Shown in pieces: positions 1-64,000 of a DNA stretch of 64,000 nucleotides. The position numbers and the translations under genes are program-made. Positions within the stretch are counted from its first letter, which is position 1; every line of letters begins with the position of its first letter. The notes below the pieces were generated by a model. It made no database searches. It was given only the letters and a program-made list of their open reading frames with translations, and was not told the origin of the DNA. Location of the stretch: the NCBI RefSeq assembly GCF_030028105.1, contig NC_092393.1:31287248-31351247 (forward strand). The letters are read 5' to 3'. Source of the stretch: Mobula birostris (taxonomy: Eukaryota).

Positions 1-626
1 CTTTCGTGTTATCTGCAAACTTGCACTCCACCCTTCCACTTCTTCCAAATCATTTTTAAAACTCACGAAGAGCAGGTGTCCCAGTACAGATCCATATAGA
101 ATAGCACCTCCTGACTTTGAGGTGTCGAGCCAGGAAAACACTATCGACACAGAAATAGAACAGCTTCTATACCACCTTTATCAGACTCTTGAAATAACCT
201 CCTGTATGTTAATAATGAACCCCTAACTTCACAATCTCCTTAATCACAGCCCTTGCACTTAAAAGTCAATCTGCATTGCACTTACTCATATTTGTTACAC
301 TATATCTAACATTCTTTTACTGTTTGCTCTTGTTCTGCCTCAATGTACTTGCGTTTTAAAGTAATGTGCATGGATGGCATGCAAAGCTAAATTGTTCACT
401 GGGTCTCAGTACATGTGACAAAAATTAATAACAATACCAATTACAGTTGCAATCATTAAAGGAAAAAAAGCTTCTGATTACTATTGGGCATATATGATGT
501 CACATCTTAAAGCAGGTATTATGGCAAAAATTTGACCATGATAGTGAAAAGAAAGATCATGGAAAGTTAGATCATAGAAAGTTGCAGTCACCAAAATGCT
601 GGAGATGATGGGTCCTCCTTCATCCC

Positions 627-655
627 CATTCTGATGAAGGCCCGAAACATTAATG
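627..655 (+). ncRNA. Degenerate minimal hammerhead motif in an old Penelope-derived repeat
   Basis: catt-CTGATGA-aggccc-GAAAC-att-aatg; followed by the family tail (gctgtctgacttgatgagtatttccagca). Confidence 0.45.
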
Positions 656-2220
656 CTGCTGCTTTTCCCTCAGAGGCTGTCTGACTTGATGAGTATTTCC
701 AGCACTTATTGAATGTATTTTAGATTTGCAGTATCTGCGGTATTTTGGCTTTCATAGTTTCCTTTGATATGAAATGCAAGTAAGGAGATACTTGCCACAA
801 GACTAATATTTTCATAGGAAGGTTGCAGAGGAGAATGATACTCAGGAAGACACTGAAGCCAATGAAAAGATGTTGTATTGCAATGTTTGCCGCAGAGCAA
901 AATATCACAGATTAAGCTGGCCAAAATAAACATTAAGCCATGACTAAAAATAGGGGAGACCAATTTGCAAACCCAATGATCTTGGAGACTTTGTACTGAA
1001 GAAAACTATCGTATTGTTGGTTAGCGAACATGTGTTAAAGCCTTTTGCTGAAAGTGTACAAATTAGCGTTAATCAAATGAAATAGAAGCTTTTGAAAATC
1101 ATCAGCAGGTCAGGAAATATCTGGAAGAAGTTAAAGTTTCAGATCATTGACCTTTCATCAGATATCAGTTATGAAGAGTTCATTTGCCTGAAAGGTTTTT
1201 TTCCACCGTACACCTTTGTGGCAGATTTCAGAATAATAGCTACCTCCGAGGAAAGAATCACATGCTTGTCTGCTTTTATTGTTTATTGCCCCCTTTCCTA
1301 TCTTTTTTTCAGTGTATGCTTGAGTTCTGAACCATTATTTGGAACTATATTTATATACTTATTTGAGACCAAAATTGTCCGAACCTTCTCAGTCAGCAGT
1401 GAGGAAAATGTGTGAAAGACTACCTTGAAACGTATCTTATTTTATTACTGGGAATGTATCTAATTGTGAGGTCAGGATGGGAATGTTTTGAGTGCGTGAG
1501 TGTGAGGTAGGAAGTAAATGTTCGATAGTTTTCATGACCAATAGAGATGGTCAGCAATGGGATATAGAGTAACATGGGGGACTTCCACTGCAGCTATTTG
1601 AAATAAGATTGCATGATGCACTGACTGACTTGACTGTATGTTAAATCTTCTGTTCTGGTGACACCCTCATATCCAGCTTAAGCATTATTTCCTCTCATTA
1701 TCGCCTGTACATGGACCTGAATATGTCACTTGTCACTGCTTATTCCCAAGGCACTCTCATCTGCTCACCTCATCTACCATGGCATTCCAGCAAATGCCAC
1801 AATATTGGAGAATCTGAATATGTGGTAGTCCATCATGAAGATATCAGACTCTACTCAGAGGCTTCCCACAGTTGATAAAGGCAAAGAGCATTGAGAGATG
1901 CAAGTGTGATTTAATCTGTACTAGCTAGCTTCATGAAATCAAAATCAGAACACAAAATGATAAATACCCTGTGATTCTGATTAATTATGACCTGGAGTTC
2001 AATGTACAACACACAAAGTTACATTGCAGGATCCAATGTAACGATTCTCAACACTAAGTTCTTACAGGGAACCAGCTTTGTCCTGTGGCACCTCATCAGT
2101 GATCACATGATGATCCTCATCCTCTCTATCTATCTTTAAATTAAGAAAACATTTATATCAAAGTATTATTGGTCTCTTCATTTTTGTACTGACTATATTT
2201 TTAATTGTGTAATTTTACAG

Positions 2221-2574
2221 ATGGCTCTGTTGAGCAATTTCCACGCTCCAAACTGGCAAAAAAAGGAGAATCAGTTACAATAAAGTGTAAAATTACAGTT
2301 AGGAATGGAAAGGTAGTGGGTACTCACTTTAAAAAGAATCCTCTATCGCCGGAGGATCTGTGTTATTTCAATGGAGCAAATGAAATTGCACACATTGCAG
2401 TATCATACCAGGGTCGACTCAAGTGTAATAAGACAATCGAAGATGAAGAAAGTGTCACCATTCAGTTCAGAAATCTCCAGATAAATGATACTAGTTTTTA
2501 TTATTGTACCACTGGGATCAAAGAGGCCAAACTTTCTGACTTCCATGGAAGAGGAACCGTTCTTATTGTATCAG
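2221..2574 (+). CDS. CD7: CD7-like receptor, Ig V-domain exon (phase 1-1)
   Basis: Polypyrimidine acceptor ttttacag|, donor cag|gtatac, 354 nt open. Encodes DGSVEQFP..GESVTIKC..GTHF..YQGRL..LQINDTSFYYC..HGRGTVLIVS: B/F-strand Cys, DxxxYxC, J-like GxGT. The C-strand Trp is absent, as in mammalian CD7 (VQQSP..VNITC..GIYL..FRGRI..LQLSDTGTYTC..YGSGTLVLVTE, recalled from memory). Confidence 0.85.
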
Positions 2575-4278
2575 GTATACTTTATGCATGAAATTTTCTT
2601 CCATTATTATAGGCCAAAATAAAATTGCTGATAAAATGCTATGTATATATACAAATTACATATGTATTTGCTCAGATGTCACTTTGTCTCCAGTTATTTT
2701 CAATGCACTGATATCCCAAGCAAAATTTTCTTTGCTTCTAATGATCTTTCTGTAAGAAAATCAGCAGTTTGTTAGTCAAAATTCTTTTCACTGTTCCAAG
2801 AAATGAAGTTGAAGTAATTGCATTTTAAGTGCTATACTCAGTCTTGCCCTTCATAACAATTCATAACAAAATTCTGTCAAGAACATAGTCGAATTTCCAA
2901 GTGGAAGCAAAGATCTTATTGCCATTACATAAAACATTCATTTTAAAATGTTACTATAATAACATTAGACATGCCAGAGGAAACGGCTGAATACCCTGTA
3001 CTGTATTGCCCTCTATTTGGATGAAAGGGCACTGATTTAAATGTAGATTTGAAATTTAAAAAAAATCATTAGGAGTCAATTAACAATAACTTTAATTCTT
3101 GGTAGCCAGTAGGATTATTTCATGTTATTGTGGTCTATTCTAGTCGAGCATGACACCAACAAATTTGTTTGTCAATTATGGAAAAGATGTGCTTTTGCTA
3201 TTCATTAAGATTTTAATTCTAAGGAATAATTATTTTCTTTGGAAGCCTACAGTATAAAAAATAATGCAACATGTAGCAATGTTCATAAGTGATATATTAA
3301 TATTTTAAACAGAAATCTGGTCCATAGTTGTGCTAGCATTAAGTGAAAAGGTTTTGGGTTTAACACCTATTTCAGGTAGAGTTTAACAGATAAAGGCTGA
3401 GTTTTATATAAACCCAAAATGCTGGGGGATCTCAGCAAGTCAGGCAGCACCTATTGAGAATAAAGAGTTGAAATTTTGTACTGAGAAGCTTCATCAGTTT
3501 ATGCAGCTGTTTGATTTTTTTTTCTTTACTCAAAACTTCCAGCTTTGCAAAACCTCTTGTGTATATCAGTCTTCGATAATGTATTGTTGAGAGAAAATGT
3601 CTTTCAAGTGAAGTGCTAAATTGTTGCTGGTTCTGCCCACTAAGATGGATATGTCTCATAAATGGTTCATGCCACTATTTGACCAATATTATCCATAAAC
3701 CAATATTCATACAAGAAATCAACATGTTATCTGGTGCTGTCTTTCATTGCTGTGTTTGATAAGCTGCACAGCTTTCAGTAGTGATCATATTTCACTGAGG
3801 AAATTTCTCATCATTTTTCACTTACGAAAATTACAGATTTTCACTGATATTCTTTCAGAACAACCACCCACAGTTTGTTTCTTCTGATGCAGGAACAAGT
3901 AAGCTGATTTTTTTTCAAAAGGACACTTTACAAACTTTGTTTAAAACAAACACCATTTTCAATTTTGCCACTTCTGTTGGTAATCTGTTCGAGAATTCTA
4001 TAATCCTTTTAGGAAAAGATGCCTGAATTTGCTCAGCTTTTTTGGCATCTTGAACTTTCAGCTTTTTGTTTCTTGCAATCCATAAGTCTGGATATGAATT
4101 TTCTCCTCATCCTGTTCAAAGATTCAAAGAATATTTATTATCAAATTAGGTAGACAGAATGTCCTGTAAGAATGTGAAATCCAAGGTAAATAATCTATAT
4201 GTGTGGACGTGGCTCTCAGAACAGATTTTGACAATCTTTTTCTTCTGCGTTAGTTGTTTATTCAAATGATAACTTTTA

Positions 4279-7200
4279 TATAAGACCATAAGAGATTGGA
4301 GCAGAATTGGCCCATCGGCCCGGCTCTGCCATGTCATCATGGCTGACCCAATTTTCTTCTCAGCCCCAAACTCCTGCCTTCTTCCTGTATCCCTTCATGT
4401 CCTGACAATCAAGAATCTATCAACCTCTGCCTTCGGATCTACCTAAAGACTTGGACTCCACAGCTGCCAGTGGCAAAGAGTTCAACAAATTCGCCATACT
4501 CTGACTAAAGAAATTTCTCCTCATCTCCGTTCTAAAAGGACACCCCTTTATTCTGAAGCTGTGTCCTCTGGTCTTAGACTTTCCCGCCATAGGAAACATT
4601 CTCTCCACATCCACTTTATCAAGGCCTTTTACCATTCAATGAGGTCACCTCTCATTCTTCTGAATTCTAGTGAATACTGCCCAGAGCCATCAAACGCTCT
4701 TCATATGACAAGCCATTCAATCCTGGAATCATTTTCATCAACCTCCTTTGAACCTTCTCTGGTTTCACCACATCCTTTCTCAGATAAGGGGCCCAAAACT
4801 GCTCTCGATACCCTAATTGAGGCATCATAGTGCTTAATAAAGTCTCAACATTACATTCTTGCTTTTATATTCTAATCCTCTTAAAATGAATGCTAATGTC
4901 ACATTTTCCTTCCTTACCACAGACTCAACCTGCAAATTAACCTTTAGGGAATCATGCACAAGGACTCCCAAGTTCCTTTATGTCTCAGTTTTTATGTATT
5001 TTCTCTCCATTTAGAAAATAGTCTACCTCACTTTTATAAAAATGTATAGTATTTCTGTTTTTGTACAATTTTTAATCTATTCAATATACAGATACTGTAT
5101 ATAGTGTAATGAATAATTATTTATTATTATCCTTCTATATTATGTATTGCATTGAACTGCTGCTGCTAAGTTAACAAATTTCATGTCACATGCCAGTGAT
5201 AATAAACCTGATTCTGAATATTTCATTTCTTCTATCAAAGTGCATAACCATTCATTTCCTAACACTGTATTCAAATTGCCATTCCTTTGCCCATTCTCCT
5301 AATCTGTCCAAGTCCTTCTGTAGCCTATCTACTTGCTCAAAACTACCTGCTCCTCCAACTATCTTCATTTCACCTGTAAACTTTGCAACAAAGTCATTAA
5401 TTCCATCATCCAAATCATTGATATATAGCGTAAAAAGAATTGGTCCCAGCACAGACCCCTGTGGAACACCTAGTCACCAGCAGTCAACTAGAAAAGGCTC
5501 CCTTTCTTCCCACTCTTTCCCTCCTGCCAATGAGCACTGCTTTATCCATGCTAGAATCTTTCCTGTAATACCATGGGCTCATAGCTTGTTAAGTAGCATC
5601 ATGTGCAGGATATTGTCAAAGCCCTTCTGAAAATCCAAGTGCACAGCATTGACCAATCTCCCCTTTGCCTATCCTAGATTAGTCAGGCAGGAATTTCCCT
5701 TGAGGAAACCATGCTGACTACAGCCTATTTTATCATGTGCCTCCAAGTACCCTGAGACCTCATCCTTAATAATCAACTCCAACATCTTCCCTACCACTGA
5801 GGTCAGACTAACTGGCGTATAGTTTCCTTTCTTCTGCCTCTCTCTCTTCTTGAAGAGTGGGGTGACATTTGCAATTTTCTACTCTTCCAGAACCATTCCA
5901 GAAACTAGTTATTCTTGAAAGATCATTACAAATGCCTTCACAATCTCTTCACCCACCTCTTTCAGAACCCTGGGATGTACACCATCTGGTCCAGGTGACT
6001 TATTTACCTTCAGTCCTATGTTTCCTGAGAACCTTCTCTCTAGTTATGGTAACTTCACACACTTCATGCCCCCTAATATCTGGGACTTCCACCATACTGT
6101 TAATATCTTCCACAGTGAAGACTGATGCAAAATACTTACTCAGTTCGTCTGCAATTTTGTTGTCCCCGTTACTACATCTCCAGCATTATTTTCCAGTGGT
6201 CCGTTATCTCTTTTACACTACATGTATCTGAAGAAACATAAGAAACATGATATCCTCTTTAATATTGTTGGCTAGCTTACTTTTGTATTCTATCTTTTCC
6301 TTAATGACTTTTTTAGTTGTCTTCTGTTGGTTTTTAAATGTTTCCCACTTTTTTTTGCTCTGTTATATGCCCTTTCTTTGGCTTTTATGTTGGCTTTGAC
6401 TTGTTCACCACAGTTGTTATCTTTCCTTTGGAATAGTTTTTCCTCTTTGGGATGTATATATCCTATGCCTTCAAAATGGTTTCCAGGACTTCCAGCTATT
6501 GCTGCTCTGCGGTCATCCCTGTCAATGTTCTTTTACAATCAATTCTGGCCGGCTCCTCTCTCATGCGCCTCTAATTCCCTTCACTCCATTGTAATACTGA
6601 TCCATCTGAGTTTAGTTTCTCCTTCTCAAAATTCAGGTGAATTCAATCATATTATGTTCACTTCCCCCAAATGGTTCTTTTACCTAAAGCCTGCTAATCA
6701 ATTCTGGTCCATTATACAACACCCAATCCAGAACAGCTGATGCCCCTCGTGGGCTGAACCCTGAGCTGCTTTAAAAAGCCATTTTGTAGGGCCTCTAGAA
6801 ATTCCCCCTCCAGGAATCAAGCACCAACCTGATTTTCCCAATCTACCTGCATAATGAAATCCCCCATGACTATTGTAACATTGCCCTTCTGGCATGTATT
6901 TTCTATCTCTCATAATTTATAGACCACATCCTTACTAATGTTTGGGGGTCTGTATACAACTCCCATCAAGGTCTTCTTACCCTTGTGGTTCCTTAGCTCT
7001 ATCCACAATGAATCAACACCCTCTGACCTTATGTCACCTCTTTCAAATGATTTGATTTCATTTTTTCACCAGCAGAGCATCGCCGCACCCCTCTGCCTTC
7101 CTGCCTGTCCTATCAATACAATGTGTAGCCTTGGACATTAAGCTCCCAGCTGTAATCTTTTTAGCCATGATTCAGTGATGCCTACAACAGCATACCTTCT

Positions 7201-7595
7201 AATCTACAACTCTGCTGCAATTTCATCTACCTTATTCCTTGTACTGTGTGCATTCAAATATAATACCTTCAGCACTGTATTTACCCTTTTTGATTTTGTC
7301 CAACTTTTACGTTGCATCTCCTCCTGTGGACTACAAGTTTGCCCTATCAAGTGCCTCTCCTCACTACACATTGCCTCTGTTTATAAACTACCTCAACTTC
7401 AGCACTATTATCCGCCTTTCCTACGATACCTCTTGCATTGAAATATACGCAGCTCAGGACACTAGTCGCACAATGCTCAACCTTTTGATTTTCTAACTTT
7501 GTCTGATGTTCTACTAACATCTGCCTCCATATTGTCATCTGGAACCCCATTTTCACCTTGTTATGCTTTGACTTAACCTCCTCAGACCTCATCAG
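4279..7595 (-). mobile_element. CR1 LINE, decayed, antisense in CD7-like intron 2
   Basis: RT and endonuclease ORF fragments on - (e.g. LGPILFTLYINDLD..KFTGE; EIPPGGGIS..). 3' tail at ~4279. A ~230-bp Rex1-like 3' end with an (ATTCTG) tail is nested at ~4990-5218. Confidence 0.85.
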
Positions 7596-7841
7596 TTTAT
7601 TGCATGATCATTAGCGCTTTGGCATTAGTCCCTCTGTCATTTACAAACCTTACTAATAGTAAGCCAATTTTCAATTCAATTTTGACCAGTTATAAGTACG
7701 GTAACCCAGAACCAGGAATTTGCAACAGACTAGCTTTCATATTGTTTTCTTCCTAAAAATACTCATTAAGCTCACTCTGATTTGTAGCTAAATGGTAAAA
7801 TTAAAATATAAATATGTGCATATTTTATCTTATCTTCCCAG

Positions 7842-7984
7842 AGCCTGACCACCAAACCTGTGCAGCAAATTGTGTTGAAAAAAATGTCTGCAAAGTAGTT
7901 TACTTGAAGGATCCAGTAATGATCACAGTGATTATACTTGTAGCTGTTTTCATGATTTGTGGACTAGTTCTGTTAATACTCTAC
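7842..7984 (+). CDS. CD7: CD7-like receptor, stalk + transmembrane exon (phase 1-0)
   Basis: Acceptor tatcttcccag|, donor tac|gtaagt; joins the V exon in frame. Encodes EPDHQTCAANCVEKNVCKVVYLKDPVMITVIILVAVFMICGLVLLILY, ending in a ~22-aa hydrophobic helix. Confidence 0.85.
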
Positions 7985-8433
7985 GTAAGTTCCTCTGTTT
8001 CAAATATTTATAATGCTGTATAATGTCAAAGGTTATAGAGTAAAGTAAGATTATTAATCTGATTGAAGAAATAGTGAGAGGGGAACAGATGTACTTAAGG
8101 ATGCATTCATTTGAAAATTGCTGCGTACAGCCTTGCTAAAGGTATACTCTACAAGCTTTCATCAAGGGTTTCTACTTTAGTCATCTAACATACAGCATAT
8201 TTTAGTACAGATGTAAAATGGTTTAATTATTCCTAGTCAAAACCAAAAACGTAAACACTTGTTTGTTTATATAATTGCATGAGTGAAATGAAACATTGAG
8301 TAATGCATGCCATTTCACCAGAAACATACTCAGGCGAAGGTCCTGTCTCTCACACACAGGCATGAACTCTAGTATAACTTGTAGAGCTAGTTATCAGGAT
8401 CCTACTCAGGGAATTGAACTTTGAAATCAAACT

Positions 8434-8690
8434 AAAGAGATGGACTCGACAATCACATTGGGGTGATTGACGTGAGGACCAAACTGAGGAGATAGACTGG
8501 GATCACATTTGGGAGATGAACTATGGGATCGTACAAAGGAGATGGACCCTGGGATCACATGGGGCAATTGGCTCTGGGACCATTCTGAGGAGATGCACTT
8601 TGGGATCATACGATAGAGCTGAACATTGAGATCACATTGGGGAGATGGGCTCTGGGACCATAGTGGGGAAATGGACTCCAGAATCACAAG
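8434..8690. repeat. Degenerate minisatellite, ~10 units of ~25-26 bp
   Basis: Repeated ggagatg(g/a)ac(t/c)ctgggatcacatt-like units. Confidence 0.7.
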
Positions 8691-8817
8691 GTTCCTTCAC
8701 TATAAACTCCTAAACCTGGACTGAGCAAGGCAAGGTGAAGGGGAACATCACCTGCAGCTTTCCTTCCAAATTACAGTCCAACCTGGTTTGGAAACATATT
8801 CCTATTCGTGCATCATT

Positions 8818-10100
8818 TAGAAACATAGAAACATAGAAAATAGGTGCAGGAGTAGGCCATTCGGCCCTTCGAGCCTGCACCGCCATTTATTATGATCATG
8901 GCTGATCATCCAACTCAGAACACCGCCCCAGCCTTCCCTCCATACCCCCTGATCCCCGTAGCCACAAGGGCCATATCTAACTCCCTCTTAAATATAGCCA
9001 ATGAACTGGCCTCAACTGTTTCCTGTGGCAGAGAATTCCACAGATTCACCACTCTCTGTGTGAAGAAGTTTTTCCTAATCTCTGTCCTAAAAGGCTTCCC
9101 CTCTATCCTCAAACTGTGACCCCTCGTTCTGGACTTCCCCAACATCGGGAACAATCTTCCTACATCTAGCCTGTCCAATCCCTTAAGGATCTTATACGTT
9201 TCAATCAGATCCCCCCTCAATCTTCTAAATTCCAACGAGTACAAGCCCAGTTCATCCATTCTTTCTTCATATGAAAGTCCTGCCATCCCAGGAATCAATC
9301 TGGTGAACCTTCTCTGTACTCCCTCTATGGCAAGGATGTCTTTTCTCAGATTAGGGGACCAAAACTGCACACAATACTCCAGGTGTGGTCTCACCAAGGC
9401 CTTGTACAACTGCAGTAGTACCTCCCTGCTCCTGTACTCGAATCCTCTTGCTATAAATGCCAGCATACCATTTGCCTTTTTCACCGCCTGCTGTACCTGC
9501 ATGCCCACTTTCAATGACTGGTGTATAATGACACCCGGGTCACGTTGCACCTCCCCTTTTCCTAATCGGCCACCATTCAGATAATAATCTGTTTTCCTAT
9601 TTTTGCCACCAAAGTAGATAACTTCACATTTATCCACATTAAATTGCATCTGCCATGAATTTGCCCACTCACCCAACCTATCCAAGTCACCCTGCATCCT
9701 CTTAGCATCCTCCTCACAGCTAACACTGCCACCCAGCTTCGTGTCATCCGCAAACTTGGAGATGCTGCATTTAATTCCCTCATCCAAGTCATTAATATAT
9801 ATTGTAAACAACTGGGGTCCCAGCACTGAGCCTTGCGGTACCCCACTAGTCACTGCCTGCCATGCTGAAAAGGTCCCATTTATTCCCACTCTTTGCTTCC
9901 TGTCTGCTAACCATCTCTCCACCCACACCAATACCTTACCCCCAATACCGTGTGCTTTAAGTTTGCACACTAATCTCCTGTGTGGGACCTTGTCAAAAGA
10001 CTTCTGAAAATCCAAATATACCACAACCACTGGTTCTCCCCTATCCACTCTACTAGTTACATCCTCAAAAAATTCTATGAGATTCGTCAGACATGATTTT
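8818..10100 (-). mobile_element. Young 5'-truncated CR1 LINE (RT C-terminal half, ORF 8915-10156)
   Basis: Uninterrupted ORF with PQGSVLGP and KFADD motifs; 3' stem-loop and (GTTTCTAT)n-type tail at 8818. Confidence 0.93.
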
Positions 10101-10659
10101 CTGTGGTATAAACCACAGAACTTCCTTCCCAACAATATTGTGGAGTATCTTCCCATATTTCATGATTCAAGAAGCCAGCTCACACCGATTTAGCATGGAT
10201 CTCTGATGATTATTACCCTTGCCAAAAATCAAGACATTTCCTGGGACTAACTTTACTGGGGGTATCAATAGACAGCAGGGCAGAGAATGGTTTAGCATTA
10301 GAGCAGAGGTAATATATCAGCTAATATTGATTCCAAGGAAAATATATTTTTAAGGTCTATTAAATATAATTGGGATATGCAAGGATAATCTTTATTCACC
10401 ATATACATGTATTACATGTATTCTGAATTTGCTGTGGTGTGTTAGCACAACATGTAACAAAAACAACGTATGATAATTATAAAGAATTGCATGAAATTAA
10501 GTGAAAAATCTTAAGTTAAAAATTAAGACTGCATGAATTTAATGCATGTATGCATTTCTAAGTGACAATAAAAGAGGACTGTTCTCATAATCTAATTTCT
10601 CTTTTAAAATCTAAGCTGAGTGGAAAAAAAGCAAATTTAAAAATTGTTTTAACTTTCAG

Positions 10660-10761
10660 ATAAGAAAACATTACCATTGGGATCAGTCACAACGTAAACG
10701 AGCTCCAAACTCAGTGTATGAAGACATGAATCTGGTGCGAACCCAAAGCATGGTACGATAA
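10660..10761 (+). CDS. CD7: CD7-like receptor, cytoplasmic terminal exon
   Basis: Acceptor aactttcag|, phase 0. Encodes IRKHYHWDQSQRKRAPNSVYEDMNLVRTQSMVR*. The VYEDM (YxxM) motif matches the CD7 tail. Confidence 0.85.
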   Translation: MRKHYHWDQSQRKRAPNSVYEDMNLVRTQSMVR

Positions 10762-11046
10762 TTTCAGCTACAATGGACTTTGAACATTTGATTCAGTTTT
10801 TCTGCGAGGGTCTAAATGCATCATCACAGTAAACCATGGCTTACTGGAATCTGTGAGAGTCTCCAATCTTTTTTTTACACAGTATTATTTGACAATGTAA
10901 GTATTTGAGTAAAATTTGGTTGATTTGTAGAAGGTAGTACTTATGATGACAGTGAATACATATGTTTAACGTAAAAATACTTTATAAATAGCACTCTGTT
11001 CCATTACAACATAAATGCACTCTGTATATATTTTTATTTTTTCATT

Positions 11047-11052
11047 AATAAA
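11047..11052 (+). terminator. Candidate polyadenylation signal of the CD7-like gene
   Basis: AATAAA 285 nt after the stop codon in an AT-rich 3'UTR, followed by a T-rich tract. Confidence 0.5.
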
Positions 11053-11199
11053 AAAAAATCATCATCTTTCCACCTTCATTTTTCATGAGTCTTTATAAGT
11101 TGTTTTAAGGCTGAAGAGGAAACTTGGAACTCTGTCAGTCATTGACCAATGTCACACAATGGTGTGAAAACCTTGTTTAAGTAGCACTTGATCTTCAAT

Positions 11200-11590
11200 T
11201 ACCTTTTTGAGAGGAAATTTGATAGAGATATACAAAATTATGAGGGGTAGAGATAGGTTAAATGCAAGCAGGCTTTTTCCACGGAGGTTGGGTAAGACTA
11301 CAATCAGAGGTCATGGGTTAAGGGTGAAAGGTGAAAAGTTTAAGGGCAACATGAGGAAAACTTCACTAAGAATGTCGTGAGAGTGTGGACAGAGCTGCCA
11401 GCACAAGTGGTACATGTGAACTTGATTTCAATTTTTTTTAGAGAAGTTTGAAATGGTACATGGATGGCAGGGGTATGGTAGACTCCAGTCCCAATGCACG
11501 TCGATGTGAGTAAGCAGTTTAAATGGTTCAGCATGGACTAGATGGGCTGAAGGGCCCATTTCCTTGCTGTAGTTTTCTAAGACCCTATGT
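11200..11590 (+). mobile_element. CR1 3' fragment
   Basis: Sequence equivalent to RGHGLRVKG..FF..RVV..W, followed by the 3' hairpin gggctgaagggcc. Confidence 0.7.
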
Positions 11591-12184
11591 CTCAACCTCC
11601 TCTGTCCTTAACAGAAGGATCTTTAAATTGTGATAGAAAGAACAGTGAATGAAAGTAACAATTCCAATGTGTCAATGATTTTTTTTTGTTTTACTTATTC
11701 AGTCATGGAATACGGATGTTGCTGGCAACGTGTCTATTCCTAATTGCCTGTGAACTGAGGAGTTAAGTGTGGAACCAAATGTGGACTTAACCACTTAAGG
11801 TTAATAGTTCCCTATCCCTAACAAAAAGTTATGAACCAGATGGATTTTTCTAACAATTAAGTAGTACCATACTTACCATTTCTGAGTCTGGCTTACTAAA
11901 AAAATGAGGTATTTTTACTTTAAATTAGATTTCCCAATGTCGTGGTAGGATTTAAGCTCGTGTCTGGATCAGTGGCCTTCAAATGGTGGATAGTATTAAA
12001 CACTGAGCCAATGTACCTATGTAACATTTACAAAATGCTGAAGGAACTTTGGCCTGGAATTGAAGAGAAAATAACTTCCAGACAACCATTGTGGTAAAGC
12101 AAGCAATCTTGGAAAATCCAAGGACAGTCCTGGAATAGGCTTCCCCAGCCAGAGGAAATGACATTGCTATGGTGGTCCAATCCC

Positions 12185-12540
12185 AAAGAAGAGAAGATCT
12201 ACAGATGCTGCAAATCCAAGCAATAGACACAAAATGCTGGAGGAACTCAGCAGGCCAGACAGCATCTGTGGAAAAGAGTATGGTCGATGTTTTGGGCTGA
12301 GACACTTCAGCAGGACGGGAGGAAAAAAAGATGCCGAGTAGATTTAAAAGGTGGGGGGAGGGTAGGTAGAAACACAAGGTGATAGGTGAAACCAGGAGGG
12401 GGAAGTGGTGAAGTAAAGAGCTGGGAAGTTGATTGGTGAAAGAGATACAGGGCTGGAGAAGGGGGAATCTAATAGGAGAGGCAGAAGGCCATGGAAGAAA
12501 GAAGAGAGGGGAGGAGCACCAGAGGGATGTGATGGGTCTT
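12185..12540 (-). mobile_element. Penelope-like 3' fragment with hammerhead motif (12283-12316)
   Basis: Minus strand reads gtc-CTGCTGA-agtgtctcagccc-AAAACATC-gac; pyrimidine-rich 3'UTR like that of the copy at 56167. Confidence 0.75.
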
Positions 12541-12714
12541 TTAAATTTTCAAAACTAGACTTTATTTATGAATCATATACAATAAAGCTAATACAACCAT
12601 TACATTCATGGTGTCATCAAACCAATATGTACTCCTACAAGTCACTGATGCTATATCTCCACTTTCAAAGTGTTTGAGCAACACACACAAAATGCTGGAG
12701 GAACTGTGCAAGCC

Positions 12715-13215
12715 CTTATGCTAGGTTCCCATTTGTTGACTATAGCTCAGCATTTAATGCCATCATTTCCACTGTCCTGATTGATAAGCTACAGAAACTA
12801 GGCCTTTGTACCCCCCTGTGCAATTGGATCTTAAGCTTCCGAACTGGAAGACCACAATCTGTGCGGATTGCTGACAATCAGCACTGGCGCACCTCAGGGT
12901 GCTTAGCCCACTGCTCTACTCTCTCTATACCCATGACTATGTGGCTAGGTATAGCTGAAGTACCATCTATAAACTTGCTGATGATACGACCAGTTTGGTA
13001 AAATCTCAGATGGAGATGAGACGGCGTACGGGAGCGAGATATACCAGCTACTTGAGTGGTGTCGCAACAGCAGCCTTGCACTCAACGCCAGTGATACCAA
13101 AGAGCTGATTGTGGACTTCAGGAAGTGTAAGATGAGGGAATATGAACACATTCTCATAGAGGGATCAGAAATGGAGAGAATCAGAAATTTCAAGTTCCTT
13201 AGTGTCAACATTTCA
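12715..13215 (+). mobile_element. Rex1/Babar-like LINE RT fragment
   Basis: Decayed [18 protein letters not shown](L)ADDT..YLSG and LNASDTKELIVDFRK motifs. Confidence 0.7.
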
Positions 13216-14244
13216 GTGGTTGCACAAAGCTTCAGTGTGTCTATCTGCACGCACCCCTGCAGCCTAGAATATGCCAGTCGGCAGCATTCTGACTACAAAC
13301 ATCTCTCTGTGCTGGAAGACCAACGTTATGGGCAGACTAAAGGGCATTTCTCACCAAGTTGATGATCTTCCAACAGGACTTGATGTCCGTTGGGGTGTGT
13401 GTGTGTGTTACCAGGAACATCCCATAGATCAGAGCGTCAGATCCTCTTGGCAAATGCATAGTCCACATTGAGCCATAATACAACTACATACCAATAAAGT
13501 CTTCCTCTATATTTGGATTATATCATCTATAGGAGTGAGTGTAGGGAATTTGCTTTGCACCGGGAGCAGGATTTACTGCTTTTCCCTGCTCCTTGCCCAA
13601 GGCCAACCGTACTGATGATGTTCAGCCTGGCTAATCAACCTCACACTAGTCCATACTGTGGGCTTTAAAGTTACACCAACAAAATAACAAAGCCAGATTT
13701 TGTGTTTTTTTATTATCCCAATTGTAACAGGAGTTAAAATAAATCACACAATAAATAACAGCAATCTTTCACACTGCCACAGAAGTAGATGTCAGAAAAG
13801 ATGCAGTTTATTCAACTCTCACTACACCCTCTTTAGTGATAATTAGAAATACAATATTTTAGTCATCCTATTGATTATCCAAGACATAAAAATTAACTAT
13901 TATAAATCCTGCTTCTTAATTCAAATTCCAATGTAATGTCATGGTAGCTTGACACTGATTTAGATTTTACTCACGGCTTTTTCACTTCTCGTATCAAACC
14001 TTTCAGGAGCCTGCCCTGCTGTCTGAAACGAATGCATGAAAAGTACCATCATAATTCTATTTTAAATTTGTGTAAAATCATGAGTTTATTGTCAAATCTC
14101 CAAGGAGCATCAATGATGAATATTTCTAATGAAACAAAACCAATTGTATAACAACAAGCATAGGAGCAGTTGAAGGTTTATAACAATTTTGAAGCTGAAA
14201 TTGACTTTTGGTATCACACAGAGGTCACCATTCAAATGTATCTC

Positions 14245-14770
14245 ACTATCTACAAATGTACCTTTCACTTCCCATTCTGATATGTCCATCCCTAGCTTCC
14301 TCCACTGTCGTAATGAGGCCACACTTAGGTTGGAGGAACAACACCTTATATTCTGTTTGGATAGCCTCCAACCTGATGGCATGAACATCGATTTCTCAAA
14401 CGTCCGTTAGTGCCTCCACCCCACTTACCTTCACCATTTCCCATCACCTTGTCCCTCTCTCATGTTACCTCCTTGCCCGCCCATCGCCTCCTCAGGTACT
14501 CCTCCCCCACCCTCTCTTCCTTCTTCCATGGCCTTCTGTCTCTTTCATCAATCAACTTCCTAGCTCTTTGCTTCACCCTTCCCCCTCCAAGTTTCACCTA
14601 TCGTCTGTCATTTCTCCCTCCCCTCCCCCCACCTTTCAAATGTACTCCTCAGCTTTTTTTTAATCCAGTCCTGCCAAAGGGTTTTGGCCTGAAAAGTCGA
14701 CTATACTCTTTTCCATAGATGCTGTCTGGCCTGCTGATTTCCTCCAGAATTTTGTGTGTGTTGCTCACTA
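14245..14770 (+). mobile_element. Penelope-like fragment: GIY-YIG C-terminus, 3'UTR and degenerate hammerhead (14666-14703)
   Basis: SHSDMSIPSFLHCRNEATLRLEEQHLIFCLDSLQPDGMNIDFS; ccagtc-CTGCCAA-agggttttggcct-GAAAAGTC-gact. Confidence 0.8.
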
Positions 14771-14921
14771 TCCATCTTTCTCTTTCATTCGTTTTATCTC
14801 TCTCCCTCAATCTAACAAAATAGGCAATATTTCACTGTAGCAGGAGATCAAACCAAAACCTTGAAATATACTTAAATTGAATTCACATGAATCTTAATTT
14901 ATAAGGCAATGGGCAATATTT

Positions 14922-15122
14922 ACAAACAAATCTGCAAATGCCGGAAACCCAAGCAAAGCACACAAACTGCTGGAGGAGCTCAGCAGGCCAGGCAGCATCT
15001 ATGGAAAATGTACAGTCGACATTTTAGGCCGAGTCCTGCTGAAGGGTCTCAGCCCGAAACATCGACTGTACTTTTTTCCATAGATGCTGCCTGGCCTGTT
15101 GAGTTCCTCCAGCATTTAAAAG
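14922..15122. mobile_element. ~200-bp fold-back Penelope-derived element with hammerhead, 11-bp TSD
   Basis: Inverted arms ~14968-15030 / ~15052-15114. TSD gggcaatattt at 14911-14921 and 15123-15133. Hammerhead on + at 15032-15067. Confidence 0.8.
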
Positions 15123-15592
15123 GGGCAATATTTTATGTCTTTAGAAAACTACCTTGGTATATATCTGAATTTTGAAACAAAGTCTCAACTATCTTTCTGA
15201 AGTGTGTTGAATCAGAGAAACTTACACAGTGATAGAATAAAAATATATTCAGGAAATAACATCAAATATGATATTTCAATGTGACGCTGAAACCAACCAC
15301 TAAATGTCACGTCAATTATAGTGTTACAATGTAGCACATTTATAATCCATACTTCTTTTTAACTAATATACACCATCTTCAATACCTCAACAAAAAATTT
15401 CTATATACTTTTGTTAGTGTTTATATATGCCTCACCTTTAAAAATAATATTTGTCCTTTGTTATTTTAAACTGTAATTTTTAAAAATCTGTTTGAATTTT
15501 TAATATTTTTGAAATTAAGTTATTTACTGTTTGCCCCACTTTTAAAGTGTTTTCTCAATGTCTATTTTTACACAACATTCTCAAGATAAGCT

Positions 15593-15870
15593 CTCAGTGG
15601 CCACTTTACTAGTTAAAGGAGAGGAATTCATCATGGTCTTATGCTGCATTTGCTGAGATACTCAAACCAGCTTGTCTGGTATCAACAATCATTCCATAAT
15701 CAAAAATCACATTTCTTCCCCATTCCGATGTTTGGTCTGAAAAACATCTGAACCTCTTGACCATGTCTATGTTTTTTTATCTATTGAGTTGCTGCCTCAT
15801 GATTGGCTGATTCGATACTTGCTGTAACAAACAGGTGTACAGGTTTACCTAATAAAGTGGCCATCAAGTG
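15593..15870. mobile_element. Tc1-like internally deleted DNA transposon / MITE
   Basis: Imperfect TIRs ctcagtggccacttta.. / ..taataaagtggccatcaagtg followed by TA. Confidence 0.55.
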
Positions 15871-16049
15871 TATACCAGAAACAATTCTTTTCTGAATTTG
15901 TGACTGCATGGGGGGTAGTTCCAGAAAGATGGGACCTAACTTGTCTCATTTGTGTTTAATTCCCCACACCTTCTACAGAAAAATTGTCTTTCATTCATCC
16001 TGTGCCTCTCTTAGATGCTCATTTGTAAACCAGAATTCACCTCATGAAT

Positions 16050-17310
16050 AGCAGCAGCACTTTCTCAATCTATGTCTCTATCTCTGAAGGCAATCTGTCG
16101 ACAGACATCTTTTGTAAACTTACCAATTCCCAAGGTTATCTATACTAAAGCTCTTCCCTCCCTGTCTCCTGTAAAAATGTTATTCCCTTTCTCAATTCCT
16201 TCTCAGGTTCCATCTATTCCCAGGATGCAGTTTGCCATTCCAGGACACCAGAGATGTCCTCCTCCTTCAAAGAACTGGGTTTCCTTTTCTCCACCATTGA
16301 TGCTGCCCTCAACCTCACCTCCTCCATTTCCTGAAAATTTGTGCTCACACCATCTTCCCATCGCCTTAAAAGTGATACAGTCCCTCTTGTCCTTCCCTAC
16401 CACCCCATGAGCCTCCGCATCCAACACATCATCCTCCACAACTTCCACCATCTCCAAAGGCATCCTACCAACAAACATATCTTGACCCCACCTCCACCTT
16501 GCACCAGGATTATACCCTCTATGATCCCTTCATCCATTCATCCCACCCCACTACTCTCCCTCCTACAACTTACTCCTACAAGCAGCCTAAGTGCTACACT
16601 GCCCATTCATCTCCTCCCTCACCTCCATTCAAGGCCCCAAACAATCCTTCCAGGTGAGGCAACACTCATTTCTTAAGGCTGTTTATTGTGTTCATTGTTC
16701 CCAATGTGGCCTCCTTTGGTGAAACCATTGTAAATTAGGGGACCGCTTCATCAAACATCTCTGTTCCACTCACAAGTGGAACTTTCCAGTGGCCAAACAT
16801 TTTAATTCTGATTCCCATTCCCTTTCTGACATGTTTATCTATGGCCTCCTCTTCTGCCAAGATGAGGCCATCCTCAGGGTGGAGGAACAACACCTTATAT
16901 TCTGTCTGAGTAGCTTCCAACATGATGGTATTAATATCGATTTCTCCTTCCAGTAAAAAAAATCCTCCCCCTCCCTTCTTTTATTTCCCACTCTAGCCTC
17001 TTACCTCTTCCCACCTGCTGATTACCTCCTACTAGAATCCCTCTTCCTTCCTTTTCTCCTATGGTCCACTCTCCTCTCCTATCAGATCCTTCCTCTCCAG
17101 CCCTTTATCTTTCCTACCCACCTAGCTCCCCCTAATACTTTCTAGCTATCCTCTTTCACCTCTACTCACCTTCTTATTCTGGTGTCTTCCCCCTTCCTCT
17201 CCAGTCCAGAAGGAGGATGTTGGCCCTAAATAATGACTCTTTATTCATTTCCATAAATGCTGCCTGACCTGCTGAGTTCCTTTGGATTTCCAGCATCTGC
17301 AAACTTTCTT
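16050..17310 (+). mobile_element. Decayed Penelope-like element (RT end, GIY-YIG, 3'UTR)
   Basis: PLVLPYHPMSLRIQHIILHNFHHLQ.., followed by LEEQHLIF-like sequence and the family tail. Confidence 0.75.
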
Positions 17311-18819
17311 CTGTTTATGTTCTTATGATGGTCCTTTTGAGTATAGAAATTTTAATACTAATACTGAAGTGTAGATTACAGGTGTTTAACTAAGGACTCC
17401 ACATTGCTTTTACTATCATGAATCGTGCGGTGACCCTTAACATTACAGTCATGCTGGGGGATTTTTCAAAAAGCCCATCTTTCGTAACCTAAATGTTATG
17501 GTTCTTTCTCTTGCATGCTTACATCATGGCTTTTCATATCTGTCATTATTACCAGAAAAAAAGATAGACAACCAGCCATCAATAGTCTGTACAAGGTTGG
17601 GGTTTTTGACTGAGTAACGAATAATAAAAGATATTTGAAGAAGCTGTCCAAATGAAGTTGTGTTTATTCTCTGCTAAACTGTTGATAAACTTCAGTACTT
17701 GTGATACCATCATTTGTGAAAATACTCTAATTCCATTCTGCATACTTCTCAAATTTATTACGTTACTTTATCGCCAGCCATTAGTAGTTAACATAATCCC
17801 CTTTTCCAATCAGCCTAATTTATTTTGGCTTTTATCTTCATTTGTAAAAGAGGTAACATAGATTATCATTTATGTTCTTCATGAAGATTGAACCATTCTG
17901 TTGCTTATATACTATCTTTAAATACTTTTATTTTCTTCTTGTTAATTTTTTTCTGCACTAAAACATGATCACCAGACATTTAATTCAACGGGATAAATTA
18001 TATGCCACATGTGGCATAAGAACTGTATGATTCAATGTTTTCTTTAGTTTTCTGTCACTGCTGCGGCTGAACTGTGGACTTGAAAATGTTGTGGTTTGCA
18101 GATTTTATACAGTACCTGAGCCACACTCACATTTCTGCTCCAACTGCATAGCAAGCAGTTATATTATTTCTGCACAATTGTTGTTCAGGTGAACCACATT
18201 GGTCAACAATTCAAAGGGTTATATCCAAGAAGTATACTTGAAGAGCAAAATTAAATAGACCATGATAGAAGCATTTTTTCCAGTAAAAAAGCCAATTTTT
18301 TTTACATAAGATTTCTCCACTTGATTTGGACAAAGGCCTTGCTTTTGAGAGGCTAGACTTAGTTTAAGATATTTTTGGAGCAGATACATACGTAGTCAAG
18401 GGTCCTCAATGGATTTGGGATGACCGATCTAGACCCAGGCGGAAAACTTTGTATCTCACCAAGCAGGGCATCCTGATTATTATAGAGACAGAAACCTTAG
18501 CAATAGGGCAGCTAATTACAATACACCACTGAATAGGATAGGGAACACACAACAAAAGAGCATAGGTACAGGCCCCTCAACCCAAAATGTCTATGCTGAC
18601 TTGCTGCTACTTAAAAATGCACCTTTGTCTGCATGTGCAGCATATCTCTCAATTCCCTTCCTATTCATGTGCCTGTCTAAAGTAATTTTTAGATGTTGCT
18701 GCAGATCTACTTCCAACATTTCCCCTGGAAGCATGTTCCAGGGATTTGCCACTTTTGCATAAAAAAATTGTCATATAAATCTCTTTTAAAATGTCTCCTT
18801 CTCACCTTAGTGTAAGAGA

Positions 18820-20580
18820 GAGGCTAGGGAGGATAATGGACCATTAGAAAATGATGCTAAGAGGTAGTAAGTGGGGGGGGGGTGGTGAAACATTGAAATA
18901 GCAGATGAATTGAATAAGTATTTTGCATCAGTCTTTACTGTGGCAGACACACATAATATGGTGGAAGTTCCAAGATGTTAGAGGGCATGAAGTGTGTGAA
19001 GTTCCCATTAGTAGACAGAAGGTTTTTGGGAAACTGAAAGGTCTGAAGGTAGATAAGTCACCTAGACCAGATGGTGTACACCCCAGAGTTTTGAAAGATG
19101 TGGCTGAAGAGATTGTGGAGGCATTAGTAATGGTCTTTCAAGAATCATTAGATTCTGGAATGGTTCCAGAAGACTGGAAAATTGAAAATGTCACTCCTCT
19201 CTTCAAGAAGGAAGGGAGGTAGAAGAAAGGAAACAATGGGCCAGTTAGTCTTGACCTCAGTATTTGGGAAGACATTGAAGTTGATCATTAAGGATAAAGT
19301 CTCAGGGTACTGTGAGGCACAAGATAAAATAGGCCATAGTCAACATGCTTTCCTCATTGGAAAATCTTCCCTGACTAATCTGTCGAAATTCTTTGAAGTA
19401 GTAACAAACAGGATAGACAAAAGAGAATCAGTTAATGTGATTTTCAGAAGGCCTTTGACAAGGTGTCTCACATGAGGCTGCTGCACAGGCTGTGAGTCTG
19501 TGGTATTATAGGAAAGATTCTGGCATGGATTAAGCAGGGCTGATTGGCGGGAAGTAAAGAGTGGGAATAAAGGGAGCCTTTTCTAGTTGGCTACCAGTAG
19601 CTAGTGATGTTCCACAGGGTATGTGTTGGGTCTGTTTCTTTTTATGTTATGTGTCAATGATTTGGATGATATGATTCCTGGCTTTCCTGCAAAGTTTGCA
19701 GATGATATAACAGCTGGAGGGGCAGGTAGTTTTGAAGAAGTAGAGGCGCTACAGAAGGATTTAAGCAGATTAGGAGAATGGGCAAATAAATGGCAGGTGG
19801 AATACAGTGTCTGGAAGTGTTTGGTCATGCACTTTGGTAGGAGGAGTAAATGGAGAGAAATCTCAAAAATCATAGGCACAAAGGGACTTGGAAGTCACAG
19901 TGCAGGATGTCCTACAGGTTAACTTGCAAGTTGAATCTGTGGTGAGGAAGGCAAATGCAATGCTAGCATTCTTTTCAAGAGGGCTGGAATATAAAAGCAA
20001 GGATGTAATGTTGAGACTGGTAAGGCCTCACAGAGTATTGTGAGCAGGTTCAGTCCCCTTATCTTAGAAAGGATGTGCTGAAACTGGAGATGATTCCGAG
20101 GGTTCAAAGGAGGTTCTGGAAAATGATTCCAGGAATGAATGGCTTGTCATATGAAGTGCATCTGATGGCTCTAGCCCTGTATTCACTAGAACTCAGAAGA
20201 ATGAGGGTGACCTCATTGAAACCTATTGAATGGTGAAAGGCCTTGATAGAGTGGATTTGGAGAGGATGTTTCCTATGGTGGGAGGGTCTAAGACCAGAGG
20301 ACATGGCCTCTGACTAAAGGGACATCCTTTTCTCTACAGAGATAAGGAGGAATTTCTTTAGCCAGAGGGTGGTGAATCTGTGGAATTCTTGCATGTAAGC
20401 AGCTGTGGAGGCCAACTTTTTATGTATCTTTAAGGCAAACATTGATAGATTCTTGATTGGTCAGGACGTGAAGGGATGTAGGGTGAAGGCAGGAGATTGA
20501 GGCTGAGGAAAATTTCACGATGAAATGGCAGAACAGTCACAACGGGCCAAATGGCATAATTCCTCTCTTATATTTTATGG
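18820..20580 (+). mobile_element. Decayed CR1 LINE (RT region)
   Basis: KSPRPDGVHPRVLK..DWKIENVTPLFKK; KFADD; multiple stops and frameshifts. Confidence 0.85.
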
Positions 20581-20589
20581 TCTTAATGC

Positions 20590-21016
20590 GATTCCTTCTA
20601 ATATTTGATAATTCCACCTGATTAAAAAAATGACTCTGGATACTTCAGTTGGATCACTCCTCAGCTTCTTATACTCAAGAAAAAACAATCCAAGTTTGTG
20701 CAACCTCTCGCCTAAGGCTAATACTGTCAAATCCAGGCAATATCCTGATGAACCTCTTCTGCAAAGCTTCCGCATCCTTTATGTAATACAGTGCCCAGAC
20801 CTGCACACAATACTTCTAAATTTGGCCTAACTATGGATATACATAGCTGTAATGTGATTTCCTAACTGTTGTATTCAATACCTCACCAATAAAGGTAAGT
20901 ATTTTGTGTGCATTCTTTACCACCCTATGTACTGGTGTTTCCCCTGATGTGAACTATGGACACACACGCCCAGGTCCTTCTGTACATTAGTGCTCCTAAG
21001 GGTCCTACCATTTACA
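20590..21016 (-). mobile_element. Old CR1 3' fragment
   Basis: Minus strand resembles YxxNGRxL..QKDLGV and RPNLE.CVQ.W segments. Confidence 0.6.
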
Positions 21017-22073
21017 GTAAACTTTCATCTAAAAATTTGATTTTTGGACAAAATTTTATTACATGGATTAAATTGCTATATTCATGCCCCATTGCTTCTG
21101 TTTTGACCAATTCTCAGCAATCCCAACCGTTTAACTTTAAACGTGGCACCTGACAAGGGTGCCCTTTAAGTCCCTCACTTTTTGATCTGTCCATAGAGCC
21201 ATTGGCGATTGCGTTTCGTAGCTGTGCTGAATTGACGGGGATTCGGGAAGGGGGGTGCAGTTGGTGTTGAGCATAAAGTTTCTCTTTATCCTGATGATCT
21301 TTTACTTTTTATGTCAAATCTGACTTCCTCTTTACCCCCAATGTTTTCACTTCTTAATAAGTTTAGCCAGATTTCCGGATACAGACTTAATTTACATAAG
21401 AGCAAACTTTTCCCAATTAACAGAGAAGCACAAATATTAAAATTTCATAACCTCCCTTTTAAAATAGTAAATAATCAATTTACTTACCTCGGTATTACAG
21501 TAACAAGGAGTTTTAAGTGTCTTTTTTTGAGAAAATTTCACTAATCTTTTAAATTATACAAAACAGAGTTTGGCACAGCGGTCACCCCGTCCGTGTCTCT
21601 GGTAGGTCGAATTAATGTCGTTAAAATGTATATCCTTCCTAAACTTTTATACTTATTTCAATCTATACCAAATTTTATTCCTAAAGCTTTTTTTGATTCA
21701 TTAGATTCTATTATTTTGTCCTATCTGTGGAAGGGCAAATGCTCCAGACTTAATAAAGTTCACCTTCAAAAACCTAAAGGGGAAGGTGACATGGCCTTGC
21801 CTAATTTTCGCTTATATTACTGGGCAGCCAATATACGTTGTCTTACTTTTTGGTCTTTCTTTTATAATCAGTCTGACTGCCCAAAATGGGTGGCAATGGA
21901 GTTGAACTCTATAAGGATTTCTCCATTTCCATATTTCTTGGATCTGCACTTCCTTGTCATTTGCCTAAATGAATTATTAATCCTCTCATTAGACATATCC
22001 TGAGAATATGGGCTCAGTTCAGAAAATATTATGGTCTTCACGGTTTCTCTCTCCCTAGTCCTACCATTTACAT

Positions 22074-22823
22074 GGTAAATGGTAGGGCATTGAAGTTTGC
22101 AGTAGAACAGAGGGATCTGGGAATAATGGTGCATAGTTCCCTGAAGCTGGAATCTCATGTGGATAGGGTGGTGAAGAAAGCTTTTGGTATGCTGGCCTTT
22201 GTAAGTCAGAGCATTGAGTATAGGAGTTGGGATGTAATGTTGAAATTGTATAAGGCATTGGTAAGGCCAAGTTTGGAGTATTGCGTACAGTTCTGGTCAC
22301 CGAATTATAGGAAAGATGTCAACAAAATTGAGAGAATACAGAGGAGATTTACTAGAATGTTGCCTGGGTTTCATCTTCTAAATTACAGAGAAAGGTTGAA
22401 CAAGTTGGGTCTTTACTCTTTGGAGCGTAGAAGGTTGATGGGGAGACTTGATAGAGGTATTTAAAATTATGAGGGGGATAGATAGAGTTGACGTGGATAG
22501 GCTTTTTCCATTGAGAGTGGGGGAGATTCAAACAAGAGGACATGAATTGAGAGTTAAAGGACAAAAGATTAGGGGTAACATGAGGGGTATCTTCTTTATT
22601 CAGAGAGTGGTAGCTGTGTGGAACGAGCTTCCAACTGAAGTGGTTGAGGCAGGTTCGATGTTGTTATTTAAAGTTAAATTGGATAGATATATGGGCAGGA
22701 AAGGAATGGAAGGTTATGTGCTGAGTGCAGGTCGGTGGGACTAGGTGAGAGTAAGAGTTTGGCACGGACTAGAAGGGCCAAGATGGCCTGTTTCCTTGCT
22801 GTAATTGTGATATAGTTATATGG
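22074..22823 (+). mobile_element. CR1 3' fragment inserted into L1
   Basis: ORFs 22072-22464 and 22448-22744 ([13 protein letters not shown]..); putative TSD ttacat. Confidence 0.85.
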
Positions 22824-23142
22824 TTACATAACCATCTTTTCCAACCTTCTATGCAAGACTTAACATTTCATCTCTGGTACAGAAAGGGCATTAGGCGCTT
22901 TGAAGATCTTTTCATAGATAATCGCTTTGCAAATTTTGAACAACTGCAAAGTTTAACCTACCTAATACTCATTATTTTTTTTTTTTTTTTAGACATTTTC
23001 AAATTAGGCATTTTATTAACCCTTTAATACCAAACTTTCCTGAGATGACCGAAAAAAAGGTTGTGGACTTGTTTTTTTGTATAAGTCCATCAGATTAAGG
23101 TTTATTATCTACTATTCACGATAAGTTAGTGACCTTGAGGCA

Positions 23143-23345
23143 AACAACAGGAATTCCGAAATGCTGGAAATTCAAGCAACACACATCAAAGTTGCTGGTG
23201 AACGCAGCAGGCCAGGCAGCATCTCTAGGAAGAAGTACAGTCGACGTTTCAGGACTGACAAAGGGTCTTGGCCTGAAACATCGACTGTACTTCTTCCTAG
23301 AGATGCTGCCTGGCCTGCTGTATTCACCAGCAACTTTGTGTATTG
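23143..23345. mobile_element. 203-bp fold-back Penelope-derived element with hammerhead, 12-bp TSD
   Basis: 66-bp arms 23188-23253 / 23272-23337 with ~3 mismatches. TSD gaccttgaggca at 23131-23142 and 23346-23357. CTGACAA..GAAACATCGACTG on +. Confidence 0.85.
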
Positions 23346-24869
23346 GACCTTGAGGCATGCCCCCTTTGATAAAATTAGAACTGCCTGGGAGCATGATTTA
23401 AATATTTCTCTGTCCGACGAGGTTTGGGATTCAATTCTTAATTCAGTTAACTCAACCTCTTTAGGTGCTCGTCACTGGCTTTTGCAGTTCAAGGTCGTAC
23501 ATAGGGTTCATATGTCTAAAACTAAATTATCATGGTTCTATCCTGATATTAGTCCTTTTTCTGACAAGCGTAAAGGGGTCAAGGCTTCTCTTATCCATAT
23601 GTACTGGGCTTGTCCTAGTTTGGAGGAATTTTGGAGAGAAGTCTTTTTAACTTTATCCTATATTCTTAATTGTCACTTAGAACCTAACCCTTTGATTGTT
23701 CTTTTAGGCACCTCAGGTGAAGTTGACATGCATATGAGTCTGGCTAAATACTGAACATTATCTTTTTCCTCCCTTCTGGCTAGACGTTTAGTTCTTAGGT
23801 GGAGAGATGTTGCCCCACCCACTCATGCTCAATGGCTTACAGACATTATATCCTGCTTAGACCTGAAAAAATTCATTATTCACTTCTTAATTTGGACATA
23901 AAGTTCCATAAGGTGTGGGGAACTTTTCTTGAATACTTTCATAATTCCTCTTTAGATTAAAGGTTTATCCTCCTTTTTTTTGTATTTTATTCCCCTACTT
24001 TCAGCTTTTTTTCTGATACAAATTTACGTTTTTTTTCATGTGAAATATATTACAGTTTAGGTAGTAAGCAATATACTTTTTTATATGTACAGCTCTGGTG
24101 ACAAAAGCTCTGTTTAAGTTTTCTCTACATCAAAATGGTTGGCTTGGAATTGCGTAGTGGGAGGGTGGGGAGGATAGTAACTTTATATGATTTTATTTTG
24201 GGTGCTTTTTCTTTATTGTTATGAATTGAATATTGACATGTTTGTTTTGCGCTGTATGAATCTCTTCTTTGCTGGTGTTTTTTTTTCTTGTATTGTAGAA
24301 ACTCAAAAAAGTTAATTAAAAAAAACTCCTAGTGTTGACTGCCCAAAGTGCAACACCTCACAACTATAGATTGAACTGTCTGCCATTTCTCTGCCCACAT
24401 TTCCATGTGGTCTAAATCCTCCTTAATACTTTGACAACCTTCTTCACTATCCACAATTCTGACAACGTCTGCATCATCTACAGACTTACTAATCAGCCCA
24501 ACAATACATTCCTCCAGATCATTTATCTACTTATCTCAAACAACAAGTCCTGCACTGATCCACTGGCTACAGACATCATCTAGTTCTGTATTAGTAAAGA
24601 ACAAGTACAATCACCATTACAACTATTTCCAAACTGCATTCCAACTCCAGCATAACAGCATGAGGGAAACCAGCCTTCTGCCTATGGACTTTGACCATAC
24701 TTCTTGCTGCTTCAGTAAAGCTACGAACATAACTTTAATAAAACCATTAGAAGTACAGATATGGAATAACATATAAACATAAAAACCAGCATATATTTAC
24801 AAAATAAATAGTATTACAAATAGCTATTTAAATAGCAAACTTCGAAAACAAGGAGAATTATATCAGAAT

Positions 24870-25600
24870 AAGGCTGTGTGCTGAGCCTATTGTTCTACAC
24901 TCTACTCACACTTGACTACACAGTCAAACACCTGAGTAACCACATTATCAAGTTTTCATTATCAAGTGACATGACAGTGGTGGGAATCATCACCAACAAC
25001 GATGAGATGGTGTACAAAGAGGAAGTAGAAGAACTTGAGGCCTGGTGCCAGGAAAATAACCTCTTCCTCAACCTCAGCAAGACAAAATAAATGGTTTTTG
25101 ACTTTAGGAGAACTCGCATCCCTCTTTACGTTGGTGGCATAGCAGTGGAAACTGCAAGCAGTTTCAAATTCCTGGGAGTGCACATCTCGCACAAGATCTC
25201 ATGGTCCCAGAACACATTCTATTTAATCAGGAAAAGCTCACCAGCACCTCTTTTTTCTGAAGTGGTTGAGGAGAGCTGGACTATGCACATCAATACTCAT
25301 GCCCTTCTACAACTGCACAGTAGAGAGCATCCAAACATACTGCATAACTGCTTGGTATGGAAATTGCACTGTGGCAGACAGGAACGCCCTACAATGGGTA
25401 GTCAAGACTGTGCATACATCACCAGCCTACCAACCATCAAGGACATATATACAGAAAGGTGTCAGAAAATGGCCAGTAACATCATAAGAGATCCCACCCA
25501 TCCTGCTCATGGATTGGCCCATTCAGAGAGGAGGCTACCTGCCATCCCCACCAGGACCACCAGACTCAAAAGCAATGACTTCTCTGAGCAGTAAAGCTGA
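24870..25600 (+). mobile_element. Rex1/Babar-like LINE fragment
   Basis: LSLLFYTLLTLDY..LNLSKTK..VFDFRR..FKFLGVHIS..YCITAWYGNCT. Confidence 0.75.
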
Positions 25601-25805
25601 TGATCACCTCCAACCACTGATCTACCTACCCACAGCCCTGATACCATTATTTTATCATTTCCTGTTAGAGCCTTCTGTCTATCACCACTTTATATAGATA
25701 CAATCAATGTGCAGAGGCTGTCTGGTAAATTTACATTTATTGCACTATTATTATATTCTTTATTAACCGCCTGGAGGGGAAGGGAAGAAACTTTTAAGAT
25801 GGCAT

Positions 25806-26095
25806 ACAAGAGAAGATCTGCAGAAGCTGCAAATCCAAGCAACATACGGAAAATGCTGGAGGAATGCAGTAAAGCCAGGTATCATCTATGGAAAAGGGTA
25901 TTGTTGACATTTCGGGCCAAGACCTTTCAGCAGGACTAGAGAAAAGCAAATGAGGAGTAAATTTAAATCTCCTTTTAAATCTACTCCTCATCTCTAGTCC
26001 TGCTGAATGGTCTCGGCCTGAAATGATGACAGTACTCTCTTCTGTAGATGCTGCCTGGTCTGCTGATTTCCTCCAGCATTTTGTGTGTGTGTGTT
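25806..26095. mobile_element. Fold-back Penelope-derived element with two oppositely oriented hammerhead motifs
   Basis: Inverted arms centred near 25970. Minus motif ctagtc-CTGCTGA-aaggtcttggccc-GAAATGTC; plus motif ctagtc-CTGCTGA-atggtctcggcct-GAAATGAT. Confidence 0.7.
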
Positions 26096-26784
26096 GTAAG
26101 CATTACGGATGGTTAATAGAAGGAAGTGAACGTGCTAACATGGTTGCTTTGAGGTTGCATGAATTATGAACAACAGCACGGGCAGTTTAGAAATGAATAG
26201 GAAGCTTTATGAGCACTGTCATTTGGACAGCGATGTCGATGAACAGTTCAGAATGAATATGACTCTTTAATGAATTAGAGGAACCATGCAGAAACAGGTA
26301 CAGCATTAAATTCGGAGTACCAGCTGGTATTGGGATTGGAATATTGTTGCCACATGTACTGAGATACAGTGAAGTATTGTCTTGCATACAGATCAGATCA
26401 TGACAAAGTGCATTGAGCTAGAACAAGATAAAAACAAAAAGGTGCAGAGCTGCATTGAAAATACAGTGCAGGTACTTTTAGAGACAGAGAAATTAGATTT
26501 AAAAATGCAGAATAATTATAATAGAAGTAATGAGTTGATCTGTAGAGTGGAGTTTGTAACAGGACATCATGCTCCAGTGCAATCTTGCAATCATTGCAGT
26601 AAGTTGCAACATGCCAAACATAAGAATTACAAGGCACAGTCTGCTTAATCTTGCACTTCCTCCCTCTATTACTAGGAATTGAACTGGCAACATTTCACTA
26701 CACTCAGTCTCAAGTTTATCCTTACTGAGGTCAGGAAACGCAAACCTGCACACTGTATTCCAGATGCAGTCTCACCAGGTCTTT

Positions 26785-27830
26785 ATATCAGAATCGGTTT
26801 TATCATCACCAGCATGTGTCGCGAAATTTGTTAACCTAGCAGCAGCAGTACAATGCAATACATAATATAGGAGAAAAAAATAATAAATAATCTATTACAG
26901 TATATGTCTATTGAATAGATTAAAAATCATGCAAAAACAAATAATATATATTAAAAAAAGTAAGGCAGTGTTCATAGGTTTAATGTCCATTTAGGAATTG
27001 GATGGCAGAGGGGAAGAAGCTGTTCCTGAATCGCTGAGTGTGTGCCTTCAATCTTCTGTACCTCCTGTCTGGTGGTAACAGTGAGAGAAGGGCATGCCTT
27101 GGGTCCTGGAGGTCCTTAATAATGGGCGCTGCCTTTCTGAGACACTGCTGCTTGAAGATGTCCTGGGTACTTTGTAGGCTAGTACCAGAGATGGAGCTGA
27201 TTGGATTTACAACCCTCTGCAGCTTCTTCTGGTCCTGTGCAGTAGCCCCCACTCCCCATACCAGACCATGATGCAGCCTGTCAGAGTGCTCTCCACAGTA
27301 CATTTATAGAAGTTTTTGAGTGTATTTGTTGACATACCAAATCTCTTCAAAATCCTAATGAAGTATAGTCACTGACTTGCCTTTTTATAACTGCATCGAT
27401 ATGTTGGGACCAGGTTAGGTCCTCAGAGATCCTGACACCCAGGAACTTGAAATTGTTCACTCTATCCACTCCTGATCCTCTATGAGGATTAGTATGCGTT
27501 CCTTCGTCTTACACAAGCCTGAAGTCCACAATCAGCTCTTTCGTCTTACTGACATTGAGTGCAAGGTTGTTGCTGTGACACCACCCCACTAGTTGGCGTG
27601 TCTCGCTCCTGTACACCCTCTCATCTCCATCTGAGATTCTACCAACAAAAATTGTATCATCAGCAAAGTTATAGATGGTATTTGAGATATGCCTAGCCAC
27701 ACAGTCAAGGGTACAGAGGGAAAAGAGAAGTGGGCAATGCACACCCCTGAGGTTCACCAGTGTTGATTGTCATCGAGGAGATATTATCACCAATGTGCAC
27801 AGGTTGTGGTCTTCTGGTTAGGAAGTCAAG
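26785..27830 (-). mobile_element. Rex1/Babar-like LINE 3' portion
   Basis: [31 protein letters not shown]; RFRNSFFPSAIQFLN; (ATTCTG)-type tail near 26785. Confidence 0.8.
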
Positions 27831-28699
27831 GATTCAATTGCAGAGGCTCAGGTTCTGTAACTTATCAATCAAGATCATTGGAGCAGGATGACTCTATTCC
27901 TTCCACTCAGATCTTCTTGCAACTAAGGCAAACAAAGTCAATTCTGTGAAAATAAAGCATCTGATATATCTCTGTTGGGATATGTTGCAAGAACAAAAAT
28001 TAGAATTTCAACCTGATTTTTGATCAATGAGTAACCTCTTGTGCCAAACTGCATTGTGTAATTGACTTTGATACGAACCAAGGTTGCTCCAAGGCTGTCT
28101 GGCAGGTACCTTTGAGAAATGATGAAGCTGATTAAAGAAACTTTATCCTTGTAGGCCAAAAATATATTACACCTTTTTTATTTGGAAGTCAAGCAATACA
28201 TCAGATTGATAAAAATGTTCCTTGACAGGAACATAACAACCTTTCCAAAGCAACTGAACATATCAACTGGAAAGTTGACAGATGAACTTACAGATACATT
28301 TAATTGAAATAGGGAATCTCAAAATTCACAATGTAAATTCAAAGTACATATATATCACCATATAGTACTCTGAGACTCATTGTCTGGTGTGAATTCACAG
28401 TAAATAGAAAGCACAATAGGATTAATGAAAACTCACCAGGACAGAAATACTAATAGGATAAACAACCCACTTCTAAAAGAGAACATCTTTTGCAAATACA
28501 AAAAGAAATAAAATAAGCAAATAAACAAATAAAGCAAGAAGTTAAGTTCCATTTAGTACTAGATGAATGGAAATAGCCAGTGGTACCTACTCATGCTGTA
28601 CTCCATTGGTCATTAAAGAGAAATTTAAAGCAAAGCTGGAGAGTCTGACTAAGGCAGTGATAGTTGAGTCACATAACACGTCCACGCACCAAGCATCTA

Positions 28700-29637
28700 G
28701 TTTAGCGTATGATGAGATAGCAATCGTCAAGATGAGAATTTTTTCTGTGCAGCTCCTTAGCTTGTGCTTATGTGGTCTCTGCTGTCCTACACATATTCAC
28801 AGCCTTTACTAGCATCAAAACTTTTTCACAGAGCAAGCTTTCTCTGAGCTCATTATTTGGGATTCCACAACCTATTTTAACTCTAACCAGTAAGTAGCTG
28901 AAATTTCCAAAGTTACAGGACTTACTTAGTGTGTGAAGCTCAGCTAAAAATTGGTCAAAACTAACACCTTGTTTCTGGTCACAGGAGAAGAACTTGTATC
29001 TCTCAGATGTGATGTTTTTACTTGGGACAAGATATTTGTCAAATTTTGTTACCAGAGTGTCCAATTTAAAGTCTATAAAATAAAATATATATATATATTT
29101 ATTTAATCACTGTTTGAAGAATTTCCAGTTATCGGCTAGATTGCCAGTAACCTGCTTAGCTGTAGAAGGACTTCGGTTGTCCATTACAGAACTTTTGGTC
29201 TTTCACTTGGTGTTCTCTTGGTGAATCCTGTGAACTTAGGCAACTTCAAAACATAATGAGCTCACTGGGTGGCAGCTTCAAGGCAATGTTATCTCTTGCC
29301 AGCAGTTTCTCTCCATTGGAACCAGCATCTCATCCTTGGTCACTTGTGGCATTCATTTATGCTCCATTTTTAGACCTCACACTGACTTCTGGCACCAGGT
29401 TATGTTTGTTCGTAATAATGACAAACTTGCGTGGGTGAAAAATTTAACAGATTTATTCTGTTCTGTTTATTTACAGAGTGGCTTCAGCTCGACCTTATTT
29501 TACTTGGGACACTCCAGCCCACCTAAAGGTTGTGTGTCCTGTTCACCAACATCACCTCCAGTTCTGGGTGAACCGCCCACATTGCATACTGGGTACTGAC
29601 TACACTGGTACTGTATTATATAACACACATAACAACA
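28700..29637 (-). mobile_element. Gypsy-like LTR retrotransposon 5' remnant: LTR (~29398-29637), tRNA-Leu-type PBS (29385-29397), gag fragments
   Basis: Minus strand TGGTGCCAGAAGT immediately follows a ~240-bp TG-starting LTR with AATAAA. Gag-like peptides GNLADNWKFFKQ and ERYKFFSCDQ..LAELHTL..C.FG..IGCGI..RESLL. Confidence 0.75.
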
Positions 29638-30147
29638 CATTCCACTCCATATTGCTCTGGGGTAGAACATTCCAGAGATTCACCACCTTTTGAGAGATAC
29701 CTTTCCTACATGGGCCTCAATTTTAAATGACTACCTCTTACCTTGTAACTAAGACCGCTATTTTAATTTTCTCCCAGGAGCAAGGAAACATCACAACACC
29801 TATCCAGTCATACCCCATTAGGATCTTATGTGTCTCAATAAGATCACCATTCATTCTTCTAAGTCAGAGCATCTTTCAGCTGGTTGTGATTGGTCATCCC
29901 TGAAGTGATAGTCATTGAAAATGCATTGCAGCTCACAGAAGACAATTCCATTTGGCCGTTTAATCACTGGACAATATCACCGGCTTTTCTACTGAGTAAT
30001 GGATAGCACGGAAAGTTTTAAAGTTGGTCAAAGAACTGCTCCATCATTACAGACAGAGCCCTGTTAAGCACCCCAGCCTTCCGCTATATCCGAACCCAAG
30101 GATGATGAGCATTAAATCATGAGATCCCAATAACAGAGAGGCTGTTG

Positions 30148-30497
30148 TCTGTCTGTCTAGATACCATATCCGATGTGGACGTTAGTGACCAAGGTTTTCC
30201 ATATAGATCTATCCTTTGTTTTTTGGATGACTTCCATTTCCTCGACGTGTAGCCACCTGGCTATGCCCTTGATGTACATAAGCCAAGGTCTTCCTCTAGG
30301 TTTACTCCCCTCAATCTTTCCAGAGAGTATGAGTTTTTCTAGTTCATTTTTCTGCATGATGTGTCCTAGGAATCTGAGTTGTCTTTCTCTTATTGTTGGT
30401 ATGAGTGATCGAACTGCTTGGGCTCTTCTGAGGACTTCTTCATTTGATGTGTGTGTGGTCCATGATATTTTTAACATTCTCCTGTAGAACCACTGTA
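30148..30497 (-). mobile_element. RTE-clade LINE 3' end
   Basis: RMLKISWT..SNEEVLRRA..RQLRFLGHI..GKIEGSKPRGRP..DRSIWK; (AGAC)n tail after the stop. Confidence 0.8.
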
Positions 30498-31685
30498 GAA
30501 CTAGTCTTTTTCCCCTTGCTGGGGAAATGGTCCAGCATTCACTTCCATAAGCTGAGAGGCTGATGAAAATACAAAAAAGTAAAGGAAGGCAACCACAGAT
30601 TTATATCCACAGTGCAGCAACAGAGCTGCTAAAGATCTGCCTCCAGCAAGAGTTGGAGACAACATGAAGGAGAGACCTTAGAAGTATAGAAATCACGAGA
30701 GAATTAGGCAAGATCACGGTCTCATTCCCAGTATAATTTTAAAACTAAAGTGCATAGGTTTAAGGTGAGAGTGGAAAAATTAAGATTTTCACACAAAATG
30801 TGATGGATATATGGAACAAGTTGCCAGAGGAAGCTAAAGGAGCAGGTACAATTACATTTTTAAAAAGAGATTTGAATATTTATATTGATATAATAGGCTT
30901 AGTGGGATACAGATCAAATGCAGGCAATGGGATGAGCTCAGACATCTTGGTCAGCAAAGGACCTATTGTATGCCTGTAATATATGACTATGAGGCTCTGA
31001 AGATGCAGAATGGACACTCACACCATGGCCTAGGTAATCTCAAGACATGAAAGAGGAAGCTTTCCAGATAAAAGGAACAGCTTCTGTTTCCAAAAGACCA
31101 CTGAGGATGCTATTTGACTGATTTGAATATGGAGACATTAGCACATACACCACTGAATCTGCAGAGTGGGAACAGAGCACCAAAGCAAAATAAATCAAAG
31201 GGAATATTCATTACAAGGTGCTGCAGGACCTGCTGAGTCACATTTTTGCTTCTGTTTCATATTTTCTGCTTCTGCTGTTTGTTTTTATTTTCGTTTACCA
31301 AAATATAGTACATATCTGATGGCTTGCAGTAAGCGCTCAGCAAACGTTCTTCCAGGATAAAGGAGATCGGGCAGATTAAACTATCTCATAGATCGCAACA
31401 GTTTTGTCTGAGCTGCTCTTTTGCCCGCACTCATACTTTTATGTTCCTGCCCTCCAGATCCTTTGCCTGTACCTGCCCCTTACTGATCCTCCGTCTGGCC
31501 CCCATATCCTGTCCCTTTCTTGCCTTATGTAAAAAGCCACTGTGTTGCAAGCATGTCAACATGAAGGTTGTGCAATATGAGAGCTGTTCTGCAAAAGGTG
31601 AGCTAGAAGTTTGCCTGAAGGCTGTCAGATTCAACTTTGACCAGTTTCAGTAAAGTGGTCTTAGATTTCAAAATTGCTGGCAGGT

Positions 31686-32029
31686 TGCGGTGGTGCTGCT
31701 CAAAAATGGGCTCGCAATATGAATGTTCCTCAGTCTGTCCACAGATAGAGCCCTGCTTCTCACCGTCGGCAGGAAGCTTCATCCTTTCACACAAACGGCA
31801 CAAAGAAGCTTTGTCAGGAGTAGTGTGTTTAACAGTTTTGCAGAAGAGAAGCAGCACTGAAAAAGTATTAAAAAAGGTAGTGCTAACTGCCTCCTACCCA
31901 CCGCAAAGAAAACAGGAAGTGGCAGCATACGCACAAAATACTTAAAGGGAAATGAACAGGAAGATTCACACAAAAGAACAATCTGCTATGCACGGCGTGC
32001 AAGCTTGTGGTATACTGTACTTTGTGGTT
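31686..32029. promoter_or_regulatory. Candidate lymphoid enhancer (RUNX/ETS cluster)
   Basis: TGCGGT 31686, ACCGCA 31900 next to CAGGAAGTG 31913, TGTGGT 32006 and 32023, plus other CAGGAAG sites, in sequence not recognisably TE-derived. Confidence 0.35.
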
Positions 32030-32169
32030 TTGAAGGTGACGGTTATGCTCATTTTCAACTGCAAACATTTATTCATGATACCACAGAGGAATTGCTTAAT
32101 ACTGTTTACTGGAGGTTGCAGCATTGTAACGATATGCGACAAAAATCTTGATAACCAGTATCTTTGTGA

Positions 32170-33610
32170 TTCAAGCAACACGCACAAAATGCTGGAGGAA
32201 CTCATCAGTCCAGACAGCATCTGTGGAAAAAAGTGCAGTTGATGTTTCGGGCCAAGACCCTTCGGCAAGACTGGAGAAAAAAAAGATGAGGAGTAGATTT
32301 AAAAGTTGGGAGAGGGGAGAGAGAAACTTGTTACATACACCTGTTAGGGTGCATTCTCCATTTACCTTATAAGGTAACCATCGCCTTCAGCCAGGAGCAG
32401 ATGTCATCAGGTGGTTCCCAACCTTCACCGAGTGTTTCGATCCTTAACCACAACACTCTCCAGTGGGTGGGCCAGCAGTGGTGGCCAAATCACTGCCCAT
32501 CTGCTCCTGGCTTCCAGCTTCCCTCCTCTCACCTACTCCAGGTCCAACAAGAGGCTCGTTCTGCCTCTTCCCCCATCCTACGAGCTGCTTGTTTTTTGCT
32601 ACTTTCATCCAGGCCCAGTTCTGACAACAATCGCTATGCTGATTTGGCTGGGAAACCTCTGCAGCCGATCTCCACAGGGAACAACCATGCCTGCCATCCC
32701 TTGTCTTTACACTCCTAAACTAAGGGCTGGTACTTTAAGGCCATTCTCTCGTGGGCCTCTTCCCATCCCTCCTCCCACAGCACAGTCACCTCAACCAGAA
32801 TTATTTTCTTGACTTCAGTTGACCACAGTACAATGTCCGGGCATAGGGTTGTGTGCACCACATCCGAGAATTGCAACCTCCTTCCCACATCGACCCTCAT
32901 ATCCCAGGACCTGGCTGTTAGCAGCAGATTGGGCTTTGGTTGTTTGGTTACGAAAGGCATAGCTCCCTCTTTGATGAAGGTGATGGCCTTCCTCAAATCT
33001 GTGCCAGCCGCCCTCTTCTTGCATCTCTCCCGCTCTAGTGTGTCAGCAAGAGCCAGAAGCACCTTATCATAGTGCCATCTATACCGTCCTTGAGTTAGAG
33101 CTGTTTTACACCCAGACAGTATATGAGCCAGTGACCCCTTTTGACCACAGAGCCTACAGTTCAGGTCCTCTCTCATCCCTCATGTGTATAGATGTAATGG
33201 TGAAGGAAGGGTGTCATGCACAGATCTATCCAAGACCCTTCAGCAAGACTGGAGAAAAAAAAATGAGGAATAGATTTAAAAGTTGGGAGAGGGGAGAAAG
33301 AAACAACATGATAGGTGAAACTGGGAAGGGGAGAGATGAAGTGAAGAGCTTGGAAGTTGATTGGTGAAAGATACAGAGATGGAGAAGGACAAGTCCAAGC
33401 AGAGAGAACAGAAGGTCATGGAAGAAAGAAAAGGTGGGAAGAGCACCAGAGGAAAGGGCGGGGGGTGGGCGCAGGGTGTTGCCATTACCGTAAGTTTGAG
33501 ATATCAATGTTCATGCCATCAGGTTGGAGTCTACCGAGACAGAATTTAAGTTGTTGTTCCTCTAATCTGAGTGTGGTCTCATCACAACAGTGGAGGTGGC
33601 CATGGATTGA
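32170..33610 (-). mobile_element. Penelope-like 3' fragment split by a HERO insertion
   Basis: LEEQQL..SLP.GMNID-type sequence at ~33500-33600; family tail at 32170-32270 with the motif ccagtc-TTGCCGA..GAAACATC. Confidence 0.75.
32328..33229 (-). mobile_element. HERO-like (RLE-endonuclease) non-LTR retrotransposon 3' fragment
   Basis: DTLPSP..CRLCGQKGSLAHILSGC (zinc knuckle), LCPDIVLW..ILVEVTVLWEE (PD..(D/E)xK-like RLE), GWQAWLFPVEIGCRGF, then a 3'UTR. Confidence 0.8.
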
Positions 33611-34612
33611 CTGAAAAACTGAGTTGCTTTTGGATACTAAATCTATGTTTACCCAAAATTAAGTGTGACATTTCAGTCAATTATCAAAACATGCAACAAT
33701 TAAAATGGATCTTCATTACTGCCATTCCCAATTATCATGGTTTTGTTTAGTTACCTTGTTACGTCAATCTGTTACGTCAATCTATTGACCCACTCTATCC
33801 CAAACTTGCAAACTAAAGTTCCACAAATTGAATGATTAATAAGCCATCATTGTATACTGTCCTGCACCACAATGTTCTCTTAACTTTTGTTTCTGCTATC
33901 AGCTGCTTGCTTGTCATAAAATAACTTTTAGCCATGTTAAATACATCTTACATTTTCACCACAAACTTTGCTGCTTTCTCAATTATATCCCTTATATCCC
34001 ACCCTCCCTTTCACTTGTTTTATTCCTCCTCTTGCCTTGATTCACACACATCTCACCCCACCCAATTATACCATATTTAAGGATGCTCTCATTGGATGAC
34101 TAATGTCTTTCCTTTATTTAAGAATGGGAGCTACCGGCCAGTGAGCCTTGAATCTGCAGAGGAGAAACAACTGGAAAAAGTCCTAAGGCATTTGGAAAAG
34201 CAGGAACTGGTCAAAAATGGTCAGCTTGACCTCATGAGGGAGAAATTCTTCCCAACTCATTCAATTAAGTTTATTGAGGAAGTAACAAAGGAGATGATAA
34301 AGAAGGGTGATGGATGTTGTGTGCATTGACTTTAATAAGGCAATTGAAAAGGAGCTGCCTTGTAGGCTAGTTTTGTCATGACCACAGATTTAGCAGTGCA
34401 GCAGACTTGGCAATTGCACTTGTGAATATGCACATGTCAGCTATTTATCATTTCGTTATGGAAGTATTTAACTCCCTTCTTTTCATTGTTGTGCTTGTTG
34501 AGACTTAAACAAAACATAGCAATGTTACTCTGCCTGCTCGCATTCAGCCTTGCCTGAGAAAGAAGGGACTGTCGAGTTGACTAACGCTGAAGGTCAGCTG
34601 TATTTATTTTAT

Positions 34613-37600
34613 TAGAAACATAGAAAATAGGTGCAGGAGTAGGTCATTCGGCCCTTCGAGCCTGCACCACCATTTATTATGATCATGGCTGATCATCCAA
34701 CTCAGAACCCTGCACCAACCTTCCCTCCATACCCCCTGATCCCCGTAGCCACAAGGGCCATATCTAACTCCCTCTTAAATATAGCCAATGAACTGGCCTC
34801 AACTGTTTCCTGTGGCAGAGAATTCCACAGATTCACCACTCTGTGTGAAGAAGTTTTTCCTAATCTCAGTCCTAAAAGGCTTCCCCCTTATCCTCAAACT
34901 GTGACCCCTCGTTCTGGACTTCCCCAACATCGAGAACAATCTTCCTGCATCTAGCCTGTCCAATCCCTTTAGGATTTTATACGTTTCAATCAGATCCCCC
35001 CTCAATCTTCTAAATTCCAATGAGTACAAGCCCAGTTCATCCAGTCTTTCTTCATATGAAAGTCCTGCCATCCCAGGAATCAATCTGGTGAACCTTCTTT
35101 GTACTCCCTCTATGGCAAGGATGTCTTTCCTCAGATTAGGGGACCAAAACTGCACACAATACTCCAGGTGTGATCTCACCAAGGCCTTGTACAACTGCAG
35201 TAGTACCTCCCTGCTCCTGTATTTGAATCCTCTTGCTATAAATGCCAGCATACCATTCGTCTTTTTCACCACCTGCTGTACCTGCATGCCCACTTTCAAT
35301 GACTGGTGTATAATGACACCCAGGTCTCATTGCACCTCCCCTTTTCCTAATCGGCCACCATTCAGATAATAATCTGTTTTCCTGTTTTTGCCACCAAAGT
35401 GGATAACTTCACATTTATCCACATTAAGTTGCATCTGCCATGAATTTGCCCACCCACCCAACCTATCCAAGTCACCCTGCATCCTCTTAGCATCCTCCTC
35501 ACAGCTAACACTGCCACCCAGCTTCGTGTCATCCGCAAACTTGGAGATGCTGCATTTAATTCCCTCATCCAAGTCATTAATATATATTGTAAACAACTGG
35601 GGTCCCAGCACTGAGCCTTGCAGTACCCCACTAGTCACTGCCTGCCATTCTGAAAAGGTCCCGTTTATTCTCACTTTGCTTCCTGTCTGCTAACCAATTC
35701 TCTATCCACATCAATACCTTACTCCCAATACCATGTGCTTTAAGTTTGCACACTAATCTCCGGTGTGGGACCTTGTTAAAAGCCTTTTGAAAATCCAAAT
35801 ATACCACATCCACTGGTTCTCCCTTATCCACTCTACTAGTTACATCCTCAAAAAATTCTATGAGATTTGTCAGACATGATTTTCCTTTCACAAATCCATG
35901 CTGATTTTGTCCGATGATTTCACCGCTTTCCAAATGTGCTGTTATCACATCTTTGATAACTGACTCCAGCAGTTTCCCCACCACCGACATTAGGCTAACT
36001 GGTCTATAATTCCCCGGTTTCTCTCTCCCTCCTTTTTTAAAGAGAGGAATTACATTAGCCACCCTCCAATCCTCAGGAATTAGTCCAGAATCTAACAAGT
36101 TTTGAAAAATTATCACTAATGCATCCACTATTTCTTGGGCTACTTCCTTAAGCACTCTAGGATGCAGACCATCTGGCCCTGGGGATTTATCTGCCTTTAA
36201 TCCCTTCAATTTACCTAACACCACTTCCCTACTAACATGGATTTCCCTCAGTTCCTCCATCTCACTGGACCCTCTGTCCCCTACTATTTCTGGAAGATTA
36301 TTTATGTCCTCCTTAGTGAAGACAGAACCAAAGTAATTATTCAATTGGTCTGTCATGTCCTTGCTCCCCATAATCAATTCACCTGTTTGTCTGTAGGGGA
36401 CCTACATTTGTCTACCAGTCTTTTCCTTTTTACATATCTATAAAAGCTTTTACAGTCCACTTTTATGTTCCCTGCCAGTTTTCTCTCAATCTTTTTTCCC
36501 CTTCCTAATTAAGCCCTTTGTCCTGCTCTGCTGAACTCTGAATTTCTCCCAGCCCTCAGGTGAACCACTTTCTCTGGCTAATTTGTATGCTTCTTCTTTG
36601 GAATTGATACTATCCCTAATTTCTCTTGTCAGCCACGGGTGCACTACCTTCCTTGATTTATTCTTTTGCCAAACTGGGATGAACAATTGTTGTAGTTCAT
36701 CCATGCAACCTTTAAATGCTTGCCATTGCATATCCACCATCAATCCTTTAAGTGTCATTTGCCAGTCTATCTTAGCTAATTCACGCCTCATACCTTCAAA
36801 GTTACCTCTAAGTTCAGAACCTTTGTTTCTGAATTAACTACGTCACTCTCCATCTTAGTGAAGAATTCCACCATATTATGGTCACTGTTACCCAAGGGGC
36901 CTCTTACGACAAGATTGTTAATTAACCCTTCCTCATTGCTCAAAACCCAGTCTAGAATAGCCTGCTCTCTAGTTGGTTCCTCGATATGTTGGTTCAAAAA
37001 ACCATTCCGCATACATTCCAAGAAATCCTCTTCCTCAGCACCTTTACCAATTTGGTTCACCCAATCTACATGTAGATTGAAGTCACCCATTATAACTGCT
37101 GTTCCTTTATTGCACACATTTCTAATTTCCTGTTTAATACCATCTCCGACCTCACTACTACTGTTAGGTGGCCTGTACACAACTCCCACCAGCATTTTCT
37201 GCCCCTTAGTGTTACGCAGCTCTACCCATATCGATTCCACATCTTCCCGGCTTATGTCCTTCCTTTCTATTGCGTTAATCTCATCTTTAACCAGCAACGC
37301 CACCCCACCTCCTTTTCTTTCATGTCTATCCCTCCTGAATATTGAATATCCCTGAACATTGAGCTCTCATCCTTGGTCACCCTGGAGCCATGTCTCCGTG
37401 ATCCCAACTATATCATAATCATTAATAAGAATCTGCACTTTTAATTCATCCACCTTGTTACGAATGCTCCTTGCATTGACACACAAAGCCTTCAGGCACT
37501 CTTTTACAACTCTCTTAGCCCTTATACAATTATGTTGAAAAGTGGCCCTTTTTGATGCTTGCCCTGGATTTGTCAGCCTGCCACTTTTACTTTTCTCCTT

Positions 37601-38078
37601 ACTACTTTTTGTTTCTACCCTCACTTTACACCCCTGTCTCTCTGCACTGGTTCCCATCCCCCTGTTGTGAACTAACCTCCTCTCGCCTAGCCTCTTTAAT
37701 TTGATTCCCACCCCCCAACCATTCTAGTTTAAAGTCACCTCAGTAGCCCTCGCTAATCTCCCTGCCAGGATATTGGTCCCCCTAGGATTCAAGTGTAACC
37801 CGTCCTTTTTGTACAGGTCACGCCTGTGCCAAAAGAGGTCCCAATGATACAAAAACTTGAATCCCTGCCTCCTGCTCCAATCCCTCAGCCACGCATTTAT
37901 CCTCCACCTCATCGCATTCCTACTCTCACTGTCACGTAGCACAGGCAGTAATCCCGAGATTACTACCTTTGCAGTCTTTTTTCTCAACTCCCTTCCTAGC
38001 TCCCTATATTCTCCTTTCAGGACCTCTTCCCTTTTCCTACCTATGTCATTTGTACCTATATGTACCACAACCTCTGGC
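34613..38078 (-). mobile_element. Young CR1 LINE retaining the ORF1 SGNH esterase end, APE and RT, frameshifted
   Basis: VVVHIGTNDI..DGLHLN (esterase); NARSI..GITETW, YRPP, GDFN, SDH (APE); RT motifs. Same 3' end as the copies at 8818 and 58304. Confidence 0.93.
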
Positions 38079-39205
38079 ATAGTTATTCCTTTCAGCCACA
38101 GTGTTGTCATCTAGTTTTCCCATTTGAGTGTTTTAGTTAATGGCCCTGTTTGGTCCTAGTGTTTAATGTTTTCCTTTCCCTTAAAACCCTGTTCACGTGT
38201 CTGAATGACTGGTGTCCTGTTGCACTCACCTGAATAATAAGCAAATTCTTCGAGAGGCTGATCAAGGGCTACATCTGCAGCTTGCTACCACCCACACCCC
38301 CTACAATTCACCGACTGACACAACCAATTGACAGATAACGCAGTAGCCACAGCTCTACACACCGTCCTTACACACCTAAAGAAGGATGGCTTATGAGAGA
38401 ATGCTGTTTTGGACTACAGTTCAGCATTCACAAGATCACAAGACAAAGGAGTAGAAGTAGGCCATTTGGCCCATCGAGTCTGCTCTGCAGCTCCCCCATG
38501 AGCTAAACTATTCACCCATCTATTTCCAATTTCCAGCTTTTTCCCCATATCCCTTGATACCCTAATTAGATACCTATCAATCTCCTCCTTAAACACCCTC
38601 AATGATCAGGCCTCCACAGCTATATGTGGCAATGAATTCCACAAATCCATGACCCTCTGGCTAAAAAAATTTCTCATCTGTTTTAACTGGGTACCCTCTA
38701 ATTCTAAGACTATGGCCTCTTGTCCTGGACTCACCCACCAAGAGAAACAACCTTTCCACATCTACTCTGTCCAACCCTTTCAACATTTGAAATGTTTCTA
38801 TGAGATCCCCTCTCATCCTTCTATACTCTGATGACTACAATCCAAGAGCCGACAAACGCTCCTCATATGTTAGCCCCTGCATTCCAGGAATCATCCACGT
38901 AAATCTTCTCTGAACTCTCTCCAACATCAGTACATCCTTTCTAAGATAGGGGGCCCCAAAACTGCACACAGTATTCCAAATGAGGTCTCACTAATGCCCC
39001 ATAGAGCCTCATCAACAACACCTTACTCATACACTATTCCTCTTGAAATGAATGCCAACATAGCATTCGCTTTCCTTACCGCCGATCCAACTTGGTGGTT
39101 AACATTTAGGGTATCCTGCACGAGGACCCCCAAGTCCCTTTGCACTTCCGGTTTTTGAATTTTCTCCCCATCTAAATAATAATCTGCCCAATTATTTCTT
39201 CTTCC

Positions 39206-40827
39206 TGTCATGGTCTGGATCGGGGTCCCTTTAAATTTACCTTGTTTATGTTAGGATCCGGACCATTGATTCCCAGTTTTCCCGTGACCCTTGACTTTGG
39301 GATTAGAGGCAATTAACAATCAGCTGAACCAGTAGTTTATAGTCTCCAGCTTTCAGCCGTTCGGCGCGGGAGCATCTGCAAAGTCACCAGGGTACAGCGT
39401 GCCAATGTCATCTGGCCGAAGCAAGCCTAGTCTCCACCCGAAGTGAGTGCCGGTAATTCGCCTTTCCTTACCGGAGTAACCCTGTCAAGTTACCCCGCTA
39501 AAGCGAGCCTGCAAAGTCTCCTCACCGAGGTGGGTCCGTCAGTTAATCCGCCAAAGGGAATCAAGAACCGCTGTCTACTGTTCCCAGGCCGAGTGGAGAG
39601 CTCGCCACTACCCGGAGGCTCCAAATCAAGTCCTGGCGGCATTCAAGCGCCAAGTCCTGGCGGCATTCAAGCGCCAAGTCCTGGCGGCATTCAAGCGCCA
39701 AGTCCTGGCGGCATTCAAGCGCCAAGTCCTGGCGGCATTCAAGCGCCAAGTCCTGGCGGCATTCAAGCGCCAAGTCCTGGCGGCATTCAAGCGCCAAGTC
39801 CTGGCGGCATTCAAGCGCCAAGTCCTGGCGGCATTCAAGCGCCAAGTCCTGGCGGCATTCAAGCGCCAAGTCCTGGCGGCATTCAAGCGCCAAGTCCTGG
39901 CGGCATTCAAGCGCCAAGTCCTGGCGGCATTCAAGCGCCAAGTCCTGGCGGCATTCAAGCGCCAAGTCCTGGCGGCATTCAAGCGCCAAGTCCTGGCGGC
40001 ATTCAAGCGCCAAGTCCTGGCGGCATTCAAGCGCCAAGTCCTGGCGGCATTCAAGCGCCAAGTCCTGGCGGCATTCAAGCGCCAAGTCCTGGCGGCATTC
40101 AAGCGCCAAGTCAAGTCCTGGCCCTGGCAGTCTATGATTCCTGTCCTACCCCCTTGTCCAAATCCCTTCTCTGCCCCTCTCACCTCTAGCCCTCGTCTGC
40201 AGCCCCCACCTGCACTTCGGTCTAGTTTCATCACCAGAGCTAGATAGGTACTGTCTGGTGTTCATTCGTGTTGGTCTTGTCCTCGCCTCTGTGGGGTTAG
40301 TCAGGCCATGTTGCCGTTGCTCCGTGGGGGGTCATGTCTTGTCCTCGCCTCCAGGGGGGTAAGTCTGGCCATCTTGCCGTTGCCCCGCAGAGGGTCATGA
40401 GTCCCGGCCCCATGTCCTGTACCCAAGGAGGGGTCCTGACTCTGTTCTGTGTATGTGTCCATGGTTCTATGTACCTGCTCTCCCGAGACCCTGTGTTCCC
40501 ATGTTCCTCCTCTCCCTAGCCCATGTCATGTCCATGCCTGTTTCTGGGGTCCAAGCCCAAGGCAAGACCCAGGTACTGGGTCCTTGCCCAGACTCAGAGT
40601 CCATACCCTAGCCTCTTCATGTCTCCTATAGTTCTGGGAGCCGATCCTGAGTCCAAGCCCAGACACCTGGTCCCAGCCTAGTCGTAGTCCTGAGTCCTTG
40701 TCCAGTTCGCTATTTCCTGCTCCTGCCTTGCTCTCCTGGTATCGAAAAATAAACTAAATCTAAGTAACCTCAAGATGTGTCTTGCATTTGGGTCCACCCT
40801 TGCTCCCAATGCCCCGCCATTGTGACA
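39206..40827 (+). mobile_element. Solo LTR-like element (1622 bp), TGTCA..TGACA ends, 5-bp TSD cttcc
   Basis: Host CR1 resumes exactly after the element. TSD at 39201-39205 and 40828-40832. AATAAA about 75 bp before the 3' end. Confidence 0.85.
39627..40106. repeat. Perfect tandem array, 20 x 24 bp (caagtcctggcggcattcaagcgc)
   Basis: 480 bp / 24 = 20 identical units read directly. Confidence 0.97.
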
Positions 40828-42669
40828 CTTCCGAAATGTACAACAGTACATTTGTCAACGTTGTATCTCATCTACCATTTCTTTGCCCACTCTCCTAAAC
40901 TAACTTTTTTTTTTTTTTTTTAAAAAACAACCTTTCCATTTCTTCACCATTTCCTACTCCTCCACCTACCTTGGTGTCATCTGCAAACTTAGCCACAAAA
41001 CCATTTAATCCATATCATCGATATACATCGTAAAAAGAAGCAGCCCCAACACTGACCTCTGCGGAACACCACTAGTAACCGGCAACCAATCAGAATAGGA
41101 TCCCTTTATTCCCAGCCTTTGCTTTCTACCTATCAGCCAATGCTCCACCCATTTCAATACCTTTCCTATAATTCCATGGGCTCTAATCTTAAGCAGCCTC
41201 GTATACTGCACTTTATCAAAGGCCTTTTGAAAATCCAAATACACAGCATCCACAGCCTCTCCCTTGTCAATCTTATTCGAGATTACCTCAAAAAAGTTCC
41301 AATAGGAGGCAGGATCTTCCCTTCATGAAACCATGCTGGCTTTGGCCCATCTTGTCATGCACTTCAAGGTATTTCATAACCTTGTCCTTGAGGATTGACT
41401 CCAATATCTTTCCAACTACCGATGTCAGACTAAGTCTGTAATTTTCTTTTCGCTGCCTCCTTCCTTTCTTAAATAGCGGAACTACATTTGTGACCTTCCA
41501 GTCCTCCAGAAACATGCCAGAGTCTATTGATTCCTGGAAGATCATTTCCAATGCTTCCACACTCTCCAAAGCTACTTCCTTCAGAACCCTTGGGTGCACT
41601 TCATCTGGACCAGGAGACTTATCTATTCTTAGTCCACTTAGCTTCCCAAGCACTTTCTCTCTAGTAATCTTGACTGTACCTAATTCTATTCCCTGATACC
41701 TCTGGCTGTCAGGTATATTGCTCATGTCTTCCACTGTGAAGACTGATGCAAAATACTCATTCAGTTCCTCCGCCATCTCTTTGTTATCCATTATAATTAC
41801 TCCAGCATCATTTTCAATCAGTTTTCCTAATGACTTCCTTAGTTTCCTTCTGTAAGTTTTTAAAATTCTTCCAGTCTTCATTTTTCCCACTAATTTTTGC
41901 TTCCTTGTATGCCATTTTTTTTGCTTTTATTTTTGCCTTAACCTCTCTCGTTAGCCACATTTGTGCCATTTTTCCATTCATGATTTTCTTTTTTCTTGGA
42001 ATATACGTTTCCTGCATTTTCCTTATTTCTTGTAGGAATTTCATCCAATTCTGCTCTGCTGTCCCTCCATTTAGCTTACTTTTCCAATCGACTTGGGCCA
42101 TTTCCTCTCTCATACCACTGTAATTTCCCCTGTTCCACTGAAATATCGATACACCTGATACCAGCTTCTCCTTTTCAAATTTGAAACTGAACTCAATCAT
42201 ATTATGATCACTACTTCCAAGGGGTTCCTTTACCTCCAGCTCCCTAATCGCCTCAGGTTCGTTACACAGCACCCAATCCAAAACAGCCGGTCCCCTGGTG
42301 GGCTTCTGGATAAGCTGCTCCAAAAAGCCATCCTGTAGGCATTCTACAAACTCCCTCTCCTGAGATCCATTACCTTCCTGACTTCCCCAATCCACTTTCA
42401 TATTAAAATCCCCCCATAATTATCTTGACATTTTCCTTCTGACACACTTTTTCTATTTCCAGCTGCAACTTGTAGTCCACATCCCAGCTGCTGTTTGGAG
42501 GCCTATATATAACTGCTATTAGTGTCTTTTTACCCTTGCCATTTCTTAATTCTACCCATAAGGATCCTACCTCTTCTGATCCTATGTCTCTTCTTTCTAT
42601 TGATTTGATATCGTTATTTACCATCAGGGCCACGCCACCCCTTTTACCTACCTTCCTGTACACTGTGTA

Positions 42670-42990
42670 ACCCAGCATGTGAAGACAGACTCCGGCGGAT
42701 TGAGCAGACGAGACCAATGGAAGGTCCAACGGTCAAGAAGGCGGTCTCTGCAGCGTCGTGGAACGTGTAGAGCAGGACAAGACACAGAAGACATCCTGGT
42801 CATCCACTGTGCCTAGTCCCATCTCCAGCCGTCCAGACTCTGTCTTGCCACTGGATCCAGATGGGAATTGGGAAGAGAGTGAGGCTGACGCTGCGCAACT
42901 CTCCCTCACTTCAATCCAAATCACCCGCTAGTCTCGACACCATCATAATGGTGTCGAGGTCCTCATTGACGTCAATGATGGACGAACAAC
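42670..42990 (+). mobile_element. ~320-bp GC-rich non-LTR-type insertion with 3' hairpins and an (AAC) tail
   Basis: TSD cactgtgta at 42661-42669 and 42994-43002. 11-bp stem at 42933-42958; 16-bp palindrome at 42963-42978. Confidence 0.65.
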
Positions 42991-43809
42991 ATGCACTGTG
43001 TATCCTTGGATATTCAGCTCCCAATCACATCCATCATTTAGCCATGACTCAGTGATGGCCACAATGTCATATCTTTTAACCTGCAGCTGTGCAGCAAAGT
43101 CATCCACTTTATTTCTAATGCTGCATGCATTTAAGTACAATACATTTAGATCAGTATCTGTCGCCAATTTTGCTATATTTCTATTTTGCAGCAAATTATC
43201 CTGTATATTCTCCAGCCAGTCCTTCTTACCATCTTTGCTGCACAGGATTTTTGACTTATTTCTATTTTCCTCTTCCTCAACCCTAACACCTTGGTTTCAT
43301 TCCCCTTGCCAACTTAGTTTAAACCCTCCCTAACAGCTATATTAAACAATCCCACCAGGATATTAGTACCTTTTGAGTTCAGGTGTAATCCATCTTTTTT
43401 GTATAAGTCATACCTTCCCCAAAATAGATCCCAATGATTCAAGAATTTGAAGCCCTGCCCCCTGCACCAGTTACTTAGCCACACATTCATCTGCTTAATT
43501 CTGCTATTCTTACCATCATTAGCATGCAGCTCAGGCAGCAATCCTGATATTTTTACTCTGGAGGTCCAGCTTTTCAATTTTCTTCCCAGCTCCCAGTAAT
43601 CTTTCTTCAGGACCTCCTCTCTTTTTCTGTCTATGTCATTGGTACCAACATGTACCAAGACTTCCGGCTGCTCACCCTCTCTCCTCAGAATACTCTGGAC
43701 TTGATCTGAGACATCCCGTACCTGGGCACCAGGGAGGCAACACACCATCCTGGTATCCTTGTCCAGCTCACAGAATCTCTTGTCCGTCCCCCTTACGATG
43801 GCCTTACGA

Positions 43810-44540
43810 TTCAACAACATAATTCCTTCCAGGCTTGGCAAGAAGCTCAGAGACCTTGCCCTTCACCCTCCTTGTGTAGCTGGATCCTGAACTTCCTGTC
43901 AGATTGCTGGCAAGTGGTAAGAGTGGGCTCTCACCTCTGCCCTATGACCCTCAACACAGTTGCCCCTCAGGGCTGTGTCCTAAGCACCCTCCTTTACACT
44001 CTGTATACCCACGACTGTGTTGCCAACCATAGCTCCGATCTGCTAATTAAATTTACTGATGACACTACGCTGATTGGCCTAATCTTAAATAATAATGAGG
44101 CAGCCTACAGAGAAGTCGACACCCTGAAACATTGGTGTCAAGGAAACAACCTCTCCCTCAATGTCACAAAAACAAAGGAGATGGTTGTGGACTACAGGAG
44201 GAATGAAGACAGGCTAACCCCTATTGACATCAATGGATCTGGGGTTGAGAGCGTGAACGACTTTAAGTTCCTCAGCATAAACATCACCAAGGATCTCATG
44301 TGGTCTGTACATACCAGCTGTATGGTGAAAAAGGCACAATAGTGCTTCTTTTACCTCAGATGGTTGAAGTAGTATGGTATGGGCTCCCAAATCCTAAGAA
44401 CTTTCTAAAGGGGCACAATTGAGAGCATCCTGACTGGCTGCATCACTGCTTGATATGGGAACTGTACTTCTCTCAGTCACAGGACTCTGCAGAAAGTGAT
44501 GTGGACAGCCCAGCACATCTATAGATCTGAACTTCCCATG
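43810..44540 (+). mobile_element. Rex1/Babar-like RT fragment (ORF 43872-44342)
   Basis: APQGCVLSTLLYTLYTHDC..KFTDDTT..LNVTKTKEMVVDYRR. Confidence 0.85.
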
Positions 44541-45420
44541 ATTCACTGTGCCACTAGCCACTGGCCTCCAGTCAGAGAGAGAACCCTCCACCACCACTCT
44601 CTGCCTTCTCCCACAAAGCCAATGTCTAATCCAATTTACTACTCATTCTGAATACCAAGCAATTGAACCATTTCTGACCAGCCTCCCTCGCGGGATGTTG
44701 CCAAATGCCTTAACAAATTCTACGTAGGCAACAAGCACTGCATTGCCTTCATCCACTTTCCTGGTAACATCCTACCACTGGTAGATGAGACCTACCACTC
44801 ATGAAGCTATGCTGACTATCCTTAATCAGTCCATGTCCATCCAAATACTTATATATCCAGTCCCTTAGAATACCTTCCAATAACTTTCCCACAACTGATG
44901 TCAGATTCACTGGCCTATAATTTCCTGGTTTATGTTTAAGAGCTTTTTAAAACAGAACACTGGCTATCCTACAATTCTCTGGTACATTCCCTGTCGCTAA
45001 GGATGTTTTAAATACCTCTGCTAGGGCCCCAGAAATTGCTGCGCTTCCCTTTCATTGGGTCCAAGGGATTACCTTATCAGGCTCTGGGGATTTATCCACC
45101 CAGATTCACCTTAGGGTAGCAAACACCTTCTCCTCTCTAATCTGAACATTGTCCATGAAGTTGATGCTACTTTGCTTCACTTCGAGACTTGTAATCAGTT
45201 TCCTGAGTAAATACAGATGCAAAAACAATATTCAAGATCTCCTCCTTCCATTTTGGCTCCACACATGGATAATCAGTCTGGTCTTCCAGAGAACCTATTT
45301 TGCTCTTAACTAACTGCAGAATCCCTTAAGATTCTCCTTCATCTTCTCTGCTAGAGCAACTTCAGTCCTTTTAACCTTCTTTGATTTCTTTCCTGTATTC
45401 ACTTGCGTTTCTTACACTTC

Positions 45421-47235
45421 TGTAAGGGGTTCTTCTTTAATGTTACTGCTAAGGTGAATAAAATGGCTTCTCTGTACTGTTAACTGCTGAGACAGTGGTT
45501 CTCTATAGCAGTATGTTTGGATTATAATTAGTGATAACTGGACTTGTATTCATTTGTTAACCAATTGGGGGATAGATGTTATTCTTTGTCTGTGTGAAGC
45601 TGTTAGTTGCGCAGACTTTGGGGAGAAGGCGTGAGGAGAATGGAGAGAGAGGACGTGGCTTGAGGAGACGGTTACCAGGCCCACTGGGCCTGGGCTCGGG
45701 GCAGGAGCCCAGAGGTCGACAACGAGCAGAGGATCAGTGAAAGGGAATCCATGAGCTCCAACGTTTGTGCACTGGACATGTTTATGAGATTATTTGGTGC
45801 CTTTTATTTGTTTTCCTTTTCTTTTGTTTCTCTACTAACCCCATACTTAAATATAAAATCTTAATCATTTAACCGCACATTGTGGACTGAATGTTATTTT
45901 GGGGCACTGATGTTACACAGGGGACAACACGCAGCTGTCACAAGGGGTGCTGAGAACAGACCCAAATGCAAGACACAGACACTAAAGTACAAAGAACAGG
46001 GCTTAACTAGAGTAAGGGCATGATAGGATTCAGGCAAGGAGCAGGAACAAGAGTGCAGACTTGGGCTAGGGAAAGCAGGACCAGGACTAGGAACCATGAA
46101 CTAGAAGACAAGGCTTGGACTCTGAGCCCAGGACTGGACAAAGACCCAGAACCTAGGTCTTGCCTCGAGCTCGGACCCCAGAACCAGACAAGGACATGAC
46201 TTGGCTGCCAGCTGGGGTCTGGGGTCTTTGGGTCCTGAGGCTGCAGGATCCTCCTCTAGAAATGCATAGGCTGATAACTCGGAGGCTGGAGCTGAGACAC
46301 AGACTGGGAACTGAACATCAATATAGAGCCGGGACTTATTCTTCGACAAACCAGGACTCATCTTTAACACAACACTAACATGAGACAGGACAGAGCATAG
46401 ACAGAGCCAGGACTTACCCTACAAAAAGCCAGGACTCAATTTCATCTCCACACCAAGGTGGGACAGGTCCACTTATTGGGTAATGGCAGGACAGCCAGAC
46501 TTACCCAACAGAGGCAAAAACAAGACATGACCCCCCCCCCCCCAACAGCAAAACAGCCTGATTTACCCTACAGAGGCAAGGACAAGACTAAACAAGACTA
46601 AACAAGAAAACAAGACATGGCCCCCCCCAACAGGGCAACAGCAAAACAGCCTGACTTACCCTACAGAGGCAAGGACACAAAGAGACAAACACCAAAGGAC
46701 AATAGACAGTTCCATCTCTGCTCCAGGGTAGCTCCAAGTCTCAATTCAGCCAGCAACCTCAGCTGGCTACAGAAACAGCCAGATCCCCACCTAGCTCAGA
46801 GTGGCTAGCAGCCATTCAGCTGGCCCAGGAAACAGCCAAATCCATATCACAAAGACTACTCCAACAAGTGGCAACAAAGCTCCATGAAGCAGTGGTCCTA
46901 CAACCAGGTCACAAGATCACAAATGGTTTCACTAGCCTTCCATCAGCAAGTTGCTCCAGGGGAGACTGACAAAACAAACCAGCAGCCTATACTTAATCCC
47001 AAGGCTACTTATATTGCAAGCCCAAAGATGGGAATCAGGTGCCTATGATTAACTCAAACCAGGGACAGCTGGAAGACCTGGAGTCCTGAGTCCACAGACT
47101 GGACCGTGAACTGGAATGCGGACTTCACGGACTGGACCATGACACGCAGCATCCACCCAAACAAGAATACGAAGGTTTGGTCGGGGAGGGGGAGCCACCC
47201 CTGAGATCATGCCGCTGGGCAAAGCGAGTCTTACA
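45421..47235 (+). mobile_element. Solo LTR (~600 bp net), TGTAAG..CTTACA ends, 4-bp TSD cttc; contains a second LTR
   Basis: TSD at 45417-45420 and 47236-47239; host CR1 resumes after it. Confidence 0.75.
45936..47144 (-). mobile_element. Solo LTR of the same family as 39206-40827, lacking the 24-bp array; 6-bp TSD cgcagc
   Basis: Reverse complement starts tgtcatggtcc and ends ..gtcttgcatttgggtc..tgtgaca, like the first copy. Shares the internal gtcttgtcc(t)cgcctctg repeats. Confidence 0.8.
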
Positions 47236-48788
47236 CTTCATAAGGACCTCATTTGTTCTACTTGCCTATACCTGCTATGCATCTCCTTTTTCTCTTAACT
47301 AGGGCCTCAATATCTCTTGAAAACCAAGGTTCCCTGCACTTGTTATCTTTACCTTTTATTCTAACAGGCACATACAAGATTTGTACTCTCAGAATTTCAT
47401 TTTTGAAGGCTTCCCACTTTTGAAATACAGCTTTGCCAGAAAACAGCCTGTCCCAATCCGCACTTGCCAGATCATTTCTGATACCATCAAAATTGGCCTT
47501 TCTCCAATTTAGAATCTCAACTCGCAGACCAGGTCTATCTCTTAGCATATTTACTTTGAACCTGATTGTATTGTGGTCACTGGATGCAAAGTGCTCCCCT
47601 ACACAAACTTTTGACACCTGCCCTGTCTCATTCCCTAAAAACAGATCCAGTATTACACACTCTCTCATTGTGGCTTTACATACTGATGAAGGAAACTTTG
47701 CTGAACACATTTGACAAATTCTAACCTATCTAGTCCTTTTACATTATGGGATTCCCAGTCAATACGTGGAAAGTTAAAATCAAATACTATAACAATCTTA
47801 TGTTTCTTGCAACAGTCTGCATGCTCTTTAAAAATCTGGTCCTCTAAATCCTAGGACTGTTGGGTGGTTGGTGATATAGCTCCATTAACGTGGCCAAACC
47901 TTTCTTATTGTTCCAGATAAATGGCTTCCTTGATTAACTTACAGCTCAATTAACTGGAATCTGCTTTATATAAAATTATGAGAGGCAGAGATAGGGTAGG
48001 TCATAACGTTTATTCCAAACAAGGTCGAGAGGGCATAGGTTTAAGGAGACAGAAAAGAGTCTTGCAGGGGATTTCAAAGGGAAGGTTTTAACGCAAAGAG
48101 TGGTTGTTGTCTGAAATTGACTATCAGAGGAGATGGTGGAGTCATACACTGTCACTTCATTTAAGAAATATTTAGACAGACAATCCAATAAGCAAGGCAT
48201 TGAAGAATATTGACTTAATGCTGACAGATGGGATTAGTGCAGAGAGGCAAAAAGGTTAGCTTGGGAACAATGGGACATAGGGGCCATTTTTATAGAGTTA
48301 AATTCTATGGCTGTAAGATGTAAGAACCAGGCTAGCTTATTCCGATATGGAGATATTATACAAGTTGATTTTAACTTGATAATTTGCACGGCTGATTTAC
48401 AAAATAATATTATATTCCATTATTCAGTATTTTACAGTTGAAATTTTACATAACCTATGTTTTCCTGCGACAGCCCTCAATCCCTTTAAGAGAGCAAAAT
48501 AATGCAGCTGAGTATGAACCCAACCAATATCCCACTTTTGCTTTGATGTTGATTGTGGGGTTTAGAATTGGTTTAGGGGTGATATAAAAGTCTTAAGAGG
48601 AAGAGATCTTTAAAAGGACTGGCTAAATTGTATCTAAATTGTATAATCAGAACAAACAAGATTATGTCCTGAAAGATAACTTTTAACCTACTATTCTGTA
48701 GAAGTTCATGTAACTTCATGTGAGTCGGGCTTCATCAAGTTCAATTGTCAAAAAAAGGGTAAACATAGCTAAATTATTTTTTACCTGT

Positions 48789-48863
48789 CAGGAAGTAGAC
48801 CATTTATATAGATGGGTAGAAGCAGGTGTAAAGCCACATGTGGTTTAAGAAATGTGGCAGCTG
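48789..48863. promoter_or_regulatory. Candidate ETS/RUNX/E-box enhancer
   Basis: CAGGAAGT, CAGGTG, CACATGTG, TGTGGTTT and CAGCTG within 75 bp, in a ~2-kb TE-poor island. Confidence 0.3.
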
Positions 48864-49054
48864 CAAGAATGCTTTACCTTGGTAGATTTAATATATCCTC
48901 TTGTAGCCAATTGGCCTTTGAATGCAATTTTATTTATATAAGGTGCCAAACACCAGAGAAACAATTTCAACCTTTTGAAGTCTGAGAATTTAGGAGAATT
49001 TATGATAGCACACTGCTCCAGTCCATGCAGCTGAAAATGGGTACCAGCAAATGC

Positions 49055-49180
49055 TGGGGGTTAACCTCGCATAGATTGGCGTCCTATCCGGGGGTGGCGG
49101 AGGGGAGTCTCGTGCTCTCAGTTACTTCACGCCACAGAAACCGGCATAAGCACTGGCCTGATGGGCCTCAAGGCTCGGGA
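49055..49180 (+). mobile_element. Probable ancient SINE fragment
   Basis: gggttaacctcgcatagattggcgtcctatcc..cacagaaaccggcataagcactggcctgatgggcc resembles conserved SINE body/tail sequence (from memory); family not assigned. Confidence 0.35.
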
Positions 49181-50289
49181 GGAAAAAAAAATATTATGAT
49201 AGAGTAATAAGTTTTGTTTTTATCATTGCTGAGATAGCTTCAGAACTGGATTGCTTGGTTGTAAGTGTGTTACAGAAACAAAAGCAACAATATGCACGAA
49301 CATACTGTTACTGATGACCCCTTTCTTTCATTTGTTGTTACAAATTGTGTATTTCAGTCTACTCTAAAGTAAAAAAAGCAGAAAATCTTATACTGCAGTA
49401 TGACACTTGGTACTGAAGTACTATGTTTTAGAAGATACGTGAAATTGGGTAACCACTTACCTCATCATACCTGTATGTGGCAAAATTTCCCAGAAGAGCA
49501 GTAAAATTATCAATAATCTCCTGGTCAAAACTGTTGTTCATTATCAAATTGTCGTTTGTTGGATCCTGTGGCAGTTTTATTGCTGCATTACAATAGTAAA
49601 TGGCTCCAAAAGTATTTACTTGACAGAACCCATCTGATTGATTTTTTTTTCATAAATGGGTAGGAAGTGGGTCTCTTTAGGCATTGCACAAGTTTTTTAA
49701 AAAATTAATGATTTGGAGTTAGTGTTTATAAAAATAACTTTTTTCTGTTTTTCTCCTTTTTTCAAGGCTGAGCACAGGTTGACAGGTGCATGAACCAATA
49801 GACAGTACTTCATTGACTCACCGCAAGAAAAAGTAATTTTCCTTCAATATGTTAAGACTAGTTAATGTGTTGTGTACAATTATATTAATGATTTAAATGG
49901 CTGGGAACTTACAGACAATGTACTTGTAAGATTTCAGTAATGGTGGGTATTACTCTCAACTCTGAACTTGGAGAATAAAATTGAAAGATTGCCTTGTTTG
50001 ACAGTGGCAGCCTGTTCAACCAGGAAAATCAACTCAGAACAGATTGGTAGTTTCTAAGGATTCATTGATGCTTGCATTATTTCACTGAACACAGTGGCAA
50101 GTTCAAGTATTGTGAATTGAAAATTGTAATATTAATATAAATTTAACAAGTCATCATTAACAGGGAGAAAATATACCCAGAAATATTACCAGACAAATTG
50201 AGAAGTGTGGAAGAAATCCTCATTTTAAATCCCTATTGATTTTATTGTTTGTCATATTTCCTTATGTCGAGGTGAGGTAGGTTAAGGTT

Positions 50290-53200
50290 AATGCTGTAGA
50301 ACACAGGCAGGAAGTATGTGTGTGAGGCCGGTGTTCTGTGCTCGGTGTCAAATGTGGGAAGTCATGGAGACTCCTAGCCTTCCGGACGGCCACAACTGCG
50401 CCAGGTGTATCAAGCTGCAGCTCCTCAGGGACTGCGTTAGGGAACTGGAGATGCAGTTCGATGACCTTCATCTGGTCAGGGAAAGTGAGGAGGTGATAGA
50501 TAGGAGCTATAGGCAGGTAGACACACCAGGACCTCGTGAGACAGGTAAATGGGTAACAGTCAGGAGAGGGAAGGGCAAGAGACAGATACTAGAGAACACC
50601 CCAGTGGCTGTCCCCCTTACAATTAGTACTCCTTTTGAGTTCTGTTGGGGGAGATAGCCTACCTGGGGGAAGCAACAGTGGCCACGCCTCTGGCACAGAG
50701 TCTGGTCCTGTGCCTCAGAAGGGTAGGAAAAGGAAGAGGATGGCAGCAGTGATAGGGGACTCTATAGTTAGGGGGTCAGACAGGCAATTCTGTGGACGCA
50801 GGAAAGAAACATGGATGGTAGTTTGCCTCCCAGGTGCCAGGGTTCGGAATGTTTCTGAAGTGGGAAGGAGAACAGCCAGAGGTCATGGTACGTGATTGGT
50901 ACCAATGACATAGGTAGGAAAAGGGAGGAGGTACTGAAAGCAGACTACAGGGAGTTAGGAGGGAAGTTGAGAAGCCGGACCACAAAGGTAGTCATCTTGG
51001 GATTACTGCCTGTGCCACGTGACAGTGAGTATAGGAATAGAATGAGGTGGAGGATAAATGCATGGCTGAGGGATTGGAGCAGGGGGCAGGGATTCAGATT
51101 TCTGGACCATTAGGACCTCTTTTGGGGCAGGTGTGACAGGTACAAAAACGACGGGTTGCACTTGAATCCCAGGGGGACCTATATCCTGGTGGGGAGGTTT
51201 GCTAAGGCTATTGGGGAGAGTATAAACTAGAATTGCTGGGAGTGGGAACTGAACTGATAGAACAATTCTATCTCCGTTACCATAGCATTGGAGAGGGATA
51301 GGAACAGACAAGTTAGGAAAGCGTTTAATTGGAGTAAGGAAAAATATGAGGCTATCAGGCAGGAACTTGGAAGCATAAATTGGAAACAGATGTTCTCAGG
51401 GAAACGTATGGAAGAAATATGGCAAATGTTCAGGGGATGTTTGCGTGGGGTTCTGCATAGGTACGTTCAAATGAGACAGGAAAATGATGGTAGGGTGCAG
51501 GAACTGTGGTGTACAAAGGCTGTTATAAATCTAGTCAAGAAGAAAAGAAGAGCTTACGAAAGGTTCAAAAAACTGGGTAATGATAGGGATCTAGAAGATT
51601 ATAAGGCTAGCAGGAAGAAGCTTAAGAATGAAATTAGGAAAGCCAGAAGGGGCCATAAGAAGGCCTTGGCAGACAGGATTAAGGAAAACCCCAAGGCGTT
51701 CTACAAGTATGTGAAGAGCAAGAGGATAAGACATGAGAGAATAGGACCAATCAAGTATGACAGTAGAAAAGTGTGTTTGAAACCGGAGGAGAGAGCAGAG
51801 GTATTTAATGAATACTTTGCTTCAGTATTCACTATGGAAAAGGACCTTGGTGATTGTAGGAATGACTTACAGTGGACTGAAAAGTTTGAACATATAGACA
51901 TTAAGAAAGAGGATGTGCTGAAGCTTTTGGAAAGCATCAAGATGGGTAAGTCACCGGGACCGGATGAGATGTACCCCAGGGAACTGTGGGAGGCGAGGGA
52001 GAAGATTGCTGAGCTTCTAGTAATGATCTTTGCATCATCAGTGGGGACGGGAGAGGTTCCAGAGGTTTGCAGAGTTGCAGATTTTGTTCCCTTATTCAAG
52101 AAAGGGAATAGAGATAGCCCAGGAAACTATAGACCAGTGAGTCTTATTTTAGTGGTTGGTAAGTTGATGGAGAAGATCCTGAGAGGCAGAATTTATGAAC
52201 ATTTGGAGAGGCATAATACGATTAGGAATAGTCAGCATGGCTTTGTGAAAGGCAGGTCGTACCTTACGAGCCTGATTGAATCTTTTGAGGATGTGACTAA
52301 ACACTTTGATGAAGGTAGAGCAGTAAATGTAGCCTATATAGACTTCAGCAAGGCATTTGGTAAGGTACCCCATGCAAGGCTTATTGAGAAAGTAAAGAGT
52401 CATGGGATCCAAGGAGACATTGCTTTCTGGATCCAGAACTGGCTTGCCCACAGAAGGCAAGGAGTGATTGTAGACGGGTCATATTCTGCATGGAGGTCAG
52501 TCACCGGTGGTGTGTCTCAGGGATCAGTTCTGGGACCGCTTCTCTTTGTGATTTTTATAAATGACCTAGATGAGGAAGTGGAGGGATGGGTTGGTAAATT
52601 TGCTGATGACACAAAGGTTGGAGGTGTTGTGGGTAGTGTGGAGGGCTGTCAGAAGTTACAGCGGGATATTGATAGGATGGAAGACTGGGCTGAGAAGTGG
52701 CAGATGGAGTTCAATACAGATAAGTGTGAGGTGGTTCATTTTAGTAGGTCAAATATGATGACAAAAGAGGGTGCCCACCTGATGACCATGTTGATGTACC
52801 AACCCTCCCTTCTTGTCACCACTCCAAGCCCACTGCCAACATCGAGAATGCCAACTTACCTTAGGGACTGAAACATCAAGTGTTAGGAGCTCTACTATTA
52901 ATGGTAAGACTCTTGGCAGTATGGAGGATCAGAGGAATCTTGGGGTCCGAGTCCATAGGACACTCAAATCTACGGCGCAAGTTGACTCTGTGGTTAAGAA
53001 GACTTACGGTGCATTGGCTTCATCAATCGTGGGATTGAGTTTAAGAGCCAAGAAGTAATGTTACAGCTATATAGGACATTGGTCAGACTGCACTTGGAGT
53101 ACTGTGCTCAGTTATGATCGCCTCACTACCGGAAGGATGTGGAAACTATAGAAAGAGTGCAGATGAGATTTATAAGGTTGTTGCCTGGATTGGGGAGCAT

Positions 53201-53604
53201 GCCTTATGAGAATAGGTTGAGTGAACTCGGCCTTTTCTCCTTGGAGAGATGAAGGATGAGAGGTGACCTGATAGAGGTGTACAGGATGATGAGAGGCATT
53301 GATTATGTGGATAGGCGGAGGCTTTTTCCCAGGGCTGAAATGGCTAACGCGAGAGGGCACAGCTTTAAAGTGCGTGGAAGTAGGTACAGAGGAGATGTCT
53401 TGGGTAAGTTTTTTACACAGAGAGTGGTGAGTGTGTGGAATGGGCTGCCGGCGACAGTGGTGGAGGCGGAAACAATAAGGTCTTTTAAGAGACTCCTGGA
53501 TAGGTACATGGAGCTTAGAGAAATAGGTAACCCTAGGTAATTTCTAAGGTAAGGACATGTGGGCCAAAGGGCCTGTATTGTGCTGCAGGTTTTCTATGTT
53601 CCTA
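50290..53604 (+). mobile_element. CR1 LINE with ORF1 (zinc finger + SGNH esterase), deleted APE and a 527-codon RT-containing ORF
   Basis: CARCQMWE..NCARCIKLQ; IGDSIVRG..IGTNDI; junction near 51255 skips the endonuclease; ORF 51288-52871 with SQGSVLGP and KFADD; 3' tail ~53600. Confidence 0.9.
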
Positions 53605-54149
53605 TACAAGTAGACCATTCAGTTCATCAAGTTTATGCCAGTTCAAACAGCAATTTCTTTCCCCCACTAGTTTTCCATAGAATCTATTCCCCCTACATTT
53701 CCATTAACACTACCAAGAGGATCAAATTATATTCGTGATATAACTTGCAATTCTACCACCCTTGGGCTGTGGGAGGAAACCAAAGATTGTGGGGGAAATG
53801 CATGTGGTTGCAGAGACAACATTCAATCTATTGTTACTTCTAACCTTCTAGGTTTAATAATAGCTTGTTTAATTTCCAGTAACCAGATTTCTCTGTATCA
53901 TTAGTGTTCAGTTCTACTGTAGGTCTTCCATTTGTGTTATTGGCTCCATTTTTCTCTCTGTATTAGCACTGCCTGACCTCCAAGGTATTTCCTTTAGCTT
54001 AATGTCATTGTAACTTTCACATTCACTGGTGACTTATTTCAGTTCATCCACAAAACAGTTTAATTCTTCACTCTCATAGCTCTTTTTTCCTTTTTCAAAG
54101 TGGTCGGGGTCCTGTTGGGATCCTTGATCTACAGCTACAGCTCAGACTG

Positions 54150-54758
54150 CAGTTTTGAATTGAATTGAATTGAATGGACTTTATTTCGTACATCCTTCAC
54201 AAACATGAGGAGTAAAAATCTTTATGTTACGTCTCCAGCTAAATGTGCAATGTGCAATCATAGTAATTGATAATATTTTATAATAAATAGAACAGTATAG
54301 AGTACAGAATTTAATATAGAGTACATTCAAATCAGCGTGAGTTCATCAGTCTGATGGCCTGGTAGAAGAAGCTGTCACGGAGCCTGTTGGTCCTGGCTTT
54401 TATGCTGCGGTACTGCTTCCCAGATGGTAGCAGCTGGAATAGATTGTGGCTGGAATGGCATGGTTTCTCAATGATCCTATGAGCCCTTTTTACACACCTG
54501 TCCTTGTAAATATCCTGAATCATGGGAAGTTCACAACTACTCAACAGTTCTTCACGGGCTGCGGGTTCTCGCTCTCGGAACCCACCGAGTGACTTGTTGT
54601 TTCGATATCTCCAGGAAGAAACGCACCTTGGGGGTGCAGCCCTGTAGATGACCCGGTTCCTTGCTGATGTTGCTGACTGAAGCCTTGTGGGAGATTGAAG
54701 CATCCAGACAGCAGGTGGTGCGCACGGCTGCCGAAAGAAGTCCTCTGAACTTGAGTGA

Positions 54759-54824
<66 letters not shown>

Positions 54825-55710
54825 GTCCTCACAATGGGGGATCTTGGAAAAGTGACATAGAGGACTGTAACATCAAAGCAGCCAGCTTTTGGCCTCGCCT
54901 CTCATTGTGACAGGATAAATAACTCTCTTCCTTGCTAGTGAGAGAGGTCCAAATGTTGGGATGGACACTAGTTTTTGGTGGACTCTACTCTAGATCATGG
55001 TTGCTGGGGGCTTTGCTATTGCTTGCATGGTGCGTGGTGAGGGTTAATGCTTTTTCTGAAGCATATGGGGGGAGGGGGAAGTGGTGGGTTGATATTACTG
55101 CTACTGATAGTGAGTGGGAGGGGATGGGGGCTTTGGGGTTCTAATGTCTTCTGTCATACATTCTTTGGGTTTTTTTTCTGTTTTGAGGATGTCCATGAAG
55201 AATAAGAATTTCAGGTTGTATACTGCATACATTCACTGATATTAAAATAAGCCATTGAACCATTGAGCGTATCTGTAAGGAGCACTGCCACAATGAAGCA
55301 GCATCTATCATGAAGGAACCCCACCATTCAGCCATCGTCTCTTGCTGCTGCTATTGCAAAGGAGGTACTGGAGACTTAGTTCCAGAAAAAAACAGGTTCA
55401 AGAACAATTATTACCCTTGAACCATCGGTCTCCTGACCTGGTGTGCATATCTTCATTCACCTCAACACTGAACAGATACCACAACCTATGGACTAACTTT
55501 CAAGGTCTCCACAACTCGTGTTCTCAAAAGTATTTATTTATTTGTTTTTGAATAATTTGTCTTCTTTTGCACATTGGGTGTTTGTAAGTTTTCATTGTTT
55601 CCATCGTTTTTCTTTGTTCTACTGTGAGTACCTGCAGGAAATGAATCTCTGGATGGTATATGGCAACATGTACCTACCTTGATAATACATTTAATTTGAA
55701 CTTTGAACTC
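54150..55710. mobile_element. Cluster of Rex1-like 3' fragments and associated repeat tails in both orientations
   Basis: (TTCAA)n tail at 54155-54175; RTNRLRDSFFYQAIRLMN on -; (TTGAACCA) tail at ~55250; further fragment 55260-55710. Confidence 0.6.
54759..54820. repeat. (TC)n microsatellite, ~31 units with one interruption
   Basis: Read directly. Confidence 0.95.
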
Positions 55711-56166
55711 GCTTTCTAACTTCTCTCAGTAACGTGTCAACCAGAAGACTTAATACATAGTTGGCACCATGCATTCCTGGTCTCATTCTACCAGAGATAG
55801 TATGATCTCTTCTCCACTTTCTCTGCAATTTATCACTAACTCGCTTGTATTTATTCACACTTCCACCAAAGAGTCCTCAACCTGAAACCATAACTCTGCT
55901 GCCTGAACAATTCTTCTGTTTCTAATTTATTCTGTAAAGTTTTTCAAGGTTGCAACAGGGTATTGAATTATCCAACCAGAACTGAATCGATTAAATGAAC
56001 AGTAAACATCCAATTTGAGCATCTTTGTGATGGGCAAAGAATTCAAGATATTATGAAGCGAGGATAATTCTGCTTGGGATTTACACCTTCCAAAGTAATG
56101 GTCTCTGGTCATAGACAATATTGTTTTACATCATTTGCATGAGTTGATAGACATTCATCTAGCATA

Positions 56167-57260
56167 AACACGAGGAATTCTGCAGGTGCTGGAAATTCAA
56201 GCAACGCACATCAAAGTTGCTGGTGAACGCAGCAGGCCAGGGAGCATCTGTAGGAAAAGGTACAGTCGATGTTTTGGGCCGAGACCCTTCGTCAGGACTA
56301 AGTGAAGGAAGAGCTAGCAAGAGATTTGAAAGTGGGGAGGGGGAGGGGGAGATCCAAAATGATAGGAGAAGACAGGAGGGGGAGGGATGGAGCCAAGAGC
56401 TGGACAGGTGATTGGCAAAAGGGTATGAGAGGATCATGGGACAGGAGGCCCAGGGAGAAGGAAAAGGGGGAGGGGGGAAAAAACCCAGAGGATGGGCAAG
56501 GGGTATAGTCAGAGGGACAGAGGGAGAAAAAGGAGAAAGAGAGAAAGAATGTGTGTATATAAATAAATAACAGATGGGGTACAAGGGGGAGGTGGGGCAT
56601 TAGCAGAAGTTAGAGAAGTCAATGTTCATGCCATCAGGTTGGAGGCTACCCAAACAGAATATAAGGTGTTGTTACTCCAACCTGGGTGTGGCTTCATCTT
56701 TACAGTAGAGGAGGCCGTGAATAGACGTATCAGAATGGGAATGGAATGTGGAATTAAAATGTGTGGTCACTGGGAGATCCTGCTTTCTCTGGCGGACAAA
56801 GTGTAGGTGTTCAGCAAAATGATCTCCCAGTCTGCATCGGGTCTCACCAATATATAGAAGGCCACATCGGGAGCACCAGGCGCAGTATATCACCCCAGCC
56901 GACTCACAGGTGAAGTGCCGCCTCACCTGGAAGGACTGTCTGGGGTCCTGAATGGTGGTAAGGAAGGAAGTGTAAGGGCATGTGTAGCACTTGTTCCGCT
57001 TACAAGGATAAGTGCCAGGAGGGAGATCAGTGGGGAGGGATGGGGGGGGATGAATGGACAAGGGAGTCGCGTAGGGAGCGATCCCTGCAGAAAGCAGAGA
57101 GAGGGGTCAGGGAAAGATGTGCTTAGTGGTGGGATCCCACTGGAGGTGGCAGAAGTTACGGAGAATAATATATTGGACCAGGATGCTGGTGGGGAGGTAG
57201 GGGAGGACCAGGGGAACCCTATTCCTAGAGGGGTGACGGGAGGATGGAGTGAGAGCAGAT
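56167..57260 (-). mobile_element. Penelope-like element 3' part: Cys-rich linker + GIY-YIG endonuclease (ORF 56672-57061), 3'UTR, hammerhead
   Basis: CKRNKCYTCPY..VIYC..CSRCGLLYIGETRCRLGDHFAEH..HFNS. Motif tagtc-CTGACGA-agggtctcggccc-AAAACATC-gactg at 56263-56299. Candidate TSD catctagca at 56156-56164 and 57262-57270. Confidence 0.88.
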
Positions 57261-58303
57261 CCATCTAGCAGCCCACTTAAGGCAGGAATAGAGAATGATC
57301 GTAATAAATCCAAGGGACTGTGGGTGACTTCTGTTCATAGGTCAAACCATGCTGACTGCTCACAATTCAAAGAAAGCTCCAGCAGGTAATAAAAACATGT
57401 TTTCCACTCACAAAAATATTAAAATAATTTGTTATTTCACTAGTGCAGATAAACAGCTGACAGTGCATAAGACACCAACTTGATAATCTAGATTTATAAA
57501 TTTCTATGGTAAAATGTGGGCAGAAGGACTCATTTATGGCACTTAATTGCAAGAAATCAAGGAGATCAAATTTAAAAACAGATAATGATAGAACAATAAT
57601 ATATTGTATAGTTATATTATTTTAAGAATAATTGTTTGGAAAAGAGTGAGAATGCATAACTGAATAAAGAACTAATAGAAATAAAGAAATAAAAGAGGGG
57701 AGGAGAGGATGGCGGCGCAACGCCATTGAGTGGCTAAAACTTCCTCCTTTGTCAGAACAGAATGATGCTTTCCTAGAGGAATATTATGATCAAAGCAGTT
57801 GATAAAGAGGAGATTTGGAGAAAGGTACAGCTCAGTTGTTAATACTTCTTCATTTAGGTCAGCCTCGAGCACAAAAATCTAGTCAGCCTCCTCCTCCTAT
57901 AGCCCTGAGTGAATACTGCACTTCCACAAGTTTTGCTCTCTGAAGAAAAGATATTAGAGAGAAAACTATGAAGGGAGTAACAGCATTAATAATTTAGATT
58001 GATGACACTTCATCAGCAAAGAGTTACTCACTGAATTGTGCAGCAATGTGCTTGATCATGCTTTGCTTTATGAAAAATGGTAGAAACTATATTAGACAGA
58101 AAATTTCACACTTTTCATAACAGCCATTTATACGTGGGTTGACAAGTGGTGTCAATGAGTAATTCAAAAGGTAGGTAAGTGGATGTGAAAGTACCAGTGC
58201 ATTATTCTGTCAATCACCTTATTTTCCTGAAATCTGAGATTGGAAGAAGATGCTTGCAGGCAGCTTGAATGACGCTGTTTCAATTAAAATGCAATCCAAC
58301 TTA

Positions 58304-60713
58304 TAGAAACATAGAAACATAGAAAATAGGTGCAGGAGTAGGCCATTCGGCCCTTCGAGCCTGCACCGCCATTCAGTATGATCATGGCTGATCATCCAAC
58401 TCAGAACCCTGTACCAGCCTTCCCTCCATACCCCCGATCCCTTTAGCCACAAGGGCCATATCTAACTCCCTCTTAAATATAGCCAATGAGCTGGCCTCAA
58501 CTGTTTCCTGTGGCAGAGAATTTCACAGATTCACCACTCTCTGTGTGAAGAAGTTTTTCCTCATCTCGGTCCTAAAAGGCTTCCCCTTTATCCTCAAACT
58601 GTGACCCCTCGTTCTGGACTTCCCCAACATTGGGAACAATCTTCCTGCATCTAGCCTGTCCAATCCCTTTAGAATTTTATATGTTTCAATAAGATCCCCC
58701 CTCAATCTTCTAAATTCCAACGAGTATAAGCCTAGTCAATCCAGTCTTTCATCATATGAAAGTCCTGCCATCCCAGGAATCAATCTGGTGAACCTTCTTT
58801 GTATTCCCTCTATGGCAAGGATGTCTTTCCTCAGATTAGGGGACCAAAACTGCACACAATGGCCTCACCAAGGCCTTGTACAACTGCAGTAGTACCTCCC
58901 TGCTCCTGTACTCGAATCCTCTTGCTATGAATGCCAGTATACCATTCACCTTTTTCACTGCCTCCTGTACCTGCATGCCCACTTTCAATGACTAGTCTAT
59001 AATGACACCCAGGTCTCGTTGCACCTCCCCTTTTCCTAATCGGCCACCATTCAGATAATAATCTGTTTTCCTGTTTTTGCCACCAAAGTGGATAACCTCA
59101 CATTTATCCACATTAAATTGTATCTGCCATGAATTTGCGCATTCACCTAACATATCCAAGTCACCCTGCACCCTCTTAACATCCTCCTCATGGCTGCCGC
59201 CCAGCTTTGTGTCATCCGCAAACTTGGAGGTGCTGCATTTAATTCCCTCATCTAAGTCATTAATATATATTGTAAACAATTGGGGTCCCAGCACTGAGCC
59301 TTGCTGTACCCCACTAGTCACTGCCTGCCATTCTGAAAAGGTCCCATTTATTCCCACTCTTTGCTTCCTGTCTGCCAACCAATTCTCTATCCAGATCAAT
59401 ACCTTACCCCCAATACCGTGTGCTTTAAGTTTGCACAAAAAATCTCCTGTGTGGGACCTTGTCAAAAGCGTTTTGAAAATCCAAATATACCACATCCACT
59501 GATTCTCCCCCATCCACTCTACTAGTTACATCCTCAAAAAATTCTATGAGATTCGTCAGACGTGACTTTCCTTTCACAAATCCATGCTGACTTTGTCTGA
59601 TGATTACACCGCTTTTCAAATGTGCTGTTATCACATCTTTGATAACTTACTCTAGCATTTTCCCCACCACCGATGTTAGACTAACCGGTATATAATTCTC
59701 TGGTCTCTCTTTCCCTCCTTTTTTAAAAAGTGGGGTTACATTAGCCACCCTCCAATCCCCAGGAACTAGTCCAGAATCTAAAGAGTTTTGAAAAATTATC
59801 ACTAATGCATCCACTATTTCTTGGGCTACTTCCTTAAGCACTCTGTGATGCAGACCATCTGGCCCTGGGGATTTATCTGCCTTTAATCCCTTCAATTTAC
59901 CTAACACCACTTCCCTACTAACATGTATTTCCCTCAGTTCCTCCATCTCACTGGACTCTCTGTCCCCTACTATTTCTGGAAGATTATTTATGTCTTCCTT
60001 AGTGAAGACAGAACCAAAGTAGTTATTCAATTGGTCTGCCATGTCCTTGCTCCCCATAATCAATTCACCTGTTTTTGTCTGTAGGGGACCTACATTTGTC
60101 TTAACCAATCTTTTTCTTTTCACAGATCTATAAAAGCTTTTACAGTCAGTTTTTATGTTCCCTGCCAGTTTTCTCTCATAATCTTTTCTCCCCTTCCTAA
60201 TTAAGCCCTTTGTCCTCCTCTGCTGGACTCTGAATTTCTCCCAGTCCTCAGGTGAGCCATTTTTTCTGGCTAATTTGTATGCTTCTTCTTTGGAATTGAT
60301 ACTATCCCTAATTTCCCTTGTCAGCCACGGGTGCACTACCTTCCTTGACTTATTCTTTTGCCAAACTGGGATGAACAATTGTTGTAGTTCATCCATGCAA
60401 CCTTTAAATGCTTACCATTGCATATCCACCGTCAACCCTTTAAGTCTCATTTGCCAGTCTATCTTAACTAATTCTCATACCTTCAAAGTTATGCTTCTTT
60501 ACGTTCAGAACCTTTGTTTCTGAATTAACTATGTCACTCTCCACCCTAATGAAGAATTCCACCATATTACGGTCACTCTTACCCAAGAGGCCTCTCACGA
60601 CAAGATTGCTCATTAACCCTTCCTCATTGCTCAATACCCAGTCCAGAATGGCCTGTTCCCTAGTTGGTTCCTCGACATGTTGGTTCAAAAAACCCATCCC
60701 GCATATATTCCAA
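58304..60713 (-). mobile_element. Young CR1 LINE, third copy of the family at 8818 and 34613
   Basis: Near-identical 3' end and RT ORF fragments (59647-60396, 58992-59513). Confidence 0.92.
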
Positions 60714-61869
60714 GAAAGGATCACATGCATTGGATCACATGTTGTGCATGGAATAGAATCATCATGTGGCAGAATATAATTTATTTTTGTGAACATATGT
60801 GGATAACTTCAATCAATCACACCACTCTGAACTGATTTTACAACCTACATGCTCACTCTCAAGGATTCTTTACAACTCATGTTCGCAGTATTATTTTTAT
60901 TTGCACAAATTGTCTTCTTTTGCGCATTGGTTGTTTGTCAGTTGTGGTCTGTTTAGGTATAGTCTTTCATAAATTCTATTCTCTCTCTCTTTTTCCTGTA
61001 AATGTACGCAAGAAAAATGAATCTCACGTAATATATGGTAATATATACGTACTTTCATAAAAAATAATTTGAACTTTGAAATTCAAAATTAAAAACATTT
61101 GTCAGATTTATTGCGAGAGTGTTAGGAACATGAAAGTGCTGAAGCAACATAATAAACGTACTGGAAAAAATCAAGCTTGTTATGCTTGTTATGACATTTC
61201 CAGTTCAAAGGTGAACATCATAGGATTTTCAATCACCATATCAATAATAAATCTCTCCCAATGTTTTCAAAAGGTTATGTTATATGTCATTGAAGCATAA
61301 AACAAAGGACATTTTGCATTAAAATAAGTGAGGTAGTTTCAGCAGATATTTTTCCTTGAGGTTAGAGAATGATGTCAGGGTGAGTTATAATGCTGTAAGA
61401 CAAATTATTATGCCTTGTGCCTGCCCTTAAACAATGGATTGCTGAAATATTCTTTCACTTCTAGGGAAATGAAAAGCAACAAAGTAACATCAAATGCATC
61501 AACCATAATTCCTACCCAAAATCATTGGAAAATAAATAGTCAATATGAAGATGGGAATGTCTGTATCACCATTTGATTTCTTTCTTGTTCAAAGTTCGAA
61601 GTAAAATTTATTGTGAGTACATACATTTTCCTGTGGGCATACCCAGCAAATCTATGGCACAGTAACTGTAAACAGGATCAATGACTGAGCAAGAGCAAAG
61701 ACAACAAACAGTGCAAATGCAAATACAAATAAATAGCAATAAATTTAGAAGGCATGAAATAACAAGATAAAGAATCTTTAAAGTGAGATCAATGGTTGTG
61801 GGAACCCAGGAATAGAATGTGTATAGTTATCCTCTTTTGTTCAAGAGCCTGATGGCTGAGGGGTAGTAG

Positions 61870-62534
61870 ATTAGATTATTAGATTATGAGGACACTCAGT
61901 CCTCATTTATTGTCATTTAGTAATGCATGCGTTAAGAAATGATACAATGTTCGTCCAGTATGATATCACAGAAAACAAGACAGACCAAGACTAAAACTGA
62001 CAAAAACCACATAATTATAACATACAGTTATAATATAATATAATTTGATACAGAGCAGACCATGGGCACGGTAAAAAAAAGTCTCAAAGTCCCGATAGCC
62101 CCGTCATCTCATGCAGACAGTGGAAGGAAGAAACTCTCCCTGCCATGAACCTCCAGCGCCGCAAACTTGCCGATGCAGCACCCTGGAAGCACCCGACCAC
62201 AGTCCGACTCTTGAGTCCATCCGAAAACTTCGAGCCTCCGACCAGCCCTCCGACACCAAGCAACGAGCACCATCTCTGCCGAGCGCTTCGACCCCGACCC
62301 CAGCCACCGAGCAACAGGCAAAGCTGAGGACTCGGGACCTTCCCCTCTGGAGATTCTGGATCGCACAGTAGCAGCGGCAGCGAAACAGGCATTTCAGAAG
62401 TTTCACCAGATGTTCCTCCATGCTTCTCACATCCGTCTCCATCAAATCAGGATTGTGCAGGGCATCCTACTTGACAAATAACAGATATTCATCACCGGAG
62501 AGGCCGCTGCACGCTGCGTCGCGCCGCCATCTTG
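61870..62534 (-). mobile_element. Non-coding retroelement starting CAAGATGGCGGC, with a (CTAAT) tail, inserted in a Rex1-like 3' fragment
   Basis: 5' YY1-like motif, GC-rich body, simple-repeat tail; host sequence gagcctgatgg..ctgttcttgaa is split around it. Confidence 0.45.
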
Positions 62535-64000
62535 TCTTCTCTGTTCTTGAAGCTGGTGGTGTGAGTCCTGAGGCAAATGTATCTTCTGCCTGATGGCAGC
62601 AGTGGGAAAAGAGCATGGCCTGGGTGGTGAGGATCTTTAATGATGGGTAATGGTTTTCTATGATTATGTTTCAGGAAGATGTGCTCTATGGTTGGGAGGG
62701 CTTAAACCGTGATGTACTGGGCTGAATTCTTGTTTGCTAAGAATCACTTTAATTTCTCATTTCTTTCAAAAAATAACAGAATAAATGCATTTCCTTGATT
62801 AGCTATGCACATCATGTTAAACCCAGCATGTCTATGCTCCTTTATTTTCCTGCTATTCTCTGTATAAACCTACAAGCCAAATTAGCAAATTAACTTAGCA
62901 ATGAAACACTGTGGACCACCTCTTGTATTGCCATGGTCTTTGTTTCAATTGTCTTTTTCCTTGCATGTAAGGTCTTATTTTTGCATGGTCTTTTTTTCAG
63001 TGTGATAACATTTATGCATTATTTATATTAGGAGTATTGAGTGAGTCTGTGATGAATTTTTCATAGCACCGTACCTTGCCGTATTTGTGCTCAAGACAAA
63101 TTCAGCTTGACATTGGATGAACCTCAAAGCAAAATTGTAAGTTTCATCAGCTTCCTGCTTTAAGGTGAAAGAGCAGCAGATTGCTTGCAAGCACTAGGTG
63201 AAGAAACCGGAAACTAGTTTGAAAAAGTAACGGTGTGTGAAATGGCGATGGTGTGAAAATGCCCCTGAGCTTTCTCTTTTTTCATATACTCTGAGGAAGA
63301 GAGAGTATTCAATGGGTTCATTCACCTTCTGCTATCCAAGGGCTGGCCAAGCAGATTTCTTCAGTCGTTGCTAAGTTTTATTTTCCTTCATCTGCATTCT
63401 TTTAGCTCCCTCTGATGGAATAACTTTTCATAATCTAAAATCATTTCACTTGAAAATATTAAAGTTCATTTCTTTAAAGCATGCAACTAGAATGAGCTTG
63501 TGAGGGCAAATGTGATCAAGGTTAAAAAAAAGGCAAACTGAATCTGTCTTTTAGTTCTGAATTATTGTGTTCTATCCCCAAAAAAGCTACGTTTTGAGGC
63601 TTACGCTTTACAAAAATACATACATAAAATGTTTCTATTTTATTCCTAATTTAAATTAGCCTTTAACATGGGATTTACCCAATTCACATTTTCTCATTAT
63701 TTAATTTGGATTTTTCACAACTAAAATGAGCGAACAAAATGTGATAGCTGTGATTAAGATTAATAAATTACATCAATAAAAAATTTATTTTTCAATTTCT
63801 TCCCTTTCCCTTGCATGTTAATAGGTCAGAAGTGAATGTGATTACTCTCACTTGATTGTTTTTTAAGTTTTAGCCTACACTCAGCCACCAGTAGTGGCAT
63901 TGATCTTCCTGAGTGTTGGACTGCACTCAACCATGTATTAATTAATCTTCCTGACTTGTACCTATTGCTGCCGATAATAAGGTAACTAAAATAACTGCGC

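What the first reader, a model, noticed from the sequence alone, without database searches (positions are those of the whole stretch)
14922..23345. Two independent ~200-bp fold-back, hammerhead-bearing retroelements with their own TSDs (retrozyme/MITE-like Penelope derivatives)
Seen: the elements at 14922-15122 and 23143-23345 are both ~200 bp and both form long hairpins. Each has a clean TSD (11 bp gggcaatattt; 12 bp gaccttgaggca). In both, the inversion junction falls inside the ribozyme: the left arm stops in stem II and the right arm restarts 2-4 nt before CUGANGA. They belong to two different subfamilies (tails aaatgctggaggaactcagc vs aaagttgctggtgaacgcagc), so the same architecture arose at least twice. 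Established: Penelope-like elements carry minimal hammerheads in their pLTRs and often have inverted 5' pLTR segments. Inference: these are either a non-autonomous class of short palindromic ribozyme RNAs mobilised by the PLE RT/GIY-YIG, or the products of a reproducible ribozyme-centred template switch.
Basis: partly seen in the sequence, partly recalled or inferred. Interest (0 to 1): 0.75.

Follow-up and report, generated by a model that had tools for sequence, protein, structure and literature searches.

The report
Head-to-head Penelope retrotransposon stubs
The two 200-base hairpins are real, but they are ordinary dead leftovers of a very abundant Penelope-like jumping gene, each laid down in one event as two shortened copies facing each other, not a new self-contained ribozyme element.

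Summary
Both elements exist as described. E1 (14922-15122) and E2 (23143-23345) fold into long hairpins (z -12.7 and -18.2). They have perfect 11- and 12-bp target duplications, their inversion junctions lie inside a minimal hammerhead motif, and they come from two subfamilies.

They are 5'-truncated ends of a Penelope-like element (PLE). Longer copies in the window carry the GIY-YIG ORF end, a ~270-nt UTR and the hammerhead. Each hairpin shows the published standard PLE insertion form: an inverted 5'-truncated copy next to a direct one, one TSD, and a 34-42-nt "tail" at one end only.

A third fold-back (25806-26096) has its junction about 30 nt upstream of the ribozyme. E1 and E2 have different junctions, and each matches its own subfamily's long copies. 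This points to independent one-off events, not a propagating hairpin family. Neither hammerhead core is intact. E1 is also present in a related species.

Two small regularities remain unexplained. Three of 10 insertions start at hammerhead positions +1 to +5, just downstream of a conserved TATA-like box. In all three fold-backs the tail-less arm reaches further 5'.

This scan had already reached the same verdict on other DNA of this genome. A genome-wide junction table could not be made.

The parts
14911..14921 (.). E1 left target-site duplication, gggcaatattt
   Evidence: Perfect 11-bp repeat of 15123-15133 that abuts the element.
14922..15033 (-). E1 left arm: an inverted PLE 3' end. It runs from hammerhead position about +19 to the full 3' terminus and includes a 42-nt tail (14922-14963).
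   Evidence: Aligns on the minus strand to long copies (A 240-344, B 475-585). The terminus matches those of copies 12185, 25806, 17319 and 56160.
15032..15117 (+). E1 right arm: a direct PLE 3' end running from hammerhead +1 to the tail-less end. It contains the only complete hammerhead motif in E1 (15032-15071), which is damaged (CTGCTGA, ACATC).
   Evidence: About 1000 contigs per run carry the canonical upstream sequence before 15032, and about 2500 carry TGTGTGTGTTGCTT.. behind 15117.
15118..15122 (.). Five extra bases (aaaag) between the E1 right arm and the TSD
   Evidence: Not present in canonical copies, which continue with tgtgtg.
15123..15133 (.). E1 right target-site duplication
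23131..23142 (.). E2 left target-site duplication, gaccttgaggca
   Evidence: Perfect 12-bp repeat.
23143..23253 (-). E2 left arm: an inverted PLE 3' end of subfamily B. It runs from hammerhead about +22 to the full terminus, with a 34-nt tail (23143-23176).
   Evidence: Minus-strand match to B 487-595 at 89%; alignment of the arms.
23251..23345 (+). E2 right arm: a direct, tail-less PLE 3' end running from hammerhead +1 to +5. The hammerhead motif at 23251-23290 is damaged (CTGACAA, ACATC).
   Evidence: Plus-strand match to B 466-549 at 88%; motif alignment.
23346..23357 (.). E2 right target-site duplication
25806..26096 (.). Third fold-back of the same family. Left arm 25806-25967 (-) has a 34-nt tail. 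Right arm 25968-26096 (+) is tail-less. The junction lies about 30 nt upstream of the hammerhead, in the TTTAAA box.
   Evidence: It is older (arms about 80% alike) and no clean TSD was found.
56150..57320 (-). Long subfamily-B copy: GIY-YIG ORF end (56672-57061), UTR, hammerhead (56260-56299) and a tail-bearing 3' end. This is the reference copy for E2.
   Evidence: Pfam GIY-YIG gives only E 0.13, but the motifs VIYCAWC..LLYIGET..R..EH are read directly from the ORF.
12185..12540 (-). Subfamily-A 5'-truncated copy with a tail. This is the reference copy for E1.
14255..14767 (+). Tail-less copy with the ORF end (..LEEQHLIF..LQPDGMNIDFSNFR*), UTR and hammerhead at 14667-14706
3415..3500 (-). 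Single ~85-bp stub whose 5' end lies at hammerhead +5 (..cttcatcag)

Best explanation
E1 and E2 are two independent, dead-on-arrival insertions of an abundant Penelope-like retrotransposon, from two subfamilies. Each was made in a single integration event in the element's usual head-to-head form.

Shown:
- Each element has one TSD, two inverted arms that were essentially identical at birth, and a 34-42-nt tail on one arm only.
- The tail-less arm reaches 13-21 nt further 5' than the tail-bearing arm.
- The arms meet at a 2-nt overlap in E1.

Inferred mechanism: the PLE protein cut both target strands 11-12 bp apart, and both 3'-OH ends primed reverse transcription at the two adjacent internal start sites of the RNA. 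This gives one arm with the tail and one without. Both cDNAs ended about 85-110 nt in, inside or at the 5' edge of the hammerhead. The two cDNA ends were then joined by a template jump or microhomology, which produces the hairpin.

The elements carry no promoter and no ORF. Each has a single ribozyme motif that now lacks core residues. They are inert relics.
For: Family identity:
- Long copies in the window carry a GIY-YIG-type ORF end followed by a UTR and a min-hammerhead on the same strand.
- The fold of copy 56254-56302 gives stems I and II.

Architecture matches the literature:
- An inverted 5'-truncated copy adjacent to the direct one, with a 30-40-bp tail often at only one end (PMC8557442).
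- A 31-bp tail on one of the inverted pLTRs, and TSDs of 8-10 bp (PMC3846280).
- A purified PLE protein cuts and extends both strands and starts RT at two adjacent internal sites that bracket the tail (PMC11167929).

Here the tails are 42, 34 and 34 nt and sit on one arm only in all three fold-backs.

Independence of the two events:
- E1 and E2 have different junction coordinates and belong to different subfamilies.
- A third fold-back has its junction elsewhere.
- Differences between the arms are mostly CpG-type decay.

Abundance and age:
- More than 120,000 contigs per run align to the family.
- Contigs of a related species span both outer ends of E1 with 2-3% differences.
Against: - No copy in the window reaches the RT domain, so the PLE assignment rests on the EN end, the hammerhead and the architecture.
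- Pfam GIY-YIG is below threshold (E 0.13), and Rfam sees no hammerhead.
- If the two cDNAs were primed independently, arms of unequal length would be expected. All three fold-backs have nearly equal arms in template coordinates, so some coupling exists that the simple model does not explain.
- A genome-wide count of copies sharing either junction could not be made.
Confidence: 0.85

Rival explanations
1. A propagating non-autonomous family: a ~200-nt palindromic, ribozyme-bearing RNA (retrozyme-like or MITE-like) is transcribed from a hairpin master and copied in trans by the PLE protein.
For: On the minus strand each hairpin ends in a complete tail-bearing PLE 3' terminus, so a transcript of it would be a valid template. 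Notes of this scan list further fold-backs of 199-203 bp in the same genome; these are leads only.
Against: - E1 and E2 differ in junction and subfamily, and each is closest to long copies of its own subfamily.
- No second copy of either junction occurs in 64 kb that holds 10 insertions.
- The arms were identical at birth, with CpG-type differences only.
- There is at most one hammerhead, which is damaged, and no promoter region.
- The structure is the published de novo product.
Confidence: 0.05
2. Self-priming (snap-back): one cDNA folded back on itself, helped by the G+C-rich stem II hairpin of the hammerhead, and copied itself to give the second arm.
For: - The arms are nearly equal, with small loops of 14, about 18 and 5 nt.
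- E1 has a 2-nt overlap at the turn.
- Palindromes at inverted PLE junctions have been read as self-priming (PMC3846280).
Against: Each arm holds PLE sequence that the other lacks. The tail is in the left arm only, and hammerhead +1 to +18 is in the right arm only. Neither arm can therefore be a pure copy of the other, and the loop polarity fits only the strand whose first arm lacks the tail.
Confidence: 0.1
3. The hairpins were longer or unequal at birth, and cellular trimming of palindrome centres later made them short and symmetric. The junction position would then say nothing about reverse transcription.
For: This would explain equal arms at three different positions without any coupling of the two RTs. 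It rests on general knowledge of palindrome instability and was not tested here.
Against: - The single, non-inverted stub at 3415-3500 also starts at hammerhead +5.
- E2's arms are 96% alike and E2 has a clean TSD, so it looks little altered.
- E1 is already present in the related species; both outer ends are spanned there, though its centre was not seen.
Confidence: 0.07
4. Assembly artefact or chance palindromes.
For: PLE inverted structures are known to trouble assemblies (PMC8557442).
Against: - Contigs from separate runs of two species span both outer junctions of E1.
- Fold z-scores are -12.7 and -18.2.
- Both TSDs are perfect, and the host ORF is restored across E2's empty site.
Confidence: 0.01

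Closest known systems
Canonical EN+ Penelope-like elements (Penelope/Poseidon/Neptune type) in their inverted-pLTR or head-to-head insertion form
   Same: - A C-terminal GIY-YIG ORF end followed by a UTR with a minimal type I hammerhead.
- Heavy 5' truncation, with an inverted 5'-truncated copy abutting the direct one.
- A 30-40-nt tail at one end only, and one TSD of about 10 bp around the whole unit.
   Different: Both arms are cut down to about 85-110 nt, so the unit is nothing but two 3' ends. The RT domain was not seen in this window.
Non-LTR (metazoan) retrozymes
   Same: Derived from the PLE pLTR region and contain a type I hammerhead motif (bioRxiv 10.64898/2026.07.22.740005).
   Different: Retrozymes are tandem direct repeats with a hammerhead in every unit, so that unit-length RNA can be cut out and circularised. 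E1 and E2 are inverted repeats with one damaged motif.
L1 twin-priming inversions
   Same: Both target 3' ends prime cDNA, giving an inverted 5' part within one TSD, joined by microhomology (from my own knowledge of Ostertag and Kazazian 2001).
   Different: In L1 the inverted part comes from RNA upstream of the direct part. Here both arms copy the same 3' segment, starting at two neighbouring start sites.
MITEs
   Same: Short, with terminal inverted repeats, a TSD and a hairpin-forming shape.
   Different: The ends are not symmetric (tail on one side only), the TSD length varies (11 and 12 bp), the arms are retroelement 3' ends, and there is no DNA-transposon parent.

Membership tests
Penelope-like element (EN+) | C-terminal GIY-YIG endonuclease in the element's ORF | tested here: inconclusive
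   ORF 56672-57061(-) reads ..CKRNKCYTCPY..GVIYCAWCSRCGLLYIGETRCRLGDHFAEHL..; Pfam PF01541 gives only E 0.13, 13 bits against a cut-off of 22.6. The motifs are clear by eye, and the ..LEEQHLIF..PDGMN end is seen in copy 14255-14403.
Penelope-like element (EN+) | PLE/telomerase-like reverse transcriptase | not testable with these tools
Penelope-like element (EN+) | Insertion architecture: 5' truncation, inverted 5' copy, one-sided 30-40-nt tail, one TSD | tested here: met
   E1, E2 and the fold-back at 25806-26096 have tails of 42, 34 and 34 nt on one arm only. TSDs are 11 and 12 bp. Compared with PMC8557442 and PMC3846280.
Minimal PLE hammerhead (min-HHR, type I) | Core CUGANGA ... GAAA ... 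[quoted passage not shown] | tested here: inconclusive
   The subfamily-B copy at 56260-56299 has AGTC CTGACGA A GGGTCTCGGCCC AAAAC ATC GACT, with stems I and II in the MFE fold. The subfamily-A copies share C at core position 6 (CTGCYGA). E1 has CTGCTGA/ACATC and E2 has CTGACAA/ACATC, so neither has an intact core. Rfam gives no hammerhead hit at E<=10. Cleavage was not tested.
Non-LTR retrozyme | Two or more direct (tandem) units, each with a type I hammerhead, able to release a unit-length RNA | tested here: not met
   The arms are inverted, not tandem. There is one complete motif per element; the left arm keeps only the 3' half on the other strand.
MITE | Symmetric terminal inverted repeats reaching both ends, with a TSD of family-specific fixed length | tested here: not met
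   The left end carries 34-42 nt with no counterpart at the right end. TSDs are 11 and 12 bp.

The most novel reading that the evidence does not exclude
The ~200-bp size may not be chance. In this ray's PLE the pLTR promoter may start transcription at the first base of the hammerhead. A conserved TTTAAA box lies at -31 to -26, and an Inr-like CCA(+1)GTCC lies at the motif's edge. Short pLTR-only RNAs would then be copied to their 5' end.

If both target strands prime on one such RNA at the two neighbouring start sites, the trailing, tail-bearing RT follows the leading one. It stops one enzyme footprint behind it and jumps onto the leading cDNA.

The ~100-bp stubs and ~200-bp hairpins would then be full-length copies of a minimal PLE template, and the one-sided tail of PLEs would have a simple cause.
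Probability: 0.2. Interest if true: 0.45.

Novelty: already known. Interest (0 to 1): 0.18.

Why it matters
As found, it matters little. These are dead copies of a repeat present in very large numbers in ray genomes, in the shape the literature gives for Penelope-like insertions.

The practical value is for annotation. Such hairpins draw false microRNA-precursor hits (E2 matches plant MIR444 at E 0.00066, below threshold), and they look like novel ribozyme elements to a naive reader.

The two regularities seen here could inform how PLEs integrate, which is still poorly understood. These are starts clustered at the hammerhead's upstream edge, and the tail-less arm always reaching further 5'. 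In this window they rest on only 3 of 10 events and 3 of 3 events respectively.

Tried and rejected
- Rfam at gathering threshold on the whole window, and at E<=10 on 12000-33800, found no hammerhead family, only sub-threshold hairpin look-alikes.
- Read laying on 14150-15300 with two runs of the source species, one of a relative and one possible RNA run confirmed abundance, E1's orthologue and the truncation points. Its joint and loose-end tables are cut to the best-supported rows. Most 'opposite strand' joints are artefacts of having both orientations in the reference. All runs are contigs, so no junction distribution, RNA ends or small RNAs could be read.
- A word search with the 129-aa EN fragment gave 3 unnamed eukaryote proteins without contigs.
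- A metagenome scan for an 18-nt core motif gave 120 loci. None contained the element, so all are chance hits.
- No paralogous empty site for E1, E2 or the third fold-back exists in the window.
- No TSD was found for the inverted pair 12185-12540 / 14255-14767, for the third fold-back or for stub 3415-3500.
- The hammerhead cleavage site (GTC|GAC) was rejected as the junction. The arms run 10-30 nt past it.
- A pure snap-back was rejected because each arm has sequence the other lacks.
Full report
**Observation**

| | E1 | E2 |
|---|---|---|
| Coordinates | 14922-15122 | 23143-23345 |
| Length | 201 bp | 203 bp |
| Inverted arms | 44 nt at 93% plus 32 nt at 78% | 67 nt at 96% |
| Fold as single-stranded DNA | -67.4 kcal/mol | -87.1 kcal/mol |
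| Shuffled mean | about -24 | about -25 |
| z-score | -12.7 | -18.2 |
| TSD | gggcaatattt | gaccttgaggca |

- None of 200 shuffles reaches either fold energy.
- Both TSDs are perfect and abut the elements.
- E2 sits inside the ORF2 end of an L1/Tx1-like LINE. Removing E2 and one TSD copy gives an unbroken host frame through the join (..DKLVTLRHAPFDKIRTAWEHDLNISLSDEVW..). This is good evidence for a clean insertion.

**What the family is**

A 16-nt core of the arms occurs 12 times in the window, against 0.5 expected. BLAST with longer copies finds ten insertion events:

| Copy | Strand | Note |
|---|---|---|
| 3415-3500 | - | single stub |
| 12185-12540 | - | subfamily A, with tail |
| 12675-12714 | - | 40-nt fragment |
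| 14255-14767 | + | tail-less |
| E1 | both | fold-back |
| 16799-17319 | + | long copy |
| E2 | both | fold-back |
| 25806-26096 | both | a third fold-back |
| 32169-32327 plus 33230-33611 | - | interrupted by another element |
| 56150-57320 | - | subfamily B |

The long copies show the following order on one strand:
- the end of an ORF with a CCHH finger and GIY-YIG motifs (..GVIYCAWCSRCGLLYIGETRCRLGDHFAEHL....LEEQHLIF..PDGMN..);
- about 270 nt of UTR;
- the motif AGTC CTGAYGA A GGGTCTCGGCCC GAAAC GTC GACT;
- about 60 more nt to the 3' end.

Pfam gives GIY-YIG only at E 0.13, and no copy reaches the RT. The Penelope-like assignment therefore rests on the EN motifs, the ribozyme motif and the insertion architecture.

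The motif has the hallmarks published for minimal PLE hammerheads (PMC4209133):
- helix I of 4-5 bp and helix II of 4 bp;
- a G10.1-C11.1 pair;
- a palindromic ACGU in place of helix III.

The MFE fold of the best copy gives stems I and II. Rfam's models do not see it, even at E<=10.

The family is enormous. More than 120,000 contigs per run align to the 1.15-kb stretch, both in the source species and in a relative. Notes of this scan call the genome giant manta ray.

**Anatomy of the hairpins**

Take the A of AGTC as hammerhead position +1. The predicted cleavage site is then between +32 and +33.

- **E1.** The left arm is the minus-strand copy. It runs from the complete 3' terminus inwards to about +19, in the stem II loop. 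The right arm is the plus-strand copy. It starts at +1 to +3 and shares AG with the left arm. It ends at ..ccagcattt, which is 42 nt short of the terminus that the left arm has, and is followed by five extra bases.
- **E2.** The left arm reaches about +22. The right arm starts at +1 to +5 and ends 34 nt short of the full terminus.
- **Third fold-back.** The plan is the same, with a 34-nt one-sided extension. Its arms meet about 30 nt upstream of the hammerhead, in a TTTAAA sequence, with a 5-nt loop.

Contigs from the genome confirm E1's right-arm limits. About 1000 contigs per run continue with the canonical upstream sequence before 15032. About 2500 continue with TGTGTGTGTTGCTT.. after 15117.

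Neither hairpin has an intact catalytic core:
- E1 has CTGCTGA. The C at core position 6 is shared by five subfamily-A copies. E1 also has ACATC.
- E2 has CTGACAA and ACATC. Both changes are CpG decay of CTGACGA and ACGTC.

The left arms keep only the 3' half of the motif, on the other strand.

**Comparison with what is known**

The literature describes exactly this form.
- PLE insertions are heavily 5'-truncated and often have an inverted 5'-truncated copy directly adjacent. [quoted passage not shown]
- In a rotifer Penelope, an inverted pLTR completes the insert, which is flanked by a 9-bp TSD. A 31-bp tail sits on one of the inverted pLTRs (PMC3846280).
- A purified anole PLE protein cuts and extends both target strands. 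It starts reverse transcription at two adjacent internal sites, and the interval between those sites is the tail. Hammerhead cleavage is not needed for insertion (PMC11167929).

E1, E2 and the third fold-back are therefore the minimal version of the standard product: two 3' ends, one with the tail and one without, inside one TSD.

They are not retrozymes. Retrozymes are tandem direct repeats with a hammerhead in each unit. They are not MITEs either, because the ends are asymmetric and the TSD length varies.

**One-off events or a propagating family?**

Five points favour one-off events.
- E1 and E2 differ in junction coordinates and in subfamily.
- Each is closest to long copies of its own subfamily. 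The E1 right arm is 90.6% identical to 12185-12540, and the E2 arms are 88-89% identical to 56150-56760.
- E2's arms are more alike (96%) than either is to any other copy, and their differences are CpG-type. The arms were therefore identical at birth.
- No second copy of either junction occurs in the window.
- The third fold-back joins elsewhere.

E1 is old. Contigs of the related species span its left end (14738-14981, 7 differences) and its right end (15094-15300, 4 differences).

I could not count junction-sharing copies genome-wide. A metagenome scan returned only chance hits.

Earlier follow-ups in this scan reached the same verdict on other pieces of this genome. I treat those as leads, not as evidence.

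**Mechanism**

Each arm holds PLE sequence that the other lacks. The tail is in the left arm only, and +1 to +18 is in the right arm only. Neither arm can be a plain copy of the other, so a pure snap-back of one cDNA is excluded. Both arms must have been RNA-templated, which fits the published extension of both target strands.

The strand geometry also fits. The plus-strand 3'-OH at the end of the left TSD continues into antisense (cDNA) sequence. So does the minus-strand 3'-OH at the right TSD.

Two regularities go beyond the textbook picture.

- *Arm reach.* In all three fold-backs the tail-less arm reaches further 5' than the tail-bearing arm, by 13-21, 17-21 and 3 nt, and the arms are nearly equal in template coordinates. 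Independent priming on two RNAs would not predict this. A model that does: both primers use one RNA, one at each start site. The trailing, tail-bearing RT follows the leading one and, when the leader stops, jumps onto the leader's cDNA. This is inference from n=3, with a chance of 1 in 8.
- *Start positions.* The leading 5' ends of E1, E2 and the single stub at 3415-3500 fall at +1 to +5. That is three of ten events in a 5-nt window, roughly p<0.001 against a smooth truncation curve, though the test is post hoc.

These ends are not at the cleavage site, and they lie on the far side of the folded motif, which argues against a simple structural roadblock. An alignment of long copies shows a conserved TTTAAA at -31 to -26 and CCA(+1)GTCC at the edge. 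The consensus of about 1000 clipped contigs per run upstream of 15032 shows the same. A transcription start at the hammerhead's first base, with cDNA run-off on short pLTR transcripts, would explain the peak. This is untested.

**Verdict**

The retrozyme/MITE-like reading is not supported, and the 'reproducible switch' reading survives only as a possible truncation hot spot. The elements are ordinary, inert, head-to-head Penelope stubs. Interest is low.

Noticed in passing
25806-26096: A third fold-back of the same PLE family. It has a 34-nt tail on the left arm only and a 5-nt loop. The junction lies in the TTTAAA box about 30 nt upstream of the hammerhead. The arms are about 80% alike, and no clean TSD was found.
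   Followed up: yes
12185-14767: A tail-bearing minus-strand copy (12185-12540) and a tail-less plus-strand copy (14255-14767) face away from each other, with 1.7 kb between them. The gap includes a 40-nt PLE 3' fragment (12675-12714) fused directly to a LINE RT fragment (12715-13220). This could be a head-to-head PLE insertion carrying foreign DNA, as noted elsewhere in this genome, but no TSD was found.
   Followed up: partly
14817-14832: A third copy of E1's target motif (AAAATAGGCAATATTT) lies 89 bp upstream of the left TSD. It matches the right end AAAAGGGGCAATATTT at 14 of 16 positions, including the AAAA that I scored as extra bases. The 79 bp in between are single-copy. Unexplained.
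   Followed up: partly
14636-14671; 12313-12350(-); 32268-32305(-); 56295-56332(-): A conserved TTT(T/C)AAAT box lies 25-32 nt upstream of the hammerhead's first base, which itself sits in an Inr-like CCAGTCC. This may be the pLTR core promoter.
   Followed up: partly
3415-3500: A single, non-inverted ~85-bp PLE stub whose 5' end is at the C of CTGATGA. It is the only copy in the window with a literal CTGATGA box.
   Followed up: partly
12306-12317, 14667-14680, 15032-15045, 25926-25940, 25996-26010, 32260-32272: Subfamily-A copies share C at hammerhead core position 6 (CTGCCGA, decaying to CTGCTGA or CTGCCAA). By the usual rules this should cripple cleavage, yet the subfamily is abundant.
   Followed up: partly
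21311-23760: E2 lies in the ORF2 C-terminal region of an L1/Tx1-like LINE, which is itself interrupted at about 22072-22744 by the 3' end of a CR1/L2-like LINE. This is a nested repeat landscape.
   Followed up: partly
32252-33304: The PLE copy 32169-33611 is split by another element. The split is flanked by a ~76-bp duplication of PLE sequence that ends inside the hammerhead (..GGGTCTTGG|ATAGATC at about 33230). This is the subject of another finding.
   Followed up: no
23201-23325; 25906-26026; 14997-15086: The PLE hairpins draw sub-threshold Rfam hits to microRNA precursor families (MIR444 at E 0.00066, MIR2118, mir-2007). This is a false-positive trap for miRNA annotation.
   Followed up: yes
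15080-15117 and equivalents: The most conserved stretch of the family (..CCATAGATGCTGCCTGGCCTGCTGA..) contains an ATG that is open through the tail ([18 protein letters not shown]..). By analogy with other PLEs, it may be the start of the element's ORF.
   Followed up: no
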